DNA of 64,000 bases from Candidatus Uhrbacteria bacterium RIFCSPLOWO2_01_FULL_47_17 (GCA_001791305.1 MGEI01000005.1:146698-210697); one strand, 5' to 3'. Counted from the first letter of the stretch, positions 1-64,000 are shown. A program made the numbers and translations. Notes: generated by a model from the sequence alone, not told the origin.

Positions 1-253
1 ACAGGGCGTGTGCATTGTCGCAAACAAAGTGAAGGGAGTGCGCGCCGCGACCGGATTCAACGAAGAAGCCGCTCGTACAACACGCGCCGATGACAACTCG
101 AATGTCTTGTGCTTACCCGCTCGATTCATGGACGTGAAAGACGCCAAAAAAGTCGTCGACGCCTGGCTCGCCACCGACTTCTCCGGCGCGGAAAGACATG
201 TGCGACGTCTTGAAAAAGTGACACAGATTGAGAATGAGGAGTTTGGAATTTAA
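1..253 (+). CDS. rpiB: ribose-5-phosphate isomerase B (RpiB/LacAB family), C-terminal part; 5' end lies outside the window
   Basis: ORF 8..253 (CIVANKVKGVRAA...NSNVLCLPARF...) matches the RpiB C-terminal signature; frame stays open to the window edge. Confidence 0.75.
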   Translation, partial: QGVCIVANKVKGVRAATGFNEEAARTTRADDNSNVLCLPARFMDVKDAKKVVDAWLATDFSGAERHVRRLEKVTQIENEEFGI

Positions 254-294
254 TTAAAAAAACCACGGGTGTAAAGCCATGGTCAGATTTGAAT

Positions 295-744
295 TCAAGT
301 CTTATCGTCATCGTATACAACATGAGGAACGGATGCAGCCTCGATGGCCCACCCGTCGATCATTTTACGAAAGATTGCTTTTGCTTCATCGAGATCGTAA
401 ATCCAGGCGCCGGAAGAAGGAAGGGTCTCATCGCGCGGTTTGTTCTCACCGGGCATTTCATAAGCCCATCCGCCTTTATGCCGAAACAACGTCCCAAGAG
501 TTTTCCTGTTTTTCACGAGAGAAATCTCATCGTATTCTCCTACAGGCTTTGTCCAGCGCGCGCCCTTGGCGGGTAAATTCTTTTTCACTTTCACCACTCT
601 CTTGCGTGCTCTTTCAAGAGCTTCATCCTCTTTCACACGCATTTTCACAAACTTTTCGCGCAATGCATCGCGCATCTCTGGAGGAGCTTCTTGCAGTACC
701 GCAGCTTCGATTCGGTCATGATATACCCGTGTAGATCCGCCCAT
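295..744 (-). CDS. hypothetical protein (149 aa, K/E-rich)
   Basis: only protein-like frame among the overlapping ORFs (the plus-strand alternatives are R/S/H-rich junk); no recognisable motif. Confidence 0.4.
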   Translation of the reverse strand: MGGSTRVYHDRIEAAVLQEAPPEMRDALREKFVKMRVKEDEALERARKRVVKVKKNLPAKGARWTKPVGEYDEISLVKNRKTLGTLFRHKGGWAYEMPGENKPRDETLPSSGAWIYDLDEAKAIFRKMIDGWAIEAASVPHVVYDDDKT

Positions 745-814
745 TTTACTTTCCTACAACTCATCACACACTTGTAATGAGCAAAAAATCTATCATATTT
801 TCGTCCGCTTGTCA

Positions 815-1483
815 ATGATTTATCACCCCTCTGATTCTATGCCTCAAATCGTCCCCGCATTTCTCGTCGAATCTGAACAACAGTTCGAGAAACAATTACG
901 TGCCGTCGAACACGACTGCTCTTTGATTCAGATCGATATTCTGGACGGTACCCTCTTTCCACACACCTCTTGGTTTGATCCAATCGCAATCGGACAATTG
1001 AAAACATCTGTGGAGATTGAACTACACCTCATGGTCGAGAATCCCATTCCAATCATCGAGGCATTTCAAAAGCATGTTCCAACATTGAAACGCGCGATTG
1101 TAAGTGCAGAAATGCATCGTCCAATAGGCGCGGTAACTTCATACATAAAAGATATTCTGGGTCTCGAGGTAGGCGTCGCCATCAATCCGGAAACACCGAT
1201 AAAAGAGATTGAGGAAGTATTGCACACCATCGATCAACTCACCGTTATGGGCGTTCATCCGGGCTCGATGGGCCAACCCTTTGAAGGTGACGCAATTCTT
1301 GATAAAATAAAACTAACAAAGCATCATAGACCCGATTTGTGTATTGAAATCGACGGTGGTGTTACAGAGCAGCTCATTCCGAGCCTGTTACAGGCAGGGG
1401 TCGATCGGATCGTGAGTGGATCTGTTCTTTTTAAGAGTTCAAATCCAGCCGCAACATTAAAACAATTGAACCAACTCATCTAA
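815..1483 (+). CDS. rpe: ribulose-phosphate 3-epimerase
   Basis: motifs IDILDGTLFP, HLMVENP, VMGVHPGSMGQPF, IEIDGGV. The track ORF opens with TTG at 809; first ATG is 815, a second at 839 (MPQIVPAF) is also possible. Confidence 0.85.
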   Translation: MIYHPSDSMPQIVPAFLVESEQQFEKQLRAVEHDCSLIQIDILDGTLFPHTSWFDPIAIGQLKTSVEIELHLMVENPIPIIEAFQKHVPTLKRAIVSAEMHRPIGAVTSYIKDILGLEVGVAINPETPIKEIEEVLHTIDQLTVMGVHPGSMGQPFEGDAILDKIKLTKHHRPDLCIEIDGGVTEQLIPSLLQAGVDRIVSGSVLFKSSNPAATLKQLNQLI

Positions 1484-1489
1484 CGTACT

Positions 1490-2299
1490 ATGACGAAAGC
1501 GCTTTCTTTCACAAAATATCTGATCGGAATGTTCGGTATCGCCCTTACGTTTTTGATCGTAAACTCGGCACACGCCGCAACAACCATTTCCTTATCGGCC
1601 GTGCAATCAGGTGACCTTATTCGTGGCCAAGCATTTTCTGCGGTGTACTACTACGGACAAGACGGCTTGCGCTATGTCTTTCCAAACGACAAAATTTATT
1701 TCACATGGTACCAAAACTTCAACACAGTAAAATGGATGACGGACGACGACCTTGCAAAAATCCAAATCGGTGGAAACGTTACGTACAAACCTGGTGTGAA
1801 GATGATTAAAATCAACTCTGATCCTCGCGTATACGCTGTTTCAGAAAAAGGTACATTGCGTGAAATCGCCTCAGAAGAAATCGCAAAATCTCTCTACGGA
1901 AGTACATGGAACAAAAAAATCGATGATTTGCCAGATGGATTCTTCAGCAACTACCACTTCGGCGGACGCATTGAACTCGCAACACAATACTCCCCGATCG
2001 CAGAACAAAAGGTCGTTTCCATTAATGACGACAAACTGTTATTCCCTGCAACAATCGTTCGTATTTCAGACGCAGGTTTCTCAACTCCAACCATTCACGT
2101 TCTCTCGGGACGCGCCGTTCGTTTTATCAATGACGGACCATCGCTCCATTCCGCAACGGAATGGGATCGCATCTGGGGATCAGGCACCATGCAAGTTGGC
2201 GACACATACACCAGATACTTTGATGTGAAAGGAACATGGACCTACTACTCCATCTATGATGCAAAATCAAAAATGACCGGTGCAATTATTGTGGAGTAA
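1490..2299 (+). CDS. secreted protein, tandem paralog A (signal peptide; C-terminal cupredoxin-like beta-rich region lacking Cu ligands)
   Basis: N-terminal hydrophobic signal (LIGMFGIALTFLIVNSAHA); about 55% identical to the next gene (shared GDLIRG..FTAVYYYG.DG.RYVFPNDK.YFTWY.NF.TVKW, GGNVTYKPGVKMIKINSDPRVY). Confidence 0.6.
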   Translation: MTKALSFTKYLIGMFGIALTFLIVNSAHAATTISLSAVQSGDLIRGQAFSAVYYYGQDGLRYVFPNDKIYFTWYQNFNTVKWMTDDDLAKIQIGGNVTYKPGVKMIKINSDPRVYAVSEKGTLREIASEEIAKSLYGSTWNKKIDDLPDGFFSNYHFGGRIELATQYSPIAEQKVVSINDDKLLFPATIVRISDAGFSTPTIHVLSGRAVRFINDGPSLHSATEWDRIWGSGTMQVGDTYTRYFDVKGTWTYYSIYDAKSKMTGAIIVE

Positions 2300-2310
2300 A
2301 AAGACGCATG

Positions 2311-2363
2311 TTATACTAAACGCATTCTTAATTCGTACGGGAGGGTCGCGACCCTCCCCTACA
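2311..2363. repeat. conserved about 50-nt leader element ending in palindrome GGGAGGGTCGCGACCCTCCC + CTACA; same family as 6301-6355, 34378-34403, 47141-47164 and 48061-48084
   Basis: cattcttaattcgtacGGGAGGGTCGCGACCCTCCCctaca sits between the two paralogs; a near-identical arrangement (cattgattcgtattcgtaGGGGAGGCTCGCGAGCCTCCCCtaca) lies upstream of the PfkB gene at 6370. Confidence 0.6.
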
Positions 2364-2374
2364 TTTATTTCCCT

Positions 2375-3190
2375 ATGACTCAACGTCTTGTTTTGATTAC
2401 TGCGTCCATCATGCTCATGCTTTCTGCCGCGTTTGGAGCCATCATCATGGCACCACCTGCACAAGCCGCATCGTTCACCTCTCTTTCAAACTTGAAATCC
2501 GGAGATCTTATTCGCGGAGAAAGTTTTACCGCGGTGTACTACTATGGTGTTGATGGTTTCCGCTACGTCTTTCCAAACGACAAAGCCTACTTCACCTGGT
2601 ACTCAAATTTTGACACCGTCAAATGGGTCACAGATGCAGATCTGACAACCATTCAAATCGGAGGAAACGTCACATACAAACCAGGCGTGAAGATGATCAA
2701 AATCAATTCAGATCCACGTGTCTACGTCGTAGCAAAGAGCGGACTCATTCGCGCCATTTCCTCTGAAACGGTTGCGAAAGCTCTGTACGGAACAACATGG
2801 AACAAACAAATTGACGACGTTGCAGATGGATTCTTCTCCAACTACAAAATTGGTGGAACGATCGATGACGCCTCCATGTTCAGCCCAACCTCAGAAAAAG
2901 CAGAAGCGGTTGATATCAATTTTGACAAAGGTTTGAAGGCAGCTGTCGTTGTTTCCATCACAGATACTGGATATTCTCCCGCAACTTTGAGCGTAAAAGC
3001 AGGAACCGCGGTCAAATTCGTTAACAACGGAACAACCAAACACACAGCAAGCGATGACGCTGGCGACTGGGGAACAGGAACCTTGAATCCAGGAGAATCA
3101 TTCTCTAAGTATTTCAAGACAGCTGCATCCCTCAACTTCCATGACGTTTACGGTTCTGCAAAAGCAACTCTCACCGTTACCCTTAATTAA
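2375..3190 (+). CDS. secreted protein, tandem paralog B
   Basis: signal peptide ending AQA; paralog of 1490..2299. Confidence 0.6.
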   Translation: MTQRLVLITASIMLMLSAAFGAIIMAPPAQAASFTSLSNLKSGDLIRGESFTAVYYYGVDGFRYVFPNDKAYFTWYSNFDTVKWVTDADLTTIQIGGNVTYKPGVKMIKINSDPRVYVVAKSGLIRAISSETVAKALYGTTWNKQIDDVADGFFSNYKIGGTIDDASMFSPTSEKAEAVDINFDKGLKAAVVVSITDTGYSPATLSVKAGTAVKFVNNGTTKHTASDDAGDWGTGTLNPGESFSKYFKTAASLNFHDVYGSAKATLTVTLN

Positions 3191-3300
3191 AAGCATCAAA
3201 TTGAAAATCCCAAATTCCAAAATGGAAAATGGGATTTTTTGTTCTTATTTTTGGATTTTGGTACTTCTATTTTGGTGCTTTATGTTACAATATCTCCACT

Positions 3301-4200
3301 ATGTTGAAATTCTCTCTTGGTCCAAAAGTTCGCCAACCTCTTCATCTCCACGATAAAAAACTCAAGGCTCTTGAAAAAAAAGCGAGCGAGATTCGTGAGG
3401 ACTTGATTGAGATGCTTGTCGAAGCAAGATCTGGTCATTCTGCCGGCCCTCTTGGTATGGCGGATATTTTTACAACGCTCTATTTTCACGTCATGGTTCA
3501 CGACCCAAAACACCCAGACTGGAAAGATCGCGATCGCTTGGTTCTCTCAAACGGTCACATCACCCCAATCCGATACGTCACCATGGCGCACGCAGGATAT
3601 TTTCCAAAAAAACTGCTCATGACGCTCCGTAAAATGGGTTCCCCACTTCAAGGACATCCAGAATATGAATGGATGCCCGCGCTTGAGACCACATCCGGTC
3701 CACTCGGCTCTGGATCCTCTCAAGCCGCCGGTATGGCATATGCCGCCCTCATGGATAAATCTCCATGGCGTGTTTATTGTTGCATGTCTGACGGCGAACT
3801 CGAGGAAGGACAGTCTTGGGAAGCAATTCAGTTTGCCGGCGCAAACAAGCTGTACAATCTCACCATGATTATTGATCGCAACAACATTCAGATTGATGGA
3901 CCGACAGAGGAAATCATGCCGCTTGAACCGCTTGCCGCCAAGTTTGAAGCGTTCGGATTGAATGTGATTCGCTGTGCAGGAAATGACATTCGCGATTTTG
4001 TGACGGCCGTCGAGCGAGCACAAGGAGTGTCTGACAAATGTAGTGTGATTATTGCAGACACCATTCCAGGCTACGGAGTGGATTTTATGGAATACGATTT
4101 TCTTTGGCACGGAAAGCCACCAGCAAAAGGGAAAGAAGCAAAAGACGCGTTGAAGGATCTGCGAACGCTCTGGGGAAAAATTCAATCTGAGCACGAATAA
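3301..4200 (+). CDS. transketolase, N-terminal (TPP-binding) subunit of a split transketolase
   Basis: SGHSAGPLGMADIFTTLYF, GHITP, GPLGSGSSQAAGMA, CMSDGELEEGQSWEA. The track ORF starts upstream at 3229; ATG at 3301 (MLKFSLGP) gives the conventional N-terminus. Confidence 0.85.
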   Translation: MLKFSLGPKVRQPLHLHDKKLKALEKKASEIREDLIEMLVEARSGHSAGPLGMADIFTTLYFHVMVHDPKHPDWKDRDRLVLSNGHITPIRYVTMAHAGYFPKKLLMTLRKMGSPLQGHPEYEWMPALETTSGPLGSGSSQAAGMAYAALMDKSPWRVYCCMSDGELEEGQSWEAIQFAGANKLYNLTMIIDRNNIQIDGPTEEIMPLEPLAAKFEAFGLNVIRCAGNDIRDFVTAVERAQGVSDKCSVIIADTIPGYGVDFMEYDFLWHGKPPAKGKEAKDALKDLRTLWGKIQSEHE

Positions 4201-4201
4201 T

Positions 4202-5341
4202 ATGAGCACAAAGAAAATACAAAAAGGATTAAACCCCGCCATGTTTCTCGCTCGTAACCTGCTCGACACAAAATCCCTCAAGCAAATACCCACTCGAAAT
4301 GGTTATGGTGAAGGCGTGGTCGAGGCTGGTAAGCGCGACAAAAATGTCGTTGTCCTTTGTTGTGATTTAACCGAATCAACCAGATCCGAAGCGTTTAAAA
4401 AAGCGTTCCCAGATCGATTCGTGCAAATGGGCGTTGCGGAACAATCGCTTGCAAGTATCGGTGCCGGAATGGCGATGGCGGGAAAAGTTCCATTCATTTC
4501 GAGCTACGCAACGTTCTCGCCTGGCCGCAACTGGGAACAGATTCGCACAACGATTGCGCTTCAAAACTCAAACGTAAAGATCGCGGGCGCACACTCCGGC
4601 CTCTCGGTGGGCCCCGACGGCGCAACACACCAAATGCTCGAGGATATTATTATCACGCGTGCCATTCCAAACATGGTCGTTGAGGTACCCTGCGACATGA
4701 TCGAAACACGTAAGACAACAATCGCCGGAGCAAAAATGGTCGGGCCATTTTATTTCCGCTTCGCTCGCGCTGCATCACCCGTGTTTACAACCGAGAAAAC
4801 ACCATTCAAACTCGGGCGCGCGGAAGTCTACCGATTCGGAAATGATCTTACTCTCGTTGCCGCCGGCCCCCTCCTCTACGAAGCGCTCCTCGCGGCAGAT
4901 GCGCTTTCGAAGGAGCACGGAATCGAATGTCGTGTGATCAATTCGCACTCAATCAAGCCGTTCGACGAAAAAACGATCATTACTGCTGCAAAAGAAACAG
5001 GTGCGATCGTCACAATCGAAGAAGGACAAGTAAGCGGCGGTCTCGCGGGTGCTGTATGCGAAACACTCGCACTCACAACTCCCGTTCCGGTCGAACGTGT
5101 CGGGACGCAAAACCAGTTCGGCGAATCCGGTGAACCCGCACAAGTCCTTGAAGCCTTCGGTCTCACTGCGCCCTTCATCGCCCTTGCCGCCGTGCGCGTG
5201 CTTGATCGCAAACTCGGGCACCCCGTCACAAAAATCCCCGCACATATCCAAGGAGCCGAAGTGCGCCGCATGATGATGCGAAAAGAAATCTTCGAAGAAG
5301 CCCTTTCGAGAGCCCCAAAAAAATGGGGAGGAAACCATTGA
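4202..5341 (+). CDS. transketolase, C-terminal (pyrimidine-binding) subunit
   Basis: FVQMGVAEQSLASIGAGMAMAGKVPF, GPDGATHQMLEDI, C-terminal transketolase_C region; immediately follows the N-terminal subunit. Confidence 0.85.
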   Translation: MSTKKIQKGLNPAMFLARNLLDTKSLKQIPTRNGYGEGVVEAGKRDKNVVVLCCDLTESTRSEAFKKAFPDRFVQMGVAEQSLASIGAGMAMAGKVPFISSYATFSPGRNWEQIRTTIALQNSNVKIAGAHSGLSVGPDGATHQMLEDIIITRAIPNMVVEVPCDMIETRKTTIAGAKMVGPFYFRFARAASPVFTTEKTPFKLGRAEVYRFGNDLTLVAAGPLLYEALLAADALSKEHGIECRVINSHSIKPFDEKTIITAAKETGAIVTIEEGQVSGGLAGAVCETLALTTPVPVERVGTQNQFGESGEPAQVLEAFGLTAPFIALAAVRVLDRKLGHPVTKIPAHIQGAEVRRMMMRKEIFEEALSRAPKKWGGNH

Positions 5342-5405
5342 CGATTCAATGGTTTTTTGGTACCTTTTCGCCTTGCACTTCACCGCAAGCAAGGGGCATC
5401 CCCTC

Positions 5406-6284
5406 ATGAAAAACCTCCGAGATGTTCTTTTGATCACGATCGATAATGATGCCGAAGCGCGGCTCATCCTCATGATCGCCACAAAAGCAGGGATGCGCGT
5501 CTATCGCTCTGCACAGCGCCATGGCGCAACACTCGACGAAGAAACAGGAATAGTCGAATTCGCTCAAACAGTGGATCTTCCCTGCATTTGGACAATCGAA
5601 ATGCCGGGTGAGAAAACGGAAGCAATGTTGCGAAGCTCTGGCTTCGACCTCACGATCATCGACCACCACACCTATGGCGATCTCGACCGTGTCCATAACG
5701 CACAGGGCGCGCGCGTGCCGAGTTCACTCGAACAGTTCCTGCAGCATGCAAAAATCACCAAAACAGATCTCGCACGTCTCGGATTCGATCCCCTCCTTGT
5801 GTACGGAATCGGCATCATGGATGATCGCTATGTGGAGGGGTTGCGAAGGGCTGGATATGACAAGCCCATGATCGAAAGCGTCCTTTCCTACCGTGAAGAA
5901 CTCGAACGACAAATCGATCCGCACTATGCGGAACGGCTGAGTGCAGCAGAGCTTGCCTGGAAAAACAGGCAGATTCACAACGGCGTTATTGTCTACGCAA
6001 GTGACAATCAGCTTTCCATCTCACGCCTTGTCAGCACGATCGCCATTCAACACAACGTTGAATCGAAGCCATCGATCATTTTCTGTCGTGGTGGAAAACA
6101 ATTATTCGTCCTGAATATTTTGACCGCGCAAGTTGAGCGTCTGAATCGCGCCTTCCCCGGCCGTTACACCTGGACGTACGGCGGAGGTCACTGCTGGGGA
6201 CTCAATAATGAAAAAAGTCCAAAAAACCTCTGGGTTACGATCGACAGCAAAGACCTCGTAGACCTTCTCACCCAAGCTGAATAA
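5406..6284 (+). CDS. hypothetical protein embedded in the sugar-metabolism cluster
   Basis: long clean ORF; ATG 5406 (MKNLRDVLLITID) chosen over the track start 5349, which would overlap tkt; no motif recognised. Confidence 0.5.
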   Translation: MKNLRDVLLITIDNDAEARLILMIATKAGMRVYRSAQRHGATLDEETGIVEFAQTVDLPCIWTIEMPGEKTEAMLRSSGFDLTIIDHHTYGDLDRVHNAQGARVPSSLEQFLQHAKITKTDLARLGFDPLLVYGIGIMDDRYVEGLRRAGYDKPMIESVLSYREELERQIDPHYAERLSAAELAWKNRQIHNGVIVYASDNQLSISRLVSTIAIQHNVESKPSIIFCRGGKQLFVLNILTAQVERLNRAFPGRYTWTYGGGHCWGLNNEKSPKNLWVTIDSKDLVDLLTQAE

Positions 6285-6300
6285 GCTTGGTTTTTTTGTG

Positions 6301-6355
6301 TTATAATTTGCGCATTGATTCGTATTCGTAGGGGAGGCTCGCGAGCCTCCCCTAC
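6301..6355. repeat. conserved leader element with palindrome GTAGGGGAGGCTCGCGAGCCTCCCCTAC, preceded by tgttataat
   Basis: same architecture as 2311-2363; ends about 15 nt before the ATG at 6370. Confidence 0.6.
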
Positions 6356-6369
6356 AAAAAACATTTGAT

Positions 6370-7338
6370 ATGTTCGACATGATTACTATTGGTGACATCA
6401 AACTCGACACGTTTGTCGTCCTAGACGATGCGTCCGTCGACTGCCAACTCAAAATGCCGGAGTGCCAGCTGTGCTTGGAGTACGGCGCAAAAATTACGGT
6501 CGACATTTTGGATTCTCAAATCGCCGGCACCGCTCCAAACGTGGCAGTCGGACTTGCGCGCATGAAACTGAAAACCGCGGTCATGAGTAACATGGGAATT
6601 GACGGCACGCGCCATCTTGCGATGACAAAACTCGCCGAAGAGGGTGTGTCAACAAAGTTCATTCGTACCATCAAAGGCATCCCAAGTGCTTACTCGGTTA
6701 TTTTGATGTTCAAAGGTGATCGTACGGTTCTTGCGTCTCAAACCAAACGTACATACACATTTCCAAAACCGTTTCCAAAATCCAAATGGATTTTTGTGGG
6801 AGAAATGGGACACACGTATGAAAAAATGTTCCGCGAAATTGCAACGTTCATTAAACGCGATCACACCGAACTTGCATTCAATCCCGGAACCGTTCAAATT
6901 CAAGATCATAAAAAAGAACTATTTGATTTGATTCGCGTCACATCTATCTTGTTTGTGAATCTGGAAGAAGCCCAGGCGATTGCCGAAGAAAAAACAAACG
7001 AAATCCACCACCTCGCAACATCGCTCTGGAAACTCGGCGCCAAGCGCGTGGTGATTACGGACGGAAAAAACGGATCGTATGATTTCGATGGACAGACGTT
7101 ATTACACTGTCCGATCTTCCCGGGGAAGCTCGTCGGAACCATTGGCGCGGGTGATGCATTTGCAACCGGATATGTCGGCGCGATCATCAAGAAGACAAAA
7201 ACGAATCCCCTTGTGTGGGGAGCTGTAAACTCCACCTCTGTCGTAGGAAAAGTCGGTCCGCAAGCGGGATTATTGTCGGATGCAAAAATTGTCGCGCATT
7301 TGAAAACGCATAAATCGTTTGCACCAAAAAAAATATAA
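6370..7338 (+). CDS. PfkB-family carbohydrate/nucleoside kinase (ribokinase-like)
   Basis: N-terminal ITIGDIKLDTF, C-terminal GAGDAFATGYVGA (PfkB signature 2). Confidence 0.8.
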   Translation: MFDMITIGDIKLDTFVVLDDASVDCQLKMPECQLCLEYGAKITVDILDSQIAGTAPNVAVGLARMKLKTAVMSNMGIDGTRHLAMTKLAEEGVSTKFIRTIKGIPSAYSVILMFKGDRTVLASQTKRTYTFPKPFPKSKWIFVGEMGHTYEKMFREIATFIKRDHTELAFNPGTVQIQDHKKELFDLIRVTSILFVNLEEAQAIAEEKTNEIHHLATSLWKLGAKRVVITDGKNGSYDFDGQTLLHCPIFPGKLVGTIGAGDAFATGYVGAIIKKTKTNPLVWGAVNSTSVVGKVGPQAGLLSDAKIVAHLKTHKSFAPKKI

Positions 7339-7339
7339 T

Positions 7340-8263
7340 ATGATCGTCACTCTCTCCTCAATACTCCAAAAAGCTCGCCGCGGACATTATGCCGTGGGGG
7401 CGTTTAATGTGAACAATCTGGAAACGATTCAGGCAGTTATGGATGCGGCGGAAGCGGAACGATCACCGGTTATTTTGCAAACGTCCGAAGGCGCGATTGC
7501 GTATGCGGGGATGGAAGAGCTTGCGGCACTTGTGCATGTGGCGGCAAAAAAATCCAAACGTCCGGTGGTGTTTCATCTGGATCATGGAAAAAATTTTGAT
7601 TTGGTGATGGAAGCGATTGAAAGCGGATGGTACACGTCCGTGATGTTCGACGGGAGCGCACTTTCGTTTGAAGAAAATGTCGCGATGACAAAAAAGATTG
7701 TAGCGTGTGCGCACAAAAGAAAAATCTCGGTCGAAGCCGAGCTTGGGGCAATTGCAGGAATCGAAGATTTTGTGAGTGTCTCAGAAAAAAATGCACATCT
7801 CACCAACCCGGAGCAAGCTCGCACGTTTGTCGCGAAGACCAAATGCGATGCACTCGCGATTGCAATCGGCACACGTCACGGCGCGTTCAAATATGAACAT
7901 GAATCTCAGTTGGATTTTGGACGACTGAAAAAAATTTCCGAATCTGTTTCTGTTCCTCTCGTTCTGCATGGAGCTTCAGGCGTCCCATCACATATCAAAG
8001 CACTCTGTACAAAATACGGCTGTGAAATCGCCTCGGCAAAGGGCGTTTCTGACGCGCATGTAAAAAAAGCCGTTTCGCTCGGCATCTGCAAAGTAAACAT
8101 CGACACAGATTTGCGCATTGCGTTTGATGCGGGTATTCGAAAGTTCTTGCACGATAAACCAGAGGTCATTGATCCGCGAGAAATTCTCGGACCGGCAAAG
8201 GATTTGATCACAAAAGTGGTGAGGCAGAAAATGAAGATGCTAGGGAGTAGCGGAAAAGGCTAG
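7340..8263 (+). CDS. fba: class II fructose-bisphosphate aldolase
   Basis: GHYAVGAFNVNNLE, VILQTSEGA, FHLDHG, LVLHGASG. ATG at 7340 (MIVTLSS) preferred over the track start 7319, which overlaps the upstream gene. Confidence 0.85.
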   Translation: MIVTLSSILQKARRGHYAVGAFNVNNLETIQAVMDAAEAERSPVILQTSEGAIAYAGMEELAALVHVAAKKSKRPVVFHLDHGKNFDLVMEAIESGWYTSVMFDGSALSFEENVAMTKKIVACAHKRKISVEAELGAIAGIEDFVSVSEKNAHLTNPEQARTFVAKTKCDALAIAIGTRHGAFKYEHESQLDFGRLKKISESVSVPLVLHGASGVPSHIKALCTKYGCEIASAKGVSDAHVKKAVSLGICKVNIDTDLRIAFDAGIRKFLHDKPEVIDPREILGPAKDLITKVVRQKMKMLGSSGKG

Positions 8264-8265
8264 CG

Positions 8266-8396
8266 GGGTTGGCAAAGTTTGCAAGGTTGGCGAAAAAAAC
8301 TTTGGATTATCATCCGGAGTTTTTTGTTTCGTGATATAATTTCATCAATGAATTTTTTTCATGCAAACTTTGCCAACCTTGCAAACCTCGCCAACC
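8266..8396. promoter_or_regulatory. two inverted arrays of 9-bp repeats (GGTTGGCAA AGTTTGCAA GGTTGGCGA ... rc) flanking an extended -10 box (tgatataat, about 8330-8338) upstream of the second PfkB gene
   Basis: array 8266-8292 and inverted array 8362-8396; the same 9-mers recur at 26871-26960. Confidence 0.5.
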
Positions 8397-8402
8397 CAAA
8401 TT

Positions 8403-9335
8403 ATGTCCTACGATTTCCTCACCATCGGCGCGGCGACACGGGATATTTTTCTCGTGTCCGATGCGTTTCGTTCTGTTCCCAATAAAACATTCGAAGGTGG
8501 TCATGCAGAATGCGTTCCGCTCGGATCCAAAATCGAGATTCAAACCTTTGTTGCAACAACGGGTGGGGGTGCCACAAATGCCGCTGCAACATTTCGATCT
8601 CTTGGGTTTCGCACCGCGCTTATTTGTCGCATTGGCGATGACTCGATCGGCCGAGATGTCCTCGAAGATCTCAAGCGTTATCGCATCGAATCAAAATACA
8701 TAAACCGCATCAAAGGCGGACAAACCGCCTACTCAACACTCCTCACTATGCCGGAAGGCGAACGAACCGTGCTTGTGTATCGTGGTGTCTCGTCGAAGTT
8801 CACAGATGCGGATATTCACTGGAGTGCGATTCGAAAATCCAAGTGGGTGTATCTCACCTCACTTGGCGGGAACTTTGACCTCTCGAAAAAAATTGTTGCG
8901 TTTGCGCATAAGCATCACATAAAAATCGCTTGGAATCCCGGGGTTGGAGAATTAAAAAAAGGGGTGAAGGCATTTGCATCCCTCTTGCCGTTCGTTGATG
9001 TGTTTATTGTGAACAAAGAGGAAGAAGCGTATGTGAAAAATGTCAGGGCGAGGATCACGCTCGTTACTGATGGATCAAAAGGAACAAACATGTTCCTGGA
9101 AAAAAAACGCATCAAGATCGGCACATCCAGCTCAAAAGGCATCTCGAAGACGGGAGCGGGCGATGCGTTTGGATCCGGATTCGTGGCCGCGCTCATAAAG
9201 TTTAAAGATCCAATCATGGCGGCGCGTATAGGCACCATCAACGCAGAATCTGTGATTCAACATTTAGGAGCAAAAAAAGGCGTGTTGAATGCATGGCCAA
9301 TGGAAGCGAAACTCAAAAAGATAAAAGTCTCGTAA
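8403..9335 (+). CDS. PfkB-family carbohydrate kinase (second copy)
   Basis: DFLTIGAATRDIF, GAGDAFGSGFVAAL. ATG 8403 (MSYDFL) preferred; the track ORF from 8361 would translate the repeat array. Confidence 0.8.
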   Translation: MSYDFLTIGAATRDIFLVSDAFRSVPNKTFEGGHAECVPLGSKIEIQTFVATTGGGATNAAATFRSLGFRTALICRIGDDSIGRDVLEDLKRYRIESKYINRIKGGQTAYSTLLTMPEGERTVLVYRGVSSKFTDADIHWSAIRKSKWVYLTSLGGNFDLSKKIVAFAHKHHIKIAWNPGVGELKKGVKAFASLLPFVDVFIVNKEEEAYVKNVRARITLVTDGSKGTNMFLEKKRIKIGTSSSKGISKTGAGDAFGSGFVAALIKFKDPIMAARIGTINAESVIQHLGAKKGVLNAWPMEAKLKKIKVS

Positions 9336-9336
9336 T

Positions 9337-10326
9337 ATGCCGTACAAAATTTTCGTTACGCGATCGATTCCTGATGCTGGAATCAAACTTCTGCAGGCAA
9401 ACAAGAATGTTTCGCTTGATATTTACGAACGCGATCAACAGATTCCTCGAAAAGAACTGCTTAGACGCGTACGAGGAGCAGATATTATTTTGTCGATCTT
9501 AACAGAAAGAATGGACAAAGAAGTCATGGATGCAGCAGGACCACAGTTAAAGATGATCGCAAACTATGCGGTTGGGTTTGATAATGTTGATGTGAAAGAG
9601 GCGGCGAGGCGAAAAATCGTTGTGACAAATACTCCGCATGAGCGTGTGAATGAATCTGTTGCCGAACACACGGTCGCCCTTTTATTCGCCCTCGCGCATC
9701 GCATTGTCGAAACGGACGCGTTTACCCGTGCAGGAAAATATCATGCTTGGGGGCCAAAACTGTTGCTTGGTACAAGTCTTGTTGGCAAAACGATGGGAAT
9801 TGTTGGAACGGGTCGCATTGGATCATCCGTCGTCAAACGTCTTCACGATGGATTCGGTATGAAGATTCTTTATTCCGATTTGAATCGCAACAAAGATCTC
9901 GAAACAACAACCGGAGCAAAATATCGTACGCTCGAGAAACTTCTCGTAGAATCTGATTTTGTCTCTATTCACGTTCCCCTCCTAAAATCCACGCATCATT
10001 TGATGAGCGCGAAACAATTCAAACTCATGAAACCAACGGCGTTTCTCATCAACACCGCTCGCGGACCGATTGTGGATGAACACGCTCTTGTCGAGGCGCT
10101 ACGCAACAAAACAATCGCCGGCGCAGGATTAGATGTCTATGAAGGCGAGCCTTTGATTGCACTCAATCCTCGAGACATTAAAGAACTACGACAAATGAGA
10201 AACGTTGTTCTGACTCCCCACACAGCCTCTGCAACCATAGAAGCACGACAAGCCATGAGCGAAACCGCTGCAAAAAATATCCTCGCGTTCGTACGCGGAA
10301 AGGTTCCGCCAAACGCAGTGAAATAA
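9337..10326 (+). CDS. D-isomer-specific 2-hydroxyacid dehydrogenase (glycerate/phosphoglycerate dehydrogenase-like)
   Basis: Rossmann GIVGTGRIGSSV, catalytic-domain pattern, C-terminal LTPHTASAT. Confidence 0.8.
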   Translation: MPYKIFVTRSIPDAGIKLLQANKNVSLDIYERDQQIPRKELLRRVRGADIILSILTERMDKEVMDAAGPQLKMIANYAVGFDNVDVKEAARRKIVVTNTPHERVNESVAEHTVALLFALAHRIVETDAFTRAGKYHAWGPKLLLGTSLVGKTMGIVGTGRIGSSVVKRLHDGFGMKILYSDLNRNKDLETTTGAKYRTLEKLLVESDFVSIHVPLLKSTHHLMSAKQFKLMKPTAFLINTARGPIVDEHALVEALRNKTIAGAGLDVYEGEPLIALNPRDIKELRQMRNVVLTPHTASATIEARQAMSETAAKNILAFVRGKVPPNAVK

Positions 10327-10327
10327 T

Positions 10328-10465
10328 ATGGCACACGATCACAAACACGACCAGGATCATGAACACCATCACCATAACGATGACCACGCATTTGAACACC
10401 GCTTATCCTTCTGGGCGGGCGTAATTTTACTCGTCGTTCTGATCGCAATTCTGCTTGGATTATAA
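10328..10465 (+). CDS. small His-rich membrane peptide (about 45 aa: MAHDHKHDQDHEHHHHNDDHAFEH + one TM helix)
   Basis: ATG 2 nt after the upstream stop; strongly biased His/Asp composition followed by a hydrophobic helix; not in the ORF track (<60 aa). Confidence 0.35.
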   Translation: MAHDHKHDQDHEHHHHNDDHAFEHRLSFWAGVILLVVLIAILLGL

Positions 10466-10504
10466 AGAAACAAAAAAGATCATCGTGAAGATGATCTTTT
10501 TTGT

Positions 10505-10580
10505 TGGTGGACCAACAGGGACTCGAACCCTGGACCCTCTGCTTGCAAAGCAGATGCTCTACCAACTGAGCTATTGGCCC
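10505..10580 (-). tRNA. tRNA-Ala (anticodon TGC)
   Basis: rc reads GGGCCAATAGCTCAGTTGGTAGAGCATCTGCTTTGCAAGCAGAGGGTCCAGGGTTCGAGTCCCTGTTGGTCCACCA; G3:U70, anticodon loop TTTGCAA. Confidence 0.9.
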
Positions 10581-11197
10581 GAACGAGAGAAGAAGCTTGC
10601 ACCAAGATTATTCCGAGTGAGGCCGATAGCTTTGCGAAGCAAACGCTATTGACCCTCTCTTGAGGTGGCAAAAGTATAACATTTTGATTTTTTCTGTCAA
10701 TAACTCGCGAATCTTTTCCTTATTTCTAACCTTTTCTCTAAAAGTTATCCACAACTCCCTTTCAGACAAATCCACAACAAAAAGAGTGAGACCAGAGTGT
10801 GTGCAAGAAAAAATTCTTTTCGTTTCTCACTTTAATAATATTTTCTTGCATAAAGAATCACCGCATAAATATTGAGGGAAAATAATTTTTTGTTGAATAC
10901 AAAATAAAATAATGTTGTGAAGAAAAAAAGTTTACGTGTATATTCATCTCACAAAAAATATTTGTGTCTCAATATTTGTTACGAAAAAAAATATTTTTTC
11001 ATCACAAAATCTCTTGTCGATTTTTATAGACGTATTATAATTGTAAGTGATCGGAGGAGTATGCGCGCGTCATACGAAAACGATTTTCAGCGCACACTAA
11101 ATGTGCGATGCTCGATCGAGCATGTAATTTTTAACCGAACACCAAAGAGAATGTCTCTGTGCTCTGTTCACGCCTAAAGGAGGTGACCAATAATATT

Positions 11198-11296
11198 ATG
11201 GCAGCTAAAAAGAAAGCAGCGAAGAAAAAAGCAGCTCCAAAGAAGAAAGCAGCTAAGAAACCAGCAAAGCGCAAAGCAGCTAAGAAGCGTAAATAG
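11198..11296 (+). CDS. small highly basic Lys/Ala-repeat protein (32 aa, MAAKKKAAKKKAAPKKKAAKKPAKRKAAKKRK); histone-H1-tail / HU-like composition
   Basis: strong RBS aaaggagg 14 nt upstream, clean stop, followed by a terminator; below the ORF-track length cutoff. Confidence 0.55.
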   Translation: MAAKKKAAKKKAAPKKKAAKKPAKRKAAKKRK

Positions 11297-11302
11297 TCAG
11301 GA

Positions 11303-11340
11303 ATAAAAACTCTCTCGGACGCGCCGAGAGAGTTTTTATT
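11303..11340. terminator. bidirectional rho-independent terminator (aaaactctctcgg acgcg ccgagagagtttttatttt)
   Basis: perfect 13-bp stem flanked by A-run and T-run, between convergent genes. Confidence 0.6.
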
Positions 11341-12684
11341 TTAGATCAATTTTTCTTGATTGAGTTTCTTCGGACCAAATTCTCCGAAGAGAGTAATCCT
11401 TCCGTAGATGCCGTCGTAGCCTGGTTGTTTAAAGACCTCTCCGATTCGCATACGGCGAATGGCTTCGCCGAGTGTTGGTTCAGATGATATCGATATGATC
11501 GTTTTGATCGGTGTATCAAGGAGAAGGGTGAGTTCATCAATCTGATCTGTGAGTTTCGTGTACTCGAGCTGAATTTTCTTCGAGGTCGTTGACCTTACGC
11601 CATAGATCTCCGCGAGAATCTCCGCAAGTGGAATGATCGACTTAAACGGAATCTTTCGATCGACGACTGTCTCGAACTTCCGATCGGAAAGTTCCTCAAC
11701 ACGGTGATGAACACCGAGCGTTAACTTCTTTTTACACTTCGGACATCGCTCACCGAGTTTTATGGATTCCTCTGGCGAACAACAAAATAAATCCGCCGCA
11801 CATCCATCAAAGTGATACTTCCCTTCTTCGGGGTAAAACTCGATCGTATAGCGAAACACATTGCGATCTTGTTCCTTGAGTGCGCGCACGAAGTCGGAAT
11901 ACGTCGGTGGCGCGTCAAACTCAAACACATTTGCCTCGCGTGCAAGGTTCTTCGGCGAATGCGCATCCGAATTCGAGATGAAAACAACCTTATCGAGCTC
12001 GGAAAGTTGCCAGTTCATTTGTGGATCGGACGATAACCCAGTTTCGATCGCGTAAACATACTTCGACATGGATCCGAAGCACTCCTCGATCGAGTTAAAA
12101 CCGGATTTTGAACCGAAGATCGCATACCACGGCGTCCATGCGTGAGCGGGAATGATAATGATTCGGTCGTCGATCTCGCGAAGTAACTTGTAGAGTGCTT
12201 CCGAATCAATACCAAGAATTGGGCGACCATCGGATTTCAGATTAAATCCACGTTTGGTTAGTTCCTGATTTACTTTTTTACAAGTTTCAAGAGAAGGCGA
12301 CCAGACCAAGTTGTGAACACGACGGGTTTGTTCTCCTTTTTTATAGATCTGTGAAATCTCGGTGACGAACATGAATTCGGTGGGACGGCGGAGTGGTTGA
12401 GTGATGGAGTGGTTGAGTGATGGAAGAGAAGAGCTTTTATTTTTATTAACTGCTCTGCAAAGCAGCTTCCCGCCTGTCGAAGTCCGTAGTCGATAAATCC
12501 CCTCGCGCACTTCCTCGAGGTTCTCCTCCAGGTGCGCGAACCACTTCGGGTGTGTCCAATCCCCTGTTGCAACGATGTTGATTCCTTTTCGTTCACACCA
12601 TTCCGCAATCTTCGGTAATTCCAAATCCTTCGAGCAAGCTCGAGAGTATTTAGAGTGAACATGCCAGTCCGTGATGTAGCGCAT
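11341..12684 (-). CDS. PHP-domain protein with C-terminal Cys4 zinc-ribbon, endonuclease Q-like (TIGR00375-type)
   Basis: N-terminal WHVHSKYSRACS (PHP His motif), HSPKN, DGCAADLFCC...CPKCKKK zinc ribbon; carries a 2x16-nt tandem insertion (see repeat 12390-12421). Confidence 0.5.
   Translation of the reverse strand: MRYITDWHVHSKYSRACSKDLELPKIAEWCERKGINIVATGDWTHPKWFAHLEENLEEVREGIYRLRTSTGGKLLCRAVNKNKSSSLPSLNHSITQPLRRPTEFMFVTEISQIYKKGEQTRRVHNLVWSPSLETCKKVNQELTKRGFNLKSDGRPILGIDSEALYKLLREIDDRIIIIPAHAWTPWYAIFGSKSGFNSIEECFGSMSKYVYAIETGLSSDPQMNWQLSELDKVVFISNSDAHSPKNLAREANVFEFDAPPTYSDFVRALKEQDRNVFRYTIEFYPEEGKYHFDGCAADLFCCSPEESIKLGERCPKCKKKLTLGVHHRVEELSDRKFETVVDRKIPFKSIIPLAEILAEIYGVRSTTSKKIQLEYTKLTDQIDELTLLLDTPIKTIISISSEPTLGEAIRRMRIGEVFKQPGYDGIYGRITLFGEFGPKKLNQEKLI
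12390..12421. repeat. 2x tandem 16-nt unit GGAGTGGTTGAGTGAT inside the EndoQ-like CDS; related copy at 20680-20710 upstream of the 23S
   Basis: read directly; encodes SLNHSITQPL in the minus-strand frame. Confidence 0.5.
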
Positions 12685-12785
12685 AGGTAATTTTTGTAGT
12701 CCGAGGCTTTAGCCTTGGTTGCTTCGAGCAGAATAGCAAACGCAAATAAAAAACACCAGAATTTCTTCTGATGTGAGGTGTCTAC

Positions 12786-13121
12786 CTAACTTGGTGCGTC
12801 AAACACAGGCGGACTCTGTGCATGTTCGACCATGAACAAGAGAATCATGACGGCCGAACCGTTTGTGAGGACAAGTGGCAAGATCGAATCCGGAACAGAT
12901 TTGATGATGCCTGTGAGGCAATGATTCATGGTACGAAGCGCATCCTCTAGCGGATCAAGTGACTCGCCAGATTTGATGCGTCGCATCACTTCAAGACTCA
13001 TGTGCTGAACAATCGTCTGAATCGACGACTGCGCATTCGCACTCGCAAAAAAGTCCGTAAGGTCCGCAGCCGTCCTCAGCTCATGTTCAAACTGCGCAAT
13101 CAACCGCTTAATGTGTGACAT
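12786..13121 (-). CDS. hypothetical protein (111 aa)
   Basis: ORF only. Confidence 0.4.
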   Translation of the reverse strand: MSHIKRLIAQFEHELRTAADLTDFFASANAQSSIQTIVQHMSLEVMRRIKSGESLDPLEDALRTMNHCLTGIIKSVPDSILPLVLTNGSAVMILLFMVEHAQSPPVFDAPS

Positions 13122-13189
13122 TCTCCCCTCCGTGAATATCGCATCCGATCTTAAACCAAAAACCCCATTTGGTCAATGGGGTTTCATGG

Positions 13190-14989
13190 TTATTCAATCT
13201 CCTTTGTCTGTAACTCATACAATTCCGCATACAACCCCTTTCGACCTACCAGATCTTCATGCGTTCCCTCTTCTTCGACACGGCCTGACTTGAGAACGAC
13301 GATTCGATCTGCAACGCGCACACTCGAGAAACGATGCGAGATCACGATCACGGATTGCTCACGTGTTTTCTTAAAAAGTTCTTGAAAGAATTGATACTCA
13401 GATCGGGCGTCGAGTGCTGCGGTTGGTTCATCAAGAATCAAGAGCGACGCGTCTTTGATGAGCGAACGTGCAAGAGCTATTTTTTGCCACTCGCCACCGG
13501 AAAGTTCGGTTCCTCCCTCACCCGTTTCGTGTCCGAGCATGGTTTCATAGGTATTCGACAAACCAGTAATTTTTTGATGAATCCCGGAGCGTTCTGCCGC
13601 GAGCTGAATGGCGACGAGATCATCAATACGAGCAAGTTCACCGACTCCGATATTTTCTTTCACGGTAAGTGAGTACTGTTCAACATCCTGAAACGTTACC
13701 CCGATTTGTTTTCGTAGAGACTCGAGTGTATATGCACGATAATCTTTCCCATTCACAAGAACCGTTCCGCTTGTCGGTTCATATAATCGCATAAGAATTT
13801 TCACGAGCGTGGATTTTCCTGCACCATTCTCACCCACAATCGCCAGACGTTCACCTTTTTTAATAGAAAACGAAATATCCTTCAAAGCCGCAATGGTTGT
13901 TTCTGGATATGCGTAGGAAACATGATCCAATTCAAGTGATTCAATAGAAGAAAGCTGCTCTGCGTCCGGACGATCAACAATAATTGGTTGCAGTTTTTCG
14001 AGCGTTCGAAATGAATTCAAGTAGTTTGTGTGCTCGAATAATTGAGCGATTTGCCACGCCTGACTCACCATGAAACGTTCGAGGCCGACAAACGCACCAA
14101 TGTAAAGTGTGAATTGTCCAATCGAAATTTCTTGCAACACAACAGATTGCACAACGCTTACATAGACAAAAATATAAACGGAAAATGTACAAATATTCGC
14201 AACCAAACTTGCAAACAAACGTTTCTGTTCGATTTCTTTTTCTTTGCGAACAACTTCTGCATAGGATGCATGATAACGATCGGCAAAATACGTTCCAACG
14301 TGATGTATCATGAGTTCAACAAGTGTTTGTGTGCGCCGAAATAAGCTTTCAAGATACCAAACCTTTTTCATGATCCCCGCCTTACCCCAAGAAATATTCA
14401 TGCCAATATAAATCGCCCATACAGAAATAGCCACACTCGGAATAACAGCGATGACAAATAAAAGCGTGAACCATGGAGAGAACTTTGCCGCAAGAACAAT
14501 ATAGGAAATGGATGCCGCAATATTTCCAATCGACTGAAAAAGAATCCATGTCATCTGCTGAGGACGCCATCGCTGATCCTTTAAGTAGGTGAGGAGCGTG
14601 TGGACAGATGGCTTTTCAAGAGTTGGAAGATCAAGACTCACGGTCATTCGATGAATACGGTCTGTGACCGCAAGCATCAAATCCCCTTTCAATGCCTCTG
14701 TCATGGAATCACTCAAAAGAAACACCACGCGTTGTAGACCAAGCAAAACCAAAGACGCGATAATAAACCAAATAAGTTGCTGACTCCAAACACTGTTCGT
14801 CGAACCATGAACCAAAATATCAATAATACGTGCACCTAGGTACAACTCGGCCGGCGGAATAATTCCGATCAACAACTGAACAATCGTCAATTGAATGGTT
14901 TGTCGTGGTGCAATTTTAAAAACGAACGCGAGTTCACGAAAGAATGTTCTTATAAGCGTGCTTATAGGGATGCGTTCAATTTTTGACAT
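13190..14989 (-). CDS. ABC transporter, fused permease/ATP-binding exporter (MsbA/ABCB-like)
   Basis: six-TM N-terminal half; Walker A GENGAGKST, signature LSGGEWQKIALARSL, Walker B LILDEPTAALD. Confidence 0.85.
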   Translation of the reverse strand: MSKIERIPISTLIRTFFRELAFVFKIAPRQTIQLTIVQLLIGIIPPAELYLGARIIDILVHGSTNSVWSQQLIWFIIASLVLLGLQRVVFLLSDSMTEALKGDLMLAVTDRIHRMTVSLDLPTLEKPSVHTLLTYLKDQRWRPQQMTWILFQSIGNIAASISYIVLAAKFSPWFTLLFVIAVIPSVAISVWAIYIGMNISWGKAGIMKKVWYLESLFRRTQTLVELMIHHVGTYFADRYHASYAEVVRKEKEIEQKRLFASLVANICTFSVYIFVYVSVVQSVVLQEISIGQFTLYIGAFVGLERFMVSQAWQIAQLFEHTNYLNSFRTLEKLQPIIVDRPDAEQLSSIESLELDHVSYAYPETTIAALKDISFSIKKGERLAIVGENGAGKSTLVKILMRLYEPTSGTVLVNGKDYRAYTLESLRKQIGVTFQDVEQYSLTVKENIGVGELARIDDLVAIQLAAERSGIHQKITGLSNTYETMLGHETGEGGTELSGGEWQKIALARSLIKDASLLILDEPTAALDARSEYQFFQELFKKTREQSVIVISHRFSSVRVADRIVVLKSGRVEEEGTHEDLVGRKGLYAELYELQTKEIE

Positions 14990-15537
14990 AGGAAGAAAAT
15001 AATTGAATCCAAATCAATCGCATCATAATCTGTCGTATCCACAATATGCGTCCGCACATCAGCCAACAAGGGCTCGATGCGTTTTGAAAAATAGCGTTCG
15101 TCGAATTCACCCAAAACGGTCTCGATCGAATCACAATGTCCTGGGTGGCGCGTCGTGAGAGAGCGTTCGAGAAATCTCTTGCGCGCAACGTGTGGTTCCG
15201 CCGTCATCCAGATCTGAATAAGTTCGGCATTATGTCGTTCAGAAAATTCCTGCAGCCAAATCCGATCATCTGCCCAAATAAATGTTGCGTCGGCGATCAC
15301 GGATTCACCGCGTGCCAAATACATCTGAATCAATTGGCGAAATACTGGATGCGTCGCGGCGCCAATTTCTTTTGACCACGCGCGATCTTTATATCCACCA
15401 ACATCGAACAACGCTTCTTTAATTTCATCCAGGGCAATTCGAACAAACCCCGTTTTTTCCGCCACAAACTTCGACACGGTTGTTTTCCCCGTCGCAATCG
15501 AGCCGCCAACAATGATGAGTTTAGGATGCGAGTCCAT
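14962..15537 (-). CDS. P-loop NTPase / nucleoside(tide) kinase-like protein
   Basis: IIVGGSIATGKTTVS Walker A; ATG 15537 preferred over the Arg-rich upstream extension in the track. Confidence 0.55.
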   Translation of the reverse strand: MDSHPKLIIVGGSIATGKTTVSKFVAEKTGFVRIALDEIKEALFDVGGYKDRAWSKEIGAATHPVFRQLIQMYLARGESVIADATFIWADDRIWLQEFSERHNAELIQIWMTAEPHVARKRFLERSLTTRHPGHCDSIETVLGEFDERYFSKRIEPLLADVRTHIVDTTDYDAIDLDSIIFFLCQKLNASL

Positions 15538-16282
15538 AACATTTTCGTAAAATCTCTTCTGCAATCTCTTTTTCTTCCGGCGTATTAATCCCAATCGCCT
15601 CTTCCGGCGGAATCGATACGGTTGGAATATCGATTCCCTCCTCGAATGCCATCGCGACGAGATCGGTGAGATAATATTCACCCTGCGCATTCTCGTTTTT
15701 TAATTGGGCGAGACGATCCCAGAGCCAATCGGTTCGAAAACAGAAGAGAGCTGGATCGCGTTCGAGAATTTGTTTTTGTTCTTCGCTTGCATCCTTGAAT
15801 TGCTTATTGCCGATCACTCGACCGCTTTCATCACGCAGGATGCGTCCCCATTTCTCAAATGCTTTGTACCAGCCTTCGGTCGATGGCAACGTCGTAGTGG
15901 CCATCGTGACGTGTGCAGCGCGATCGCTGTGAGTTGATGCGAGACGATTCAGTGTTGACGCAGACAAAAACGGATGATCGCCGTAAAGGACGATGAGCGC
16001 ATCTGCATCTTCGACGAATTCCTGTGTGCATCGAACCGCGTGTCCGGTACCGAGCTGTTCTTCTTGAATGGCGTGCGAGCAAGTTCGACCAATCACTTCA
16101 CCGAGGCGTGGCGAATCTTTTCCAATCACAACAACCGGATTCCCCTCGAGACCCGATGCTTCTATAGACTCGAGCAAGTGCTGCAAAATAGGCTTCCCCG
16201 CAACCGGAGTCAGCGCCTTCGGAATATCCTGTTTCATGCGCGTACCTTTTCCGGCCGCGAGGATGACGATTCGGAATTTCAT
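15521..16282 (-). CDS. sugar-phosphate nucleotidyltransferase (GlmU N-terminal-domain-like)
   Basis: ILAAGKGTRMKQDIPKAL, EEQLGTGHAV, YGDHPFL. Confidence 0.7.
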   Translation of the reverse strand: MKFRIVILAAGKGTRMKQDIPKALTPVAGKPILQHLLESIEASGLEGNPVVVIGKDSPRLGEVIGRTCSHAIQEEQLGTGHAVRCTQEFVEDADALIVLYGDHPFLSASTLNRLASTHSDRAAHVTMATTTLPSTEGWYKAFEKWGRILRDESGRVIGNKQFKDASEEQKQILERDPALFCFRTDWLWDRLAQLKNENAQGEYYLTDLVAMAFEEGIDIPTVSIPPEEAIGINTPEEKEIAEEILRKCYGLAS

Positions 16283-16411
16283 ACTATTTCATCAAAACCC
16301 CAACAACAAAACCAAACAGGAACCCGATCGCGAGAAAGAAGATGATTCGGACGACTTTGCAGAGGTGACAGGGCTTTTTTTCTTCATTCATAGGACTCAA
16401 CAATAACAAAA

Positions 16412-16438
16412 AAATTCCCTTTCGGGAATCTTTTTCAG
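16412..16438 (-). terminator. terminator hairpin after the 5S rRNA (attccctttcgggaat flanked by T-runs on both strands)
   Basis: stem-loop plus T-run directly 3' of the 5S on the minus strand. Confidence 0.5.
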
Positions 16439-16450
16439 CAAATTTACATT

Positions 16451-16562
16451 GTCCTGGCGCCGACCTACTCTCGCCCAATCGGACTACCATCGGCCCTACG
16501 ACGCTTAACTTCTGTGTTCGGGATGGAAACAGGTGTGACCATCGTGGAAGAGGCACCAAGAC
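16451..16562 (-). rRNA. rrf: 5S rRNA
   Basis: rc aligns to E. coli 5S (CCGAACACAGAAGTTAAGCGTCGTAGGGCCGATGGTAGT...GAGAGTAGG); helix I pairing cttggtgcc/ggcgccagg. Confidence 0.85.
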
Positions 16563-16868
16563 AATGTAAACTTGCTGTTCTCACGAACAACAATTGAAGA
16601 TCAACAGAACTTATTCTAAACCTAATTTTTTCTGGTACGTGCGTACTCTGTGAACTCTCTTATGCAAGAGAGGTTGTAGAGCTCGACCTATTAGTACTGC
16701 TCGGCTGAACATCTTACGATGCTTACACCTACAGCCTATCAACCTGCTAGTCTCGCAGGGGTCTCAAATGAAGACTTATCTTTGGATCGGCTTCACGCTT
16801 AGATGCTTTCAGCGTTTATCCGAACCGAACGTAGCTACCCAGCGATGCCCTTGGCAGGACAACTGGTG

Positions 16869-16908
<40 letters not shown>

Positions 16909-16944
16909 TGGATTCCATCAATCTTCGACGCCCATGGTAGATAG

Positions 16945-16996
<52 letters not shown>

Positions 16997-17027
16997 TGGC
17001 GAACAGCCAAACCCTTGGGACCTTCTA

Positions 17028-17063
<36 letters not shown>

Positions 17064-17604
17064 GAACCACGCCGTCGCTGTGGACGCTTGGGCGTGACTA
17101 GCCTGTTATCCCCGGAGTAGCTTTTATCCGATGAGCTTCCGCCGTCCTATTTCGTACGGTCGGATCACTAACTTCTGCTTTCGCAACTGCGCGACTTGTA
17201 AGTCTTGCAGTAAAGCTGGCTTCTGCGTTTGCACGTCCAGCGCGATTTCCATCCGCGCCAAGCCAACCTTTGTAAACGCCTCCGTTACATTTTGGGAGGC
17301 ACCCGCCCCAGGTAAACTACCCACCAGATCCTGTCCCTCCCTCCGGTTTCACGGAAGGTGGTTAGACTTTACACAACGCAAGGGTGGTATCTCACTGGTG
17401 CCCGAAGGCTCCCACCTATTCTGAACATGCGGAACATAAAATCAAGACCAAGTTGTAGTAAAGCTTCACGGGGTCTTTTCGTCTTACCACGGGAAGTGAG
17501 CATCTTCACTCACATTGCAATTTCGCCGAGTACATTGTTGAGAGAGTCTCCAAGTCGTTATGCCATTCGTGCAGGACGGAACTTACCCGTCAAGGAATTT
17601 CGCT

Positions 17605-18330
17605 CTTTGTTGTTACGATCCATTGATCGACGTAGTCATTTCTGCCACGTTCTGCATGTCACCATGCAGGTCGGACTCTATCTTCTTCGAAGGTTTCGAA
17701 GTCTGGCGTATAGTCTCTGAGGATTCCAGAAATTTTGATGGAACTTTTCGATTCATCAATTGGATAATCTTTGCAATTTCTTTCTGACCTTGATGATTCT
17801 TGTGCGTTCCTTCCTTCATCATTTGAAGGAGCTGAGCAAAGAGTTCAAAATCATTTTTCTTTGAAGTTTGCAAAGAGTATTTTTGGAAGAACGGAATAAT
17901 CTTCTCTCGAAGATCTTCTTGCGATCTTACACAATACTTTAGCAATGGTTCTCTGTGATTATCATGACGAGTGTTCTGATAAATCTGACCGCATCCGAAA
18001 TACTCACGAATGAGTTCCAGACTTGATCGACTTTTCATACCTTGTGTCACAACAAACTCAGGAAACACCTGCCATCCAAGGCTTGTGGTTTTGTTTCGAA
18101 TCAAACTGACTGAGAAGCAACCCTCTCCGTCAACAAATCCGCAAATCCACCACGCCATTTCTAGTCTTTCCTGCTGATTGTCTCGTTTTTTTATCATACT
18201 ATGGTTATATTTTACCATAGAGTGAACGAGGTGTTCCAGCATATAGCCAAATTTTTCTTTATCTACGTCTGTGAGGCATCACAGTTCGATAATGAGAGGT
18301 CATTCACCTCACTAAGGCAGCTTTTATTTC
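17605..18330 (-). mobile_element. 23S rRNA intron (likely group I) in domain IV, inserted within the conserved CCUAAGGU^AGCGAAAUUCC sequence, carrying a LAGLIDADG homing-endonuclease ORF
   Basis: 23S similarity breaks after ...caaggaatttcgct (17604) and resumes at accttaggacgattatagtt (18331); about 726 nt in between. Confidence 0.7.
17613..18242 (-). CDS. LAGLIDADG homing endonuclease (intron-encoded)
   Basis: WICGFVDGEGCFSVS motif (LAGLIDADG variant), 209 aa, entirely inside the 23S intron. Confidence 0.75.
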   Translation of the reverse strand: MLEHLVHSMVKYNHSMIKKRDNQQERLEMAWWICGFVDGEGCFSVSLIRNKTTSLGWQVFPEFVVTQGMKSRSSLELIREYFGCGQIYQNTRHDNHREPLLKYCVRSQEDLREKIIPFFQKYSLQTSKKNDFELFAQLLQMMKEGTHKNHQGQKEIAKIIQLMNRKVPSKFLESSETIRQTSKPSKKIESDLHGDMQNVAEMTTSINGS

Positions 18331-19182
18331 ACCTTAGGACGATTATAGTTATCGCCGGCGTTCATCCGCGCTTCAGTCGAAAGCTTTGACCCCGAAGGAT
18401 CTAACCCCCTTCCTTAACGTTCGGACACTGGCCAGGCATCAGCCCCTATACTTCACTTTGCAGTTTTGCAGGGACCTGTGTTTTTGGTAAACAGTCGCTT
18501 GGAGTCTTTCGCTGCGGGTCGCCCCCTCACAGGGGCAACCAGGCCTTATCCCGAAGTTACGGCCGTTGTTTTGCCGAGTTCCTAAACAATGTTTCTCTCG
18601 TACGCCTTAGTGCATTACGCACCCACTCACCTGTGTCGGTTTACGGTACGGGTCTCTATCACATTAGCCTTAGCGGCTTTTCTTGGCTCCGTGTTCTTTC
18701 CCCTTGTTTCCTGTTGCCAGAAAACTTGCGATCATATTCGTGCTCTGGATTAAACCAAGCGTGGTGGATTTGCCTGCCACGCGCCTAAATACGCCCAACG
18801 TCATAGCCATAGGACGCGGGAAATTTCACGAAGCGTCCCCGCTTCAGTGTGATAAAAAGTGCAGGAATATTAACCTGCTATGCATCGACTACGCCTTTCA
18901 GCCTCGCCTTAGCACCCGACTAACCCTGGGACGATTTGCGTTGCCCAGGAACCCTTAAGTTTACGGCGGACGGGGTTCTCACCCGTCTTTTTGCTACTCA
19001 TGCCAACATTCTCCCTTCGCATCGCTCCACCATGGGTCACCCCTTTGGCTTCAGCGCAATACGAATGCTCTCCTACCGCTTAACATTTAAAAATGTTAAA
19101 CCCTCAGCTTCGGCACATCATTTAGCCCCGGTACATTTTCGGCGCAGAAAAACTTGACCAGTGAGCTATTACGCTATCTTTA

Positions 19183-19213
<31 letters not shown>

Positions 19214-19792
19214 TTGTTTAAGTCTTTCCACCACCTTTTACACTTAATGATGATTTTGGGGCCTTAGCTTGAGATCTGGGCTGTTTCCCTTTCGACGTAT
19301 GGAGCTTAGCCCCCATCGTCTGACTGCCGGGAACACATGTTGGTATTCGGAGTTTGATTAGAGTCGCTACCCGAAGGCGCAAACTCGATTCAGTGCTCTA
19401 CCCCCAACACATTATTTACCGACGCTAGCCCAAAAGCTATCTCGGAGAGAACCAGCTATTACCGAGTTCGATTGGAATTTCTCCGCTATCCACAACTCAT
19501 CCCCGTGTTTTGCACGGCACGTGGGTTCGGCCCTCCACGAACTGTTACATTCGCTTCAGCCTGGTCATGGATAGGTCACCCGGTTTCGGGTTATGTGCGC
19601 GCCACCAATATTTCGCGGATTAACGCTCGCTTTCACTATGGCTTCGTCCCGGAGGACTTAACCAAGCGACGCACAACACACTCGTTGGCTCATTCTTCAA
19701 TAGGAACGCCATGACCCACTCTCCGCCTTGCGGCTTCGAGGGGCGCTGACTCCTTGTAAGTATACGATTTCAGATACTATTTCATTCCCCTT

Positions 19793-19826
<34 letters not shown>

Positions 19827-21094
19827 GTACACTATCGATCAGAACATGTATTTAGCTTTGCCAGATAGTCCCGGCAGATTCCTACAGGATTTCACGAGTC
19901 CCGTAGTACTCAAGAACAGTAATCATAATGACGTAATATATTTCGCGTACAGGACTTTCACCTTCTATGGTGTGACGTTCCAGTCACTTCCCCTATATAT
20001 TACATGGATTTCATTATCCGTTTTTTGAAGAAAACGACACTACCGTCTTACAACACCTATCTCTCGCAACGACTTCAATCTTTCGCATCCATTCACACAC
20101 AGTCTTGCGACTCCATGCTTACAAACACTTCACGAGAGAGGTTTGAGCTGTTCCCTTTTCGCTCGCCACTACTAAGGGAATCTATTCGTTTCGCGTTTCC
20201 ATACGACGTGCTGTCGGGTAAACCCGACTGGCCGCATGAAAACGTTAAACGAAATTGTTTTTTCTTTTCCTCTGGCTACTGAGATGTTTCACTTCACCAG
20301 GTGCCCTCCTTGCAACTATGTATTGATTGCAAAGTAATGCGGTATGAACCGCATTGGGTTGCCCCATTCGGATATCTTCGGATCAAAGGTTGTTTGCCAC
20401 CTCCCCGAAGCTTTTCGCAGGCTACTACGTCCTTCGTCGGCATGTTCTGTCAAGCCATCCTTCGTATACTCTTATTAATATGCTCTACAACCACTCTTAT
20501 TTAAGAGTGGTTCACTTCTTTGTGGTTTCTCTAATTCTGTTGATCTTCAATTGTAATGTTCGTGCGACCCTTGAAGGGTTTACCGAAATCTGTTTGATTC
20601 AAGGATCTGTTCTGGCCTTGAGGCCAGAGCTGAGCTACGACGCGAGAGTCGGAACTCAGCTCTAGGCACAAGAGACAAAGTGATGGAGTGGTTGAGTGGT
20701 GGAGTGAAGGTACTTGGCTTTTTGTTGAGAAGACACTATAAAACCGCCTTGTGGGCGGTCTTCAAGCAACAAAATTGTTACGATGAAGATCGTCCCTTAT
20801 ATTTGGTTTGCGTTACATGTGAACATATCCCCTTGTTCTCCGTAAGCTCCTTCTCCTCTCCATCCCATCAGCGGACCCATCTTCATGTGGGTCGATCAGC
20901 CAGATTATTCTTGGGACAAAGAAGAAGAAACGTATTCGATTTAAGTGGTGGAAGTTTAACGGAAGCCGAAAAGACTGTCAAGGGAATTTGTCCCAATTGT
21001 TTCCACAGGCATGTTTAACGATTTTATCTTGACAAAACCCCCATTTTCCGCTATGATTGTCTGATCCAAACGTTGGATCAACCAAGGAGGAGAG

Positions 21095-22501
21095 ATGCGT
21101 TCTTTCATCATAATCGCGATCGTTTTCATGTCCGCCTGTGAAAACAAGGTCGAAGGCCCAAAAGGCGATCAAGGAATCCAAGGTGTCGCTGGAGAGAAGG
21201 GCGACAAGGGTGAGCCTGGAGAAAAAGGCGAGGAAGGATCGAAGGGCGATCAGGGTGCAACCGGTTTGCAAGGCGAAAAAGGTTTGCAAGGCATCGCCGG
21301 TGAAAAAGGCGAAACCGGTTCGATCGGTTTGGCCGGAGTTCAAGGCGCGAAGGGAGATCCAGGATCGATCGGTCTTCCAGGTTCAGACGGAACATCTTGC
21401 GTCGGTCAGTCTGTAACCGAGGGCGTGCTCGTCACATGTGGCAAGGAAACATTCCTCGTGAAGCACGGCGATGTTGGACCGGCGGGAGCGAAGGGTGACA
21501 AAGGTGATGCTGGTTCGCAAGGCTTGAAAGGCGACCAAGGATTGCAAGGGATCCAAGGTGTCGCTGGAAAAGATGGCGTGCCTGGTCTCGATGGATTGCC
21601 TGGAGCAAAGGGCGATGTTGGACCGGCGGGAGCGAAGGGTGACAAAGGTGATGCTGGTTCGCAAGGCTTGAAAGGCGACCAAGGATTGCAAGGGATTCAA
21701 GGTGTCACCGGAAAAAATGGCACACCCGGTCTTGATGGATTGCCTGGAGCAAAGGGCGATGTTGGTTCTCAAGGGCTACAAGGAATTCAGGGAGACAAAG
21801 GAGATGCAGGATCCAAAGGTTCACCCGGATGGGATGGGATACCAGGATTAAAAGGAGACAAAGGGAATCAGGGTGAACAGGGTTTACAAGGAATCCAAGG
21901 ACCACAAGGTGTTCAAGGAAAACCAGGAGAACTTGGAAAAAACCTTGTGGCACAGTGCCCTGAAGGATCTAAAGCAATGGTGTTTAAAGGACACCTTAAG
22001 TACTGTGCTCATAAGTTTGTCTTTGAAAAAGGACTGACTTGGGAACAATGTCTGAACACGTGTCTGACGAACGGCTTATTGATTCCCCCACTTCACGAAT
22101 TTGCAATTATTTGCCTTGGAGATCCGACATTCTTCGATCAGGAAAAAGTTAATGGATGCCCGGACTTCCCCAACTGCTCAACCATTACTGGATGCCCGTC
22201 AGACTACAGTTGCTCAGACAAGCTCTGGTTCCACGTTGCCGAAAATCAGGCTGGTGGAGATACGACTCTTCGTCCAACACTAGCCTTCGAGCCATACTCC
22301 CCAGAAATGGGTAAGTATTTTTGCGAGGCCGTTCTGGAACAGAGTAAGGGAGTTGTGTATGCACAACCTAAATCTGGTCAAAAACGCATCTTCCTTAATT
22401 GGTACAGCTACCTTCGAACAGTGACGGTGCAAGACGACTTTGTTCCCACCGTGGACGCAACATTGCTTCCACGCGGCTGTCTTTGTGGAAAACAAATATG
22501 A
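21095..22501 (+). CDS. collagen-like triple-helix-repeat lipoprotein with Cys-rich C-terminal domain
   Basis: lipoprotein-type signal (IIIAIVFMSAC); about 260 aa of uninterrupted G-X-Y; internal 144-bp (48-aa) direct repeat x2 (21470-21613 / 21614-21757); about 190-aa Cys-rich C-terminus. Confidence 0.75.
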   Translation: MRSFIIIAIVFMSACENKVEGPKGDQGIQGVAGEKGDKGEPGEKGEEGSKGDQGATGLQGEKGLQGIAGEKGETGSIGLAGVQGAKGDPGSIGLPGSDGTSCVGQSVTEGVLVTCGKETFLVKHGDVGPAGAKGDKGDAGSQGLKGDQGLQGIQGVAGKDGVPGLDGLPGAKGDVGPAGAKGDKGDAGSQGLKGDQGLQGIQGVTGKNGTPGLDGLPGAKGDVGSQGLQGIQGDKGDAGSKGSPGWDGIPGLKGDKGNQGEQGLQGIQGPQGVQGKPGELGKNLVAQCPEGSKAMVFKGHLKYCAHKFVFEKGLTWEQCLNTCLTNGLLIPPLHEFAIICLGDPTFFDQEKVNGCPDFPNCSTITGCPSDYSCSDKLWFHVAENQAGGDTTLRPTLAFEPYSPEMGKYFCEAVLEQSKGVVYAQPKSGQKRIFLNWYSYLRTVTVQDDFVPTVDATLLPRGCLCGKQI

Positions 22502-22533
22502 AATTCTCTAACGATCCTAATTTGGATCGTTTT

Positions 22534-23025
22534 TTATTTTGTAACATTGAAAAATTCAATGTCCTCTTCTGTTAACTCTTGGCACGTAAATCCACCACAC
22601 CACCAAGAAAATCCTTGTAAATCGTGTCGCATTGCAATTAACAATTCTCGCGCCGACTTGGCATTAAAATCTGGAGATTGAGCTGTGGTCAGGGAAACAA
22701 TAAGTTTTCTAAATTTTCTAACAACTTTTGGAGAGCTATAAAGCCATGACTCAGAATATTTTCTGATCACTTCTTTTGCTTTTGCCAACTTAAGATTTAA
22801 ATCAACATCAATACCAGAAAAAAAATATGAGAGATCTTCTCTTACAAAGTTAATATATGTTTTTTGAAGCCAGACTAACTGTTTTTCTTTCATGGAAGAT
22901 CTTATTTGTAACTTATGAGCTTGCCAGCCTACAACTAGCAAAAAGAAACCGCCAATTAATGCCACGACAATTCCATTTGAAGAAAAATTCAACATATTAT
23001 ATAAAACAACTTTTGTTAAAATCAC
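22534..23025 (-). CDS. hypothetical membrane protein (AT-rich, possibly accessory)
   Basis: ORF with one TM segment; low GC relative to its neighbours. Confidence 0.35.
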   Translation of the reverse strand: MILTKVVLYNMLNFSSNGIVVALIGGFFLLVVGWQAHKLQIRSSMKEKQLVWLQKTYINFVREDLSYFFSGIDVDLNLKLAKAKEVIRKYSESWLYSSPKVVRKFRKLIVSLTTAQSPDFNAKSARELLIAMRHDLQGFSWWCGGFTCQELTEEDIEFFNVTK

Positions 23026-23385
23026 AAAAAGCTATCAGCGCGCTGATAGCTTTTACTTTTATTCAACAGTATCTTCGAGATGATCCGTCGGATCAATCCC
23101 TGAAATCTTGATGCCTTTTCTAATTACTATTCCTGCATTCATCGTTACAGAGCCCAATTTAAAAGCTTGTACGACTTTATATTGTCCATTACCGATGTAT
23201 TCGAGACAATTTTTTAATTTCTGCATATTTTTATTATTTTATTGTTTGAACAAATATCCTGAAGTCGACCATGATGCAGAAAATGAGTTGCTAAGACTTA
23301 TTTCTATATCATCTTTCATGATTAGCACTCTGCATCATAGAGTGCTATCAACTGCGTGTCAAATAAAAAACGCTGGTTTTATTTA

Positions 23386-23482
23386 TTCAAATTCAATCTC
23401 ATCAATCGACCCAATCCGCGTCCACGCCACATGATCTCGCTCATGCATATAATCATGCTTCGCACCCGGGCGGACGATGATG
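23386..23482 (-). pseudogene. orphan duplicated fragment of the 3' end (last about 30 codons) of the HAD-hydrolase gene at 26191-26862
   Basis: about 85% nt identity to 26196-26290 in the same orientation; rc encodes ...RPGAKHDYMHERDHVAWTRIGSIDEIEFE vs the intact ...RPGAKHDYAHERDDVAWKRIGSIGEIEIE. Confidence 0.55.
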
Positions 23483-23489
23483 TATATTT

Positions 23490-23780
23490 TTACATCCTTT
23501 TAAATTTCGCTTGATTGATCTTTTCAAGCGTTGACAATGTCAAAATCACAGACGGATTCTGACTCACTTTCAAAAACAATCTGTCTCCAAACTTTTGTTG
23601 GAGGGGTGTTAAGAATTCATCGCCCCATGAGGGTGAGAAAACGCTCACACCTTCAAAATCAACAATAACTTCTTCATCAACCCCAACAGAATTCAGTGTC
23701 GGAAGAAACGCAGCGTATGATTCTTTGCCATTTTGACGCGAAGTGAAAACGGAACCGAATTTATTTAGATGTATAATCAT
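23490..23780 (-). CDS. STAS-like small protein (DUF4325-type; possible partner/antagonist of the adjacent GHKL ATPase)
   Basis: 96 aa; pattern EEVIVDFEGVSVFSPSWGDEFLTPL typical of DUF4325/STAS-like proteins; 10-nt gap to the upstream gene. Confidence 0.5.
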   Translation of the reverse strand: MIIHLNKFGSVFTSRQNGKESYAAFLPTLNSVGVDEEVIVDFEGVSVFSPSWGDEFLTPLQQKFGDRLFLKVSQNPSVILTLSTLEKINQAKFKRM

Positions 23781-23789
23781 ATATTTTGT

Positions 23790-24524
23790 TTAAAACTCGA
23801 TCACAGACAAACATCCGTGTATGGGATCGGGGGTTTTTTCTGTTTTAAATTTCAGAATGCCTTTTTGAATCCTGAGCGTGGCCGTGCCTGATTGAAAATT
23901 GAGCGTTGCATCGGCGAGGTTTAATGCGTCTTTTGTATATTTTAATCCGTTGCCGCGATGTTCATTTTCTCTGCTTGTGAGAATTTCCGTGAAAGCGACG
24001 TGCAACGCTTCTTGATCGGACACCAAATTCGGTCGAACGCGCTGAAGCGTTTTTAATACGCCTTGCCCTCGATCTGCGAGGATGATGATGCGTTTACCCA
24101 AATCATAAGCAAAAAATATTCCCGGAACATCCGGCCAGTTTCCGATGTTGTGATCATAGGAGTTGCTTCCGATTTCTCCTGCGGCCGAAGAAATAAGAGA
24201 CGCTGTTTTTATAAACAATGGATTTGCATCCATTTCATGAACCATACGTTCAAAACGCGTCTTAAAGACGTCGCTAGTTTGACAATAAAAATCAGATTCC
24301 GGAACAAACGGCGTTTCTGCATGAACCCATTCTTGAGCCAGTCGTAAAATTCCTTTTGTTTTTTTGTTGAGATCCGCCAATGAATAATAACGATGCCCTC
24401 CCGGCGTCACATAGGAAGCTGAAAATGTGCCATCATTATGCCAACGACGCAAAGTCATCTGTGAAACACCCAAATATCTGGCGGCTTCACTGATTGTGAG
24501 ATAGTTTTTTGAAAAGCTAATCAT
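23790..24524 (-). CDS. HTH (MerR/excisionase-type) DNA-binding domain fused to a GHKL/HATPase_c-like ATPase (anti-sigma-factor-kinase-like)
   Basis: N-terminus LTISEAARYLGVSQMTLRRWHNDG (HTH_17-like); C-terminal half with DRGQGV (G1-like) and HRGNGLKY (G2-like) boxes. Confidence 0.55.
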   Translation of the reverse strand: MISFSKNYLTISEAARYLGVSQMTLRRWHNDGTFSASYVTPGGHRYYSLADLNKKTKGILRLAQEWVHAETPFVPESDFYCQTSDVFKTRFERMVHEMDANPLFIKTASLISSAAGEIGSNSYDHNIGNWPDVPGIFFAYDLGKRIIILADRGQGVLKTLQRVRPNLVSDQEALHVAFTEILTSRENEHRGNGLKYTKDALNLADATLNFQSGTATLRIQKGILKFKTEKTPDPIHGCLSVIEF

Positions 24525-24647
24525 ATTGACATAAATTATACAAAACTATACAAATTTGTCAAATCTATACATTTCAAGTCATTACGCTATGCGCCTTATT
24601 TTTCCCATGCTAAGATTATTTTACGCTCCTTACAATTGAGGTGATTC

Positions 24648-25310
24648 ATGTCAAAACATTCAACCCTTCTCACACGTCGAGATGTTCTTCGAATCGTTCC
24701 ACTCGGAATCGCGGGAACTGTCATGTTGAGTCCAACACCTGCAGAAGCCCGTATTCTCGGAATCATCATCCGAATCGGAGCCTACGGAGTTGGATCAATC
24801 ATGGGTCCATTTCTCGCAGCAGGAATGCTTGCAGTTGGAGCTGTGGCAGCCGTAAATCACGGCCTGCACACAATGTTTCGTAGGGATTCTAGATCCTCAA
24901 ACAATGATAGTTACTCCTCGTATGCAACCTACTCACCAAGCGGATGGAAGGAATACGTGCCGCCCAAGCCAATCATCATCAGTGTCTCTTTCAATCCAAC
25001 TGAACGCATTGCAGGCGACGTCCTGCGCATACGTGCGATCGAACACGACATCCTCAAAAACGACGGTGTCGAGCTTCCTCGTGGCGGCAGACTGATCATC
25101 GAAGAGGATGGAACCTTGCGTTTCGCGGACACCAAGTTCCGCGGATATGCACACATCCAAAACAATGGCGATCTCTCTGTCTGGACGCCTGATCATCAAC
25201 ACGTTCTCACACGCACACCGCGCGAAAACAGGTTCCACAACATCCACCACAATTCGGACGATGGACGTTCGGCATTGGTGTCATTGCTTGGAGAGATTAA
25301 ACATGTGTAA
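24648..25310 (+). CDS. Tat-signal secreted protein, unknown function
   Basis: TRRDVLRIVPLGIAGTVMLSPTPAEA resembles a twin-arginine signal peptide. Confidence 0.5.
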   Translation: MSKHSTLLTRRDVLRIVPLGIAGTVMLSPTPAEARILGIIIRIGAYGVGSIMGPFLAAGMLAVGAVAAVNHGLHTMFRRDSRSSNNDSYSSYATYSPSGWKEYVPPKPIIISVSFNPTERIAGDVLRIRAIEHDILKNDGVELPRGGRLIIEEDGTLRFADTKFRGYAHIQNNGDLSVWTPDHQHVLTRTPRENRFHNIHHNSDDGRSALVSLLGEIKHV

Positions 25311-26109
25311 GAACATACGTTGGATATCTCTTGCGATTGTCGCATGCATCTTCGTTCCCAGCACACATATGGCAGAAGAACCGTCTCCGGTTGATAAACT
25401 TCAAGGTGAAACTCGAACGGAAACAGTTAGATCTATGAATGAATTCATGATCTCAATTTCTGACCTAGAACCACACGTACAGGCAAGACTCTTGAAAGCA
25501 CGGCTTATAAATACTAGAATGATTTTTAAAAATGATAGGCCATGGATTGGTCAGTCTGAAGAGTACTATAGAAAATGTCAATGTAGTGAAGAAACTGACT
25601 ATCCAAGACATCCTTACTATATTTCTTCCCTTGCTACAGGGAAAAATATTTGGTCACTATCATATGTCATATATTACGGGAGGAATTATGGTGATAGACT
25701 GTTTCGTCTTGAAACTGTCGTAAACATTGAACCGAATTCCTTAATGTTAGAATGGATGCGTGCTCGGGACGAATATGCAGAATACTCAAAAGAAAAAATT
25801 AGTGGCATAGACGCTACGGTTAACATCTCTGGAAAAATCGATTCGTTTACCTGGGAACAAAACACGGGAGGTAACTTCTTTGTAACATCTGTACTCAAAA
25901 AACAAAAAGTGTCATGGTACAAGCAAGACATGATCAGCTGTAAACTTACAATGACATTGAATCCATTCTCCCCGGATGCGATCGCCTCATGGAAACTTCT
26001 CTATTCGTTGCCAGAACACACAAACATTTTGAATGAAAAAATAGCCGAATGGGTAAAGTACTACATGGGAAAAGGTGAAAAACCTAAACCTATTCTCGAC
26101 AAAAATTAA
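25303..26109 (+). CDS. secreted hypothetical protein
   Basis: ATG overlaps the upstream stop (ATGTGTAA); signal peptide MCKNIRWISLAIVACIFVPSTHMA. Confidence 0.5.
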   Translation: MCKNIRWISLAIVACIFVPSTHMAEEPSPVDKLQGETRTETVRSMNEFMISISDLEPHVQARLLKARLINTRMIFKNDRPWIGQSEEYYRKCQCSEETDYPRHPYYISSLATGKNIWSLSYVIYYGRNYGDRLFRLETVVNIEPNSLMLEWMRARDEYAEYSKEKISGIDATVNISGKIDSFTWEQNTGGNFFVTSVLKKQKVSWYKQDMISCKLTMTLNPFSPDAIASWKLLYSLPEHTNILNEKIAEWVKYYMGKGEKPKPILDKN

Positions 26110-26190
26110 CAAACCAAACGCACGCATAGTCCCGGTCAAAAAAACCTTGAGCTCACGCTCGGTTGCCTTATTTGATCGGGCTTTTTTATT

Positions 26191-26862
26191 TCACTCAATT
26201 TCAATCTCCCCAATCGACCCAATCCGTTTCCACGCCACATCGTCTCTCTCATGCGCATAATCATGCTTCGCTCCTGGTCTTACGATGCGGTAGAGCTGGA
26301 TCGGTAATCCGGCGTCCACTATTGGGTTCAGTTCATTCGGGCTGTCGTCGACGAATGCGATCGGACAGACCTCCCCCTGCCCCATTACCTGACCACCCCC
26401 TAGCCCCCTCCTTATAAAGGAGGGGGTTTCCGAGAGCATTTCTCGCAACACCGTCACTTTCAAATTGTTCGGCCCCGCGATTCGGATCGTGTCGAAGTAA
26501 TCATTCAAACCTGTCGAGGCGATCTTTGATCGTTGATACTCCGCGTTTCCGTAGGTCAGAATCGAAAACGTATGCGGCGGTCTGTGTTTCTCAAAAAACG
26601 GCACGACGTCATCATAAACGAGACTCGAGCCGATACTTTGCGCGTGAACGAGAAAATTTTGGACAAGCGTATCAACTTCCGACTCGGAAATTCCACACAT
26701 GAGTGCGTGCGCGCGATGTGTCCAACCGATTGCGTTTAAAATTCCCATTTGCTTGATGGCGACTTCACGATCAACTCCAAGACCCACAAGAATTTCCAGC
26801 CATTCAGACCAAATTTTTTCTGTGTTGAAAAGCGTGGAGTCGAAGTCACAGACGAGGTGCAT
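26191..26862 (-). CDS. HAD-superfamily hydrolase (phosphatase)
   Basis: motif I LVCDFDSTLF starts at residue 3 when ATG 26862 is used (the track start at 26922 would translate the promoter repeat array); FVDDSPNEL motif III. Confidence 0.75.
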   Translation of the reverse strand: MHLVCDFDSTLFNTEKIWSEWLEILVGLGVDREVAIKQMGILNAIGWTHRAHALMCGISESEVDTLVQNFLVHAQSIGSSLVYDDVVPFFEKHRPPHTFSILTYGNAEYQRSKIASTGLNDYFDTIRIAGPNNLKVTVLREMLSETPSFIRRGLGGGQVMGQGEVCPIAFVDDSPNELNPIVDAGLPIQLYRIVRPGAKHDYAHERDDVAWKRIGSIGEIEIE

Positions 26863-26870
26863 AGGGAAAG

Positions 26871-26960
26871 GTTGGCAAGGTTTGCGGGGTTGGCGATGTT
26901 GGCAAAAATTATGAATCGGCACAATGCAAACCTTGCAAACTTTGCCAACCTTGCAAACCC
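26871..26960. promoter_or_regulatory. inverted arrays of 9-bp repeats (GGTTGGCAA GGTTTGCGG GGTTGGCGA TGTTGGCAA ... rc) flanking the -10 box (cataat, minus strand) of the HAD-hydrolase promoter
   Basis: same 9-mer family and same flank-the-minus-10 geometry as 8266-8396. Confidence 0.5.
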
Positions 26961-26963
26961 TGT

Positions 26964-27617
26964 TTATTTATAAACATCCTCCAGGCTCTGTCCCGGGGCG
27001 TAATCAAACGGGGTCTTTGCTATTTCCAAAATTGTTTCTTTGAGAACGGGATATTGTGCTCCCATATAGTGATCATCTGTCGCGGTCTCCATAAATCGGG
27101 CGCGCAATTGATCGGCTAATTTTCGTCCATGCTCGATCGGAACCAACTTATCGTCCGCTGAGTGAATCACAACAAACTCTCTGGCTTTCCACATAAGAAC
27201 GTCTGCGTCGAGGTCATCGACGAATAAGCGACGGAGTTCTGGGCGAGAAACTTTCCATGGTGCGGCGACAAGGATGACGGCGCGTGGAGTCTCGGTCATT
27301 TCAACTGCCTCAAGATACTGTAAAATAGCAAGGGCACCCAAAGAATGCCCAAGCAAAATATCCTCGTTCTTTAAATACCCAATTTCTTTTTTCATGACCT
27401 CCATGAGCTTTGGCATATCGATGCCTTCTCGAATTTCAGGATCGATTGGGACGCTTGGATCCAAAACAGGAGCCTTCAAAGGAAGTTCTGGGGCAATCAC
27501 CTCAAAGCCAGCTGCGTGAAGTTCATCACGAAGCCATGGGTGAAAGTTCATGGATGGACTTGCATTAAAGCCGTGAACAAGGATGATGCGCATACTTTTC
27601 GAGGTGGAGCATACCAA
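26964..27617 (-). CDS. alpha/beta hydrolase, RBBP9/YdeN-like serine hydrolase family
   Basis: MRIILVHGFNASP, nucleophile elbow LLGHSLGA, about 215 aa. Confidence 0.7.
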   Translation of the reverse strand: MVCSTSKSMRIILVHGFNASPSMNFHPWLRDELHAAGFEVIAPELPLKAPVLDPSVPIDPEIREGIDMPKLMEVMKKEIGYLKNEDILLGHSLGALAILQYLEAVEMTETPRAVILVAAPWKVSRPELRRLFVDDLDADVLMWKAREFVVIHSADDKLVPIEHGRKLADQLRARFMETATDDHYMGAQYPVLKETILEIAKTPFDYAPGQSLEDVYK

Positions 27618-27718
27618 TTAAGAGGGTCCATGTCGAGGCATTGACATTTTGCACTTTTTTCCGTACAGTCCTTGGTCTTTGTAATCAAACAAAGGCAAAC
27701 CACCGGCGTGAGGCAACC

Positions 27719-28585
27719 ATGGGCAAACGACGCTTAAATGGCGAACATATCCAGGTTAGGCTTCCGGAAACCCTGTTTTCTCTTCCGGAAGGCTATACAG
27801 ACAAGCTCAGAGCTGCATCCTACAAAGGAGGCGAACGCACTGCTTCCATCTTGGAAAAAAAGGAAGCAATTTCGGAAGGCGAATTTGCCTTAGAACAAGA
27901 AACATACCGACAGATAGCGGGAGAAAATTTGGCCTTTTTCCATTTGCTGATGAGTTGTTATCTCTCGCGAATGGTTTACGACTTTGAGAGGATTGCTTTC
28001 GATCATCGAGCGAGTCTACGCAATAAATACCTCATTGCGGCCATGTCGCAAAAGGAGCTCACGATCGCGTGTCTATACCTGAAGCCAAAGATCATCCCCC
28101 ACATCCCCTCTTGGGACAAACACATCCACATGGGCTACAACGGCTGGTGGGCATCACACTTTTATGGAGCGGTGACCGTGGCGCGTGTCGCCCGGCGACT
28201 TTTACAAGAAGGAGCTGAGGTTCGACTTCCAACCGCCGCAGAGGACATCGATGACAAAATCGATCTCATCGCCTCATTCAAAGGACGATCGGAAGGTCTG
28301 TGCATGCAGATCAAGTCAGATGACCAGGTCGAGTGGATTCAACACCGCGTGTGTTCCGGACTCAATCCGAATCGTGAACCGGAATCGTTGCGACGCTTCC
28401 TCTTGGGAACGCGAAAATTCCAAGATCAATACCGCGGCATTTGGATTCCGATTGAACTCACCCTTGGCTCAAAGCCGTTTCAAGACGGAACAACCGTTTG
28501 GCGGGGTCCAATCGTTGATATTTTCCACACGATCCTTACAAAGGCGCTCGAAGAACACGACCCATCGCTTCGTGCGGCCATGTAA
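27719..28585 (+). CDS. uncharacterised protein, tandem paralog 1 (RHH-like N-terminus KRRxxGxxIQVRLPE)
   Basis: ATG 27719; paralogous to 28730..29629 (shared AxENLAFFHLLMS / AEENVGLYHLLLS, ARVxxxxxxxGAE, KIDLIASF..GLCMQIKS / RIDLLVRF..GLCVQIKT, GIWIPIELTLG / GMWFPLEIMIG). Confidence 0.55.
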   Translation: MGKRRLNGEHIQVRLPETLFSLPEGYTDKLRAASYKGGERTASILEKKEAISEGEFALEQETYRQIAGENLAFFHLLMSCYLSRMVYDFERIAFDHRASLRNKYLIAAMSQKELTIACLYLKPKIIPHIPSWDKHIHMGYNGWWASHFYGAVTVARVARRLLQEGAEVRLPTAAEDIDDKIDLIASFKGRSEGLCMQIKSDDQVEWIQHRVCSGLNPNREPESLRRFLLGTRKFQDQYRGIWIPIELTLGSKPFQDGTTVWRGPIVDIFHTILTKALEEHDPSLRAAM

Positions 28586-28595
28586 CTCCTCCTTC

Positions 28596-28640
28596 GACCC
28601 GCTTTGGGTCGTTTTTATTACGTCGCTCGCGAGCGACGTA
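28596..28640. terminator. hairpin terminator (gacccgctttgggtc + T-run) followed by a 20-bp perfect palindrome acgtcgctcgcgagcgacgt between the two paralogs
   Basis: read directly. Confidence 0.5.
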
Positions 28641-28729
28641 ATTTATTTGGAACGGTTGACAAACTCGTCTTTTTCACGTTAAATAGCTGGTCACCCCTTT
28701 CCGGGTGTCACATCAGAAGGAGGTTCTCT

Positions 28730-29629
28730 GTGGCCAAGCGTCGTTGTAAAGGCGCGTACGTCCGAATCGAGCTTCCGGACAAACGCACGACTCTTCCTGA
28801 AAATACAGCCGATCTTCTGAAAGAAGCGGCGGACTTTGCCATCTTGCGTGCTCACTCCATTTGGAAAATGTCCGAGCAAAACAAGCGTGGATGGATCACT
28901 TACATACAAATTAGCGAAGAAACATTTCGCGAAGATCGCGAACGATTTCAGGAAATCGCGGAAGAAAACGTCGGGCTTTATCATCTGCTCTTGTCCGTCT
29001 TTTTCACGAAGATTCATCAAGAAATGGAACCAAGAGCCTCGGCGCATAAAATTCGTACACGAAACGCGTACCTTTCGGCCGGAATGGCGCAACGAGAAAT
29101 CTCAAGCGCCTGCCTCTGTCTCAGCGAGGAGAGTGCGAGAACGATTCCTCAAATGAAATCTGAAACATTTGGAATCGATCCTCATATTTGGCTTACAGGC
29201 TTTATTGGAGGAAGGTCGGTTGCACGTGTGATTGCTGCATTCATGAATCGTGGGGCAGAAATCTTTTTCCCGACAGCGTACATCGACATTCAAGGTCGCA
29301 TCGATCTGTTGGTGCGATTCCCTGTGAATAGTCTTGGGCTGTGCGTACAGATCAAAACATTTCAGAACCTGAACCACATTCGTTATCGTCTCATCCCGGA
29401 AGTGCCTTATCATCAAATCAAGGAGCTGTCTGAAGACGATCAATACTTTCTGAAAGGCGTAACGGAATTCCGCAGCGACAATATCGGCATGTGGTTCCCT
29501 CTTGAAATCATGATCGGAGACGCGTCCTACACACAACGATACATCGATCCACCGCGTAACATTACTTACGCGTTTGATCGAATGCTCATGGATCTCTTCG
29601 AACACGCAAAAGAATTCGCAACCCCTTAA
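28730..29629 (+). CDS. uncharacterised protein, tandem paralog 2
   Basis: GTG start 28730, 6 nt after RBS aaggagg, aligning VAKRRCKGAYVRIELPD with MGKRRLNGEHIQVRLPE of paralog 1; the track ORF starts further upstream at 28604. Confidence 0.55.
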   Translation: MAKRRCKGAYVRIELPDKRTTLPENTADLLKEAADFAILRAHSIWKMSEQNKRGWITYIQISEETFREDRERFQEIAEENVGLYHLLLSVFFTKIHQEMEPRASAHKIRTRNAYLSAGMAQREISSACLCLSEESARTIPQMKSETFGIDPHIWLTGFIGGRSVARVIAAFMNRGAEIFFPTAYIDIQGRIDLLVRFPVNSLGLCVQIKTFQNLNHIRYRLIPEVPYHQIKELSEDDQYFLKGVTEFRSDNIGMWFPLEIMIGDASYTQRYIDPPRNITYAFDRMLMDLFEHAKEFATP

Positions 29630-29710
29630 CGCTTCCGCTGGAAGCGTTTTTTCTTTCCCAATTGAAAAATCTGAGCGTGTCGCGTACACTCGAAGCACAA
29701 ACGAACGAAT

Positions 29711-29837
29711 GATGAAACTTCCAAAATTGGTGCCTCGCGCCGTGCTGGAGGCAAAAAGATCGTGAGAGGTATCCTAAAATACCTCGAACAATTTTTTGCC
29801 GAAGCGCAAGCGAGGCGCCGATTTTGGAAGTTTCATC
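29711..29837 (+). other. structured leader: 28-bp inverted repeat (gatgaaacttccaaaattggtgcctcgc ... gcgaggcgccgattttggaagtttcatc) enclosing a structured loop of about 70 nt, ending 1 nt before tRNA-Leu(TAG)
   Basis: arms are near-perfect reverse complements; the same core IR (AAACTTCCAAAATTGG/CCGATTTTGGAAGTTT) precedes tRNA-Leu(TAA) at 39697-39822. Confidence 0.45.
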
Positions 29838-29922
29838 GCGAGCGTGGCGGAATTGGTATACGCACTAGCCTTAGGAGCTAGCGGAGCAATCCATGAGAGT
29901 TCGAGTCTCTCCGCTCGCACCA
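29838..29922 (+). tRNA. tRNA-Leu (anticodon TAG)
   Basis: GCGAGCGTGGCGGAATTGGTATACGCACTAGCCTTAGGAGCTAGCGGAGCAATCCATGAGAGTTCGAGTCTCTCCGCTCGCACCA; long variable arm, 3-bp D stem. Confidence 0.9.
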
Positions 29923-30125
29923 AAAAATCAGAACTGAAAAAATTATCCACACACCCACCATTGACAACAACAAAATTTTTTGATGAAATGTTTATACAAG
30001 AAATAAGAACTCCTAGATTGATCATATTCATCTGGGAGTTCTTTTTTGTTTCCAAAAAATGGAAACACGATCTGATCCATCGTCTTCACGTGCGCCGCGT
30101 GTTCATTCATTTTCATTCTGACCCT

Positions 30126-32750
30126 ATGAAACAAAATCTGATTTTTCTGTTTGCCTTGTTTGCGATCTTGTTTGGATCTGTCCCAACGTTCGCAAACGCA
30201 TCCACACCACCAAGCATCGTGATTTCCGAAATCGCGTGGGCGGGATCTTCGCTCTCAACATCTGATGAGTGGATCGAGCTTGCAAACATCACGAACAATC
30301 CCGTCGACGTTTCCGGATGGAGCCTTGTGGGCGCCTCGAACACACCCATCATCTTCCCCGCCGGAAGCACTATCGACCCACATTCAACATTTCTCATCAC
30401 CAACTATGCACACACAAATACAAGCTCAACACTCAACACACAACCACAAATCATCACGACCCTGGTCTCGATCCCAAATGACAAACTCGCCCTCACGCTC
30501 ACGTCACAAATGGGAAGCGTGGTCGATTCCGCCAGCAACGGAGGAAATCCTCTCGCGGGAGCGTCTGGCGGAACTGGAAGCACGGCTGATGGACGATACA
30601 GATCCATGGAACGACTAAATTTTTCTCTCGAAGGCACAAGCAAAGAAGCGTGGTCAAACGCAGAGACCTCGAATGGATTCAAAAACGAGGTGCTCGATCA
30701 AGGCACGCCGGGAAGTCTCAATACTTCTCTACAAGTTGCGTTGATCGAAACACAATCTACAACGGTTGCAATGACAACGGACACAGTTGTGGAAGCGAAT
30801 ACCTCGTCACAACCTATTCCTGCAGAAACAACAGAACCAATAGAACCAGACCAAATTTGTGAAGATGTGGCGATTGATAATGTTCCAGTACCAGATGAAC
30901 CAAACATGACGAATGGAACAATCGAGGAAGTCGTGACAGTTGTTTCCGACCCTCCTCCGGCCTCTCAAGCCCCTCAAGCCTCTCCCACCTCTCCAGCCCT
31001 TCCCCCAACCCCTCCCCCACAAGGCACGCTGCGCATCAACGAAATCTATCCACGTCCGGGAACAGGCGAATCCGAATGGGTGGAACTTGAAAATAATTCA
31101 ATGTATCCAGTCGTCACAAACGGTTGGAGTATCCTCGATGCAAGCGGTGCTGCAACCGCGCTACCAGATGGCGTTGTTTCTCCGGGTTCCTATCTCGTGA
31201 TCGAAAATCCAAAAGGCAAATTGAATAATGACGGTGACTCCGTGATCCTGAAAGATGCGAGTGGATCGACTGTCGAATCAGTTCTTTATAACGCAGACCT
31301 CGGAAGTGTTCCGGATATGGGAGAGTCACTTGTTCGAGTCGATGCTTCAACGCTTACGATCTCGATCACACCAACAAAGAATAGTTCGAACACTCTCACG
31401 CCTCGACCACCAAAACCAACAACGACAATCGTAAGCAATACATCGAATGGAACCAACGCAACCAATGACGAACCTGTTGCGACGAATGTGGAAGTCGTTG
31501 CAACAACATCTGTCGTGCCCGAATCGAATGGATACCCACAAGAGGCACCCCTACAAACACAACAAGTTCCGATCATAAAAACAATTCGTCTGTCCGAATT
31601 TTATCCAAACACCGATGGACACGATGCGACCGATGAATTTATTGAACTTGAAAACACGGGTGATCAACCTGTTTCACTCGATGGCTGGGTCCTGAACGAC
31701 TTAGGAGGAACCAAATTCACTTTTACAAAAGATGCTTCGATTGCCGCGCACACATTCAAAGCATTCTTGCGTCCGGACACAAAAATCAGTCTTAATAATG
31801 ACGGCGATACCATCACGCTCACCGCGCCAGATGGCACGATCGTTGATACACAAACTTATGATCAAGCAAAAACCCTCCTCACGTACGCACGCACAAAAGA
31901 CGTTTGGAATTGGACACAAACAGGTACACCACATGAACCAAATACTCTTTCGGGAAACAGCGCTTCGGTTCAACCAACAACTCCAAACAATGCTTCAACC
32001 ACACAATCCAACGGGGCCAAGTCCACTGCCTTGTTAACGATCTCGGAAGTAAAACAACGCACAGACGGAACGCGTGTAAAAATCCAAGGTGTTGTGACTG
32101 CTCTTCCAAACACATTCAACTCACAGACGATGTACGTACAAGACAGCACGGGCGGCATTCAAATTTTCAAAAGTGATTGCCGATTTCCAACGCTTGTTGA
32201 AGGTCAGTCGATCACGGTGAGTGGAATTCTGTCGCACATAAACGGTGAGGCTCGTATTAAAGTGATGAACCAAACATCTCTTGCCGTCGGATCCCTCGTC
32301 GAAGCTATCACGCCATCTACCTTTACATCTGGCGATGATTCTTCTGTTGGCTCACTCATGACCATCGCAGGAATCATCACATCTAAATCCGGTACACGTC
32401 TTGCGCTCGATGTTGATGGCGAAATGTTCAATGTAGATCTTCCAAAAACAACAACAGCTGTGCATCGAACAGGAGAGCGTGTGCAAGTGAGTGGCATCTT
32501 AGCGAAAAATAAATCGGGCGATGTCTTAAAAGCGCGCTCCGAACAAGATGTCACATCACTTCCAAAAGAACTTGTTGAACAGCCAGCACCAGACATCACA
32601 GCTGTAGGAGCACAAGAACCAAAAGAAACTCTCGCGATTGTCTTAATCCTCCTCGCTTCGCTCGCCTTCCTTGGTCTCAAACTCCGCCCATATCTTTACA
32701 CACTCACCCAATCCTATGGACGAAAAACATCTCTCCGTCCTCGATCTTAA
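30126..32750 (+). CDS. large cell-surface protein with three lamin-tail (LTD) domains, Thr/Pro-rich linkers, a C-terminal OB-like domain and a C-terminal TM anchor
   Basis: ATG 30126 gives signal peptide MKQNLIFLFALFAILFGSVPTFANA; LTD signatures ISEIAWAGSS..DEWIELANIT..VSGWSL, INEIYPRPGTGESEWVELEN..NGWSI, LSEFYPNTDG..DEFIELENTG..LDGWVL; C-terminus LAIVLILLASLAFLGL. Confidence 0.75.
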   Translation: MKQNLIFLFALFAILFGSVPTFANASTPPSIVISEIAWAGSSLSTSDEWIELANITNNPVDVSGWSLVGASNTPIIFPAGSTIDPHSTFLITNYAHTNTSSTLNTQPQIITTLVSIPNDKLALTLTSQMGSVVDSASNGGNPLAGASGGTGSTADGRYRSMERLNFSLEGTSKEAWSNAETSNGFKNEVLDQGTPGSLNTSLQVALIETQSTTVAMTTDTVVEANTSSQPIPAETTEPIEPDQICEDVAIDNVPVPDEPNMTNGTIEEVVTVVSDPPPASQAPQASPTSPALPPTPPPQGTLRINEIYPRPGTGESEWVELENNSMYPVVTNGWSILDASGAATALPDGVVSPGSYLVIENPKGKLNNDGDSVILKDASGSTVESVLYNADLGSVPDMGESLVRVDASTLTISITPTKNSSNTLTPRPPKPTTTIVSNTSNGTNATNDEPVATNVEVVATTSVVPESNGYPQEAPLQTQQVPIIKTIRLSEFYPNTDGHDATDEFIELENTGDQPVSLDGWVLNDLGGTKFTFTKDASIAAHTFKAFLRPDTKISLNNDGDTITLTAPDGTIVDTQTYDQAKTLLTYARTKDVWNWTQTGTPHEPNTLSGNSASVQPTTPNNASTTQSNGAKSTALLTISEVKQRTDGTRVKIQGVVTALPNTFNSQTMYVQDSTGGIQIFKSDCRFPTLVEGQSITVSGILSHINGEARIKVMNQTSLAVGSLVEAITPSTFTSGDDSSVGSLMTIAGIITSKSGTRLALDVDGEMFNVDLPKTTTAVHRTGERVQVSGILAKNKSGDVLKARSEQDVTSLPKELVEQPAPDITAVGAQEPKETLAIVLILLASLAFLGLKLRPYLYTLTQSYGRKTSLRPRS

Positions 32751-32848
32751 AAAACACCTCGAGGCACGCGCGTACACCTACGGCGTCTCCGCAACCGTCT
32801 CAACCCTCCTCGGCGAATATTTATTAGAACTTTTAACCAAATCCTATT

Positions 32849-33070
32849 ATGTCCGAAACACAAACGCAACCATGGTTTAATCAATTACGCTCAAAACTCA
32901 CAGATCTCGCTGAACAATTTGATCTCGACCCAATCCAGGCAGAGCAATTCCGAGAAACCATGTTCGGCTTATGCAAACAGGAATACATGCTTGGAAATAA
33001 ATCCGGAATTGCGTGGGCATTCAAAAAAGCCGCGGAAAGACGTGGTGATTCACAAGCGGCGGCTGCGTGA
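32849..33070 (+). CDS. hypothetical small protein (73 aa)
   Basis: ORF only; overlaps a 54-aa ORF (32716-32880) in another frame, so a frameshifted single gene is possible. Confidence 0.3.
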   Translation: MSETQTQPWFNQLRSKLTDLAEQFDLDPIQAEQFRETMFGLCKQEYMLGNKSGIAWAFKKAAERRGDSQAAAA

Positions 33071-33086
33071 TATAATCCATAATACT

Positions 33087-33524
33087 ATGGATAAAACACT
33101 TACAACTGAACAACGCTTTGAACATGTCGATCACCAGTTTGGAGTCATCGACAAACGCTCGGAGCGCACAGAATTCCGAACGAACCAACGAATCAATCTT
33201 ATTGAAGATCGATTGGATCGGCATGATCTGAATTTTCTTGAACTGAAAAATTCCATAACAGATCTCGCGATTATGACCAAGAATCAGTTTGATCATGTTT
33301 ATGAACAATTCGACAAAGTCGATAACCGATTCAATCAAGTTGATAAACGATTCGACACCCTGGAATCGCTCATGAAAAAAGGCTTCGAACGAACAGATAA
33401 ACTCGAAGGACGATTTGACCGACTTGAAGGACGATTCGATAAACTAGAGGCGCTTGTAAAAAGGGGCTTTGAGCGAACCGATAGACTCGAAGCGCTCATG
33501 AAAAAAGGTTTTGGAATGGCCTAA
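33087..33524 (+). CDS. coiled-coil repeat protein (RFDxLE / KRGFERTDxLEA repeats)
   Basis: TATAAT at 33071-33076 just upstream; heptad-like repeats FDKVDNRFNQVDKRFDTLESLMKKGFERTDKLEGRFDRLEGRFDKLEALVKRGFERTDRLEALMKKGF. Confidence 0.5.
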   Translation: MDKTLTTEQRFEHVDHQFGVIDKRSERTEFRTNQRINLIEDRLDRHDLNFLELKNSITDLAIMTKNQFDHVYEQFDKVDNRFNQVDKRFDTLESLMKKGFERTDKLEGRFDRLEGRFDKLEALVKRGFERTDRLEALMKKGFGMA

Positions 33525-33557
33525 TCAAAAGACTCGCCGTGATGGCGAGTCTTTTTT

Positions 33558-34172
33558 CTATTCAAGGGGTGGAAAATCGAAATCTCTTTCGAGTTGGAGT
33601 CGTCTGGCGACAACAGACGGAGAACTTTTCTTTGCAAGAATACCTCGACACGCAAGCGCGGCTTGTCGCATTTCTTCGGAACGCAAAAACACTTCGTCAA
33701 TTTTACAACGCTTTACAAGCGTGACAGATCCGGAAGAATCTCCGCGCGTCATGGCGGAAAGCGCAACAGCTTTCATGAGACTTTGCATTTCTTCCGTCGC
33801 CAATTCAGCTTCTGAAATCTGAAAACGATCCATGATTCCAAGCGCAGACGAAAGTCGATTTGCTCTGATCTCTAACAATACCATCACAAGCGCAGCCGAT
33901 TGTGTTTCTGGATTTGCGTTAAACTCCGCAGAAGCGCTCGGTTCCCATCCCTCCATGACCAACTCAAAATCCTCTGGATCATGTGGAATTTCCCCCGTCA
34001 TCATTTTTCGAACAAACGCATCGGGTGTAAGGCCCATTTCCTGAGCCTTCGCAAGCAACACCTCTTTTCGTCGTTTTGCCTCTTGTTCCACTTCTTCCAT
34101 GGCTGACAACTCTTGTGCCTCAACCGCTTTTGGAGCCGCTTCGGGTCGAAACCCAGATTCAAGTGTGCTCAT
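33558..34172 (-). CDS. hypothetical acidic protein
   Basis: ORF; ATG 34172 (MSTLESG) preferred over the F/Y-rich upstream extension. Confidence 0.45.
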   Translation of the reverse strand: MSTLESGFRPEAAPKAVEAQELSAMEEVEQEAKRRKEVLLAKAQEMGLTPDAFVRKMMTGEIPHDPEDFELVMEGWEPSASAEFNANPETQSAALVMVLLEIRANRLSSALGIMDRFQISEAELATEEMQSLMKAVALSAMTRGDSSGSVTLVKRCKIDEVFLRSEEMRQAALACRGILAKKSSPSVVARRLQLERDFDFPPLE

Positions 34173-34259
34173 ATGTCGAAAGTATAGCAGAAAAAAATAG
34201 AAATACTCCACCGTTGACGTTCTCCTCTGTTTTTACTAGAATAACCTCACCTCAAAGCT

Positions 34260-34334
34260 GCAGGAATAGCTCAGGGGTAGAGCTTCTCCTTGCCAAGGAG
34301 AAGGCCGCGGGTTCGAATCCCGTTTCCTGCTCCA
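34260..34334 (+). tRNA. tRNA-Gly (anticodon GCC)
   Basis: GCAGGAATAGCTCAGGGGTAGAGCTTCTCCTTGCCAAGGAGAAGGCCGCGGGTTCGAATCCCGTTTCCTGCTCCA. Confidence 0.9.
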
Positions 34335-34335
34335 A

Positions 34336-34366
34336 CAAAAAATCCGGACGTACGTCCGGATTTTTT
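34336..34366 (+). terminator. rho-independent terminator (aaaaaatccggacgtacgtccggatttttt)
   Basis: perfect hairpin + T-run directly after the tRNA. Confidence 0.65.
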
Positions 34367-34377
34367 GTTGGATTAGA

Positions 34378-34403
34378 GGGGAGGGTCGCGACCCTCCCCT
34401 ACA
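34378..34403. repeat. palindromic element GGGGAGGGTCGCGACCCTCCCCTACA (identical core to 2339-2363)
   Basis: read directly. Confidence 0.6.
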
Positions 34404-34408
34404 AATAT

Positions 34409-35083
34409 TTATCGATATCTCACGTGGAGCGCAATCGCGGTCGCCGTCGCCACATTCAAGCTCTCGAGCTTAGCTTCGTGATCGATCACAACAGAAGTTC
34501 CGTCACGTGTAATCGAGATCCCTGAACCTTCATTGCCGATGATGAGCACGATTGATTGATCGGTTGCGAGAACGGATTCTGATTTCGCTCCCGGGCGTTT
34601 CTCGAGTCGATAAATTGGTCGATCGAGTTCCTTGAGCGTATCACGCGCACGCGATGGATCGAGGTCGATCCATGGGACGAGGAATAAGCCGCCGGCCGAG
34701 GCACGAATGACTTTTGTGGAACTCGGATCCGCAGACTCAACGAGAATCATGGATGCATCAAAACCGAGACACAGACGCATGATTGCTCCAACGTTTCCTG
34801 GATCTTGTACGCGATCGAGAAACACAACTGTTTTCGAGCGCTTCACGTCCTCAAGCGTCCACTCCGGAATCTTTGCAATCCCAATCACCTCTTGCGGCGT
34901 ATCCGTCGTCGCGATCTTCGAGAACGACCGCGCGCCCATGTCATTAATATGCAAAACTTCTTGCACCGCTTTCCCCGCGGTCTCAATCATCTTCGGCCCC
35001 TCAACCAAACACAAGCCGGTTTTTTCACGGCCTTTTTTGGTCTCCAGTTGCGCAAGCAGTTTGCGTTGGTTGTTTGTGAGCAT
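34409..35083 (-). CDS. SpoU/TrmH-family RNA 2'-O-methyltransferase (RlmB-like)
   Basis: N-terminal substrate-binding domain + SPOUT core with VLIIGNEGSGIS. Confidence 0.8.
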   Translation of the reverse strand: MLTNNQRKLLAQLETKKGREKTGLCLVEGPKMIETAGKAVQEVLHINDMGARSFSKIATTDTPQEVIGIAKIPEWTLEDVKRSKTVVFLDRVQDPGNVGAIMRLCLGFDASMILVESADPSSTKVIRASAGGLFLVPWIDLDPSRARDTLKELDRPIYRLEKRPGAKSESVLATDQSIVLIIGNEGSGISITRDGTSVVIDHEAKLESLNVATATAIALHVRYR

Positions 35084-35086
35084 AGG

Positions 35087-36736
35087 TTATGCAAGTGCTT
35101 GTAACATTCTTTCTTTGGCTTCGTCAATCGTTACGGAACCTTTTATGAGTTCCACCACATCTTCATGCGTCATGTTTTTCTCATCACGCAACCGTTCGGA
35201 CAAATTAATCGGCTCCCAAAATTCACGTCCGGCTTTGAATCCGAGTTTAATTAAATCACGACCAAGCAAAATAGGTTTAGGCATTTCTTTTTCAACCCCG
35301 AGTTTGCGCGCTTCTTCACGAACCCATTTCCCTGCCTTGTAAGGCTCGGGCAATTTAAACTGATCTTTATTCGGCGCGATCGTAAACGGTCCACGCCCTT
35401 GATTATCGGATTCCGCAACATACGTCAGTTCCGCAATCGTTGCGGGCCAAATGCGTTTTGCGAGTCTTCGAAAAGCCCCGCCGGAAACCTCTTCACCTTT
35501 CAAGAATTGGCGATACATCGTGCCTGGCCACAAATGCTCTTTCACGAGCGCAACCACTTTTTGTTCCAACTCTTTTGGCGCGCCAAGTTTCTTCAAAAAC
35601 ACTTTCGTTGGTCCCTCGCCCGCTGGCTCATGTCCATGCGCACGCGTACGACCTTCTTTGAATTCTGTTGTCTCTGGTTTTCCAAGATCATGACAAAGCG
35701 CTGCCATCATCACGACTTGTGCATCTTCTTTTCCGAGTTTCTCATGCTTGCAAACTTCTTTTGCCGCATCCACAACCATCAGTGTGTGAACCCAAACATC
35801 TCCTTCCGGATGCCACTCAAATTCTTGCGGCGTTCCACTCATCGCATTCAGTTCTGGATACAATGCTTCGATCACACCCATATCCATAAGCGATTGCAGA
35901 CCAAGTGATGGACGTTCGGATTTCAAAAGCAACTTGTTCCACTCCTCTCCCATACGTTCTTTGGGAAGTTCACGGAGCGACGGAACCATCTCGCGAAATA
36001 ACTGCATCGAAGCATCATCCGGCTTCATCCCAAATCGTCCAATGAATTGTGCACCTCGCATAACACGAAGTGGATCGTCTTTGAATAACTCAGGATCGGT
36101 CACACGCAACGTACGCGTACGCAAATCCTCCACTCCATTAAACGGATCGAAGATCTCACCTGTTAGCGGATCCTTCGAAAGCGCATTAAACGTGAAATCT
36201 CTGCGTTGCCCCGCTTCTTTAATCGACATTTTTGGATCTGTGTCGACCTGAAAACCTTTGTGGCCCTCGTGCACCTTTGAGTCTCGACGTGGAATCGACA
36301 CATCAATATCCATGTCACCATCGGTGATTTTCAAAATGCCAAACGCCTTTCCAACCGAATCCACTTTCCCAAATTTGTGAACGAGTTTTTCCAAATCATC
36401 GGGCTTCACGCCATACACTTCCAAATCAAAATCCTTGCTCGGAAGTCCGAGCACCTCGTCGCGAACCGAACCGCCGACAAGCAACGCGCGACCTCCAGCC
36501 GCTTTCACTGCTTCCGCAATCTTGCACACCCGCTCAAACATTTCCTTCGCCTCATTTCCTTCCCGATCTTCTGTGCGCTTCCCATAAGCTTCTCGAGAGA
36601 GCCCGCGAAAAATCTGCAAATCTTCAAAACTTGTTTCGAGTTCGGGCAATATTTTTAAATCCAAATTTGGTTTTGGACGACGATGTCGTTCTTCGTGACC
36701 AGATTGGAATGGTGAGCGTTCAGACATAATGCACAC
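35087..36736 (-). CDS. cca: CCA-adding enzyme / tRNA nucleotidyltransferase (Pol-beta head + HD domain)
   Basis: LVGGSVRDEVLGLPSKDFDLEV; HD domain ALCHDLGKP. Confidence 0.8.
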   Translation of the reverse strand: MCIMSERSPFQSGHEERHRRPKPNLDLKILPELETSFEDLQIFRGLSREAYGKRTEDREGNEAKEMFERVCKIAEAVKAAGGRALLVGGSVRDEVLGLPSKDFDLEVYGVKPDDLEKLVHKFGKVDSVGKAFGILKITDGDMDIDVSIPRRDSKVHEGHKGFQVDTDPKMSIKEAGQRRDFTFNALSKDPLTGEIFDPFNGVEDLRTRTLRVTDPELFKDDPLRVMRGAQFIGRFGMKPDDASMQLFREMVPSLRELPKERMGEEWNKLLLKSERPSLGLQSLMDMGVIEALYPELNAMSGTPQEFEWHPEGDVWVHTLMVVDAAKEVCKHEKLGKEDAQVVMMAALCHDLGKPETTEFKEGRTRAHGHEPAGEGPTKVFLKKLGAPKELEQKVVALVKEHLWPGTMYRQFLKGEEVSGGAFRRLAKRIWPATIAELTYVAESDNQGRGPFTIAPNKDQFKLPEPYKAGKWVREEARKLGVEKEMPKPILLGRDLIKLGFKAGREFWEPINLSERLRDEKNMTHEDVVELIKGSVTIDEAKERMLQALA

Positions 36737-36758
36737 ATAGTAACAAAAATGACTGTTG

Positions 36759-37661
36759 TTAAACAGTCATGCTTGCTTGCGTAATCCTATCCGTCACTCT
36801 CGTTAGATTCTCGAAACCGGGAAGTTGCGCGACCCGGTCGTTCACGAATTTTTTCATGGTGTCGACACCACCCTCGCCCGCAAATAAGGTTCGAATGACC
36901 AAATTCGAGTCGGCCTCCGTTTTAATCCCCTGCCCAACCGGCGTCCAAAAACGATCGATAATGTTTCGAGAAAGCACTTGCGAGAACCTCGACTCGGCGA
37001 GATGAATTCTCGCCACACTCCAATAGAACAACGAGTGTCTGGCCTCTTCACGCGCAATCGCTTTCAATAAATACGTAAGCACGGGATGATCTGCAAGCTC
37101 CCAGAGTCGTCGATACCCCGTGAGCGTCGAATACTCATTGATCGCACCCCACGTCATGTGTACAGCCGCAAATCGTTTTCCAAATGGCATGGCAATCAAC
37201 TGATTCAACTTGCTGCGTTTCGTATATGAAACAGGAATCAACGCGAATCCTTTTGCTTTCCAATCTGCGTCCGGATTAAATCCCGCTTCTTCCATAAATC
37301 GATTCAAAAGCTCGCCATGAACGGGTTCCTCGGTCACCCATCGTTCCATGAATTCTCGAATCACCGGATCTTTTCCCGTTGGACTTTTCATGAGCTCTTC
37401 GAAATACACCTCGGTCATGGTTTCAATATCTCGCATGTACAATAAAACCGGCAAGAATTTCTTGTCGATCTCGTGTAACGTCACATCTTTCCACGGAACA
37501 GAATCAAGAAACGATTTGTTGATGACGCGGTCTTCACTCTGGTACCAGTTGAGCGCGTCTTTTGCGGTAGCAAATAACATAGTGGAAATAGTGTAACCGA
37601 TCCATAAAGAAAAACAACCGTTTTGAGGCGGTTGTGAGAGGTTAGTCGTCCATGAATTCAA
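36759..37661 (-). CDS. ferritin-like di-iron carboxylate protein (acyl-ACP-desaturase-like family)
   Basis: two ExxH motifs (VTEEPVHGE, AREEARHS) spaced as in di-iron desaturases/oxidases. Confidence 0.5.
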   Translation of the reverse strand: MNSWTTNLSQPPQNGCFSLWIGYTISTMLFATAKDALNWYQSEDRVINKSFLDSVPWKDVTLHEIDKKFLPVLLYMRDIETMTEVYFEELMKSPTGKDPVIREFMERWVTEEPVHGELLNRFMEEAGFNPDADWKAKGFALIPVSYTKRSKLNQLIAMPFGKRFAAVHMTWGAINEYSTLTGYRRLWELADHPVLTYLLKAIAREEARHSLFYWSVARIHLAESRFSQVLSRNIIDRFWTPVGQGIKTEADSNLVIRTLFAGEGGVDTMKKFVNDRVAQLPGFENLTRVTDRITQASMTV

Positions 37662-38721
37662 GAAAGATCTGTGGAATTGTGATGAGAACGCAGATCATTA
37701 TGTAGCAAAATGCGAGTTTGAATCCGAGTGCCTGGTAAATACAGAAACTTACAAAGCAGCTTGGGATTCCGACCCAGAATGTTCGTTGCGCTGCAGAGAG
37801 CGAGGCGTTCTTTGTGAGCATGCTCATGAACACCGCGGCGGTCAAAATGCAAAGCACAAAATCTGAGATGAAGCGGTGCAAGAGCCAGTACAAACCGTAC
37901 TGAAGCCCAAGCATGAGACAAACGAGAATAGAAATAACGATCATGAATGCAGGAATCGAAGGAGTCTTCTCGAACTGCTTTGGCAGATTCTTGTCGTACA
38001 AGAGAACATCGGCAAGGAGCGAAAGTGTTGATCCGAAAAAGATTCCGAATGCGACATAGTCACCCAATAACCAGCCAGGAAGTGCGAACGTCGGCTCTGC
38101 CGAAAACCACACAAGCGTGTCAGAAATCGGTTTGTCCATCACGTGTAGCGCAGCGAATGCGTATACGAAGTGGACGACGATACGAACAAAGTCGATGACG
38201 CTCGTGTTTTGAATCTTGTGCAGGCTGAACAGAACGGAATTCATCGCAAAGTGTGCGAACACAGAAGCAACGAGTCCATATCGGACAAACACGAACGAGA
38301 GCAACAGGCCGCTCATGAATTGCGGGAGCACACGAGCCCATTGGCGTTCAGCGAGATCTTTATAATTTGCGAGGTGAACGTAGGCAAAAAAGAGGTTCGA
38401 CGCAATCAACAACACATAAAATGCATTGCCAGAAAACAACGACAGCTTTGACCCTTGTCCAAGCAGGAACCATCGAAAAAACAGTTCCTCAACAAAGACC
38501 ACCCCAAACAGCAAGCGAAAGTGGTGTCCGTCCGAAGTGCTCTCAAAAAAGCTCCGCAGCGAATGTGATTGTGTTTTTCCCAAAATCGCGCGTGTGCCAC
38601 AGTGGCATGCAAGCACCAAGGGGAAATCAATCGCAACAATCAGGAATACAAACGGAATGATTCCAAGAAGTGTGGTCGCTCTGCCGGTTGGTGCGATCCA
38701 GACGCGGTCAGAAACGCCCAC
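37642..38721 (-). CDS. polytopic membrane protein with C-terminal CPBP (CAAX-protease-like) intramembrane metalloprotease domain
   Basis: VEELFFRWFL (EExxxR), FFAYVHL (FxxxH), FAHFAMNS (HxxxN). Confidence 0.6.
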   Translation of the reverse strand: MGVSDRVWIAPTGRATTLLGIIPFVFLIVAIDFPLVLACHCGTRAILGKTQSHSLRSFFESTSDGHHFRLLFGVVFVEELFFRWFLLGQGSKLSLFSGNAFYVLLIASNLFFAYVHLANYKDLAERQWARVLPQFMSGLLLSFVFVRYGLVASVFAHFAMNSVLFSLHKIQNTSVIDFVRIVVHFVYAFAALHVMDKPISDTLVWFSAEPTFALPGWLLGDYVAFGIFFGSTLSLLADVLLYDKNLPKQFEKTPSIPAFMIVISILVCLMLGLQYGLYWLLHRFISDFVLCILTAAVFMSMLTKNASLSAAQRTFWVGIPSCFVSFCIYQALGFKLAFCYIMICVLITIPQIFLEFMDD

Positions 38722-38938
38722 AGCTCATTCAAGATCCCTTGCGGGTTCTCAGTAAAGTTCCAGCCGATACAGAGCATGAGCAGCCAACTCATCGCTGCCG
38801 TAAACAATCCGGTCTGTTTCGTTTGCACGCTTTCTTCCTCCTCTCTCTTATGAAACGAACATTCAGCTCCATTGCTGAACGAACAAATCTAGCAAAAAAT
38901 CTTGGTTTTGTCAATCGATCGGGATATAATTCACCTAT

Positions 38939-39676
38939 ATGCCCTCTCCTCTTCAAAAAATTGAATTGGCCTTGTGTGGACTTGCGATTGACGATCCAAA
39001 GTACAAAGCCTTTCGTCAGAAAACCACCAAACTGCGCGTGCTTGGCATTCGCGTGCCAGTACTTCAGAAATTAGTCTGCGACGGATTTCAGTTTTACAAC
39101 AAAACCGAAAAAGATATTTTGCATGTATGGAATGGCGTGTGGAACACAAGTCGCATGCACGAAGCGATGTATCTGCCATTGTTTTATTATCGCAACCACA
39201 AACACGTACTCGGCACATACGAATGGCACGTCATAAAAAAGTGGATTGACCGCGTGGAAAACTGGGAGCATGCGGATGCGCTTGCATACCTCTATTCCAT
39301 TTTGCTTGAACGCTATCCAAAACTCATTTTGCCGACACTCAAAAAATGGAATCGTTCGAACAATCCGTGGAAACAACGCATCTCGATTGTGTCTCTCATT
39401 TATTACGCCTCCAAAAACCGCAAAGCCCCGCCGGTTGGCCTTGTACTCAAAATGGTCGAACCCCTGATTCCGTCGAAAGACCCCTATGTGCGCAAGGCAG
39501 TCGGATGGACGCTGCGTGAAAGTTACAAGCTGTATCCAAAAGAAACGTTTGCGTTTCTAAAAAAGCACATCCAAGAATTAGCGGCCGTGAGTTTTTCGTA
39601 TGCGACAGAGCGAGTGACAAAGGAGCAGAAGACGGAGTTGAAACGAATGCGATCTCGACAAAAATCCAAATTCTGA
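38939..39676 (+). CDS. DNA alkylation repair protein (AlkC/AlkD-like HEAT-repeat glycosylase family)
   Basis: length and repeat pattern (WxxxRxxxL, VRKAVGWTLRE) typical of the DNA_alkylation family. Confidence 0.55.
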   Translation: MPSPLQKIELALCGLAIDDPKYKAFRQKTTKLRVLGIRVPVLQKLVCDGFQFYNKTEKDILHVWNGVWNTSRMHEAMYLPLFYYRNHKHVLGTYEWHVIKKWIDRVENWEHADALAYLYSILLERYPKLILPTLKKWNRSNNPWKQRISIVSLIYYASKNRKAPPVGLVLKMVEPLIPSKDPYVRKAVGWTLRESYKLYPKETFAFLKKHIQELAAVSFSYATERVTKEQKTELKRMRSRQKSKF

Positions 39677-39696
39677 TAATCTACAGCCCGTGCGTG

Positions 39697-39823
39697 CTAA
39701 AACTTTCCAAATTGGATGCAAAATTGTTGTGTTGCGAGCACCGCAAGTGAGCTGTACACGGAAGTACAGCGAACGCGGAGCACAGCGACACAACAATTTG
39801 GCGCCGATTTGGGAAGTTTTAGC
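39697..39823 (+). other. structured leader: inverted repeat ctaaaactttccaaattgg ... ccgatttgggaagttttag enclosing a nested-hairpin loop of about 90 nt, ending at the 5' end of tRNA-Leu(TAA)
   Basis: same IR core and same placement as 29711-29837. Confidence 0.45.
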
Positions 39824-39909
39824 GGGACAGTGGCGGAATGGTATACGCTCGACACTTAAAATGTCGTCTGGGAAACCGGGTGCGGGTTCGAGTCCCGCCT
39901 GTCCCACCA
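39824..39909 (+). tRNA. tRNA-Leu (anticodon TAA)
   Basis: GGGACAGTGGCGGAATGGTATACGCTCGACACTTAAAATGTCGTCTGGGAAACCGGGTGCGGGTTCGAGTCCCGCCTGTCCCACCA. Confidence 0.9.
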
Positions 39910-39910
39910 T

Positions 39911-39950
39911 CCTACGCTCTGGCTGTTTTCTATATCCAGAGCGTAGGATG
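39911..39950 (+). terminator. hairpin cctacgctctgg...ccagagcgtagg after the tRNA
   Basis: 12-bp perfect stem. Confidence 0.5.
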
Positions 39951-40116
39951 CCCTTCGAAGCTTTAGCGAAGAACGGGCGCATTGTGTCGCCAGAGCTTCG
40001 GATGGCAAGTCAAAAAAGAATCACGATGTGATTCTTTTTTGTTTGACCATCAACCATTGACAATCTTTCGCAGAAACTTTAAGGTCTCGATAGGCAAGAA
40101 ACAAAAGGAGTCTTTC

Positions 40117-40374
40117 ATGACCATCGCTGTTGAAGCCACTCGTCCGTTTCATGAATCGATCATCGACGTCCTCCCAATTGCAAACGGCTCCCAACTCACC
40201 ATCTTGGCCGATCTCATCAAGCGAACAGCCATTCCCAAAAACCACGACGCGATCATTGCGGCGTGGACACGTCGCACGCTCGACATGCACAGCCCGGACT
40301 ATGGCGTTTCCGAATACCTTCAGCGCCAAAAAGAACAGGCTGCGTTTACCGCACGGATCACGACCGGATGCTAA
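40117..40374 (+). CDS. small protein (85 aa), tandem paralog 1 of an unknown family (conserved NHDAI(I/L)AAW..RT)
   Basis: RBS aaaaggag; paralogous to 40384..40641. Confidence 0.5.
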   Translation: MTIAVEATRPFHESIIDVLPIANGSQLTILADLIKRTAIPKNHDAIIAAWTRRTLDMHSPDYGVSEYLQRQKEQAAFTARITTGC

Positions 40375-40383
40375 GGAGGCATC

Positions 40384-40641
40384 ATGAGTGGATTTCTCTT
40401 TTCGCAACCGTTTGAAGATTCGATCGTTGAATCAATAAGCACCGCAGATCGCGCAGAACTCGAATGTCTTGCACGACTCATCACACGCACGCGCATCACG
40501 CGCAACCACGACGCAATCTTGGCTGCATGGATCACCCGAACACGTTTTTTCTCTGTTTCCGACTTGGGTGTCACGGATCACATCGTTCGACAACGTTCCT
40601 ACACAGAACAATCTTCTTTGACCCGTCAACCTGAACGCTGA
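40384..40641 (+). CDS. small protein (85 aa), tandem paralog 2
   Basis: RBS aaggagg; [27 protein letters not shown] vs LADLIKRTAIPKNHDAIIAAWTRRTLD; terminator hairpin follows at about 40630-40660. Confidence 0.5.
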
Positions 40642-40711
40642 ATTTTCAGCGTTTTTTCTTTTCCCCAACACGCTTGCGCTTCGACCCAGAGTCGAACATA
40701 ATACAAACAAT

Positions 40712-41779
40712 ATGATCGAACGCGAGGAATTCGAAGCACAATCTGATCTCTCGACAAGCTCAAGAAATAGTGAGGCAACCGTCACCCCAAGCGCTTCTCC
40801 CGAAGAGCGGGATTTTGAATTTTCGCTTCGTCCAAAAACGCTTGCCGAATTTGTCGGGCAAGAGGGATTAAAAGAGAACTTGACCGTATTCATGCAAGCG
40901 GCAAAAAAGCGTGAGGAACCGATCGAACATGTGCTTCTCTACGGAAACCCGGGGCTTGGAAAAACCACCCTTGCGCACATCATTGCAACAGAAATGGGTT
41001 CACAGATTCGTGTGACGTCGGGCCCCGCCCTCGAGAAAGTTGGCGACCTTGCCGCGATCCTCTCAAACCTCCAGAAAGGCGATATTCTTTTTATCGACGA
41101 AATCCACCGCATCAATAAAACGATCGAGGAAGTTTTGTATCCTGCGATGGAAGACTATGCGCTCGACATTATTGTCGGCAAAGGCCCGACCGCTCGTACA
41201 CTTCGCATCAACCTTGAACACTTTACGATCATTGGAGCGACAACACGCCTCTCGCTTTTATCCGCACCACTTCGAGATCGTTTCGGCATGGTGCACCACT
41301 TGGATTTTTACACGCGCGATGATCTTGCAATCATCTTACGTCGCAATGCGAATCTGCTTCGATCCCCCATTCACGAAGACGCGGTCGAACTCCTCGCGAT
41401 GCGCTCGCGTCTGACTCCACGTATTGCAAACCGCATGCTCCGCCGTGCACGCGATTTTGCGCAAGTGAAAGGTGACGGTTCGATTACACCCGATCTCTGT
41501 CGCGATGCGCTTGCCATGATGCGCGTGGATGAAGAAGGCTTGGACGCCGTTGATCGCCACATTCTCACAACCATCATGGAAAAATTCCAAGGCGGACCCG
41601 TTGGACTCTCCACCATTGCCGCCGCGACGCAAGAAGAAATGGAAACGATTGAGGATGTCCACGAGCCTTACTTACTCCAACTCGGCTTCCTCGCACGAAC
41701 CCCGCGCGGACGCGTCGCCACAGATCGCGCCTACAAACACCTCGGCCGCGATATCCCAGAACAAAGTCGTCTGATATAA
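40712..41779 (+). CDS. ruvB: Holliday junction branch-migration ATPase RuvB
   Basis: [24 protein letters not shown], sensor/arginine motifs. Confidence 0.9.
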
Positions 41780-41789
41780 TAAGCGCACT

Positions 41790-42071
41790 ATGTCTTTCTC
41801 TTTTCCAGAAATTTCCATTCCTGTTTTCTCCTTTCTTGGAATTTTTGGTTTGTACATGGCTTGCTACGTTCTCTACAGTCTTTTTAACATCTTTCACCTT
41901 GTGAAATACGGAATTGCCGGAAACGGACTTTTTTTGATTGTCTTTACTTTTTTGGGAGGAACCATTCTCCTTGTCGCCGCTTCCATTTTTTTGTTGCTCC
42001 CCTATGATTGGACGTACGCGATCCCGTTGAATCAGATAACGGATGTGTTTAACGAAAACGTCGCTTTATGA
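41790..42071 (+). CDS. small membrane protein (2-3 TM)
   Basis: hydrophobic ORF immediately upstream of, and overlapping, the bPH-domain gene. Confidence 0.4.
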   Translation: MSFSFPEISIPVFSFLGIFGLYMACYVLYSLFNIFHLVKYGIAGNGLFLIVFTFLGGTILLVAASIFLLLPYDWTYAIPLNQITDVFNENVAL

Positions 42072-42622
42072 TGAATCTCCATCATCTTCCAAATCAACGC
42101 CCGAACGAACATGTCGTCTTATTTTTGCGACGACATTGGTTTTCTCTTTTACGCATTGGTTGCGCGTTTGCTCTCCTTACAATTCTTCCCCTTTCCCTTC
42201 TTTGGTATTTTTGGAATTCTGTTTCTGTTTGGATCCAAGAACCGTTTTTGGGTCCCCTGCTCACCATGGTTGGATGCATGTATTTTTTGTCCATCTGGTT
42301 ATTTGTTTTTTTGGAATTCACGGATTATTACCTCGACACGTGGATCATCACCAATGAGCGCGTGCTGAACATCGAACAAGAAGGATTATTTAAACGCACC
42401 TCATCCGAACTCGATCTCGCCTCCGTTCAAGACGCGACGGCTGAGACACGCGGATTTTTTGAAACAATGTTCTCGTATGGAAACTTATTTGTACAAACCG
42501 CCGGTGAAAAAGTACGGTTTCATTTCAAATCGATTGGTCACCCTGAATACGTAAAAGAACTGCTCATGAGGCATGTACAGGAAGATAAGCAGCGGGTGGT
42601 GCACACGAAGGAAACGAAGTGA
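42068..42622 (+). CDS. membrane protein with bacterial PH domain (YdbS/DUF304-like)
   Basis: two N-terminal TM helices then ITNERVLNIEQEGLFKRTSSELDL...GNLFVQTAGEKVRFHF. Confidence 0.5.
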   Translation: MMNLHHLPNQRPNEHVVLFLRRHWFSLLRIGCAFALLTILPLSLLWYFWNSVSVWIQEPFLGPLLTMVGCMYFLSIWLFVFLEFTDYYLDTWIITNERVLNIEQEGLFKRTSSELDLASVQDATAETRGFFETMFSYGNLFVQTAGEKVRFHFKSIGHPEYVKELLMRHVQEDKQRVVHTKETK

Positions 42623-42671
42623 TGAGAAAATCGTGCAGAAATAAAATACTCTGTGGTCACCACAGAGTATT

Positions 42672-43541
42672 TTATTTCCACTCATACACATTCCACGCCC
42701 AGTCGGAAAGTTCTTTTGCCACTTCAAATGAATGTGCGCGCGAGTCGGCTCCGAAGAGAACGATGAGGAGTTCTTTTTTTGTTTCGCGGGCGGATGGCCG
42801 AAGGGTTACAGCGAGATTCCATCCGGATTCTTCGAGATACCCAGTTTTTCCACCTGTTACCCACACGTCATCATACGCCGGTTTAAAAAGCATCCAGTTT
42901 GTGGAGGTGATTTTTTTCATCGCCCCCGTATTTGCAACACGAATGTTTCTGTTTGGTGTTGTTGTGTAGCGCTGAATTTGTGGATGAATAAAAATGATAT
43001 TCGCGAGTTTTGCAACGTCCATGACGGTGGATGTATTTGCAAGTTCCATTCCGCTTGGATCCGCATAGGTGGTGTGATTGAGCCCAAGGATCTTTGCGCG
43101 TGCATTCATTTGTTTTACAAAATCCTCGCGCGTGGGCGTACAGGTGCGGGCGAGGGCGTTTGCAGCGTTGTTCGCGGAACCGGAAAGCATGGCGTAAAAC
43201 AAATCATCTACCGAAAATTTGTCTCCATGTTTTATATACAGCTTCGCACCTCCAACATCATCTTCTTTTAAAATGGGCTGTAACTTTTTAGGGGAAACTT
43301 GATTTTGCAAAACCAAATCCGCGGTCATGAGTTTTGTGAGCGACGCGATCGGCCAAACAAGATTCTCTTGTTTCAACGTAAGCACTGTTCCGGTTGTGCG
43401 ATCAATAACCACATACGCCCGCGCGGAGACACTTGATTCAATTTCGGTAGGATCAACTCGCACGGGTGCCGCAAAAATGGCTGTGGGGAAAATCCCAGCA
43501 AAAAATACCAATGCGATCGTGAAGAATGTTTTTTGAAACAT
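42672..43541 (-). CDS. dacA: D-alanyl-D-alanine carboxypeptidase (S11, PBP5/6-like)
   Basis: SxxK IASLTK, SxN SGSANN, KTG GGKTGY; signal peptide from ATG 43541. Confidence 0.8.
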   Translation of the reverse strand: MFQKTFFTIALVFFAGIFPTAIFAAPVRVDPTEIESSVSARAYVVIDRTTGTVLTLKQENLVWPIASLTKLMTADLVLQNQVSPKKLQPILKEDDVGGAKLYIKHGDKFSVDDLFYAMLSGSANNAANALARTCTPTREDFVKQMNARAKILGLNHTTYADPSGMELANTSTVMDVAKLANIIFIHPQIQRYTTTPNRNIRVANTGAMKKITSTNWMLFKPAYDDVWVTGGKTGYLEESGWNLAVTLRPSARETKKELLIVLFGADSRAHSFEVAKELSDWAWNVYEWK

Positions 43542-43546
43542 GTGCG

Positions 43547-45451
43547 TCACATCCAGCGTTTTGTTAAATCGATGCCCTGATAAAAATACTTCAAAATGTC
43601 GTCCCACTTTCTTCCGCTCTTTGCCATACAAAGTGCTTCGCTTGCGGAGAGTCCAACACCGTGACCCCAAAGTTTACGTCCATTTGCCGCGTCACACGGA
43701 GTTGGAACGGATTTTATCCAAGCAACCGTTCCGTGCCACACCTCTCCCCAATCGCGCGTGCGTCCGTCTGAACGCGAGAAGTAGGGTGTGATAGCTGTTC
43801 TGCCCTCATATGTCACGGTCACACCACGCGTTTCTTGCGCAGAAAGTCGGATGGATGGATTGTTCACCTCATATTCATATCCTCGATATACCTGATCATC
43901 TGCAGAAGAATTCATATGAAAAAATTCGTTTGCGTGTTTGGTGGCGCGCTCAAAGTGATAAAGGGCGTATGTTCGTGCGATGGTGATCAGCGTTTTTTTG
44001 AATTCATGATCTGAGAGTTCTGATGTTTCTCCAAGACCGGCGAGATACTCTTCCATCTTCACTTCATTGATGACCCACGTGCGATCTTTTTTACTGTTGT
44101 AACGAAGTTCAAGAATATTTCGGAACGTATTTTCCGCATAGCCCGCACGGCGCGTCACGCGCTTGTCAAAATTTTCAATCTTACACACAGCCCCTTCTGT
44201 GTTTGGAACGAATCGTAAGAAAAACGATGACTGCTCGAGCCCTTGTCCACGATTAAAATAATAACGACTGTTTTTGTAAAATGCGTTTATGGATTGATTC
44301 GCTGCCTGCTCGGCAAGAAGCGCACCATTGCCATCAACCAACTTCCAATCGGTGTTGCAACTGATCTTCACTTCGTTATTTGTTTCTTCATCCACAATCA
44401 AAACGCCGATGCGCAGCATGGGTTCTGGAATCATGTTTTGTAATATGGTCGCGTCGAGAACTGGACTGTTCAACACATCTTCCGCATCCGACGTAACCTC
44501 AACCGGAATCAAAATTTCCGCGTCAGACAACACAACATCATTTGCCGCAAACTGATATTTTATGGTGTACATTCCTTTTGTAGGCGGAGCTTTAAAAACA
44601 AATGACAGAAAATCGAGTGCGCCCGGCTCTACAACTCCCGATGTATTGAGGGCGATCTGTGTTGTTGGCAACGCTCCAACACTTGCGATCGCGAGTGCAT
44701 CAGAAGAACGCACTTCTCGTTTCATCCATGGGGTCGTCCCGGTGTTTTTCATTCCTACCTTATACACAATTTGTTCATTTCCTTCTGCCGTGACAAGTTT
44801 TGTGGAGCGCAGCAAAAGAAAGGCGGATAATGTGGGCGCGCTTGTATCAGAAACCAATTTTACACTTGGAGCGGATGCGGGTTTTGCTTTTGCAACGGTT
44901 CCTGGTTTTTGCACCTCAATGACCAATTTCAATTCCCCTCCCGGAATCCAGGTTATGTCTTCCGCCACCATCCCAAACGCTTCTTTATACGTTCCAACTT
45001 TTTCCGGCGCTTTCAAAACCAATTTAAAATTGCCACTTGCACCCGGTTTTACCGTTGTCTCTTTTAAAAGCGCTGCATGCGTGGCATCAAACCAGTTTTT
45101 TGCTTCAAAAACACTTTTGCGATAATTCTTATCCGCCGTATAAAACGAAACATACCCCGCACCTTTGCGCTTCCACGCAGTCTTCCCACTATTTTTATAC
45201 GTAAGCGAAATCGTTTTTGTTTCTCCCGGCGCCATTATGATGGTCTCGATAGGTGCGGTCACGACTTTTGCCTCATACCCTTTGCGAGGGGCGGCGTTTG
45301 CAAAAGGGATTGATGTCACCGCAAAGAAAAAAACAAGACCGAATAATGCGATCTTCTTCCCCACTTGCCTGCCGAGAGGCAAGGCGGCGTTTTGGTGTAA
45401 AAAACGCTTCATAGTAAGAACTATTTTATCGAAAAAAGTCACGATGGTCAA
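43547..45451 (-). CDS. SpoIID/LytB-domain protein with N-terminal Ig-like/CARDB-like repeats
   Basis: C-terminal ...LWGHGVGLSASEALCMAKSG...ILKYFYQG; signal peptide. Confidence 0.7.
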   Translation of the reverse strand: MTIVTFFDKIVLTMKRFLHQNAALPLGRQVGKKIALFGLVFFFAVTSIPFANAAPRKGYEAKVVTAPIETIIMAPGETKTISLTYKNSGKTAWKRKGAGYVSFYTADKNYRKSVFEAKNWFDATHAALLKETTVKPGASGNFKLVLKAPEKVGTYKEAFGMVAEDITWIPGGELKLVIEVQKPGTVAKAKPASAPSVKLVSDTSAPTLSAFLLLRSTKLVTAEGNEQIVYKVGMKNTGTTPWMKREVRSSDALAIASVGALPTTQIALNTSGVVEPGALDFLSFVFKAPPTKGMYTIKYQFAANDVVLSDAEILIPVEVTSDAEDVLNSPVLDATILQNMIPEPMLRIGVLIVDEETNNEVKISCNTDWKLVDGNGALLAEQAANQSINAFYKNSRYYFNRGQGLEQSSFFLRFVPNTEGAVCKIENFDKRVTRRAGYAENTFRNILELRYNSKKDRTWVINEVKMEEYLAGLGETSELSDHEFKKTLITIARTYALYHFERATKHANEFFHMNSSADDQVYRGYEYEVNNPSIRLSAQETRGVTVTYEGRTAITPYFSRSDGRTRDWGEVWHGTVAWIKSVPTPCDAANGRKLWGHGVGLSASEALCMAKSGRKWDDILKYFYQGIDLTKRWM

Positions 45452-45503
45452 AAGACCGTTGCAGCTTTTCCCTCTACTCTCACCCTGCTACAATGACTGC
45501 ATT

Positions 45504-46937
45504 ATGATCTCTGCACATTCTTTAGCCAAAAATTTCACGATCCAGACGGTCGGTAAAGTGTTTTCGATCCTCATTGGACTTGCAACGGTCGCCATTCTGA
45601 CGCGCGCGCTTGGGACGGAACAATTCGGAGAATACACGACCGTCGCTACGTTTCTTCAATTCTTTGGCATCCTCGTCGACTTTGGCCTGACCCTCACGTT
45701 GCTCGTCATGATTTCGGAAAAAGGGGCGAACGAGGAACAAGTCGCGGGAAATTTTCTTGGACTGCGTCTTGTCTCTGGTTTTCTTCTCTTTGCACTTGCC
45801 CCAATCATCGTTCTTGCGTTCCCGTATTCGTCGACCATCAAACAGGCCGTCCTCTTTGGTGCATTCGCCTACTTCCTCATGGGCGGAGCGTCCCTTCTCG
45901 TCGGTGTGTTCCAAAAACATGAGGCGATTTGGCGCGCGGCGCTTGCGGAACTCATCAATCGATTTGTCTTGCTCGTAACAATCGCGATTCTTGCATGGCT
46001 CAACTTCGGCGTGGTTGCGTTTACCGCTGCGGCGATCCTCGCAAACGCCATTTGGTTTTTGGTGATGATCCGCTTCGCACGTCCATTCGTGCATATTCGA
46101 CCACGGTTCGAGATCGAAACATGGAAAAAAATCTTTCTACACAGCTGGCCGATTGCGGTCTCAATCATTTTCAACCTCATGTATCTCAAGGGCGATATTC
46201 TGTTACTCTCCTTATTTCGATCGCAAACCGAAGTTGGATTATACGGCGTCGCTTATCGTGTAATCGATATCCTCACTGTCATTCCAACCATGTTTATGGG
46301 ATTATTACTCCCGTCCCTCACACTTGCCTGGACAAACGGTGATCACGAACAATTTCGCTCGCGACTCTCACGAACATTCGATCTGTTTATGGTCTTTGTG
46401 ATTCCGGTTATCGCCGGCGCGCAAATTCTTGGCGTGCAACTTATTGAACTCATTGCTGGGCAAGGATACGAACAAGGTGGTGCAGTATTAAAAGTACTCA
46501 TTCTCGCCTTATTCGGCGTATTTGTTGGAACACTCTTCGGCCACCTCGTTGTTGCACTCAATAAACAACGCGCCATGATTCTTGGTTATGCCGCAACCGC
46601 TGCTGTAACTCTTGCGGGATACCTCTACGTCATCCCGCGCTTCGGCATGTATGGCGCGGCCTGGATGACGGTGTTTTCCGAAGCATTGATCGCAATCATC
46701 ACATTCATCGTCGTGTTTCGAACATCAGGTGCTCTGCCGCATCTTCGTGTTTTTCTCAAAGCGCTCTTCGCCGCACTTATCATGTCTAGCTTCCTTCTCT
46801 TGCGCCCATCTGTACACGTCGCGCTCGATATTTTATTTGGCGCACTCGTTTATTTTGCGGTGATGGTTCTTATTCGAGGAATTAGGATCGAAGACGTAAA
46901 ACTCATGTTACCTGGGCGTTTCAAAAAATCCGTATGA
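45504..46937 (+). CDS. polysaccharide/oligosaccharide flippase (Wzx/MOP family)
   Basis: 12-14 TM, N-terminal KNFTIQTVGKVFSILIGLATVAILTRALG. Confidence 0.7.
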   Translation: MISAHSLAKNFTIQTVGKVFSILIGLATVAILTRALGTEQFGEYTTVATFLQFFGILVDFGLTLTLLVMISEKGANEEQVAGNFLGLRLVSGFLLFALAPIIVLAFPYSSTIKQAVLFGAFAYFLMGGASLLVGVFQKHEAIWRAALAELINRFVLLVTIAILAWLNFGVVAFTAAAILANAIWFLVMIRFARPFVHIRPRFEIETWKKIFLHSWPIAVSIIFNLMYLKGDILLLSLFRSQTEVGLYGVAYRVIDILTVIPTMFMGLLLPSLTLAWTNGDHEQFRSRLSRTFDLFMVFVIPVIAGAQILGVQLIELIAGQGYEQGGAVLKVLILALFGVFVGTLFGHLVVALNKQRAMILGYAATAAVTLAGYLYVIPRFGMYGAAWMTVFSEALIAIITFIVVFRTSGALPHLRVFLKALFAALIMSSFLLLRPSVHVALDILFGALVYFAVMVLIRGIRIEDVKLMLPGRFKKSV

Positions 46938-48256
46938 TGCTTCTCGTTATCGCTTTGCTCACCATCTTTACATTTCTTACCTGGCGAAATCTCGAAACAG
47001 GTATTCTTTTGTTGTGTGCGTTGCTGCCGAGCTACTTGATTCGATTTTCGATCATGGGTGTGCCGACAACGTTTCTTGAAATAATGGCATTGATTGTGAT
47101 TGGGGTGTGGGGGGTGCGTCGATGCATTACGTTGCGCACGGGCGGGTCACGACCCGCCCCTACACAAAATGATCGTATATTGAACATGGCGATCATTTTG
47201 TTGGTTATTGCCGCCACCATCGGCATTTTCATCTCACCCGATAAACTCGCGGCCGTTGGCGTTTGGAAAGCGTTTTATTTGGAACCGGTATTAATGTTTT
47301 TTGTGATTCGGGACGTCATGGGTACCCACAAAGGGCACCCCTACGAATACGCTTCGAAAATTTTTCGTGCCCTCGGCGTCAATGCTCTCCTTGTTTCGCT
47401 CTTCGGCCTCGTTCAATATTTCTTTTCGATCGGAATCCCCACCCCATGGGATCTTGAACGCCGCATCACGAGCATCTTCGACTATCCAAACGCCCTCGTG
47501 CTCTTCCTCGAACCAATCATTGTCATTTCTTGGTTTGAAATAAAAAAAGTCATCCCTGTTATGGGTGGGGTCCCCAGACCCCGCCTCACCACACTCCTGT
47601 TTTGGATTACAGTTTCAATTCTTGCAACCATCAACGTCTTCCTCGCACAGTCTGAAGCCGGAATTGCGGCACTCATCGTCACAGCTCTTTGTATCCTGGT
47701 TGCCTCGAAACGCACGCGAAAATATGCTCTCGCTTCAATCGTCATTATCAGTGCACTCGTCTTCGCGATCCCAACCTCTCGCACATATCTTGTTGAGAAA
47801 CTCACCTTCCAAGATTCATCCGAACAAGTTCGACTCTCACAATGGAAAGAAACAATCGAGCTTCTCAAGGATCACTCAATCATGGGCGTCGGTCTCTCGG
47901 GCTATCCGATCGCGCTCAAGCCGTATCACCACGATTTACAATACGAAATTTTCCAGTACCCGCATAACATCGTGTTGAACATTTGGGTTGAATTGGGACT
48001 ACTTGGACTCGTCGCGGTTGGATTGCTTGCGTTTCGATTGGGTTATATTGCGTATATGTGGGCGGGTCATGACCCGCCCCTACAGATACGGATGCAACAC
48101 ATAATGTTCTGTGCGATTTTTTTTGAAATAATTTTGCATGGCCTCGTTGATGTTCCCTATTTCAAAAACGACCTTGCGATGATGGTGTGGGTATTGATTG
48201 CGTGCATGATGGTGATGAATCGCGGATCGATATATGAACAAAAAAACCAAGGCTGA
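46934..48256 (+). CDS. O-antigen ligase / Wzy_C-family membrane protein carrying three in-frame palindromic-element insertions
   Basis: polytopic; Wzy_C-like region around 47760-47960; palindromes at 47141-47164, 47567-47582 and 48061-48084 translate as short hydrophilic inserts. Confidence 0.65.
   Translation: MMLLVIALLTIFTFLTWRNLETGILLLCALLPSYLIRFSIMGVPTTFLEIMALIVIGVWGVRRCITLRTGGSRPAPTQNDRILNMAIILLVIAATIGIFISPDKLAAVGVWKAFYLEPVLMFFVIRDVMGTHKGHPYEYASKIFRALGVNALLVSLFGLVQYFFSIGIPTPWDLERRITSIFDYPNALVLFLEPIIVISWFEIKKVIPVMGGVPRPRLTTLLFWITVSILATINVFLAQSEAGIAALIVTALCILVASKRTRKYALASIVIISALVFAIPTSRTYLVEKLTFQDSSEQVRLSQWKETIELLKDHSIMGVGLSGYPIALKPYHHDLQYEIFQYPHNIVLNIWVELGLLGLVAVGLLAFRLGYIAYMWAGHDPPLQIRMQHIMFCAIFFEIILHGLVDVPYFKNDLAMMVWVLIACMMVMNRGSIYEQKNQG
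47141..47164. repeat. palindromic element GGCGGGTCACGACCCGCCCCTACA inside the CDS
   Basis: read directly; near-identical second copy at 48061-48084 (GGCGGGTCATGACCCGCCCCTACA). Confidence 0.6.
48061..48084. repeat. palindromic element GGCGGGTCATGACCCGCCCCTACA inside the CDS
   Basis: read directly. Confidence 0.6.
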
Positions 48257-48902
48257 AGCCTCGGGCTACAAAAAATATATGTCCGTATTCAATCGATCTA
48301 TCAAAACCAATCCAACTGGCAAACCCTCTCTGGGATATTTCCCTTTGCTTCTTGGGCTTATTGTTATTGGAACCATTGGCCTCCAAATTTATAATCGCGT
48401 TCCAACTGCGCCGAGCACACCGATTTTGCTCAAAACCTCGGACATGATTCAGCTTACGCGTTTCGAAGAGATTGCGAATCGTACACAAACCCCCGTCACA
48501 CTTCCTGAAAAACTCTTTGGGAGTTCGCTGTATCTTATTGGCATTTACCCGAGCGCCGTAAAAGACTGGCCTGCAAACTCGGTGTCCTTAGTCTTTGTCA
48601 AAGACAACGCCCGCTTTGTGGAAATGGACGTCCTTCCAAACGTCTCTCTCGAAAAAGTCACACCGCAATACACAGCTTATCCACAAGAAACCATCGCAAT
48701 TGGGGATAACCAAAAAGGACTCCTTATTCATGTGCGAAGCGGCTTTGATTGCACCTCGCCGAAGCCGAACACGGTTCCGGCTATGTGTCTGATTACAAAT
48801 ATGTTGTTATTCGAAAAGAACGGAACCCTCATACAACTCTCCTCAGACGGCAATCACATCACACAAGGTGAGTTGATTGAAATGGCACGATCGATTAAAT
48901 AA
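48234..48902 (+). CDS. hypothetical membrane-anchored protein
   Basis: N-terminal TM (YFPLLLGLIVIGTIGLQIY) then a soluble domain. Confidence 0.45.
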   Translation: MNKKTKAEASGYKKYMSVFNRSIKTNPTGKPSLGYFPLLLGLIVIGTIGLQIYNRVPTAPSTPILLKTSDMIQLTRFEEIANRTQTPVTLPEKLFGSSLYLIGIYPSAVKDWPANSVSLVFVKDNARFVEMDVLPNVSLEKVTPQYTAYPQETIAIGDNQKGLLIHVRSGFDCTSPKPNTVPAMCLITNMLLFEKNGTLIQLSSDGNHITQGELIEMARSIK

Positions 48903-48940
48903 ACAAAAACACCGAAGTGTTCGGTGCAAGCAAAGAAAGG

Positions 48941-49162
48941 CTAGCCTTCGTCTTCGTCGTCGTTTGGAAAATCTTCCGAAAAAGAAAGTTCGCGTTCGGA
49001 CGGATCGTCCTCGTCCTCTTCTTCGTCTTCGTCGCCATCCGCATCTTTTTCAAGATCTTCCGGCTCATCAAACTCAGAATCAGGCTTTATGTCTCCCCCA
49101 TCTTCAAATTCGTTTTCTACCACCTCATCGTCATCTTCAAATTTGTCGCGGGTTTTCACCAT
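48941..49162 (-). CDS. small extremely acidic protein (D/E about 45%)
   Basis: ORF composition. Confidence 0.35.
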   Translation of the reverse strand: MVKTRDKFEDDDEVVENEFEDGGDIKPDSEFDEPEDLEKDADGDEDEEEDEDDPSERELSFSEDFPNDDEDEG

Positions 49163-49260
49163 GTTTTACCTCCTCATGGACGAGATACATTTAGCACAAG
49201 GAACGAAAAAGGTCAACGGGTCTAAACCAAAAACCACCGATAAAATGGTGGTTTTGTAGG

Positions 49261-49863
49261 TTAAATTTTTGACTCTTTTGAGCTTGCCAAACGCCTTGCG
49301 CGCTCTTTTGCCTCTTGAATCATGCGCGTTGCTTCCGCCGAAACGCCATTCTGCGCTTCGATTTTTTCTACACGCTCTGAAACAGCTCTGCGAATGACAT
49401 TTGGCTGACGACGAAGTTCTGTTCTGTGTGTCTCGTTGGCTCGCTTCCCTACATAACTCAGCTCACCAACTCTTGCTCTTAATCCCTCATCTCCTCGCGT
49501 GGCTTGCAGTCGAGCACGCTTCAAAAGGGCATGTTCAACATCACCAGGGATTCCTTTTGCTTTTAAATCTGCTTCCATGATTCGAGTTTTTTCTTGACCT
49601 TCATTTTTACTTTTCTTCAGATCGGCTTGTGCTTGTTCAAAAGCAGGAACGCGAACTTCTCTTTCTTGTCGACGCGCATGAGCAGATTCCTGCACAATCC
49701 TCTTTACTTCTTCACGACGTACTTGATCCGTTATTTTTGCTTTTGCCTGTTTTTCCACCTTCGCTCGATTCAAACCTCCTGGATATTCTGTGTATTCCTT
49801 CTTTGGTTGATCTTTTCCATTATCAACTTGTGGAGGGATATACTCTCGAAGTTCGCGCAACAT
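49261..49863 (-). CDS. hypothetical highly charged (K/R/E) protein
   Basis: ORF only. Confidence 0.45.
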   Translation of the reverse strand: MLRELREYIPPQVDNGKDQPKKEYTEYPGGLNRAKVEKQAKAKITDQVRREEVKRIVQESAHARRQEREVRVPAFEQAQADLKKSKNEGQEKTRIMEADLKAKGIPGDVEHALLKRARLQATRGDEGLRARVGELSYVGKRANETHRTELRRQPNVIRRAVSERVEKIEAQNGVSAEATRMIQEAKERARRLASSKESKI

Positions 49864-49875
49864 ATGATGAAATCA

Positions 49876-50082
49876 TTACTTTTTCTTCCATTCTATCTTA
49901 GAGAAGACAAATATGTACAGAATCTCGAGGATCCCAACGGTATTAATGACAAGCAACGCCACAAACCAGTACACATCTTTCTTTTGCGCGGCCTTCCAAA
50001 GGGCGACGCCTTTCCACGGAAGCGACCAGAGGGTGAGGGCGGCAATGGCCCAGACAGGCATGCCGTTCAAGAGTTGATTCAT
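49876..50082 (-). CDS. small two-TM membrane protein
   Basis: hydrophobic 68-aa ORF. Confidence 0.4.
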   Translation of the reverse strand: MNQLLNGMPVWAIAALTLWSLPWKGVALWKAAQKKDVYWFVALLVINTVGILEILYIFVFSKIEWKKK

Positions 50083-50097
50083 AAAAAATTCTACCCA

Positions 50098-51354
50098 CTA
50101 AAAAACAAACAACGCGATCCCTGCTGCAGCCATCACGACCGTGATAAAAATTCCGAGGATGTTTGAGAGTGGCTTGTTTGTATGCGCTCCCATAATCTTT
50201 TTGTTGTTCGAGATACACAAAATAAATACGAGAAGGAGTGGTGCGGCGAGTCCGTTCAAGACGGCGGTGTAATAGAGCATTTGAAATGGTGGAATACCGA
50301 TGAAGCTTACAATGAGTCCAATCAACATGGCAACAATCATGACGCCGTAAAAGCCGCGTGCATCGCGAAATTTTTTCTCAAGTCCTCCGCTCCAACCAAA
50401 TGCTTCGGACACGGCGAAGGATGCGGATCCTGCAAGAATTGGGACAGCGAGCATACCGGTTCCGACAATGCCGAGGGCAAAAAGAAGATAGGCAAAATCT
50501 CCGACAAGTGGACGCAAGGCTTGTGCTGCCTCGGTTGCGGTTTCGATCGTCACAGGACCATTCGCTCCAATAGTGGAGGCAACGGTCACCATAATGAAAA
50601 ACATGATGAGGTTTGAAAACAGCATGCCGATGCCTGTGTCGATCCACAAATCTTTAAAATCCTGCTTGCTGAGTTTTGGTTTTCCGATCCCAAATCCTAA
50701 AATCTTATTGTGTGTGATTTCCTCTTCCACTTCTTCATCTGCCTGCCAAAAAAATAAGTAAGGAGAAATAGTCGTTCCCAAAATCGCGACAAGGTTCATG
50801 ATAGAAACCTTATCGAACACCAACGAGGGGGTGAACGTCGCATGAGCAATCACGCTCCAGTCTTGTTTCACTGCAAACGCCGCAAGGACGTAGGCAAACA
50901 AAGAAAGCGTGAGGTATTTTAAAAACTTTGCGTATGCTGGATATGGAACCAACACCTGAAGCGTGAGCGAGATAACAGTCACAAGAATGAGCCAAAATAC
51001 GAACGGGAGGCCAAAAACCAGATTCATCGCCGATGCCATCGCACCAAGGTCTGCGCCAATGTTCACAATGTTTGCGCCGAGCAATAAAACGAGCGCAATC
51101 GCTAACATTTTTTTCGAATAAAATTTTCGCATCACGCCGGAGAGTCCATTTCCTGTGACGGTTCCAATACGTCCACACATTTCTTGCACAACAAGCATGA
51201 GCGGAAACGTAAAAAACGCAACCCATAAGTGGGAATATCCGAACATCGCTCCTGTTTGTGAATACGTTGCAATCCCAGATGGGTCATCATCCGCAGCACC
51301 AGTAATAAATCCCGGACCAAGACGCTGCCAAATCGATTTCTTTTTTTCTTTCAT
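50098..51354 (-). CDS. mntH: NRAMP-family divalent metal (Mn2+/Fe2+) transporter
   Basis: GPGFITGAADDDPSGIATYSQ hallmark; 11 TM. Confidence 0.85.
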   Translation of the reverse strand: MKEKKKSIWQRLGPGFITGAADDDPSGIATYSQTGAMFGYSHLWVAFFTFPLMLVVQEMCGRIGTVTGNGLSGVMRKFYSKKMLAIALVLLLGANIVNIGADLGAMASAMNLVFGLPFVFWLILVTVISLTLQVLVPYPAYAKFLKYLTLSLFAYVLAAFAVKQDWSVIAHATFTPSLVFDKVSIMNLVAILGTTISPYLFFWQADEEVEEEITHNKILGFGIGKPKLSKQDFKDLWIDTGIGMLFSNLIMFFIMVTVASTIGANGPVTIETATEAAQALRPLVGDFAYLLFALGIVGTGMLAVPILAGSASFAVSEAFGWSGGLEKKFRDARGFYGVMIVAMLIGLIVSFIGIPPFQMLYYTAVLNGLAAPLLLVFILCISNNKKIMGAHTNKPLSNILGIFITVVMAAAGIALFVF

Positions 51355-51404
51355 AACCCACACAGTATAACAAAAAATCCTCACCTATGTGAGGATCTCT
51401 TTTT

Positions 51405-52904
51405 CTAAAATCCCGGAAAGTAATCCGTCTTGATCTGTTTCTTTGGAACACCCATGGACTTTACGAGCTTCACGTAGTTCTCCACCATCATGGGAGGCCC
51501 TGAAAAATAGAATAGGCGTGTGAGATAATCTGGCGCTTCTTTCTCTATAACCTCTCGTGTGAGATACCCGCTCATGCCCGTCCATGTTGGCGACGGTTTT
51601 CCCACAACATAACTCGTGCACACGCCAATTTTGCTACACCATTCGGTAAACTCGTTTTTGTAAGCGAAGTCTGATTCTGTGTTTGCGCAATAAAACAGAT
51701 GGACATCGCGCGTTCCGCCTGTTTTCGCAAGCTCACGGATCATGCTGCGAAATGGCGTCACACCAATGCCTCCCGCGATCCAAACCATTTTTTGTGATGG
51801 ATCTTTTGGCGTGGTGAATTCGCCCGCAAGATGAGAAGCTACAAGATCATCGCCTTGTTTCAGTTCGAGCAACTGTTTTTTAAATGCGCTTGCATGCGCG
51901 CGATCGAGTCGTACACCAAGATGGACTTCCTCATCGGATGGCGCGGACGCAATCGTAAAGTAACGACGATTTCCGCGGCTGTCTGGCGTTTTAAGCGGAA
52001 GTGTCCACTCAAGGTATTGTCCGGGTTGAAAATGTAATTTTTTGTCGGGAGTAAACGCAAAGTCACACACCTGTTCTGTTTCGCACGTCATGGATTTGAA
52101 TTTCAGACGCACAACTTCACGCGGACTTGTACAAAACGCAAAGATATTTCCAAGAACAAGGGCGAGTTCAGGCGTCATGGTGATAAATCCGAAGTCGAGA
52201 AGCGATGTAAACAAGGCTCCCACAATGACGCCGAACATGATCTGCTCACGCTTTAAGGCCGGAGCGGTGCGTGGCTCTGTGAGCATGAGCATGCCAAAAA
52301 ACACGAGTGGCCAGGAAAGAAAGAGGGATAAAACAGGAATTCCCTTAAGCATTCCAACGGCGATTGCGGCAAGGGCGAACGCCCCGACTTCTTCAAATCT
52401 GCGAATTTTGCGCACGACCATGAGTCCGAGGACAAGAACAAATGGAAGAAGGGTTGGAGTCGCAATCCACCAGAGGACGCTCGTCACACCGAGAAGACCG
52501 AGGATCACAGCACTGATCGCAACCGGGTTAAACATGTGTCGACGTCCAATCGCAAACACATATTTGGATGCTTGTGCAATGATCGCCGCAAGCGCGAGCA
52601 TGCTTATGTGATACAGACTCGAAACGTTTGGATCTAAAACAAAAAACAAGAGCAAGGCGGTGATGTATACGGATTCGAAGTTCACGGCCGCACGCGTGAG
52701 CTTGCCAAACAACATGTTTGAAAAATGAGACGCGACCGTCAAAATCAAAAACGACGCGATCATGTGAACAGGCGAATACGAGATCCATCCAAGAGCCGCA
52801 AAAAGAATCGCAATACCCGCAAGCGCAAAAAGGCCATTCAACATGAGCCGGTACATGGTGATGTTGTTGAGAAAGGCGTCGAGGTGTTTGAGGAGAAAGG
52901 TCAT
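51405..52904 (-). CDS. membrane-bound oxidoreductase: polytopic N-terminal domain (possible ferric-reductase-like haem site, H..13..H) fused to an FNR-like FAD/NAD(P)-binding domain
   Basis: RRYFTIAS (RxYS FAD motif), GGIGVTPFRSM (NAD motif); ATG 52904 leaves a 30-nt gap to apbE. Confidence 0.65.
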   Translation of the reverse strand: MTFLLKHLDAFLNNITMYRLMLNGLFALAGIAILFAALGWISYSPVHMIASFLILTVASHFSNMLFGKLTRAAVNFESVYITALLLFFVLDPNVSSLYHISMLALAAIIAQASKYVFAIGRRHMFNPVAISAVILGLLGVTSVLWWIATPTLLPFVLVLGLMVVRKIRRFEEVGAFALAAIAVGMLKGIPVLSLFLSWPLVFFGMLMLTEPRTAPALKREQIMFGVIVGALFTSLLDFGFITMTPELALVLGNIFAFCTSPREVVRLKFKSMTCETEQVCDFAFTPDKKLHFQPGQYLEWTLPLKTPDSRGNRRYFTIASAPSDEEVHLGVRLDRAHASAFKKQLLELKQGDDLVASHLAGEFTTPKDPSQKMVWIAGGIGVTPFRSMIRELAKTGGTRDVHLFYCANTESDFAYKNEFTEWCSKIGVCTSYVVGKPSPTWTGMSGYLTREVIEKEAPDYLTRLFYFSGPPMMVENYVKLVKSMGVPKKQIKTDYFPGF

Positions 52905-52936
52905 AAAAGTTTGAAATGTCGGAAAGGTCTGAAATG

Positions 52937-53812
52937 TTAGGAGAAAATTTCCGCGTTGAATTTGCTCGATGCTCGCATAGTTAAATCCGCATACACAATC
53001 AAGTACTCGAATGCGAATTCTTTTTCGAGAATCTCGGGCTCGACGAAGAAAAGACATGTTGTGAGTGCGTCTGCGAGAAGCCCAGTCTTTGCAATCACCC
53101 ACACCGCCGCAATGTGACGTGGAGACTCGAGAGAATGCGGATCAAGAATATGGTGGAACTGATTCCACGCGCGGCGATTCCCCGCCGAACCGCAAATGCT
53201 CTCATTTCCAATATTCGCAACACCGATGGCCAATGTTGAGTCACACGGATGTTCAAGCCCAACGCGAATCATCGATCCGCTCGCATCTTTCTGTAGAATA
53301 TCACCGCCCGCGTTGATCGTAAACGATGTGATCCCTTGATTCTCGAGGAGCCCACCCACAATATCAACGAGGTACCCTTTCCCCGCGGCACCAACGTCGA
53401 TCAGAACGGGTTGTTTAATGGCGAGTCGAGGAAATGCGTACTCAAGCGCGTCTTCCCACTTCGGGGGCGTGCGTAATTGTTTCGTCTCGAGAGAATATGT
53501 TGCATCGTAACCTGCGTCCGATAAAAGATTTCCAATGAGTGGTGTCACAGATCCATTCGTGAGGCGATACAGTTTTTCATAAAGATCAAACAAGGGCTTT
53601 GCATCATCGGGCAATGCATATTCGCCCGTGCGCCTCGACATCTCCGCCACGAGCGAGTCATCTCGAAATCGCGAATAGTGTTTATCGTAAACCGAAATGC
53701 GATCCATCACCAATTTAAAAATATCCGATGTTTGTTCATCGGATATTTTATCGTGTATGTGAATGTTCCAGTGTGTGCCGATGGCATCGAATTCCATATG
53801 GGGAAGCACCAA
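52937..53812 (-). CDS. apbE: FAD:protein FMN transferase (ApbE family); no signal peptide evident
   Basis: GAAGKGYLVD, INAGGD, HHILDP motifs. Confidence 0.8.
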   Translation of the reverse strand: MVLPHMEFDAIGTHWNIHIHDKISDEQTSDIFKLVMDRISVYDKHYSRFRDDSLVAEMSRRTGEYALPDDAKPLFDLYEKLYRLTNGSVTPLIGNLLSDAGYDATYSLETKQLRTPPKWEDALEYAFPRLAIKQPVLIDVGAAGKGYLVDIVGGLLENQGITSFTINAGGDILQKDASGSMIRVGLEHPCDSTLAIGVANIGNESICGSAGNRRAWNQFHHILDPHSLESPRHIAAVWVIAKTGLLADALTTCLFFVEPEILEKEFAFEYLIVYADLTMRASSKFNAEIFS

Positions 53813-53945
53813 GCAACAAATTCCAAATCACAAATAAATCTCAATAACCAAAATTTCAAATTCTAAACGTTCCCGTTTGCCATTTTGAATTTAGAATTTA
53901 GTATTTGTTTGTAATTTGTTGCTTGTGATTTGGTGCTTTTTATGA

Positions 53946-54476
53946 TTATGCCTTCGCTTGTACCTTAATTTTTGCGAGTGCGTCCATAAATCCGACGGGT
54001 GTGAGGGAAGATCCAGAAACAACATCTAATTGAATATCATCCAACTTTTTTCCAACAACTTCCGCTTTTATATTTGAAATAAATCGCGCTTGCCAGTTCT
54101 TTGACGTTGGATTATTTGCATTTCCAGAAACCATGACATCGGTAACGACGTCATCTTTGAGCACAACGGTCACGAGTACAGACTCACTTCCACCAGGGGA
54201 AACGTAATTTCCCGTTGCGCTATATGTTCCGTCCTTATACGAACTTTTTTGTGTTGTGGGTGTAGCTGCAGGTGTATTTGGAGTTGGTGTAGGTTGTTCA
54301 GGGACGGGTGCTGGTTGTGTGTTTTCCGATGGGGTTGTTTGTTCTGTAACGGCGACAAGTTCTTCCTGCACCGCCTCTTCACGACGAGACATCATGAACG
54401 CGATGAGTCCACCAAGCAAGACAATGACGATGATAAGTGCGATCCATTTTTGTGTTGGATTTTTTGAATGTTCCAT
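53946..54476 (-). CDS. membrane-anchored FMN-binding-domain protein (NqrC/RnfG/PplA-like flavinylation target)
   Basis: N-terminal TM, Pro/Thr-rich linker, FMN_bind-like C-terminal domain with DVVSGSSLT (SGxS/T flavinylation-type motif). Confidence 0.6.
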   Translation of the reverse strand: MEHSKNPTQKWIALIIVIVLLGGLIAFMMSRREEAVQEELVAVTEQTTPSENTQPAPVPEQPTPTPNTPAATPTTQKSSYKDGTYSATGNYVSPGGSESVLVTVVLKDDVVTDVMVSGNANNPTSKNWQARFISNIKAEVVGKKLDDIQLDVVSGSSLTPVGFMDALAKIKVQAKA

Positions 54477-54543
54477 AGGAAAATTAAAATAAACAGTGAA
54501 CTCAGTATAACGAGCATTAGCGGCTCTCGCAAGAGATTTAAAA

Positions 54544-57060
54544 TCAAAACCCAAACTTTCGATAAAACACTCGCTTGCCGATCTCGACCATGATCAGATA
54601 AACCAGAATGATTCCCATGAGAGAAAATAGGATTGGGAGCGGAAGTGGAGAGAAGTGAAGGAATGATCCGATGGGTGTATAGGGAATGGTCCACCCAACC
54701 GCCACACACGCAAACGTACTTATGAGTAACCACTTGCTTGGTCGGCTCTGCAGAAATGGAATCTTACGTGTGCGAATGACGTGGACGACAAGAGCTTGGG
54801 TTGCAAGAGATTCGAGAAACCAACCGGTTTGAAACATGGATTGGTTGAGATGAAAAACAGAGAACAGGAGAAAAAACGTGACGAAATCAAACACGGAACT
54901 TATGAGACCAAACGTAAACATATAGTGCTTCAGCCGTTTCATGTCCCATTTCCGAGGCGTTTTGACCCAATCTGCATCCACGTTATCGGATGAAATCGTC
55001 AATTGGGAAACGTCATAAACGAAGTTGTTGAACAGAATCTGAATGGGGAGCATGGGGAGAAACGGAAGATAAAATACGGCCCCAAGAACGGAAAACATGT
55101 TCCCAAAGTTGGAAGAGAGTCCCATCATGATGTATTTCATGGTGTTACCGAAAGATCTTCGACCCTCCACAACTCCTCGCACAATAGACTCGAGACCTTT
55201 TTGGGTGAGAATGATATCCGCGGATTCTTTTGCCACATCCACCGCGGTATTGACCGAGATACCGACGTCCGCGGTTCGAAGGGAGGGCGCATCATTGATT
55301 CCATCTCCCATGTAGCCGACGACGTGCCCGCCGGATCGGAGAGCCATGATCACACGATTTTTCTCATCCGGCGTGAAACGCGCAAAGATGGTTGTCTCTT
55401 CTGCACGTGCTCGTAGCGCATCATCCGTCATGGTTGAAATGTCTTTGCCAAGCAAAATACCTTTAATCGGAAGTCCGATGTCTGTGCAAATCTTTTTTGT
55501 GACGAGTTCGTTATCGCCTGTAATGATTTTAATTTCAATGCCGTACTGCTCGAGTTCAATCAAAACGTTTTTGACGTCTTTCTTTGCCGGATCAAGAAAC
55601 GAAACAAACCCAAGAAATGTGAGATCGGATTCGTCTTCTTTTGTGTATTGTTGTTTCTTGGGAATATCCAAGCGGATTGCGACCGCAAGGACGCGATACC
55701 CATCGCCGCTCTGCGACTCGTAATACGCAAGGGCTTTCGCGGCCGCCTCGCGTGTGAGTGGGGTCGAGGTATTTCCTTGTTGGTACGACGAGCATTTTGC
55801 GATCACTTCTTCCGGCGCGCCTTTTGTGATCAAGGTTAAACCTTGTGGCCCCAAAACGGCCACACTCATAAGCTTGCGCACAAAATCAAATGGAATCTCT
55901 TCCACTTTCTCATACGCATCAATCTCTTGTTGATCAAAATCAAGAACAGCTTTGTCGAGCGGATTTTTGACGCCCGTTTGGTGGAAACTGTTGAGATGTG
56001 TGTAAAGAAGTACGCGATCATCCTTCACACCAAACGCATCCGTAAAATTCACGAGGTGAATTTTATCTTCTGTGAGCGTTCCGGTTTTGTCGGTGCACAG
56101 AACATCCATGCTTCCAAAATTCGGCATGGCGGATAATCGCTTCACAATCACACCATCTTTCGCCATGCGCTCGCTCCCGCGCGCCATGGTGACAGACAAA
56201 ATAACAGGGAGAAGCTCTGGGGTGACACCAACCGCAATCGCAACCGCAAACATGAAGGACTCGAGGATATCGCCGTGCATCAATGCCTGAACGAAAAAAA
56301 TAACCATGACAAGAAACAAGATGATTTTCGAAATAAAAAATCCAAAATGATCGATCCCGATCTCGAAGTCACTCTTTTGGTGCTTTTTTAAAAGCGTCTC
56401 GGCGATTTTTCCAAACTCCGTCTGCTTTCCCGTTGCAAACACAACCGCGCGCGCTGTCCCGCTCACGACAGACGAGCCGAGAAACAAGACGTGACTCGAG
56501 TTGTCGGTCCCAACTCCGCATGGATATTTTTCTTTTGGAAACGATTCTCCGGTGAGCGCAGATTGATTCACGAAAAAATCGTTTGCCTCAAACGCCATCG
56601 CGTCCGCAGGAATCAAATCGCCGGAACTCAAAAACAACACATCGCCAACACACAGTTCAGCGGTCTTTACTTCTTTTTTTTCTCCGGATCGAATAACGGT
56701 TGCGGTCGACGTCACTTTCTCTTTTAATTTCTTTGCGGCGTTTCCCGCACTATGTTCCTCAAAAAAGTCGAGGCATACGCTTGCAAGAATCATGATGATC
56801 ACGATAATCGAATTTGTGACTTGGCCGAAATAAAGCGAGATGACCGTTGCAGCAGACAAAATCAAAATGAGCGGGCTTTTAAAATGCGAGAGAAATTCTA
56901 AAACAATCCCAAGTTCTTTTTTGTCTGAAATCGTGTTTAATCCGTTTTTAAACAAACGACGACGAGCCTCTTCGTCTGATAGTCCATCGATTGACGATTG
57001 CAAATCCGAAAACACCTGTTCCGCAGAACATGCTGAATATGTTTCAAAAAGCTGAGACAT
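54544..57060 (-). CDS. cation-transporting P-type ATPase (P2/P3, Ca2+/Mg2+-type)
   Basis: CTDKTGTLTEDK phosphorylation motif, TGES-like, GDGINDAPSL, 10 TM. Confidence 0.85.
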   Translation of the reverse strand: MSQLFETYSACSAEQVFSDLQSSIDGLSDEEARRRLFKNGLNTISDKKELGIVLEFLSHFKSPLILILSAATVISLYFGQVTNSIIVIIMILASVCLDFFEEHSAGNAAKKLKEKVTSTATVIRSGEKKEVKTAELCVGDVLFLSSGDLIPADAMAFEANDFFVNQSALTGESFPKEKYPCGVGTDNSSHVLFLGSSVVSGTARAVVFATGKQTEFGKIAETLLKKHQKSDFEIGIDHFGFFISKIILFLVMVIFFVQALMHGDILESFMFAVAIAVGVTPELLPVILSVTMARGSERMAKDGVIVKRLSAMPNFGSMDVLCTDKTGTLTEDKIHLVNFTDAFGVKDDRVLLYTHLNSFHQTGVKNPLDKAVLDFDQQEIDAYEKVEEIPFDFVRKLMSVAVLGPQGLTLITKGAPEEVIAKCSSYQQGNTSTPLTREAAAKALAYYESQSGDGYRVLAVAIRLDIPKKQQYTKEDESDLTFLGFVSFLDPAKKDVKNVLIELEQYGIEIKIITGDNELVTKKICTDIGLPIKGILLGKDISTMTDDALRARAEETTIFARFTPDEKNRVIMALRSGGHVVGYMGDGINDAPSLRTADVGISVNTAVDVAKESADIILTQKGLESIVRGVVEGRRSFGNTMKYIMMGLSSNFGNMFSVLGAVFYLPFLPMLPIQILFNNFVYDVSQLTISSDNVDADWVKTPRKWDMKRLKHYMFTFGLISSVFDFVTFFLLFSVFHLNQSMFQTGWFLESLATQALVVHVIRTRKIPFLQSRPSKWLLISTFACVAVGWTIPYTPIGSFLHFSPLPLPILFSLMGIILVYLIMVEIGKRVFYRKFGF

Positions 57061-57063
57061 AGA

Positions 57064-58308
57064 TTAACAATTCTCTCCGGCCGAAAATCCCGTTGTCCAA
57101 CAAAGTTGAAGGGAGAATCCTCCGGATGGACGGCGAATATGTAAAAGATCGCCTGTCACATACAGGTTATCATATTTCTTTGTTCGCATGGTCTTCGCGT
57201 CTACCTCTGTCACAGGAAGTCCGCCGTCCGATACGATCGCCATGTCGTTTCCCATCAGTCCCTCGACCGTAATCGAGAGCGACTTCATGGTTTGCACAAG
57301 CATCTTGCGATCTTCTTTTTTCAAACTGTGCACTTTCACCATCGGATCGATCGATTTCACTTGCGACAAAATCGCGTCGGACATGCCATCTGGAGCAAAT
57401 GCCTTAAACACATTTTTGAGCGATTTATTTTTGTTCGCATCGAAGAATTCGACAAGCTTCGTGTCGAGCGCGCCGTGATCTGTGTCTGGAAACGCGTCGA
57501 CGAGCGCGGTCACTTCCCCTTCGTGAAGTGCATCCGCAATTTTCGAAGCGGCGTTGAGGATCGTAGGTCCAGACAAACCAAAGTGTGTGAAGAGAATTCG
57601 TCCCTTGAGAACAAACGAGCGCATACCGTCGACAAAGAAGGTGACGCGCGCGGGATCAAGCGAAATTCCCGACAATTTTTTCACCCATTTCTCGCTCACC
57701 GCAATCGGCACAAGAGTGGGAGTTGGATTTTGCACCTCGAAGCCGAGATCTTTCAGCCATTTAAATCCATCGCCCGTTGATCCGGTTTCTGGATGTGAGA
57801 CTCCGCCGGTTGCGAGAATAAACGAATCGGCGACATACTCCGTTTTTCCGACGAACACTTTTTCGATATGGCCGTCTTTACCGACGATCTTCGTGACAGC
57901 TGAACTCGTTTGCACCACAACATGACCGTCCGCGAGATATTTTTCGAGAACCAAAAAGACATCAAACGCTTTTTGTGTTTTTGGAAACGCACGCTTGTGT
58001 GCCTCGACGACGAGCGGCAATCCACGAGACGGAAAAAACTCGAAGGTTTGTTTCACACCAAAAATCGAGAACGGCGAGTAGAGAAATTTCTCCGCCGCGC
58101 CGTAATGCGGAAGGAGAACGTGCGGATCTTCCTCGGCATTGGTGATGTTGCAACGCCCGCCACCCGAGATTTTTAACTTCTCGCCAAGCGCTTTGTTTTT
58201 TTCCAACAACAAAACCTTTTTTCCCCGAGAAGCCGCGCGACCGGCAGCCATCATGCCAGACGCTCCGCCGCCGATGACGATCACGTCGTATGTTTGTTTT
58301 GTTGACAT
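57064..58308 (-). CDS. HI0933/BaiN/YhiN-family FAD-dependent oxidoreductase
   Basis: YDVIVIGGGASGMMAAGRAA, ISGGGRCNITN. Confidence 0.8.
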   Translation of the reverse strand: MSTKQTYDVIVIGGGASGMMAAGRAASRGKKVLLLEKNKALGEKLKISGGGRCNITNAEEDPHVLLPHYGAAEKFLYSPFSIFGVKQTFEFFPSRGLPLVVEAHKRAFPKTQKAFDVFLVLEKYLADGHVVVQTSSAVTKIVGKDGHIEKVFVGKTEYVADSFILATGGVSHPETGSTGDGFKWLKDLGFEVQNPTPTLVPIAVSEKWVKKLSGISLDPARVTFFVDGMRSFVLKGRILFTHFGLSGPTILNAASKIADALHEGEVTALVDAFPDTDHGALDTKLVEFFDANKNKSLKNVFKAFAPDGMSDAILSQVKSIDPMVKVHSLKKEDRKMLVQTMKSLSITVEGLMGNDMAIVSDGGLPVTEVDAKTMRTKKYDNLYVTGDLLHIRRPSGGFSLQLCWTTGFSAGENC

Positions 58309-58373
58309 AATCGAATACTCCTGCTATCATTAAATTATCACCAATGGAAAGTAAGCCCTCTAAGGTTCCGTCC

Positions 58374-58880
58374 TTATGGGGCTCTTTCTTTTTTATAGGC
58401 CAATCGATGCTCAAGTCCATTCATATATCGTAAGAATGGACGAAACAATTTCCATTTCAAAAGCGCAGAAAACTTCTGTTGATTTGGAATCAATATAGAT
58501 TTTAGCTTATCTTTCTCAATCAAATATTTTGCCAAGCAGTAAAAATCACCGTCCCCTGTAACAAGCACGGCTTTCTCATAGTTCTCATATTGGATCATTG
58601 TCTCTAAAACCAATTCAGCATCACAGTTTCCTTTCGTGGTTCCATCTTTGTAAGTGAGTGTTGGTTTAAAAACACAGATAAACCCAGCGTCCTGTAGAGA
58701 CGTATAAAGATCTCTGTTGCTCCCCATGTATCCGATGAATAAAAAGGCTTTTGTCACTCCATATTTTTCTTTCAGATAAACTCGAAATCTTTTGAAATCT
58801 AAAATCCATCCAAGATGGCGAATGCTCAAGTTTACATTCTGACTATCAACAAACGCATAATTATTTTGCTGTTCTTTCAT
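58374..58880 (-). CDS. NYN-domain (LabA-like) protein
   Basis: AFVDSQN ... AVLVTGDGDF. Confidence 0.6.
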   Translation of the reverse strand: MKEQQNNYAFVDSQNVNLSIRHLGWILDFKRFRVYLKEKYGVTKAFLFIGYMGSNRDLYTSLQDAGFICVFKPTLTYKDGTTKGNCDAELVLETMIQYENYEKAVLVTGDGDFYCLAKYLIEKDKLKSILIPNQQKFSALLKWKLFRPFLRYMNGLEHRLAYKKERAP

Positions 58881-58898
58881 ACAACAGTATTCTCAATC

Positions 58899-58934
58899 AA
58901 AAACCTCGAGCGCGCAAGCTCGAGGTTTTTTTAC
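58899..58934. terminator. bidirectional terminator aaaaacctcgagcgcgcaagctcgaggtttttttac; copy 1 of an exact duplicate
   Basis: identical about 36-nt sequence at 60007-60042. Confidence 0.65.
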
Positions 58935-59995
58935 TATTGAGATAAAGGCTCAGGCTCAAGTTCCAATTCTCGAACATCAACCTTATGCGCGTTCCCATCA
59001 TGTGTTTGTACGTCCACCAGCCATGCAGAGGACGCCTCTTTCAACTGAGTTGGAAAATGCCAAAATGCGGCGCCGTATTTTTCTTCTCCTTCTTGTAAAG
59101 AAGTTTTAACAATTTTGATCGGTGTTTTTGTTGGTTCAGCTACACGAAAAGGATCTTTTGTGATGACAACAACCTCATTACCGGGCCGAATGCGTGCATA
59201 TTTTTGTTTTTGCTGAACTAGCTTAAATCGAGCATTTTCACCGCTGGAGAACACAGCAAGACCATTTGCGAAATCTCCATTTAGTCTGTTCAATTCAACG
59301 ATTTCATCTCCCATCACAACAAGCCCATCTTTCGTTCCTAATTCCACGTGATCGATAACACGTTCGGAAACTGTTTGCGTATTCCAATCATACAACCAAA
59401 ATTTCATCCCTGATTTTATCGCGTATGGATTCAACAGGGCCTCGCGTTCAATTTCACGACCTTCTTTAGACAAATCTTCAAGCTTGCGTTCCAAAATCGT
59501 TGGCCACGTCGTGTTCGCCCTACCAGATCCATTTGAATCCATTTCTTGTGCAACCGACATCGCAAATAATTCCACAAGCTTTTTTGCTGCCTCTTGTGCA
59601 TGTTCTGAAAGATGTTTTTCGTCCACACGAAGTTCGAACACCATTTCGCGCATTTGCTTGACCGAAAACTGCCATTTTAAATGTTGCGCTGCGGCAAAAA
59701 ATTTCCCAAGCATTGAAAAATATATCTTTCGTTCTTCGCCTGACCACATCTCAACATCAGGAGTAAATCCGTTTTCCTCAACAAATCTTTGTACCGCATC
59801 GACGGCCCAATACTCCGAACGAATCAGTGTTTTTGCTCGTTCATTTACAACAGGAACTAACGCTTCCGTTTCAGCTACAAGCTTCTGATCTTGTTCTTTT
59901 GAAGTGTCGATTGTTTTTATTTCTCTTGATTGTGCACCACGAACGTCGGCACCTAAAAATTCAGACATAAATATTAAAAAGATGTTTATTGCCAC
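58934..59995 (-). CDS. hypothetical protein (353 aa), flanked by identical terminators
   Basis: ORF only. Confidence 0.45.
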   Translation of the reverse strand: MAINIFLIFMSEFLGADVRGAQSREIKTIDTSKEQDQKLVAETEALVPVVNERAKTLIRSEYWAVDAVQRFVEENGFTPDVEMWSGEERKIYFSMLGKFFAAAQHLKWQFSVKQMREMVFELRVDEKHLSEHAQEAAKKLVELFAMSVAQEMDSNGSGRANTTWPTILERKLEDLSKEGREIEREALLNPYAIKSGMKFWLYDWNTQTVSERVIDHVELGTKDGLVVMGDEIVELNRLNGDFANGLAVFSSGENARFKLVQQKQKYARIRPGNEVVVITKDPFRVAEPTKTPIKIVKTSLQEGEEKYGAAFWHFPTQLKEASSAWLVDVQTHDGNAHKVDVRELELEPEPLSQ

Positions 59996-60006
59996 TATTC
60001 TCTACG

Positions 60007-60042
60007 AAAAACCTCGAGCGCGCAAGCTCGAGGTTTTTTTAC
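60007..60042. terminator. bidirectional terminator, copy 2 (identical to 58899-58934)
   Basis: read directly. Confidence 0.65.
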
Positions 60043-61052
60043 ACATGAAACTCGCCATCTCGATAGACCACTTCGTCATCAATCTGAATCTTTTCAATAT
60101 CCACGAACACATCCACATGATATCGGCCTTTCTTTCGATGAAGTCCCGGCTTTGCGTAAATTGCATGCTTCGCGCCGAGCGATAAGTGCATGCCGTGTTG
60201 TCGTTCGAAGGCAGTAATATCGTAAACGATTTTGTCTTTGCCCATCGCGCGATTGAGTCCAAGTCCAAACTCGCGCACAATCACTTCTTCGTCCTCGCGA
60301 ATGCGATCGAGAATATCTTTAAAATCTTGTGGTGCGTCCGGCGCGGTCAGAATTCCATCTTTCACGATCACCTTAAACGGCTCGACGATTTGGATGTAGT
60401 GATCCTGGTTTGCATAACCGAAAATCATCGCCTCGCCGTTCACCTTCGTTAAATCTTTTGCTTCGGTAAACACTTCCCCGATCGGAAATGTTCCGCCGAC
60501 GTTTTTCATTTCCGTGTAATCACCGATATTTAACTTCGTTGGTTCCATTCCCGTATCGTATGTAAGTGTTGTCCCTGGACAATTCACGACAATCTTCGAG
60601 CATGTGTCGAGTCGCTTTTTCAAACCGTGTCCCTTCTCGTGATAAAACGCTTTTTCATACGCGAGCGCTTCGATGTAAACCGGAAACTGTGGCTCTTGGA
60701 TGCGGGCGAGGTGAACATGTTCGACCGTTTTCAATCCGCGCGCAAAAAGTTCAATGCGAATACGAAATTCGTTGAGACGAAAATTCATCGACTGCACGAG
60801 CACGACAAGATCCCCTTCATTAAGCGAACGCATTTTTTGAATCACCTCTTCTGGCGTCACAGAATCGAAATCCAGAAACTCCCCATTCGGAAGCGCACCG
60901 CGATATCCGTCTGTAATGATGCGCGTAAGCGGCGCAACGGTATCAAAAATCACAAGCGCATGTTCGCTCGGCTGCAGCCGAATCGCGTCGTTCACGATGT
61001 CGGTGAGATGTTTGGTGGCGAGGGTGGTGAGCGAGTTCATAAACAAAAACAT
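60039..61052 (-). CDS. M29-family (AmpS/PepS-like) aminopeptidase
   Basis: VREFGLGLN, HGMHLSLG patterns; start uncertain (ATG at 61040, 61052 or 61073). Confidence 0.55.
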   Translation of the reverse strand: MFLFMNSLTTLATKHLTDIVNDAIRLQPSEHALVIFDTVAPLTRIITDGYRGALPNGEFLDFDSVTPEEVIQKMRSLNEGDLVVLVQSMNFRLNEFRIRIELFARGLKTVEHVHLARIQEPQFPVYIEALAYEKAFYHEKGHGLKKRLDTCSKIVVNCPGTTLTYDTGMEPTKLNIGDYTEMKNVGGTFPIGEVFTEAKDLTKVNGEAMIFGYANQDHYIQIVEPFKVIVKDGILTAPDAPQDFKDILDRIREDEEVIVREFGLGLNRAMGKDKIVYDITAFERQHGMHLSLGAKHAIYAKPGLHRKKGRYHVDVFVDIEKIQIDDEVVYRDGEFHV

Positions 61053-61107
61053 TTGCTCGCAAGAGCATGCCATATTCTTACGTTTTGAGCAATTCATCCT
61101 CCAAGAT

Positions 61108-62637
61108 CTAAAACGATTCCCTCTTATAATAATCCACCGGCGCAAAATTATCCGTCAAAATGGGAAGGTCGTTTTTTACTTCGCTCATCCATCTATGCGC
61201 GAGGTATCCGTTCAGCTCTGTGTTTGTACTCGTAAACTTCGGGGCTGTTTGTGATTTGAGAGCGACGAGCAAGACATTTTGAACTTGCGTGCCTTCAGCG
61301 CGATCCGTGATGGGAAATAAATAAACCTGTGGAAAGATGGATTTATACGTTGCATATTGTGCGCGCAAAAATTTTCCGCGCTTTCCATCAATGGCCGAGA
61401 TGATGTTTGCAAGCACAACCCCATCCGCATTCAACGCATTAAATTGGTGCTGCACTGCCTCTTTTGTGGTGAGCTGAAACGGAATAGAGGAAGCGGCGTT
61501 GAATGCGTCTCCATAAATCACGTCGTACTGTTTTGTGTTGCGATTCAAAAACATGCGTCCATCCTCATGATACGTTGTGAGCCGAGGGTTATCGGTCAAA
61601 CGAAAATATTTCTTTGCAAGTTCTGTCATGAGCGGATCGATTTCAACGACATCCATGGTTGCACTCGGATAATTTCGTAAAAAATCTTTTGGATAAGAAT
61701 ACGCGCATCCTCCAAGCATAAGCGCTGATTGGATGTTGGGTTTAAAGTGCGCATCCAGATGATAGAATTTTGTGTAATCAAAAACCAACTCGTCGTCCGT
61801 AAGATACATGGCGCTCTCTGTCGCAAACGGATCGGTTGTGAGATTCAATTGCTCTTTTCCGTTCTTCGGATTTTTACTCTGAGAAACACGTATGCGACTG
61901 TATTCGGAATCCACATCTATAAAGTGGAATTTTTGAAAAAGGACCGCACGAAAATAGGTGTGAGTGGTGTACGACGAGGCAATCAAACCAATCACGACGG
62001 CGGTAACGATCACACTTTTTTTGGATCGTAGAAAGAGCAAAGGTACGAGAGCGAGCACGCCGGAAAGCAGTAATAAATTTTCCGCAGTTCCTAGACGCGG
62101 AATTAAAAAGAATCCTCCAAAGAACGTGCCGAAAATGCTTCCCGCCGTAGAAATCGCGTAAAGCGTTCCGATCGTAGAGGCTGAATTTTCAAGATGTTCG
62201 AGTTTTAATCGAACCGCATACGGTGAAACGATTCCGAGGAGAAAACTCGCGGGTGCAAACAAAACGATCGCAGACAAAACCGCACTGAGTTCAATCTGTT
62301 GAATGTATGTTTTAAAGAAAAACAACACACCACTCTGAATAAAAAAAACGACGAGAATGCTGGCGGCAGCACAAAAAATAATCTTTGCGTACGTGGCGAA
62401 ACTCGTTTTTTTGTCTGCGAGTTTTCCTCCATACCAATAGCCCAAGCTCAAAAAACCTAAAATCACGCCAATCAAACTCGTCCACACATATGTAGACGTT
62501 CCAAGAAACGGCGCAAACATGCGCGAGCCAACGAGTTCAAAAATCATGAGGACAGCCCCGCACACGAATACACTCACGTTGAGCGCTGAATATTGATACG
62601 ATCCAAATCTTTTTTTCATTATGAGAGGAATATCCAT
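61108..62637 (-). CDS. spermidine-synthase-like aminopropyltransferase fused to an N-terminal polytopic membrane domain
   Basis: 7-8 TM then LMLGGCAYSYPKDF...MDVVEIDP...DVIYGDAF. Confidence 0.7.
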   Translation of the reverse strand: MDIPLIMKKRFGSYQYSALNVSVFVCGAVLMIFELVGSRMFAPFLGTSTYVWTSLIGVILGFLSLGYWYGGKLADKKTSFATYAKIIFCAAASILVVFFIQSGVLFFFKTYIQQIELSAVLSAIVLFAPASFLLGIVSPYAVRLKLEHLENSASTIGTLYAISTAGSIFGTFFGGFFLIPRLGTAENLLLLSGVLALVPLLFLRSKKSVIVTAVVIGLIASSYTTHTYFRAVLFQKFHFIDVDSEYSRIRVSQSKNPKNGKEQLNLTTDPFATESAMYLTDDELVFDYTKFYHLDAHFKPNIQSALMLGGCAYSYPKDFLRNYPSATMDVVEIDPLMTELAKKYFRLTDNPRLTTYHEDGRMFLNRNTKQYDVIYGDAFNAASSIPFQLTTKEAVQHQFNALNADGVVLANIISAIDGKRGKFLRAQYATYKSIFPQVYLFPITDRAEGTQVQNVLLVALKSQTAPKFTSTNTELNGYLAHRWMSEVKNDLPILTDNFAPVDYYKRESF

Positions 62638-62704
62638 ACGCGCTTCATCGTAGCACCTAAATTCTTTTTAAAAAAATACCCTCGAACATTCGAGGGTATT
62701 TTCA

Positions 62705-63148
62705 TTAGGAACCTGCAATTTCACTTCCCATAAATGATCCGTCAGATCTGTTTGTTTTATCGTTGCATTCCTTTATATCAGCCTTAAATGTTTTCCATGC
62801 GTCTCCTTTTGCTTTTTTCCATTCTTTGGCCGTGTTCTTTGTGGATGTACGAAATGCATTCCAGATTTTTTTCACCTCTTTTTGCAAGTTTTTTGCAGAC
62901 ATGTCCGTGTCATCATACAAATCAACCAAGGCTGTTTGTCGTTTTCCATAGGCATCAAGAATCGATTGTGTTTGCGTGTTGATAGCCTCGCCAAGAACTG
63001 CCTCGCGCGCTCTGACAGCGTTCTCCACACAAAGCGCAACATCCGTTTGGTCTTGGTCGGTTTCGGAAGGAGAAACAGCCGCAAAAGCAGGAACGGCAAC
63101 AATGGATATCATGAATACACCAAGAAAAAAAGATGTGATTTTGAACAT
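62705..63148 (-). CDS. secreted hypothetical protein
   Basis: signal peptide MFKITSFFLGVFMISIVAVPAFAA from ATG 63148. Confidence 0.45.
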   Translation of the reverse strand: MFKITSFFLGVFMISIVAVPAFAAVSPSETDQDQTDVALCVENAVRAREAVLGEAINTQTQSILDAYGKRQTALVDLYDDTDMSAKNLQKEVKKIWNAFRTSTKNTAKEWKKAKGDAWKTFKADIKECNDKTNRSDGSFMGSEIAGS

Positions 63149-63164
63149 AAACGCGTTTAAAAAA

Positions 63165-63461
63165 TTATTTCTGAACCTTGTTCCAAATGGTCGCAAATGC
63201 GTAGCCCACAACATATCCAACGAGCGTTGTGAGTACAATGAGGGTAATCGCGGAAGGAAGAGCGAACGGTAAGACGGTGTGTGTCGCTTCGACCATGTGA
63301 ATTTTCATGATCCAATCAACAAGCGATTGGCCAAGTCCAAGCGCGACGACGACGGACCAAACAAGATGAATAAGGCCCAAAAGACCACCGAGCGCGAGCC
63401 CGGTTTTTTGCGTATTGAGTGCGGACATAAATAATGTGAGGTACCTTGTTGAGATACCCAT
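63165..63461 (-). CDS. small three-TM membrane protein
   Basis: hydrophobic 98-aa ORF. Confidence 0.4.
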   Translation of the reverse strand: MGISTRYLTLFMSALNTQKTGLALGGLLGLIHLVWSVVVALGLGQSLVDWIMKIHMVEATHTVLPFALPSAITLIVLTTLVGYVVGYAFATIWNKVQK

Positions 63462-63537
63462 AAGAATTAATTGTTTTTAGTTTAGCACGAGTTGCAAGGC
63501 AAGAAAACAAAAACATTCCATTTGATTGGAATGTTTT

Positions 63538-63627
63538 TGGCGGAGAGGGAGGGATTTGAACCCTCGATACCCTTACAGGTATACATGATTTCGAGTCATG
63601 CGCATTCGACCACTCTGCCACCTCTCC
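63538..63627 (-). tRNA. tRNA-Ser (anticodon CGA)
   Basis: rc GGAGAGGTGGCAGAGTGGTCGAATGCGCATGACTCGAAATCATGTATACCTGTAAGGGTATCGAGGGTTCAAATCCCTCCCTCTCCGCCA; long variable arm; terminator hairpin at 63509-63536. Confidence 0.85.
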
Positions 63628-63720
63628 ATGCGAGGGGGAGATTAACAAAAACAACCGAACGTGTCGAGATCTCTTCTCTCCTTCTTTCCTTCCCTCCTTC
63701 TTGTTATAATGCTTGCACCT

Positions 63721-64000
63721 ATGAAAATCCGAAAAGCGATTATTCCGGTTGCCGGAATGGGGACTCGTTTCCTCCCCGCTGCAAAGGCGCAGCCAAAAGA
63801 AATGCTTGCGGTGGTTGATAAGCCAGTCATTCAATATATTGTGGAAGAAGCGGTTGCAAGTGGAATTGAGGAGATCATCTTTGTCACCGCGATCGGTAAG
63901 CGCGCGATCGAGGATCACTTTGACCGCAACTTTGAACTTGAATATCGGTTGGAACAGAAAAAGAAAATGGAGGCTCTGAAAGAAATTCAAAAAATTGGGA
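63721..64000 (+). CDS. galU: UTP--glucose-1-phosphate uridylyltransferase, N-terminal part (continues beyond the window)
   Basis: [23 protein letters not shown]; TATAAT at 63705-63710. Confidence 0.85.

Follow-up and report, generated by a model that had tools for sequence, protein, structure and literature searches.

An Nqr/Rnf-like flavinylation module in a Candidatus Uhrbacteria genome and its ApbE without an export signal

RESULTS

Three co-oriented genes form a conserved module

The window that we analyzed, a 64-kb stretch of the genome of Candidatus Uhrbacteria bacterium RIFCSPLOWO2_01_FULL_47_17, carries on its minus strand three co-oriented genes for an FMN_bind protein, an ApbE-family FAD:protein FMN transferase, and a membrane protein fused to an FNR module (Table 1). 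The first-pass annotation had proposed this arrangement at 51405-54476 together with these assignments, and both hold in Pfam and fold searches. The proposed end, 54476, coincides exactly with the FMN_bind ATG, and the proposed start, 51405, is where the fusion gene stops. About 70 of 80 related loci, spread over at least five phyla (Patescibacteria, Chloroflexota, Alphaproteobacteria, Actinobacteria, and Spirochaetota), have the genes in the order FMN_bind-ApbE-fusion, and because the same order recurs so often the trio is far from a chance association. The family comprises at least 616 clusters (50% identity, E ≤ 1e-30) and is abundant in Patescibacteria. Neighborhood clustering across the 80 loci recovered no conserved neighbor besides the trio itself, and no gene for an acceptor or a partner reductase is encoded nearby. 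The trio is a conserved, self-contained three-gene module.

Table 1. Features of the trio and the genes beside it (positions counted from the first nucleotide of the window)
Feature	Position	Strand	Size and basis
FMN_bind protein gene, Nqr/Rnf-like (NqrC/RnfG-like)	53946..54476	-	176 aa; PF04205, family HMM, motif
FMN_bind-ApbE intergenic spacer with long imperfect hairpin	53798..53945	-	RNA folding
ApbE-family FAD:protein FMN transferase gene, class A	52937..53797	-	286 aa; PF02424, 126 bits
Membrane+FNR fusion gene	51405..52904	-	499 aa; PF00175, 62.7 bits (GA 22); AF2 fold
NRAMP-family neighbor, predicted NRMT (Mg2+/Mn2+) type	50098..51384	-	PF01566, 267 bits
MgtA-type Mg2+-importing P-type ATPase neighbor	54544..57060	-	TIGR01524, 873 bits (cut-off 610.75)

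The 148-nt spacer between the FMN_bind and ApbE genes is peculiar to this locus; in relatives the two genes abut or overlap. Stop codons inside the spacer rule out a frameshift or an FMN_bind-ApbE fusion. The hairpin that it can form has an RNA MFE of -38.1 kcal/mol (z = -4.6, reached by 0 of 200 shuffles), and no second copy of the hairpin core is present in the 64-kb window. An Rfam scan around the locus gave no riboswitch match, and promoter and terminator consensus sites there did not rise above shuffles.

The FMN_bind protein is predicted to be exported and carries a flavinylation-type motif

At its N-terminus the FMN_bind protein has a 21-residue hydrophobic anchor after K5 and K10 (predicted signal anchor, residues ~11 to 29), and the anchor is joined to the C-terminal domain by some 50 residues of linker rich in Pro, Thr, and Gln. 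The score against PF04205 is 19.4 bits (GA 22). PF04205 is matched by 17 of 21 orthologs (best E 1.7e-11), and a family HMM of 71 FMN_bind orthologs scores the window's protein at 107 bits. The C-terminal domain contains the flavinylation-type motif that had been claimed for it, D-V-V-S-G-S-S, which differs from the canonical D-x-x-[ST]-G-A-[ST] in having Ser for Ala and Ser as the acceptor. Ser acceptors for ApbE flavinylation are documented in the available text of PMC12052999, where we found no account of an Ala-to-Ser change at position 6. The predicted acceptor, Ser157, is the second Ser of V-S-G-S-S and lies 19 residues from the C-terminus; across the family this distance is 17 to 21 residues.

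Inspection of the ortholog sequences showed a signal anchor or a lipobox in every FMN_bind partner of the cluster ApbEs. Most orthologs begin with MKK and a hydrophobic anchor, and lipoboxes (LAGC, VTGC, and MVGC) occur in Actinobacteria and in a Peribacteria MAG. We read these features as predicted export signals of the FMN_bind proteins. Under the published criterion for a flavinylation-associated cluster (ApbE and/or FMN_bind within five genes, at least one of them with a signal peptide or lipidation site), it is the predicted FMN_bind anchor that supplies the signal in the window.

The ApbE has intact catalytic motifs and no signal peptide

The window's ApbE is identical to P0121 (286 aa), its 120 closest clusters span 283 to 337 aa, and solved ApbEs match it (e.g., 4xgw at 4e-12). 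It retains GKGY (139), CGSAG (202), HHILDP (215), and ADALTT (242), so that GKGY, S-x-G, H-x-x-DP, and ADAxxT are all kept in an alignment to E. coli ApbE 4xgw. Judged by these residues, the catalytic motifs are intact and correspond to the Ser/His/Asp triad (Vc Ser241/His257/Asp285) described in the available text of PMC12052999.

The first strand of the fold starts right at the N-terminus of the protein, which has neither a signal peptide nor a lipobox, and a 5' extension could add only 5 residues, up to a TTG at 53812. The absence of a signal peptide had been pointed out before for this gene, and we found it to be general to the family, as none of the cluster ApbEs in about 65 related loci has one. 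In 44 of 58 related ApbEs, even the longest ORF leaves fewer than 20 residues ahead of the first strand, and the other 14 contain no hydrophobic 12-mer. Neither a second, secreted ApbE nor a further FMN_bind gene is present in the 64-kb window or in the flanks of the 80 loci. Tat export does not account for the missing signal: RR motifs are confined to a few FMN_bind orthologs (L044, L067, L079, and L080), and most begin with MKK.

The membrane domain resembles RnfD and NqrB

The fusion protein is identical to hypothetical protein A3C09_02795 of Candidatus Uhrbacteria bacterium RIFCSPHIGHO2_02_FULL_47_44. Its C-terminal part (~265 to 499) is an NqrF-like FNR module with complete FAD and NAD motifs (RRYFTIAS for FAD, GGIGVTPF for NAD(P)H, and a C-terminal DYFPGF), and its closest solved relative is NqrF (7qty/7qu3, ~1e-14 to 1e-22). 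The N-terminal part (~1 to 260) is a 10-helix NqrB/RnfD-like membrane domain. In sequence, profile, and fold searches the full-length fusion returned FNR matches only; the membrane domain was modeled and searched alone. PF03116 gave no match at E ≤ 0.01 on the full fusion and 18.7 bits on the isolated transmembrane (TM) domain (GA 27.7), and it is matched by 15 of 17 relatives (best 3.7e-11). The AF2 models of the full-length protein and the TM domain reached pLDDT 89.5 and 86.8, respectively. The only strong fold matches of the TM-domain model were RnfD (TMq 0.65 to 0.69) and NqrB (0.54 to 0.62), among them 9eri_D, 8rbq_D, and 8ahx_D for RnfD (0.69) and 7xk3_B for NqrB (0.61), with urea transporters next in the ranking.

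Profile alignment to RnfD 8ahx_D places the FNP motif at RnfD 121 and the TDP region at 228 to 327, and the profile jumps from FNP to the TM segment that follows the loop, leaving about 85 residues of RnfD (~142 to 228) without a counterpart in the fusion. The [ST]G[AS][ST] motif is absent from the fusion sequence. The fold match and the alignment indicate a truncated NqrB/RnfD fold from which the external loop with the flavinylated Thr has been deleted. Loop charges (K+R) number 11 inside and 1 outside, a positive-inside count by which the loop-deletion site (138 to 149) faces outward and the predicted topology is N-in/C-in, with both ends cytoplasmic.

The fusion showed no match to the PF01794 ferric-reductase TM domain or to FAD_binding_8, and NAD_binding_6 scored 16.9 bits, below its GA of 22.2. 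In searches with the full-length model, matches to SpNOX structures were confined to the FNR part. A ferric-reductase or heme membrane domain is ruled out by Pfam and by the RnfD/NqrB fold match. The first-pass annotation had named two findings that together were to count against its reading of the trio, namely, no ferric-reductase similarity and no flavinylation motif; the first is what we observed, and the motif is present.

The neighboring metal transporters are of the Mg2+ type

The Pfam domains of the two genes flanking the trio on either side are unrelated to it. The flanking genes considered were MgtA, an HI0933-like flavoprotein, the NRAMP-family gene, an O-antigen-ligase-like protein, and one unassigned ORF. 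No NqrD/E, RnfA/E, or Fe-S/NADH subunit of a canonical NQR or RNF complex was found among these flanking genes in the window or the conserved neighbors of the 80 loci.

The NRAMP-family gene directly downstream of the fusion gene had been taken for a Mn/Fe importer. The adjacency is real, but the MntH-type assignment does not stand, as the best solved relative of the protein is the Mg2+ transporter EleNRMT (7qia, 5.4e-52), with MntH at ~1e-15. Its ion-site motif is DPSG...TTIS (DxxG...TxxS), not DxxN...AxxM. The NRMT signature, DxxG in helix 1 and TxxA/T in helix 6 in place of DxxN and A/CxxM (PMC8806188), is found in the neighbor with Ser instead of A/T at helix 6, and the protein is predicted to be an NRMT-type (Mg2+/Mn2+) transporter. 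A NRAMP-family gene adjoins the module in only 2 of the 80 related loci, which, together with the NRMT type, speaks against NRAMP as a general functional partner. Among the 80 loci, L001, the closest relative, is the only one in which MgtA directly adjoins the trio, and MgtA-like ORFs lie kilobases away in four further loci. Both neighbors are probably outside the module.

DISCUSSION

The locus is a further member of the Nqr/Rnf-like flavinylation-associated system of Meheust et al. (2021, eLife; PMC8238504) and Huang et al. (2024; PMC10979944) and thus of a kind already described. As in the available text of those papers, the same three genes are found with ApbE adjacent, an NqrB/RnfD-like membrane domain is fused to a PF00175 NqrF-like module, and the NqrC/RnfG-like FMN_bind subunit is separate. 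The lineages are also shared (CPR, Actinobacteria, and Chloroflexota), and the NqrB Thr site, which is not conserved in the published system (PMC10979944), is likewise absent at the trio. An AlphaFold-multimer model in the same paper docks the flavin site of the NqrC-like protein at the pocket of the NqrB-like protein on the outer face. The proposal that the trio is the minimal set for a flavinylated conduit across the membrane, as in Nqr/Rnf, agrees with the published model. However, its description as unexpected in a CPR-like genome does not, because the available text of both papers reports the system mainly from Actinobacteria and CPR, so that its presence in an Uhrbacteria genome is no surprise. 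Unlike the published definition, the window's fusion falls below the PF03116 gathering score on which that operational definition relies, and the copy was therefore probably left out of the published count. Surveys that depend on Pfam thresholds undercount the Nqr/Rnf-like family, although the instance in the window adds little to the published description of the system.

The trio belongs to class A (ApbE of ~290 aa, xG-S-S), in contrast to the Ktedonobacter-type relatives that have been modeled, which are class B (ApbE of ~247 aa, SGAT). Class A ApbEs go with an xGSS motif (15 of 16 class A FMN_bind orthologs) and class B ApbEs with xGA[ST]. This covariation is not proof of enzyme-substrate pairing: class B forms a single clade within a class A grade in an NJ tree of the fusion proteins, and the covariation is thus one inherited event. 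Downstream of class B loci there is often a two-component system.

We think it likely that the module passes electrons from NAD(P)H to the FAD of the FNR module, a flavin of the NqrB-like domain, the FMN of the FMN_bind protein, and finally an external acceptor. The FNR module would oxidize NAD(P)H and reduce FAD on the cytoplasmic side, and electrons would then cross the NqrB/RnfD-like domain, presumably via a noncovalent flavin at the riboflavin position of NqrB/RnfD, to arrive at an FMN on the external side. True NqrB/RnfD proteins carry this FMN in ester linkage to a Thr of an external loop. Here the membrane-anchored FMN_bind protein, flavinylated by ApbE at the second Ser of V-S-G-S-S, would supply FMN in place of the deleted loop, and its tethered flavodomain would hand electrons to an extracytoplasmic acceptor encoded outside the cluster. 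Which cofactors are bound, which way electrons flow, what accepts them, and where and when ApbE acts are inferences. Several observations sit uneasily with this model: the window's copies fall below GA for PF03116 and PF04205, the motif departs from the canonical form, no acceptor or partner reductase is encoded nearby, and the ApbE has no export signal whereas its presumed substrate is exported, which leaves one step without a known route.

A specific reading of this electron-conduit model, rather than a contradiction of it, is redox balancing, in which a fermentative CPR cell regenerates NAD(P)+ by passing electrons to external acceptors. Flavins, humics, metals, O2, or the host cell surface could serve as such acceptors, and the outcome would be like flavin-based EET in Listeria. 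The Listeria-type system (Ndh2, EetA/B, DmkA/B, PplA, and FmnB) shares the exported, ApbE-flavinylated FMN_bind protein as its outermost carrier and NAD(P)H as its ultimate donor with our model of the trio. In contrast, the trio lacks Ndh2, quinone, and EetAB, and its membrane step is NqrB-like. A cytoplasmic NAD(P)H-oxidizing part combined with an exported flavodomain, the lack of a quinone-dependent component in the cluster, the abundance of the module in Patescibacteria, and a linker that would give the flavodomain room to move out from the membrane are all consistent with redox balancing. However, the module is also found in aerobic Actinobacteria and Alphaproteobacteria, organisms with respiratory chains, the two-component systems of class B hint at a regulated envelope function and not at bulk metabolism, and the cluster encodes no acceptor. 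We therefore regard redox balancing as possible but doubtful.

It is unlikely that the module serves reductive metal assimilation as a ferric (or Mn(III/IV)) reductase supplying the NRAMP importer next to it. Exposed flavins can reduce Fe(III) chelates, and a NRAMP-family gene follows the fusion gene here, in L001, and in L006. VIT1 iron transporters occur in 6 of 127 clusters in the available text of Meheust et al. (PMC8238504). NOX/FRD and MsrQ-like systems follow the same logic as the trio, with a membrane domain and an FNR-type NAD(P)H module that send electrons outward, but the trio has neither PF01794 nor a di-heme fold, and its membrane domain resembles no ferric reductase. The ferric-reductase-like role that had been suggested from the NRAMP neighbor is weak because that neighbor is NRMT-type (DxxG/TxxS), without the Met ligand for soft metals, and because MgtA lies on the other side of the trio. 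Nor is any metal transporter conserved as a neighbor. The metal-transporter neighbors are incidental to the module and are here of the Mg2+ type.

A system that faces the cytoplasm altogether, with the signal-less ApbE modifying a cytoplasmic FMN_bind domain and no electrons leaving the cell, is improbable. The absence of signal peptides from the family's ApbEs would fit it, as would the cytosolic ApbEs with cytosolic substrates known from Klebsiella and trypanosomatids in the available text of PMC12052999. Those enzymes (the Klebsiella fumarate reductase system and the trypanosomatid ApbE-fumarate reductase fusions) also lack signal peptides, but their substrates are cytosolic, whereas the only candidate substrate in the trio's cluster is predicted to be exported. 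The FMN_bind orthologs have K/R in the n-region followed by a hydrophobic helix, the lipoboxes of Actinobacteria and Peribacteria are bona fide, the linker is Pro/Thr-rich, the pocket of the deleted NqrB loop is outward by the positive-inside count, and the published multimer model (PMC10979944) docks FMN_bind on the outer face.

With Na+-NQR (NqrA-F) and RNF (RnfA-G), the trio has in common the membrane-domain fold of NqrB/RnfD, an FNR module closest to NqrF, and an FMN_bind subunit that resembles NqrC/RnfG with its ApbE-type flavinylation. Unlike these complexes, it is without NqrA/D/E, RnfA/B/C/E, and Fe-S centers, the covalent-FMN loop of NqrB/RnfD is deleted in the fusion, the NqrF-like module is fused straight onto the NqrB-like domain and has no 2Fe-2S ferredoxin domain, and electron flow is presumably one-way outward instead of semicircular. 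Despite the homology to NqrB/RnfD, NqrC/RnfG, and NqrF, an energy-conserving, ion-pumping mini-NQR/RNF is hardly credible, as the clustered neighborhoods contain no detectable second NqrB/RnfD-like membrane ORF and no conserved neighbor family resembling NqrD/E, RnfA/E, or an Fe-S subunit, and the published view, in the available text of PMC8238504, is that one of two transmembrane paths is left.

The pairing of a signal-less ApbE with an apparently exported FMN_bind protein throughout the family goes beyond the literature that we found on the Nqr/Rnf-like system. Our search for work on a signal-less ApbE in this setting, or on ApbE in CPR, returned only two Light-lab papers and a 2025 review, and the available text of PMC8238504 and PMC10979944 contains no discussion of the missing signal peptide that we could find. 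In Listeria, FmnB is a secreted lipoprotein to which an ECF exporter supplies FAD, according to the available text of PMC9973259. In contrast, the ApbE of the trio has no export signal, and the cluster contains no FAD exporter. We tentatively suggest that, with a cytoplasmic ApbE across the family, the FMN_bind protein could be flavinylated in the cytoplasm and then exported already carrying its FMN, although we would not call this the probable course of events. The position of the acceptor near the C-terminus can be counted as fitting such an order, and published work describes ApbE as able to modify an unstructured 7-residue tag.

Few candidate routes for electrons across the membrane are available to CPR/Patescibacteria, which are without respiratory chains, and the module is one of them. 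If flavinylation does precede export, this would be the first case among ApbE systems of modification before translocation, and the prevailing view that ApbE works at the site of its substrate would have to be revised. Such an order would require no export of FAD, which would be useful in minimal genomes without a periplasm, and it would explain how surface proteins obtain their flavin in cells that have no FAD exporter.

Identity of the trio

The three genes encoding an FMN_bind protein, an ApbE and a membrane/FNR fusion protein belong to the already described Nqr/Rnf-like system, of which they are a new, divergent member. The system is known and computationally defined. In the portions available to us, Meheust et al. 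(2021; PMC8238504) define "NQR/RNF-like systems" as flavinylation clusters with a PF03116-PF00175 fusion, and Huang et al. [quoted passage not shown] The first-pass annotation had read the trio as an Nqr/Rnf-related flavinylated conduit, and that part stands. Its likeness to a ferric reductase and its Mn/Fe importer do not, and there is no support for calling its presence in a CPR genome unexpected, since the system has been published in these accounts.

Sequence reading and domain searches bear out the coordinates and gene descriptions of the trio, and all genes between 49.2 and 58.3 kb of the window are encoded on the minus strand. At 100% identity, the fusion protein matches "hypothetical protein A3C09_02795" of Candidatus Uhrbacteria bacterium RIFCSPHIGHO2_02_FULL_47_44, which assigns the window to a CPR/Patescibacteria genome.

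Features of the trio, its neighbours and the rRNA region in the window
Feature	Position	Strand	Basis
MgtA-type P-type ATPase	54544-57060	-	TIGR01524, 873 bits
FMN_bind protein, 176 aa	53946-54476	-	sequence reading; PF04205, 19.4 bits
FMN_bind/ApbE spacer, 148 nt	53798-53945	-	sequence reading
ApbE, 286 aa	52937-53797	-	PF02424, 126 bits
ApbE/fusion spacer, 32 nt	52905-52936	-	sequence reading
Membrane+FNR fusion, 499 aa	51405-52904	-	PF00175, 62.7 bits
N-terminal motif of fusion, residues 2-18	52851-52901	-	
NRAMP-family gene	50098-51384	-	sequence reading; EleNRMT (7qia) best solved relative
23S rRNA match	16670-20485	-	3816 nt vs 2925-nt model
209-aa ORF inside 23S rRNA match	17613-18242	-	LAGLIDADG-type motif
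5S rRNA	16452-16560		

The spacer between the FMN_bind and ApbE genes holds a long imperfect hairpin (MFE -38.1 kcal/mol, z = -4.6). Because these two genes abut or overlap in relatives, unlike in the window, the spacer has the look of an insertion particular to this lineage, which might be an attenuator or a REP/MITE-like element; no second copy of the hairpin core was found within the 64-kb window. The spacer between ApbE and the fusion gene is made up of short direct repeats (TTTCAGACC / TTTCCGACA / TTTCAAACT), which read "FQTFPTFQTF" in the frame of the longest ORF.

The ApbE assignment is unambiguous. The protein aligns to solved ApbEs (E. coli 4xgw at 4e-12, for example) and keeps GKGY, C-G-S-A-G, H-H-I-L-D-P and A-D-A-L-T-T, motifs that correspond to the Ser/His/Asp residues of the conserved catalytic center as described in a 2025 review (PMC12052999). 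For its putative substrate, PF04205 scores 19.4 bits, under the gathering score of 22, while the same profile matches 17 of 21 orthologs (best 1.7e-11) and a family HMM built from 71 orthologs gives the window protein 107 bits. Judged from these profiles, the FMN_bind assignment is secure at the family level and weaker for the window copy. As first annotated, the protein carries a flavinylation-type motif, D-V-V-S-G-S-S, which fits D-x-x-[S/T]-G-A-[S/T] except that Ser replaces Ala. Ser157, which lies 19 residues before the C terminus, is the predicted acceptor.

The membrane domain resembles RnfD and NqrB

Pfam returned no match in the first 260 residues of the full-length fusion protein. PF03116 is carried by many of its homologs and matches 15 of 17 relatives of the membrane domain (best 3.7e-11), but against the isolated membrane domain it reaches 18.7 bits (E 0.0012), under the gathering score of 27.7. 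The window copy, having missed this threshold, is probably not counted by the published PF03116-based definition. We modeled the membrane domain alone with AlphaFold2 (pLDDT 86.8) and compared it with solved structures. The model matched only RnfD (9eri_D, 8rbq_D and 8ahx_D at TMq 0.69; 7zc6_D at 0.65) and NqrB (TMq 0.54 to 0.62), followed by urea transporters, with which NqrB shares its fold. As modeled, the membrane domain is NqrB/RnfD-like and not a ferric reductase. The Pfam search, too, gives no backing to the ferric-reductase-like role first suggested: the fusion protein matched neither PF01794 nor FAD_binding_8, and NAD_binding_6 stayed below threshold.

In a profile alignment to Azotobacter vinelandii RnfD, H-x-F-N-P falls at RnfD position 121 and the L-T-E-P region at 228-327, and about 85 RnfD residues between the two have no counterpart in the fusion protein. 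We take the missing segment to be the external loop that bears the flavinylated Thr in RnfD/NqrB. Independently, the available text of Huang et al. (PMC10979944) reports that the NqrB-like subunit lacks conservation of the flavinylated Thr site. Across the ten helices of the model, Lys and Arg number 11 in the predicted cytoplasmic loops versus 1 in the external loops; on this count the deletion site (residues 138-149) faces out, and the two ends of the protein, one of them the FNR module, face in. The cytoplasmic N-terminal helix carries D-x-F-L-N-x-I-T-M-Y-R, which is nearly invariant across all phyla and which we do not recognize in the RnfD/NqrB sequences known to us; the FNR module or ApbE might dock there.

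The C-terminal half, matched by PF00175, is the FNR module. Its best solved relatives are the FAD/NAD domains of NqrF, and it bears RRYFTIAS, GGIGVTPF and a C-terminal DYFPGF whose Phe aligns with NqrF Phe406.

Conservation of the module

A scan of one genome per species gave at least 503 confirmed relatives, and 80 loci were kept, from many lineages of Patescibacteria, Chloroflexota/Ktedonobacteria, Mesorhizobium/Kaistia, Microbacteriaceae and other Actinobacteria, and Spirochaetota. ApbE directly precedes the fusion gene in 69 of these 80 loci, an FMN_bind gene is present in 71, nearly always upstream of ApbE, and contig ends account for most exceptions. When all neighboring ORFs were clustered, only the trio was conserved. 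Complete CPR genomes such as OY970314.1 are among the carriers, and Southlakia/Nanosynbacter, Ktedonobacter, Microbacteriaceae and Mesorhizobium offer tractable ones. A profile of the membrane domain retrieved 616 clusters at 50% identity (E <= 1e-30), mostly of proteins of about 500 aa.

Two operon types, which we call class A and class B, can be told apart. Class A includes the window trio and loci from Uhrbacteria, Saccharibacteria, Peribacteria and Actinobacteria; its ApbE is about 290 aa long and begins F-E-A-I-G-T-x-W, and its motif is xG-S-S (15 of 16 loci). In class B the ApbE is shorter, about 247 aa, and begins M-K-x-T-R-x-L-M-G-M-P, and the motif is xG-A-[ST] (45 of 45). In a neighbor-joining tree of the fusion proteins, class B forms one clade inside a class A grade, so the classes reflect inheritance of whole operons, and the pairing of class and motif is no independent sign of enzyme-substrate co-evolution.

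Downstream of class B operons there is often a histidine kinase (21 loci) and an OmpR-type response regulator (16 loci), as in loci L003, L006, L020, L041, L043, L046, L048-L051, L053, L059, L062, L065, L067, L073, L078 and others. Class B loci of Mesorhizobium/Kaistia also have a small secreted ORF (114 aa in L043), PepSY-like by eye. These surroundings hint at a regulated, envelope-related use. Contigs from MAGs labeled "uncultured Gammaproteobacteria" (L002, L004, L012, L024, L039, L052 and L078) have modules and neighbors resembling those of Patescibacteria, and their class A operons are 45 to 47% identical to the Uhrbacteria protein; these contigs may be taxonomically mislabeled.

Neighboring genes

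An NRAMP-family gene does lie directly downstream of the trio, as first described, but it is not an Mn/Fe importer of the MntH type. Among solved structures its best match is the Mg2+ transporter EleNRMT (7qia, 5.4e-52, against about 1e-15 for MntH structures), and its ion-site residues, D-P-S-G and T-T-I-S, fit the NRMT signature DxxG-TxxA/T, not DxxN-A/CxxM (PMC8806188). The trio thus sits between two predicted Mg2+ importers, this NRMT-type protein and MgtA. Of the 80 loci, only L001 (the closest relative) and L006 also have an NRAMP gene beside the trio, and only L001 has MgtA directly next to it. We treat both as incidental neighbors. L001, from an Uhrbacteria relative, keeps this arrangement of both importers, together with an HI0933-like flavoprotein upstream.

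Elsewhere in the window, the 23S rRNA match is longer than its model and encloses an ORF with a LAGLIDADG-type motif (WWICGFVDGEGCF). An rRNA intron that carries a homing endonuclease, a common feature in CPR, is the most likely explanation. A 5S rRNA adjoins the match; no 16S rRNA was detected in the window.

Proposed electron path and site of flavinylation

In the path we propose, the cytoplasmic FNR module would pass electrons from NAD(P)H to FAD and then, by analogy with NqrB/RnfD, to a noncovalent flavin in the NqrB-like domain. From there they would reach an FMN ester-linked to Ser157, in the tethered FMN_bind domain at the outer face, and finally an acceptor. The analyses show the fold, the topology, the export signals and the conservation of the module; the bound cofactors, the direction of electron flow, the acceptor and the place of flavinylation are inferred from them. 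For a CPR cell, the most plausible functional reading is redox balancing or extracellular reduction. Support for dedicated iron reduction is poor, and the cluster's lack of the NqrD/E or RnfA/E pathway makes ion pumping unlikely.

The lack of a signal peptide on ApbE, observed first in the window, holds there and generalizes. In 44 of 58 related loci even the longest ORF leaves fewer than 20 residues before the first conserved strand, and the upstream stretch of the remaining 14 lacks any hydrophobic 12-mer; independent gene calls for the 120 closest ApbE protein clusters give 283 to 337 aa. All FMN_bind partners, by contrast, begin with a K/R-rich stretch that leads into a hydrophobic helix, and the Actinobacterial and Peribacteria orthologs bear lipoboxes (LAGC, VTGC and MVGC); only a few orthologs carry Tat motifs. 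Going by these signals, the substrate is exported but the transferase beside it apparently is not. Known cytosolic ApbEs act on cytosolic substrates (PMC12052999). Flavinylation of FMN_bind in the cytoplasm ahead of translocation is chemically plausible, as ApbE modifies a 7-residue unstructured tag (PMC12052999) and the acceptor always lies 17 to 21 residues from the FMN_bind C terminus. The 64-kb window and the flanks of the 80 loci hold no second ApbE; a second, secreted one elsewhere in the genomes is an alternative explanation, as is export of ApbE by an unrecognized route. We found no discussion of a signal-less ApbE with an exported substrate in the portions of the literature on Nqr/Rnf-like systems and ApbE available to us, and this family-wide combination is the one point that merits follow-up.
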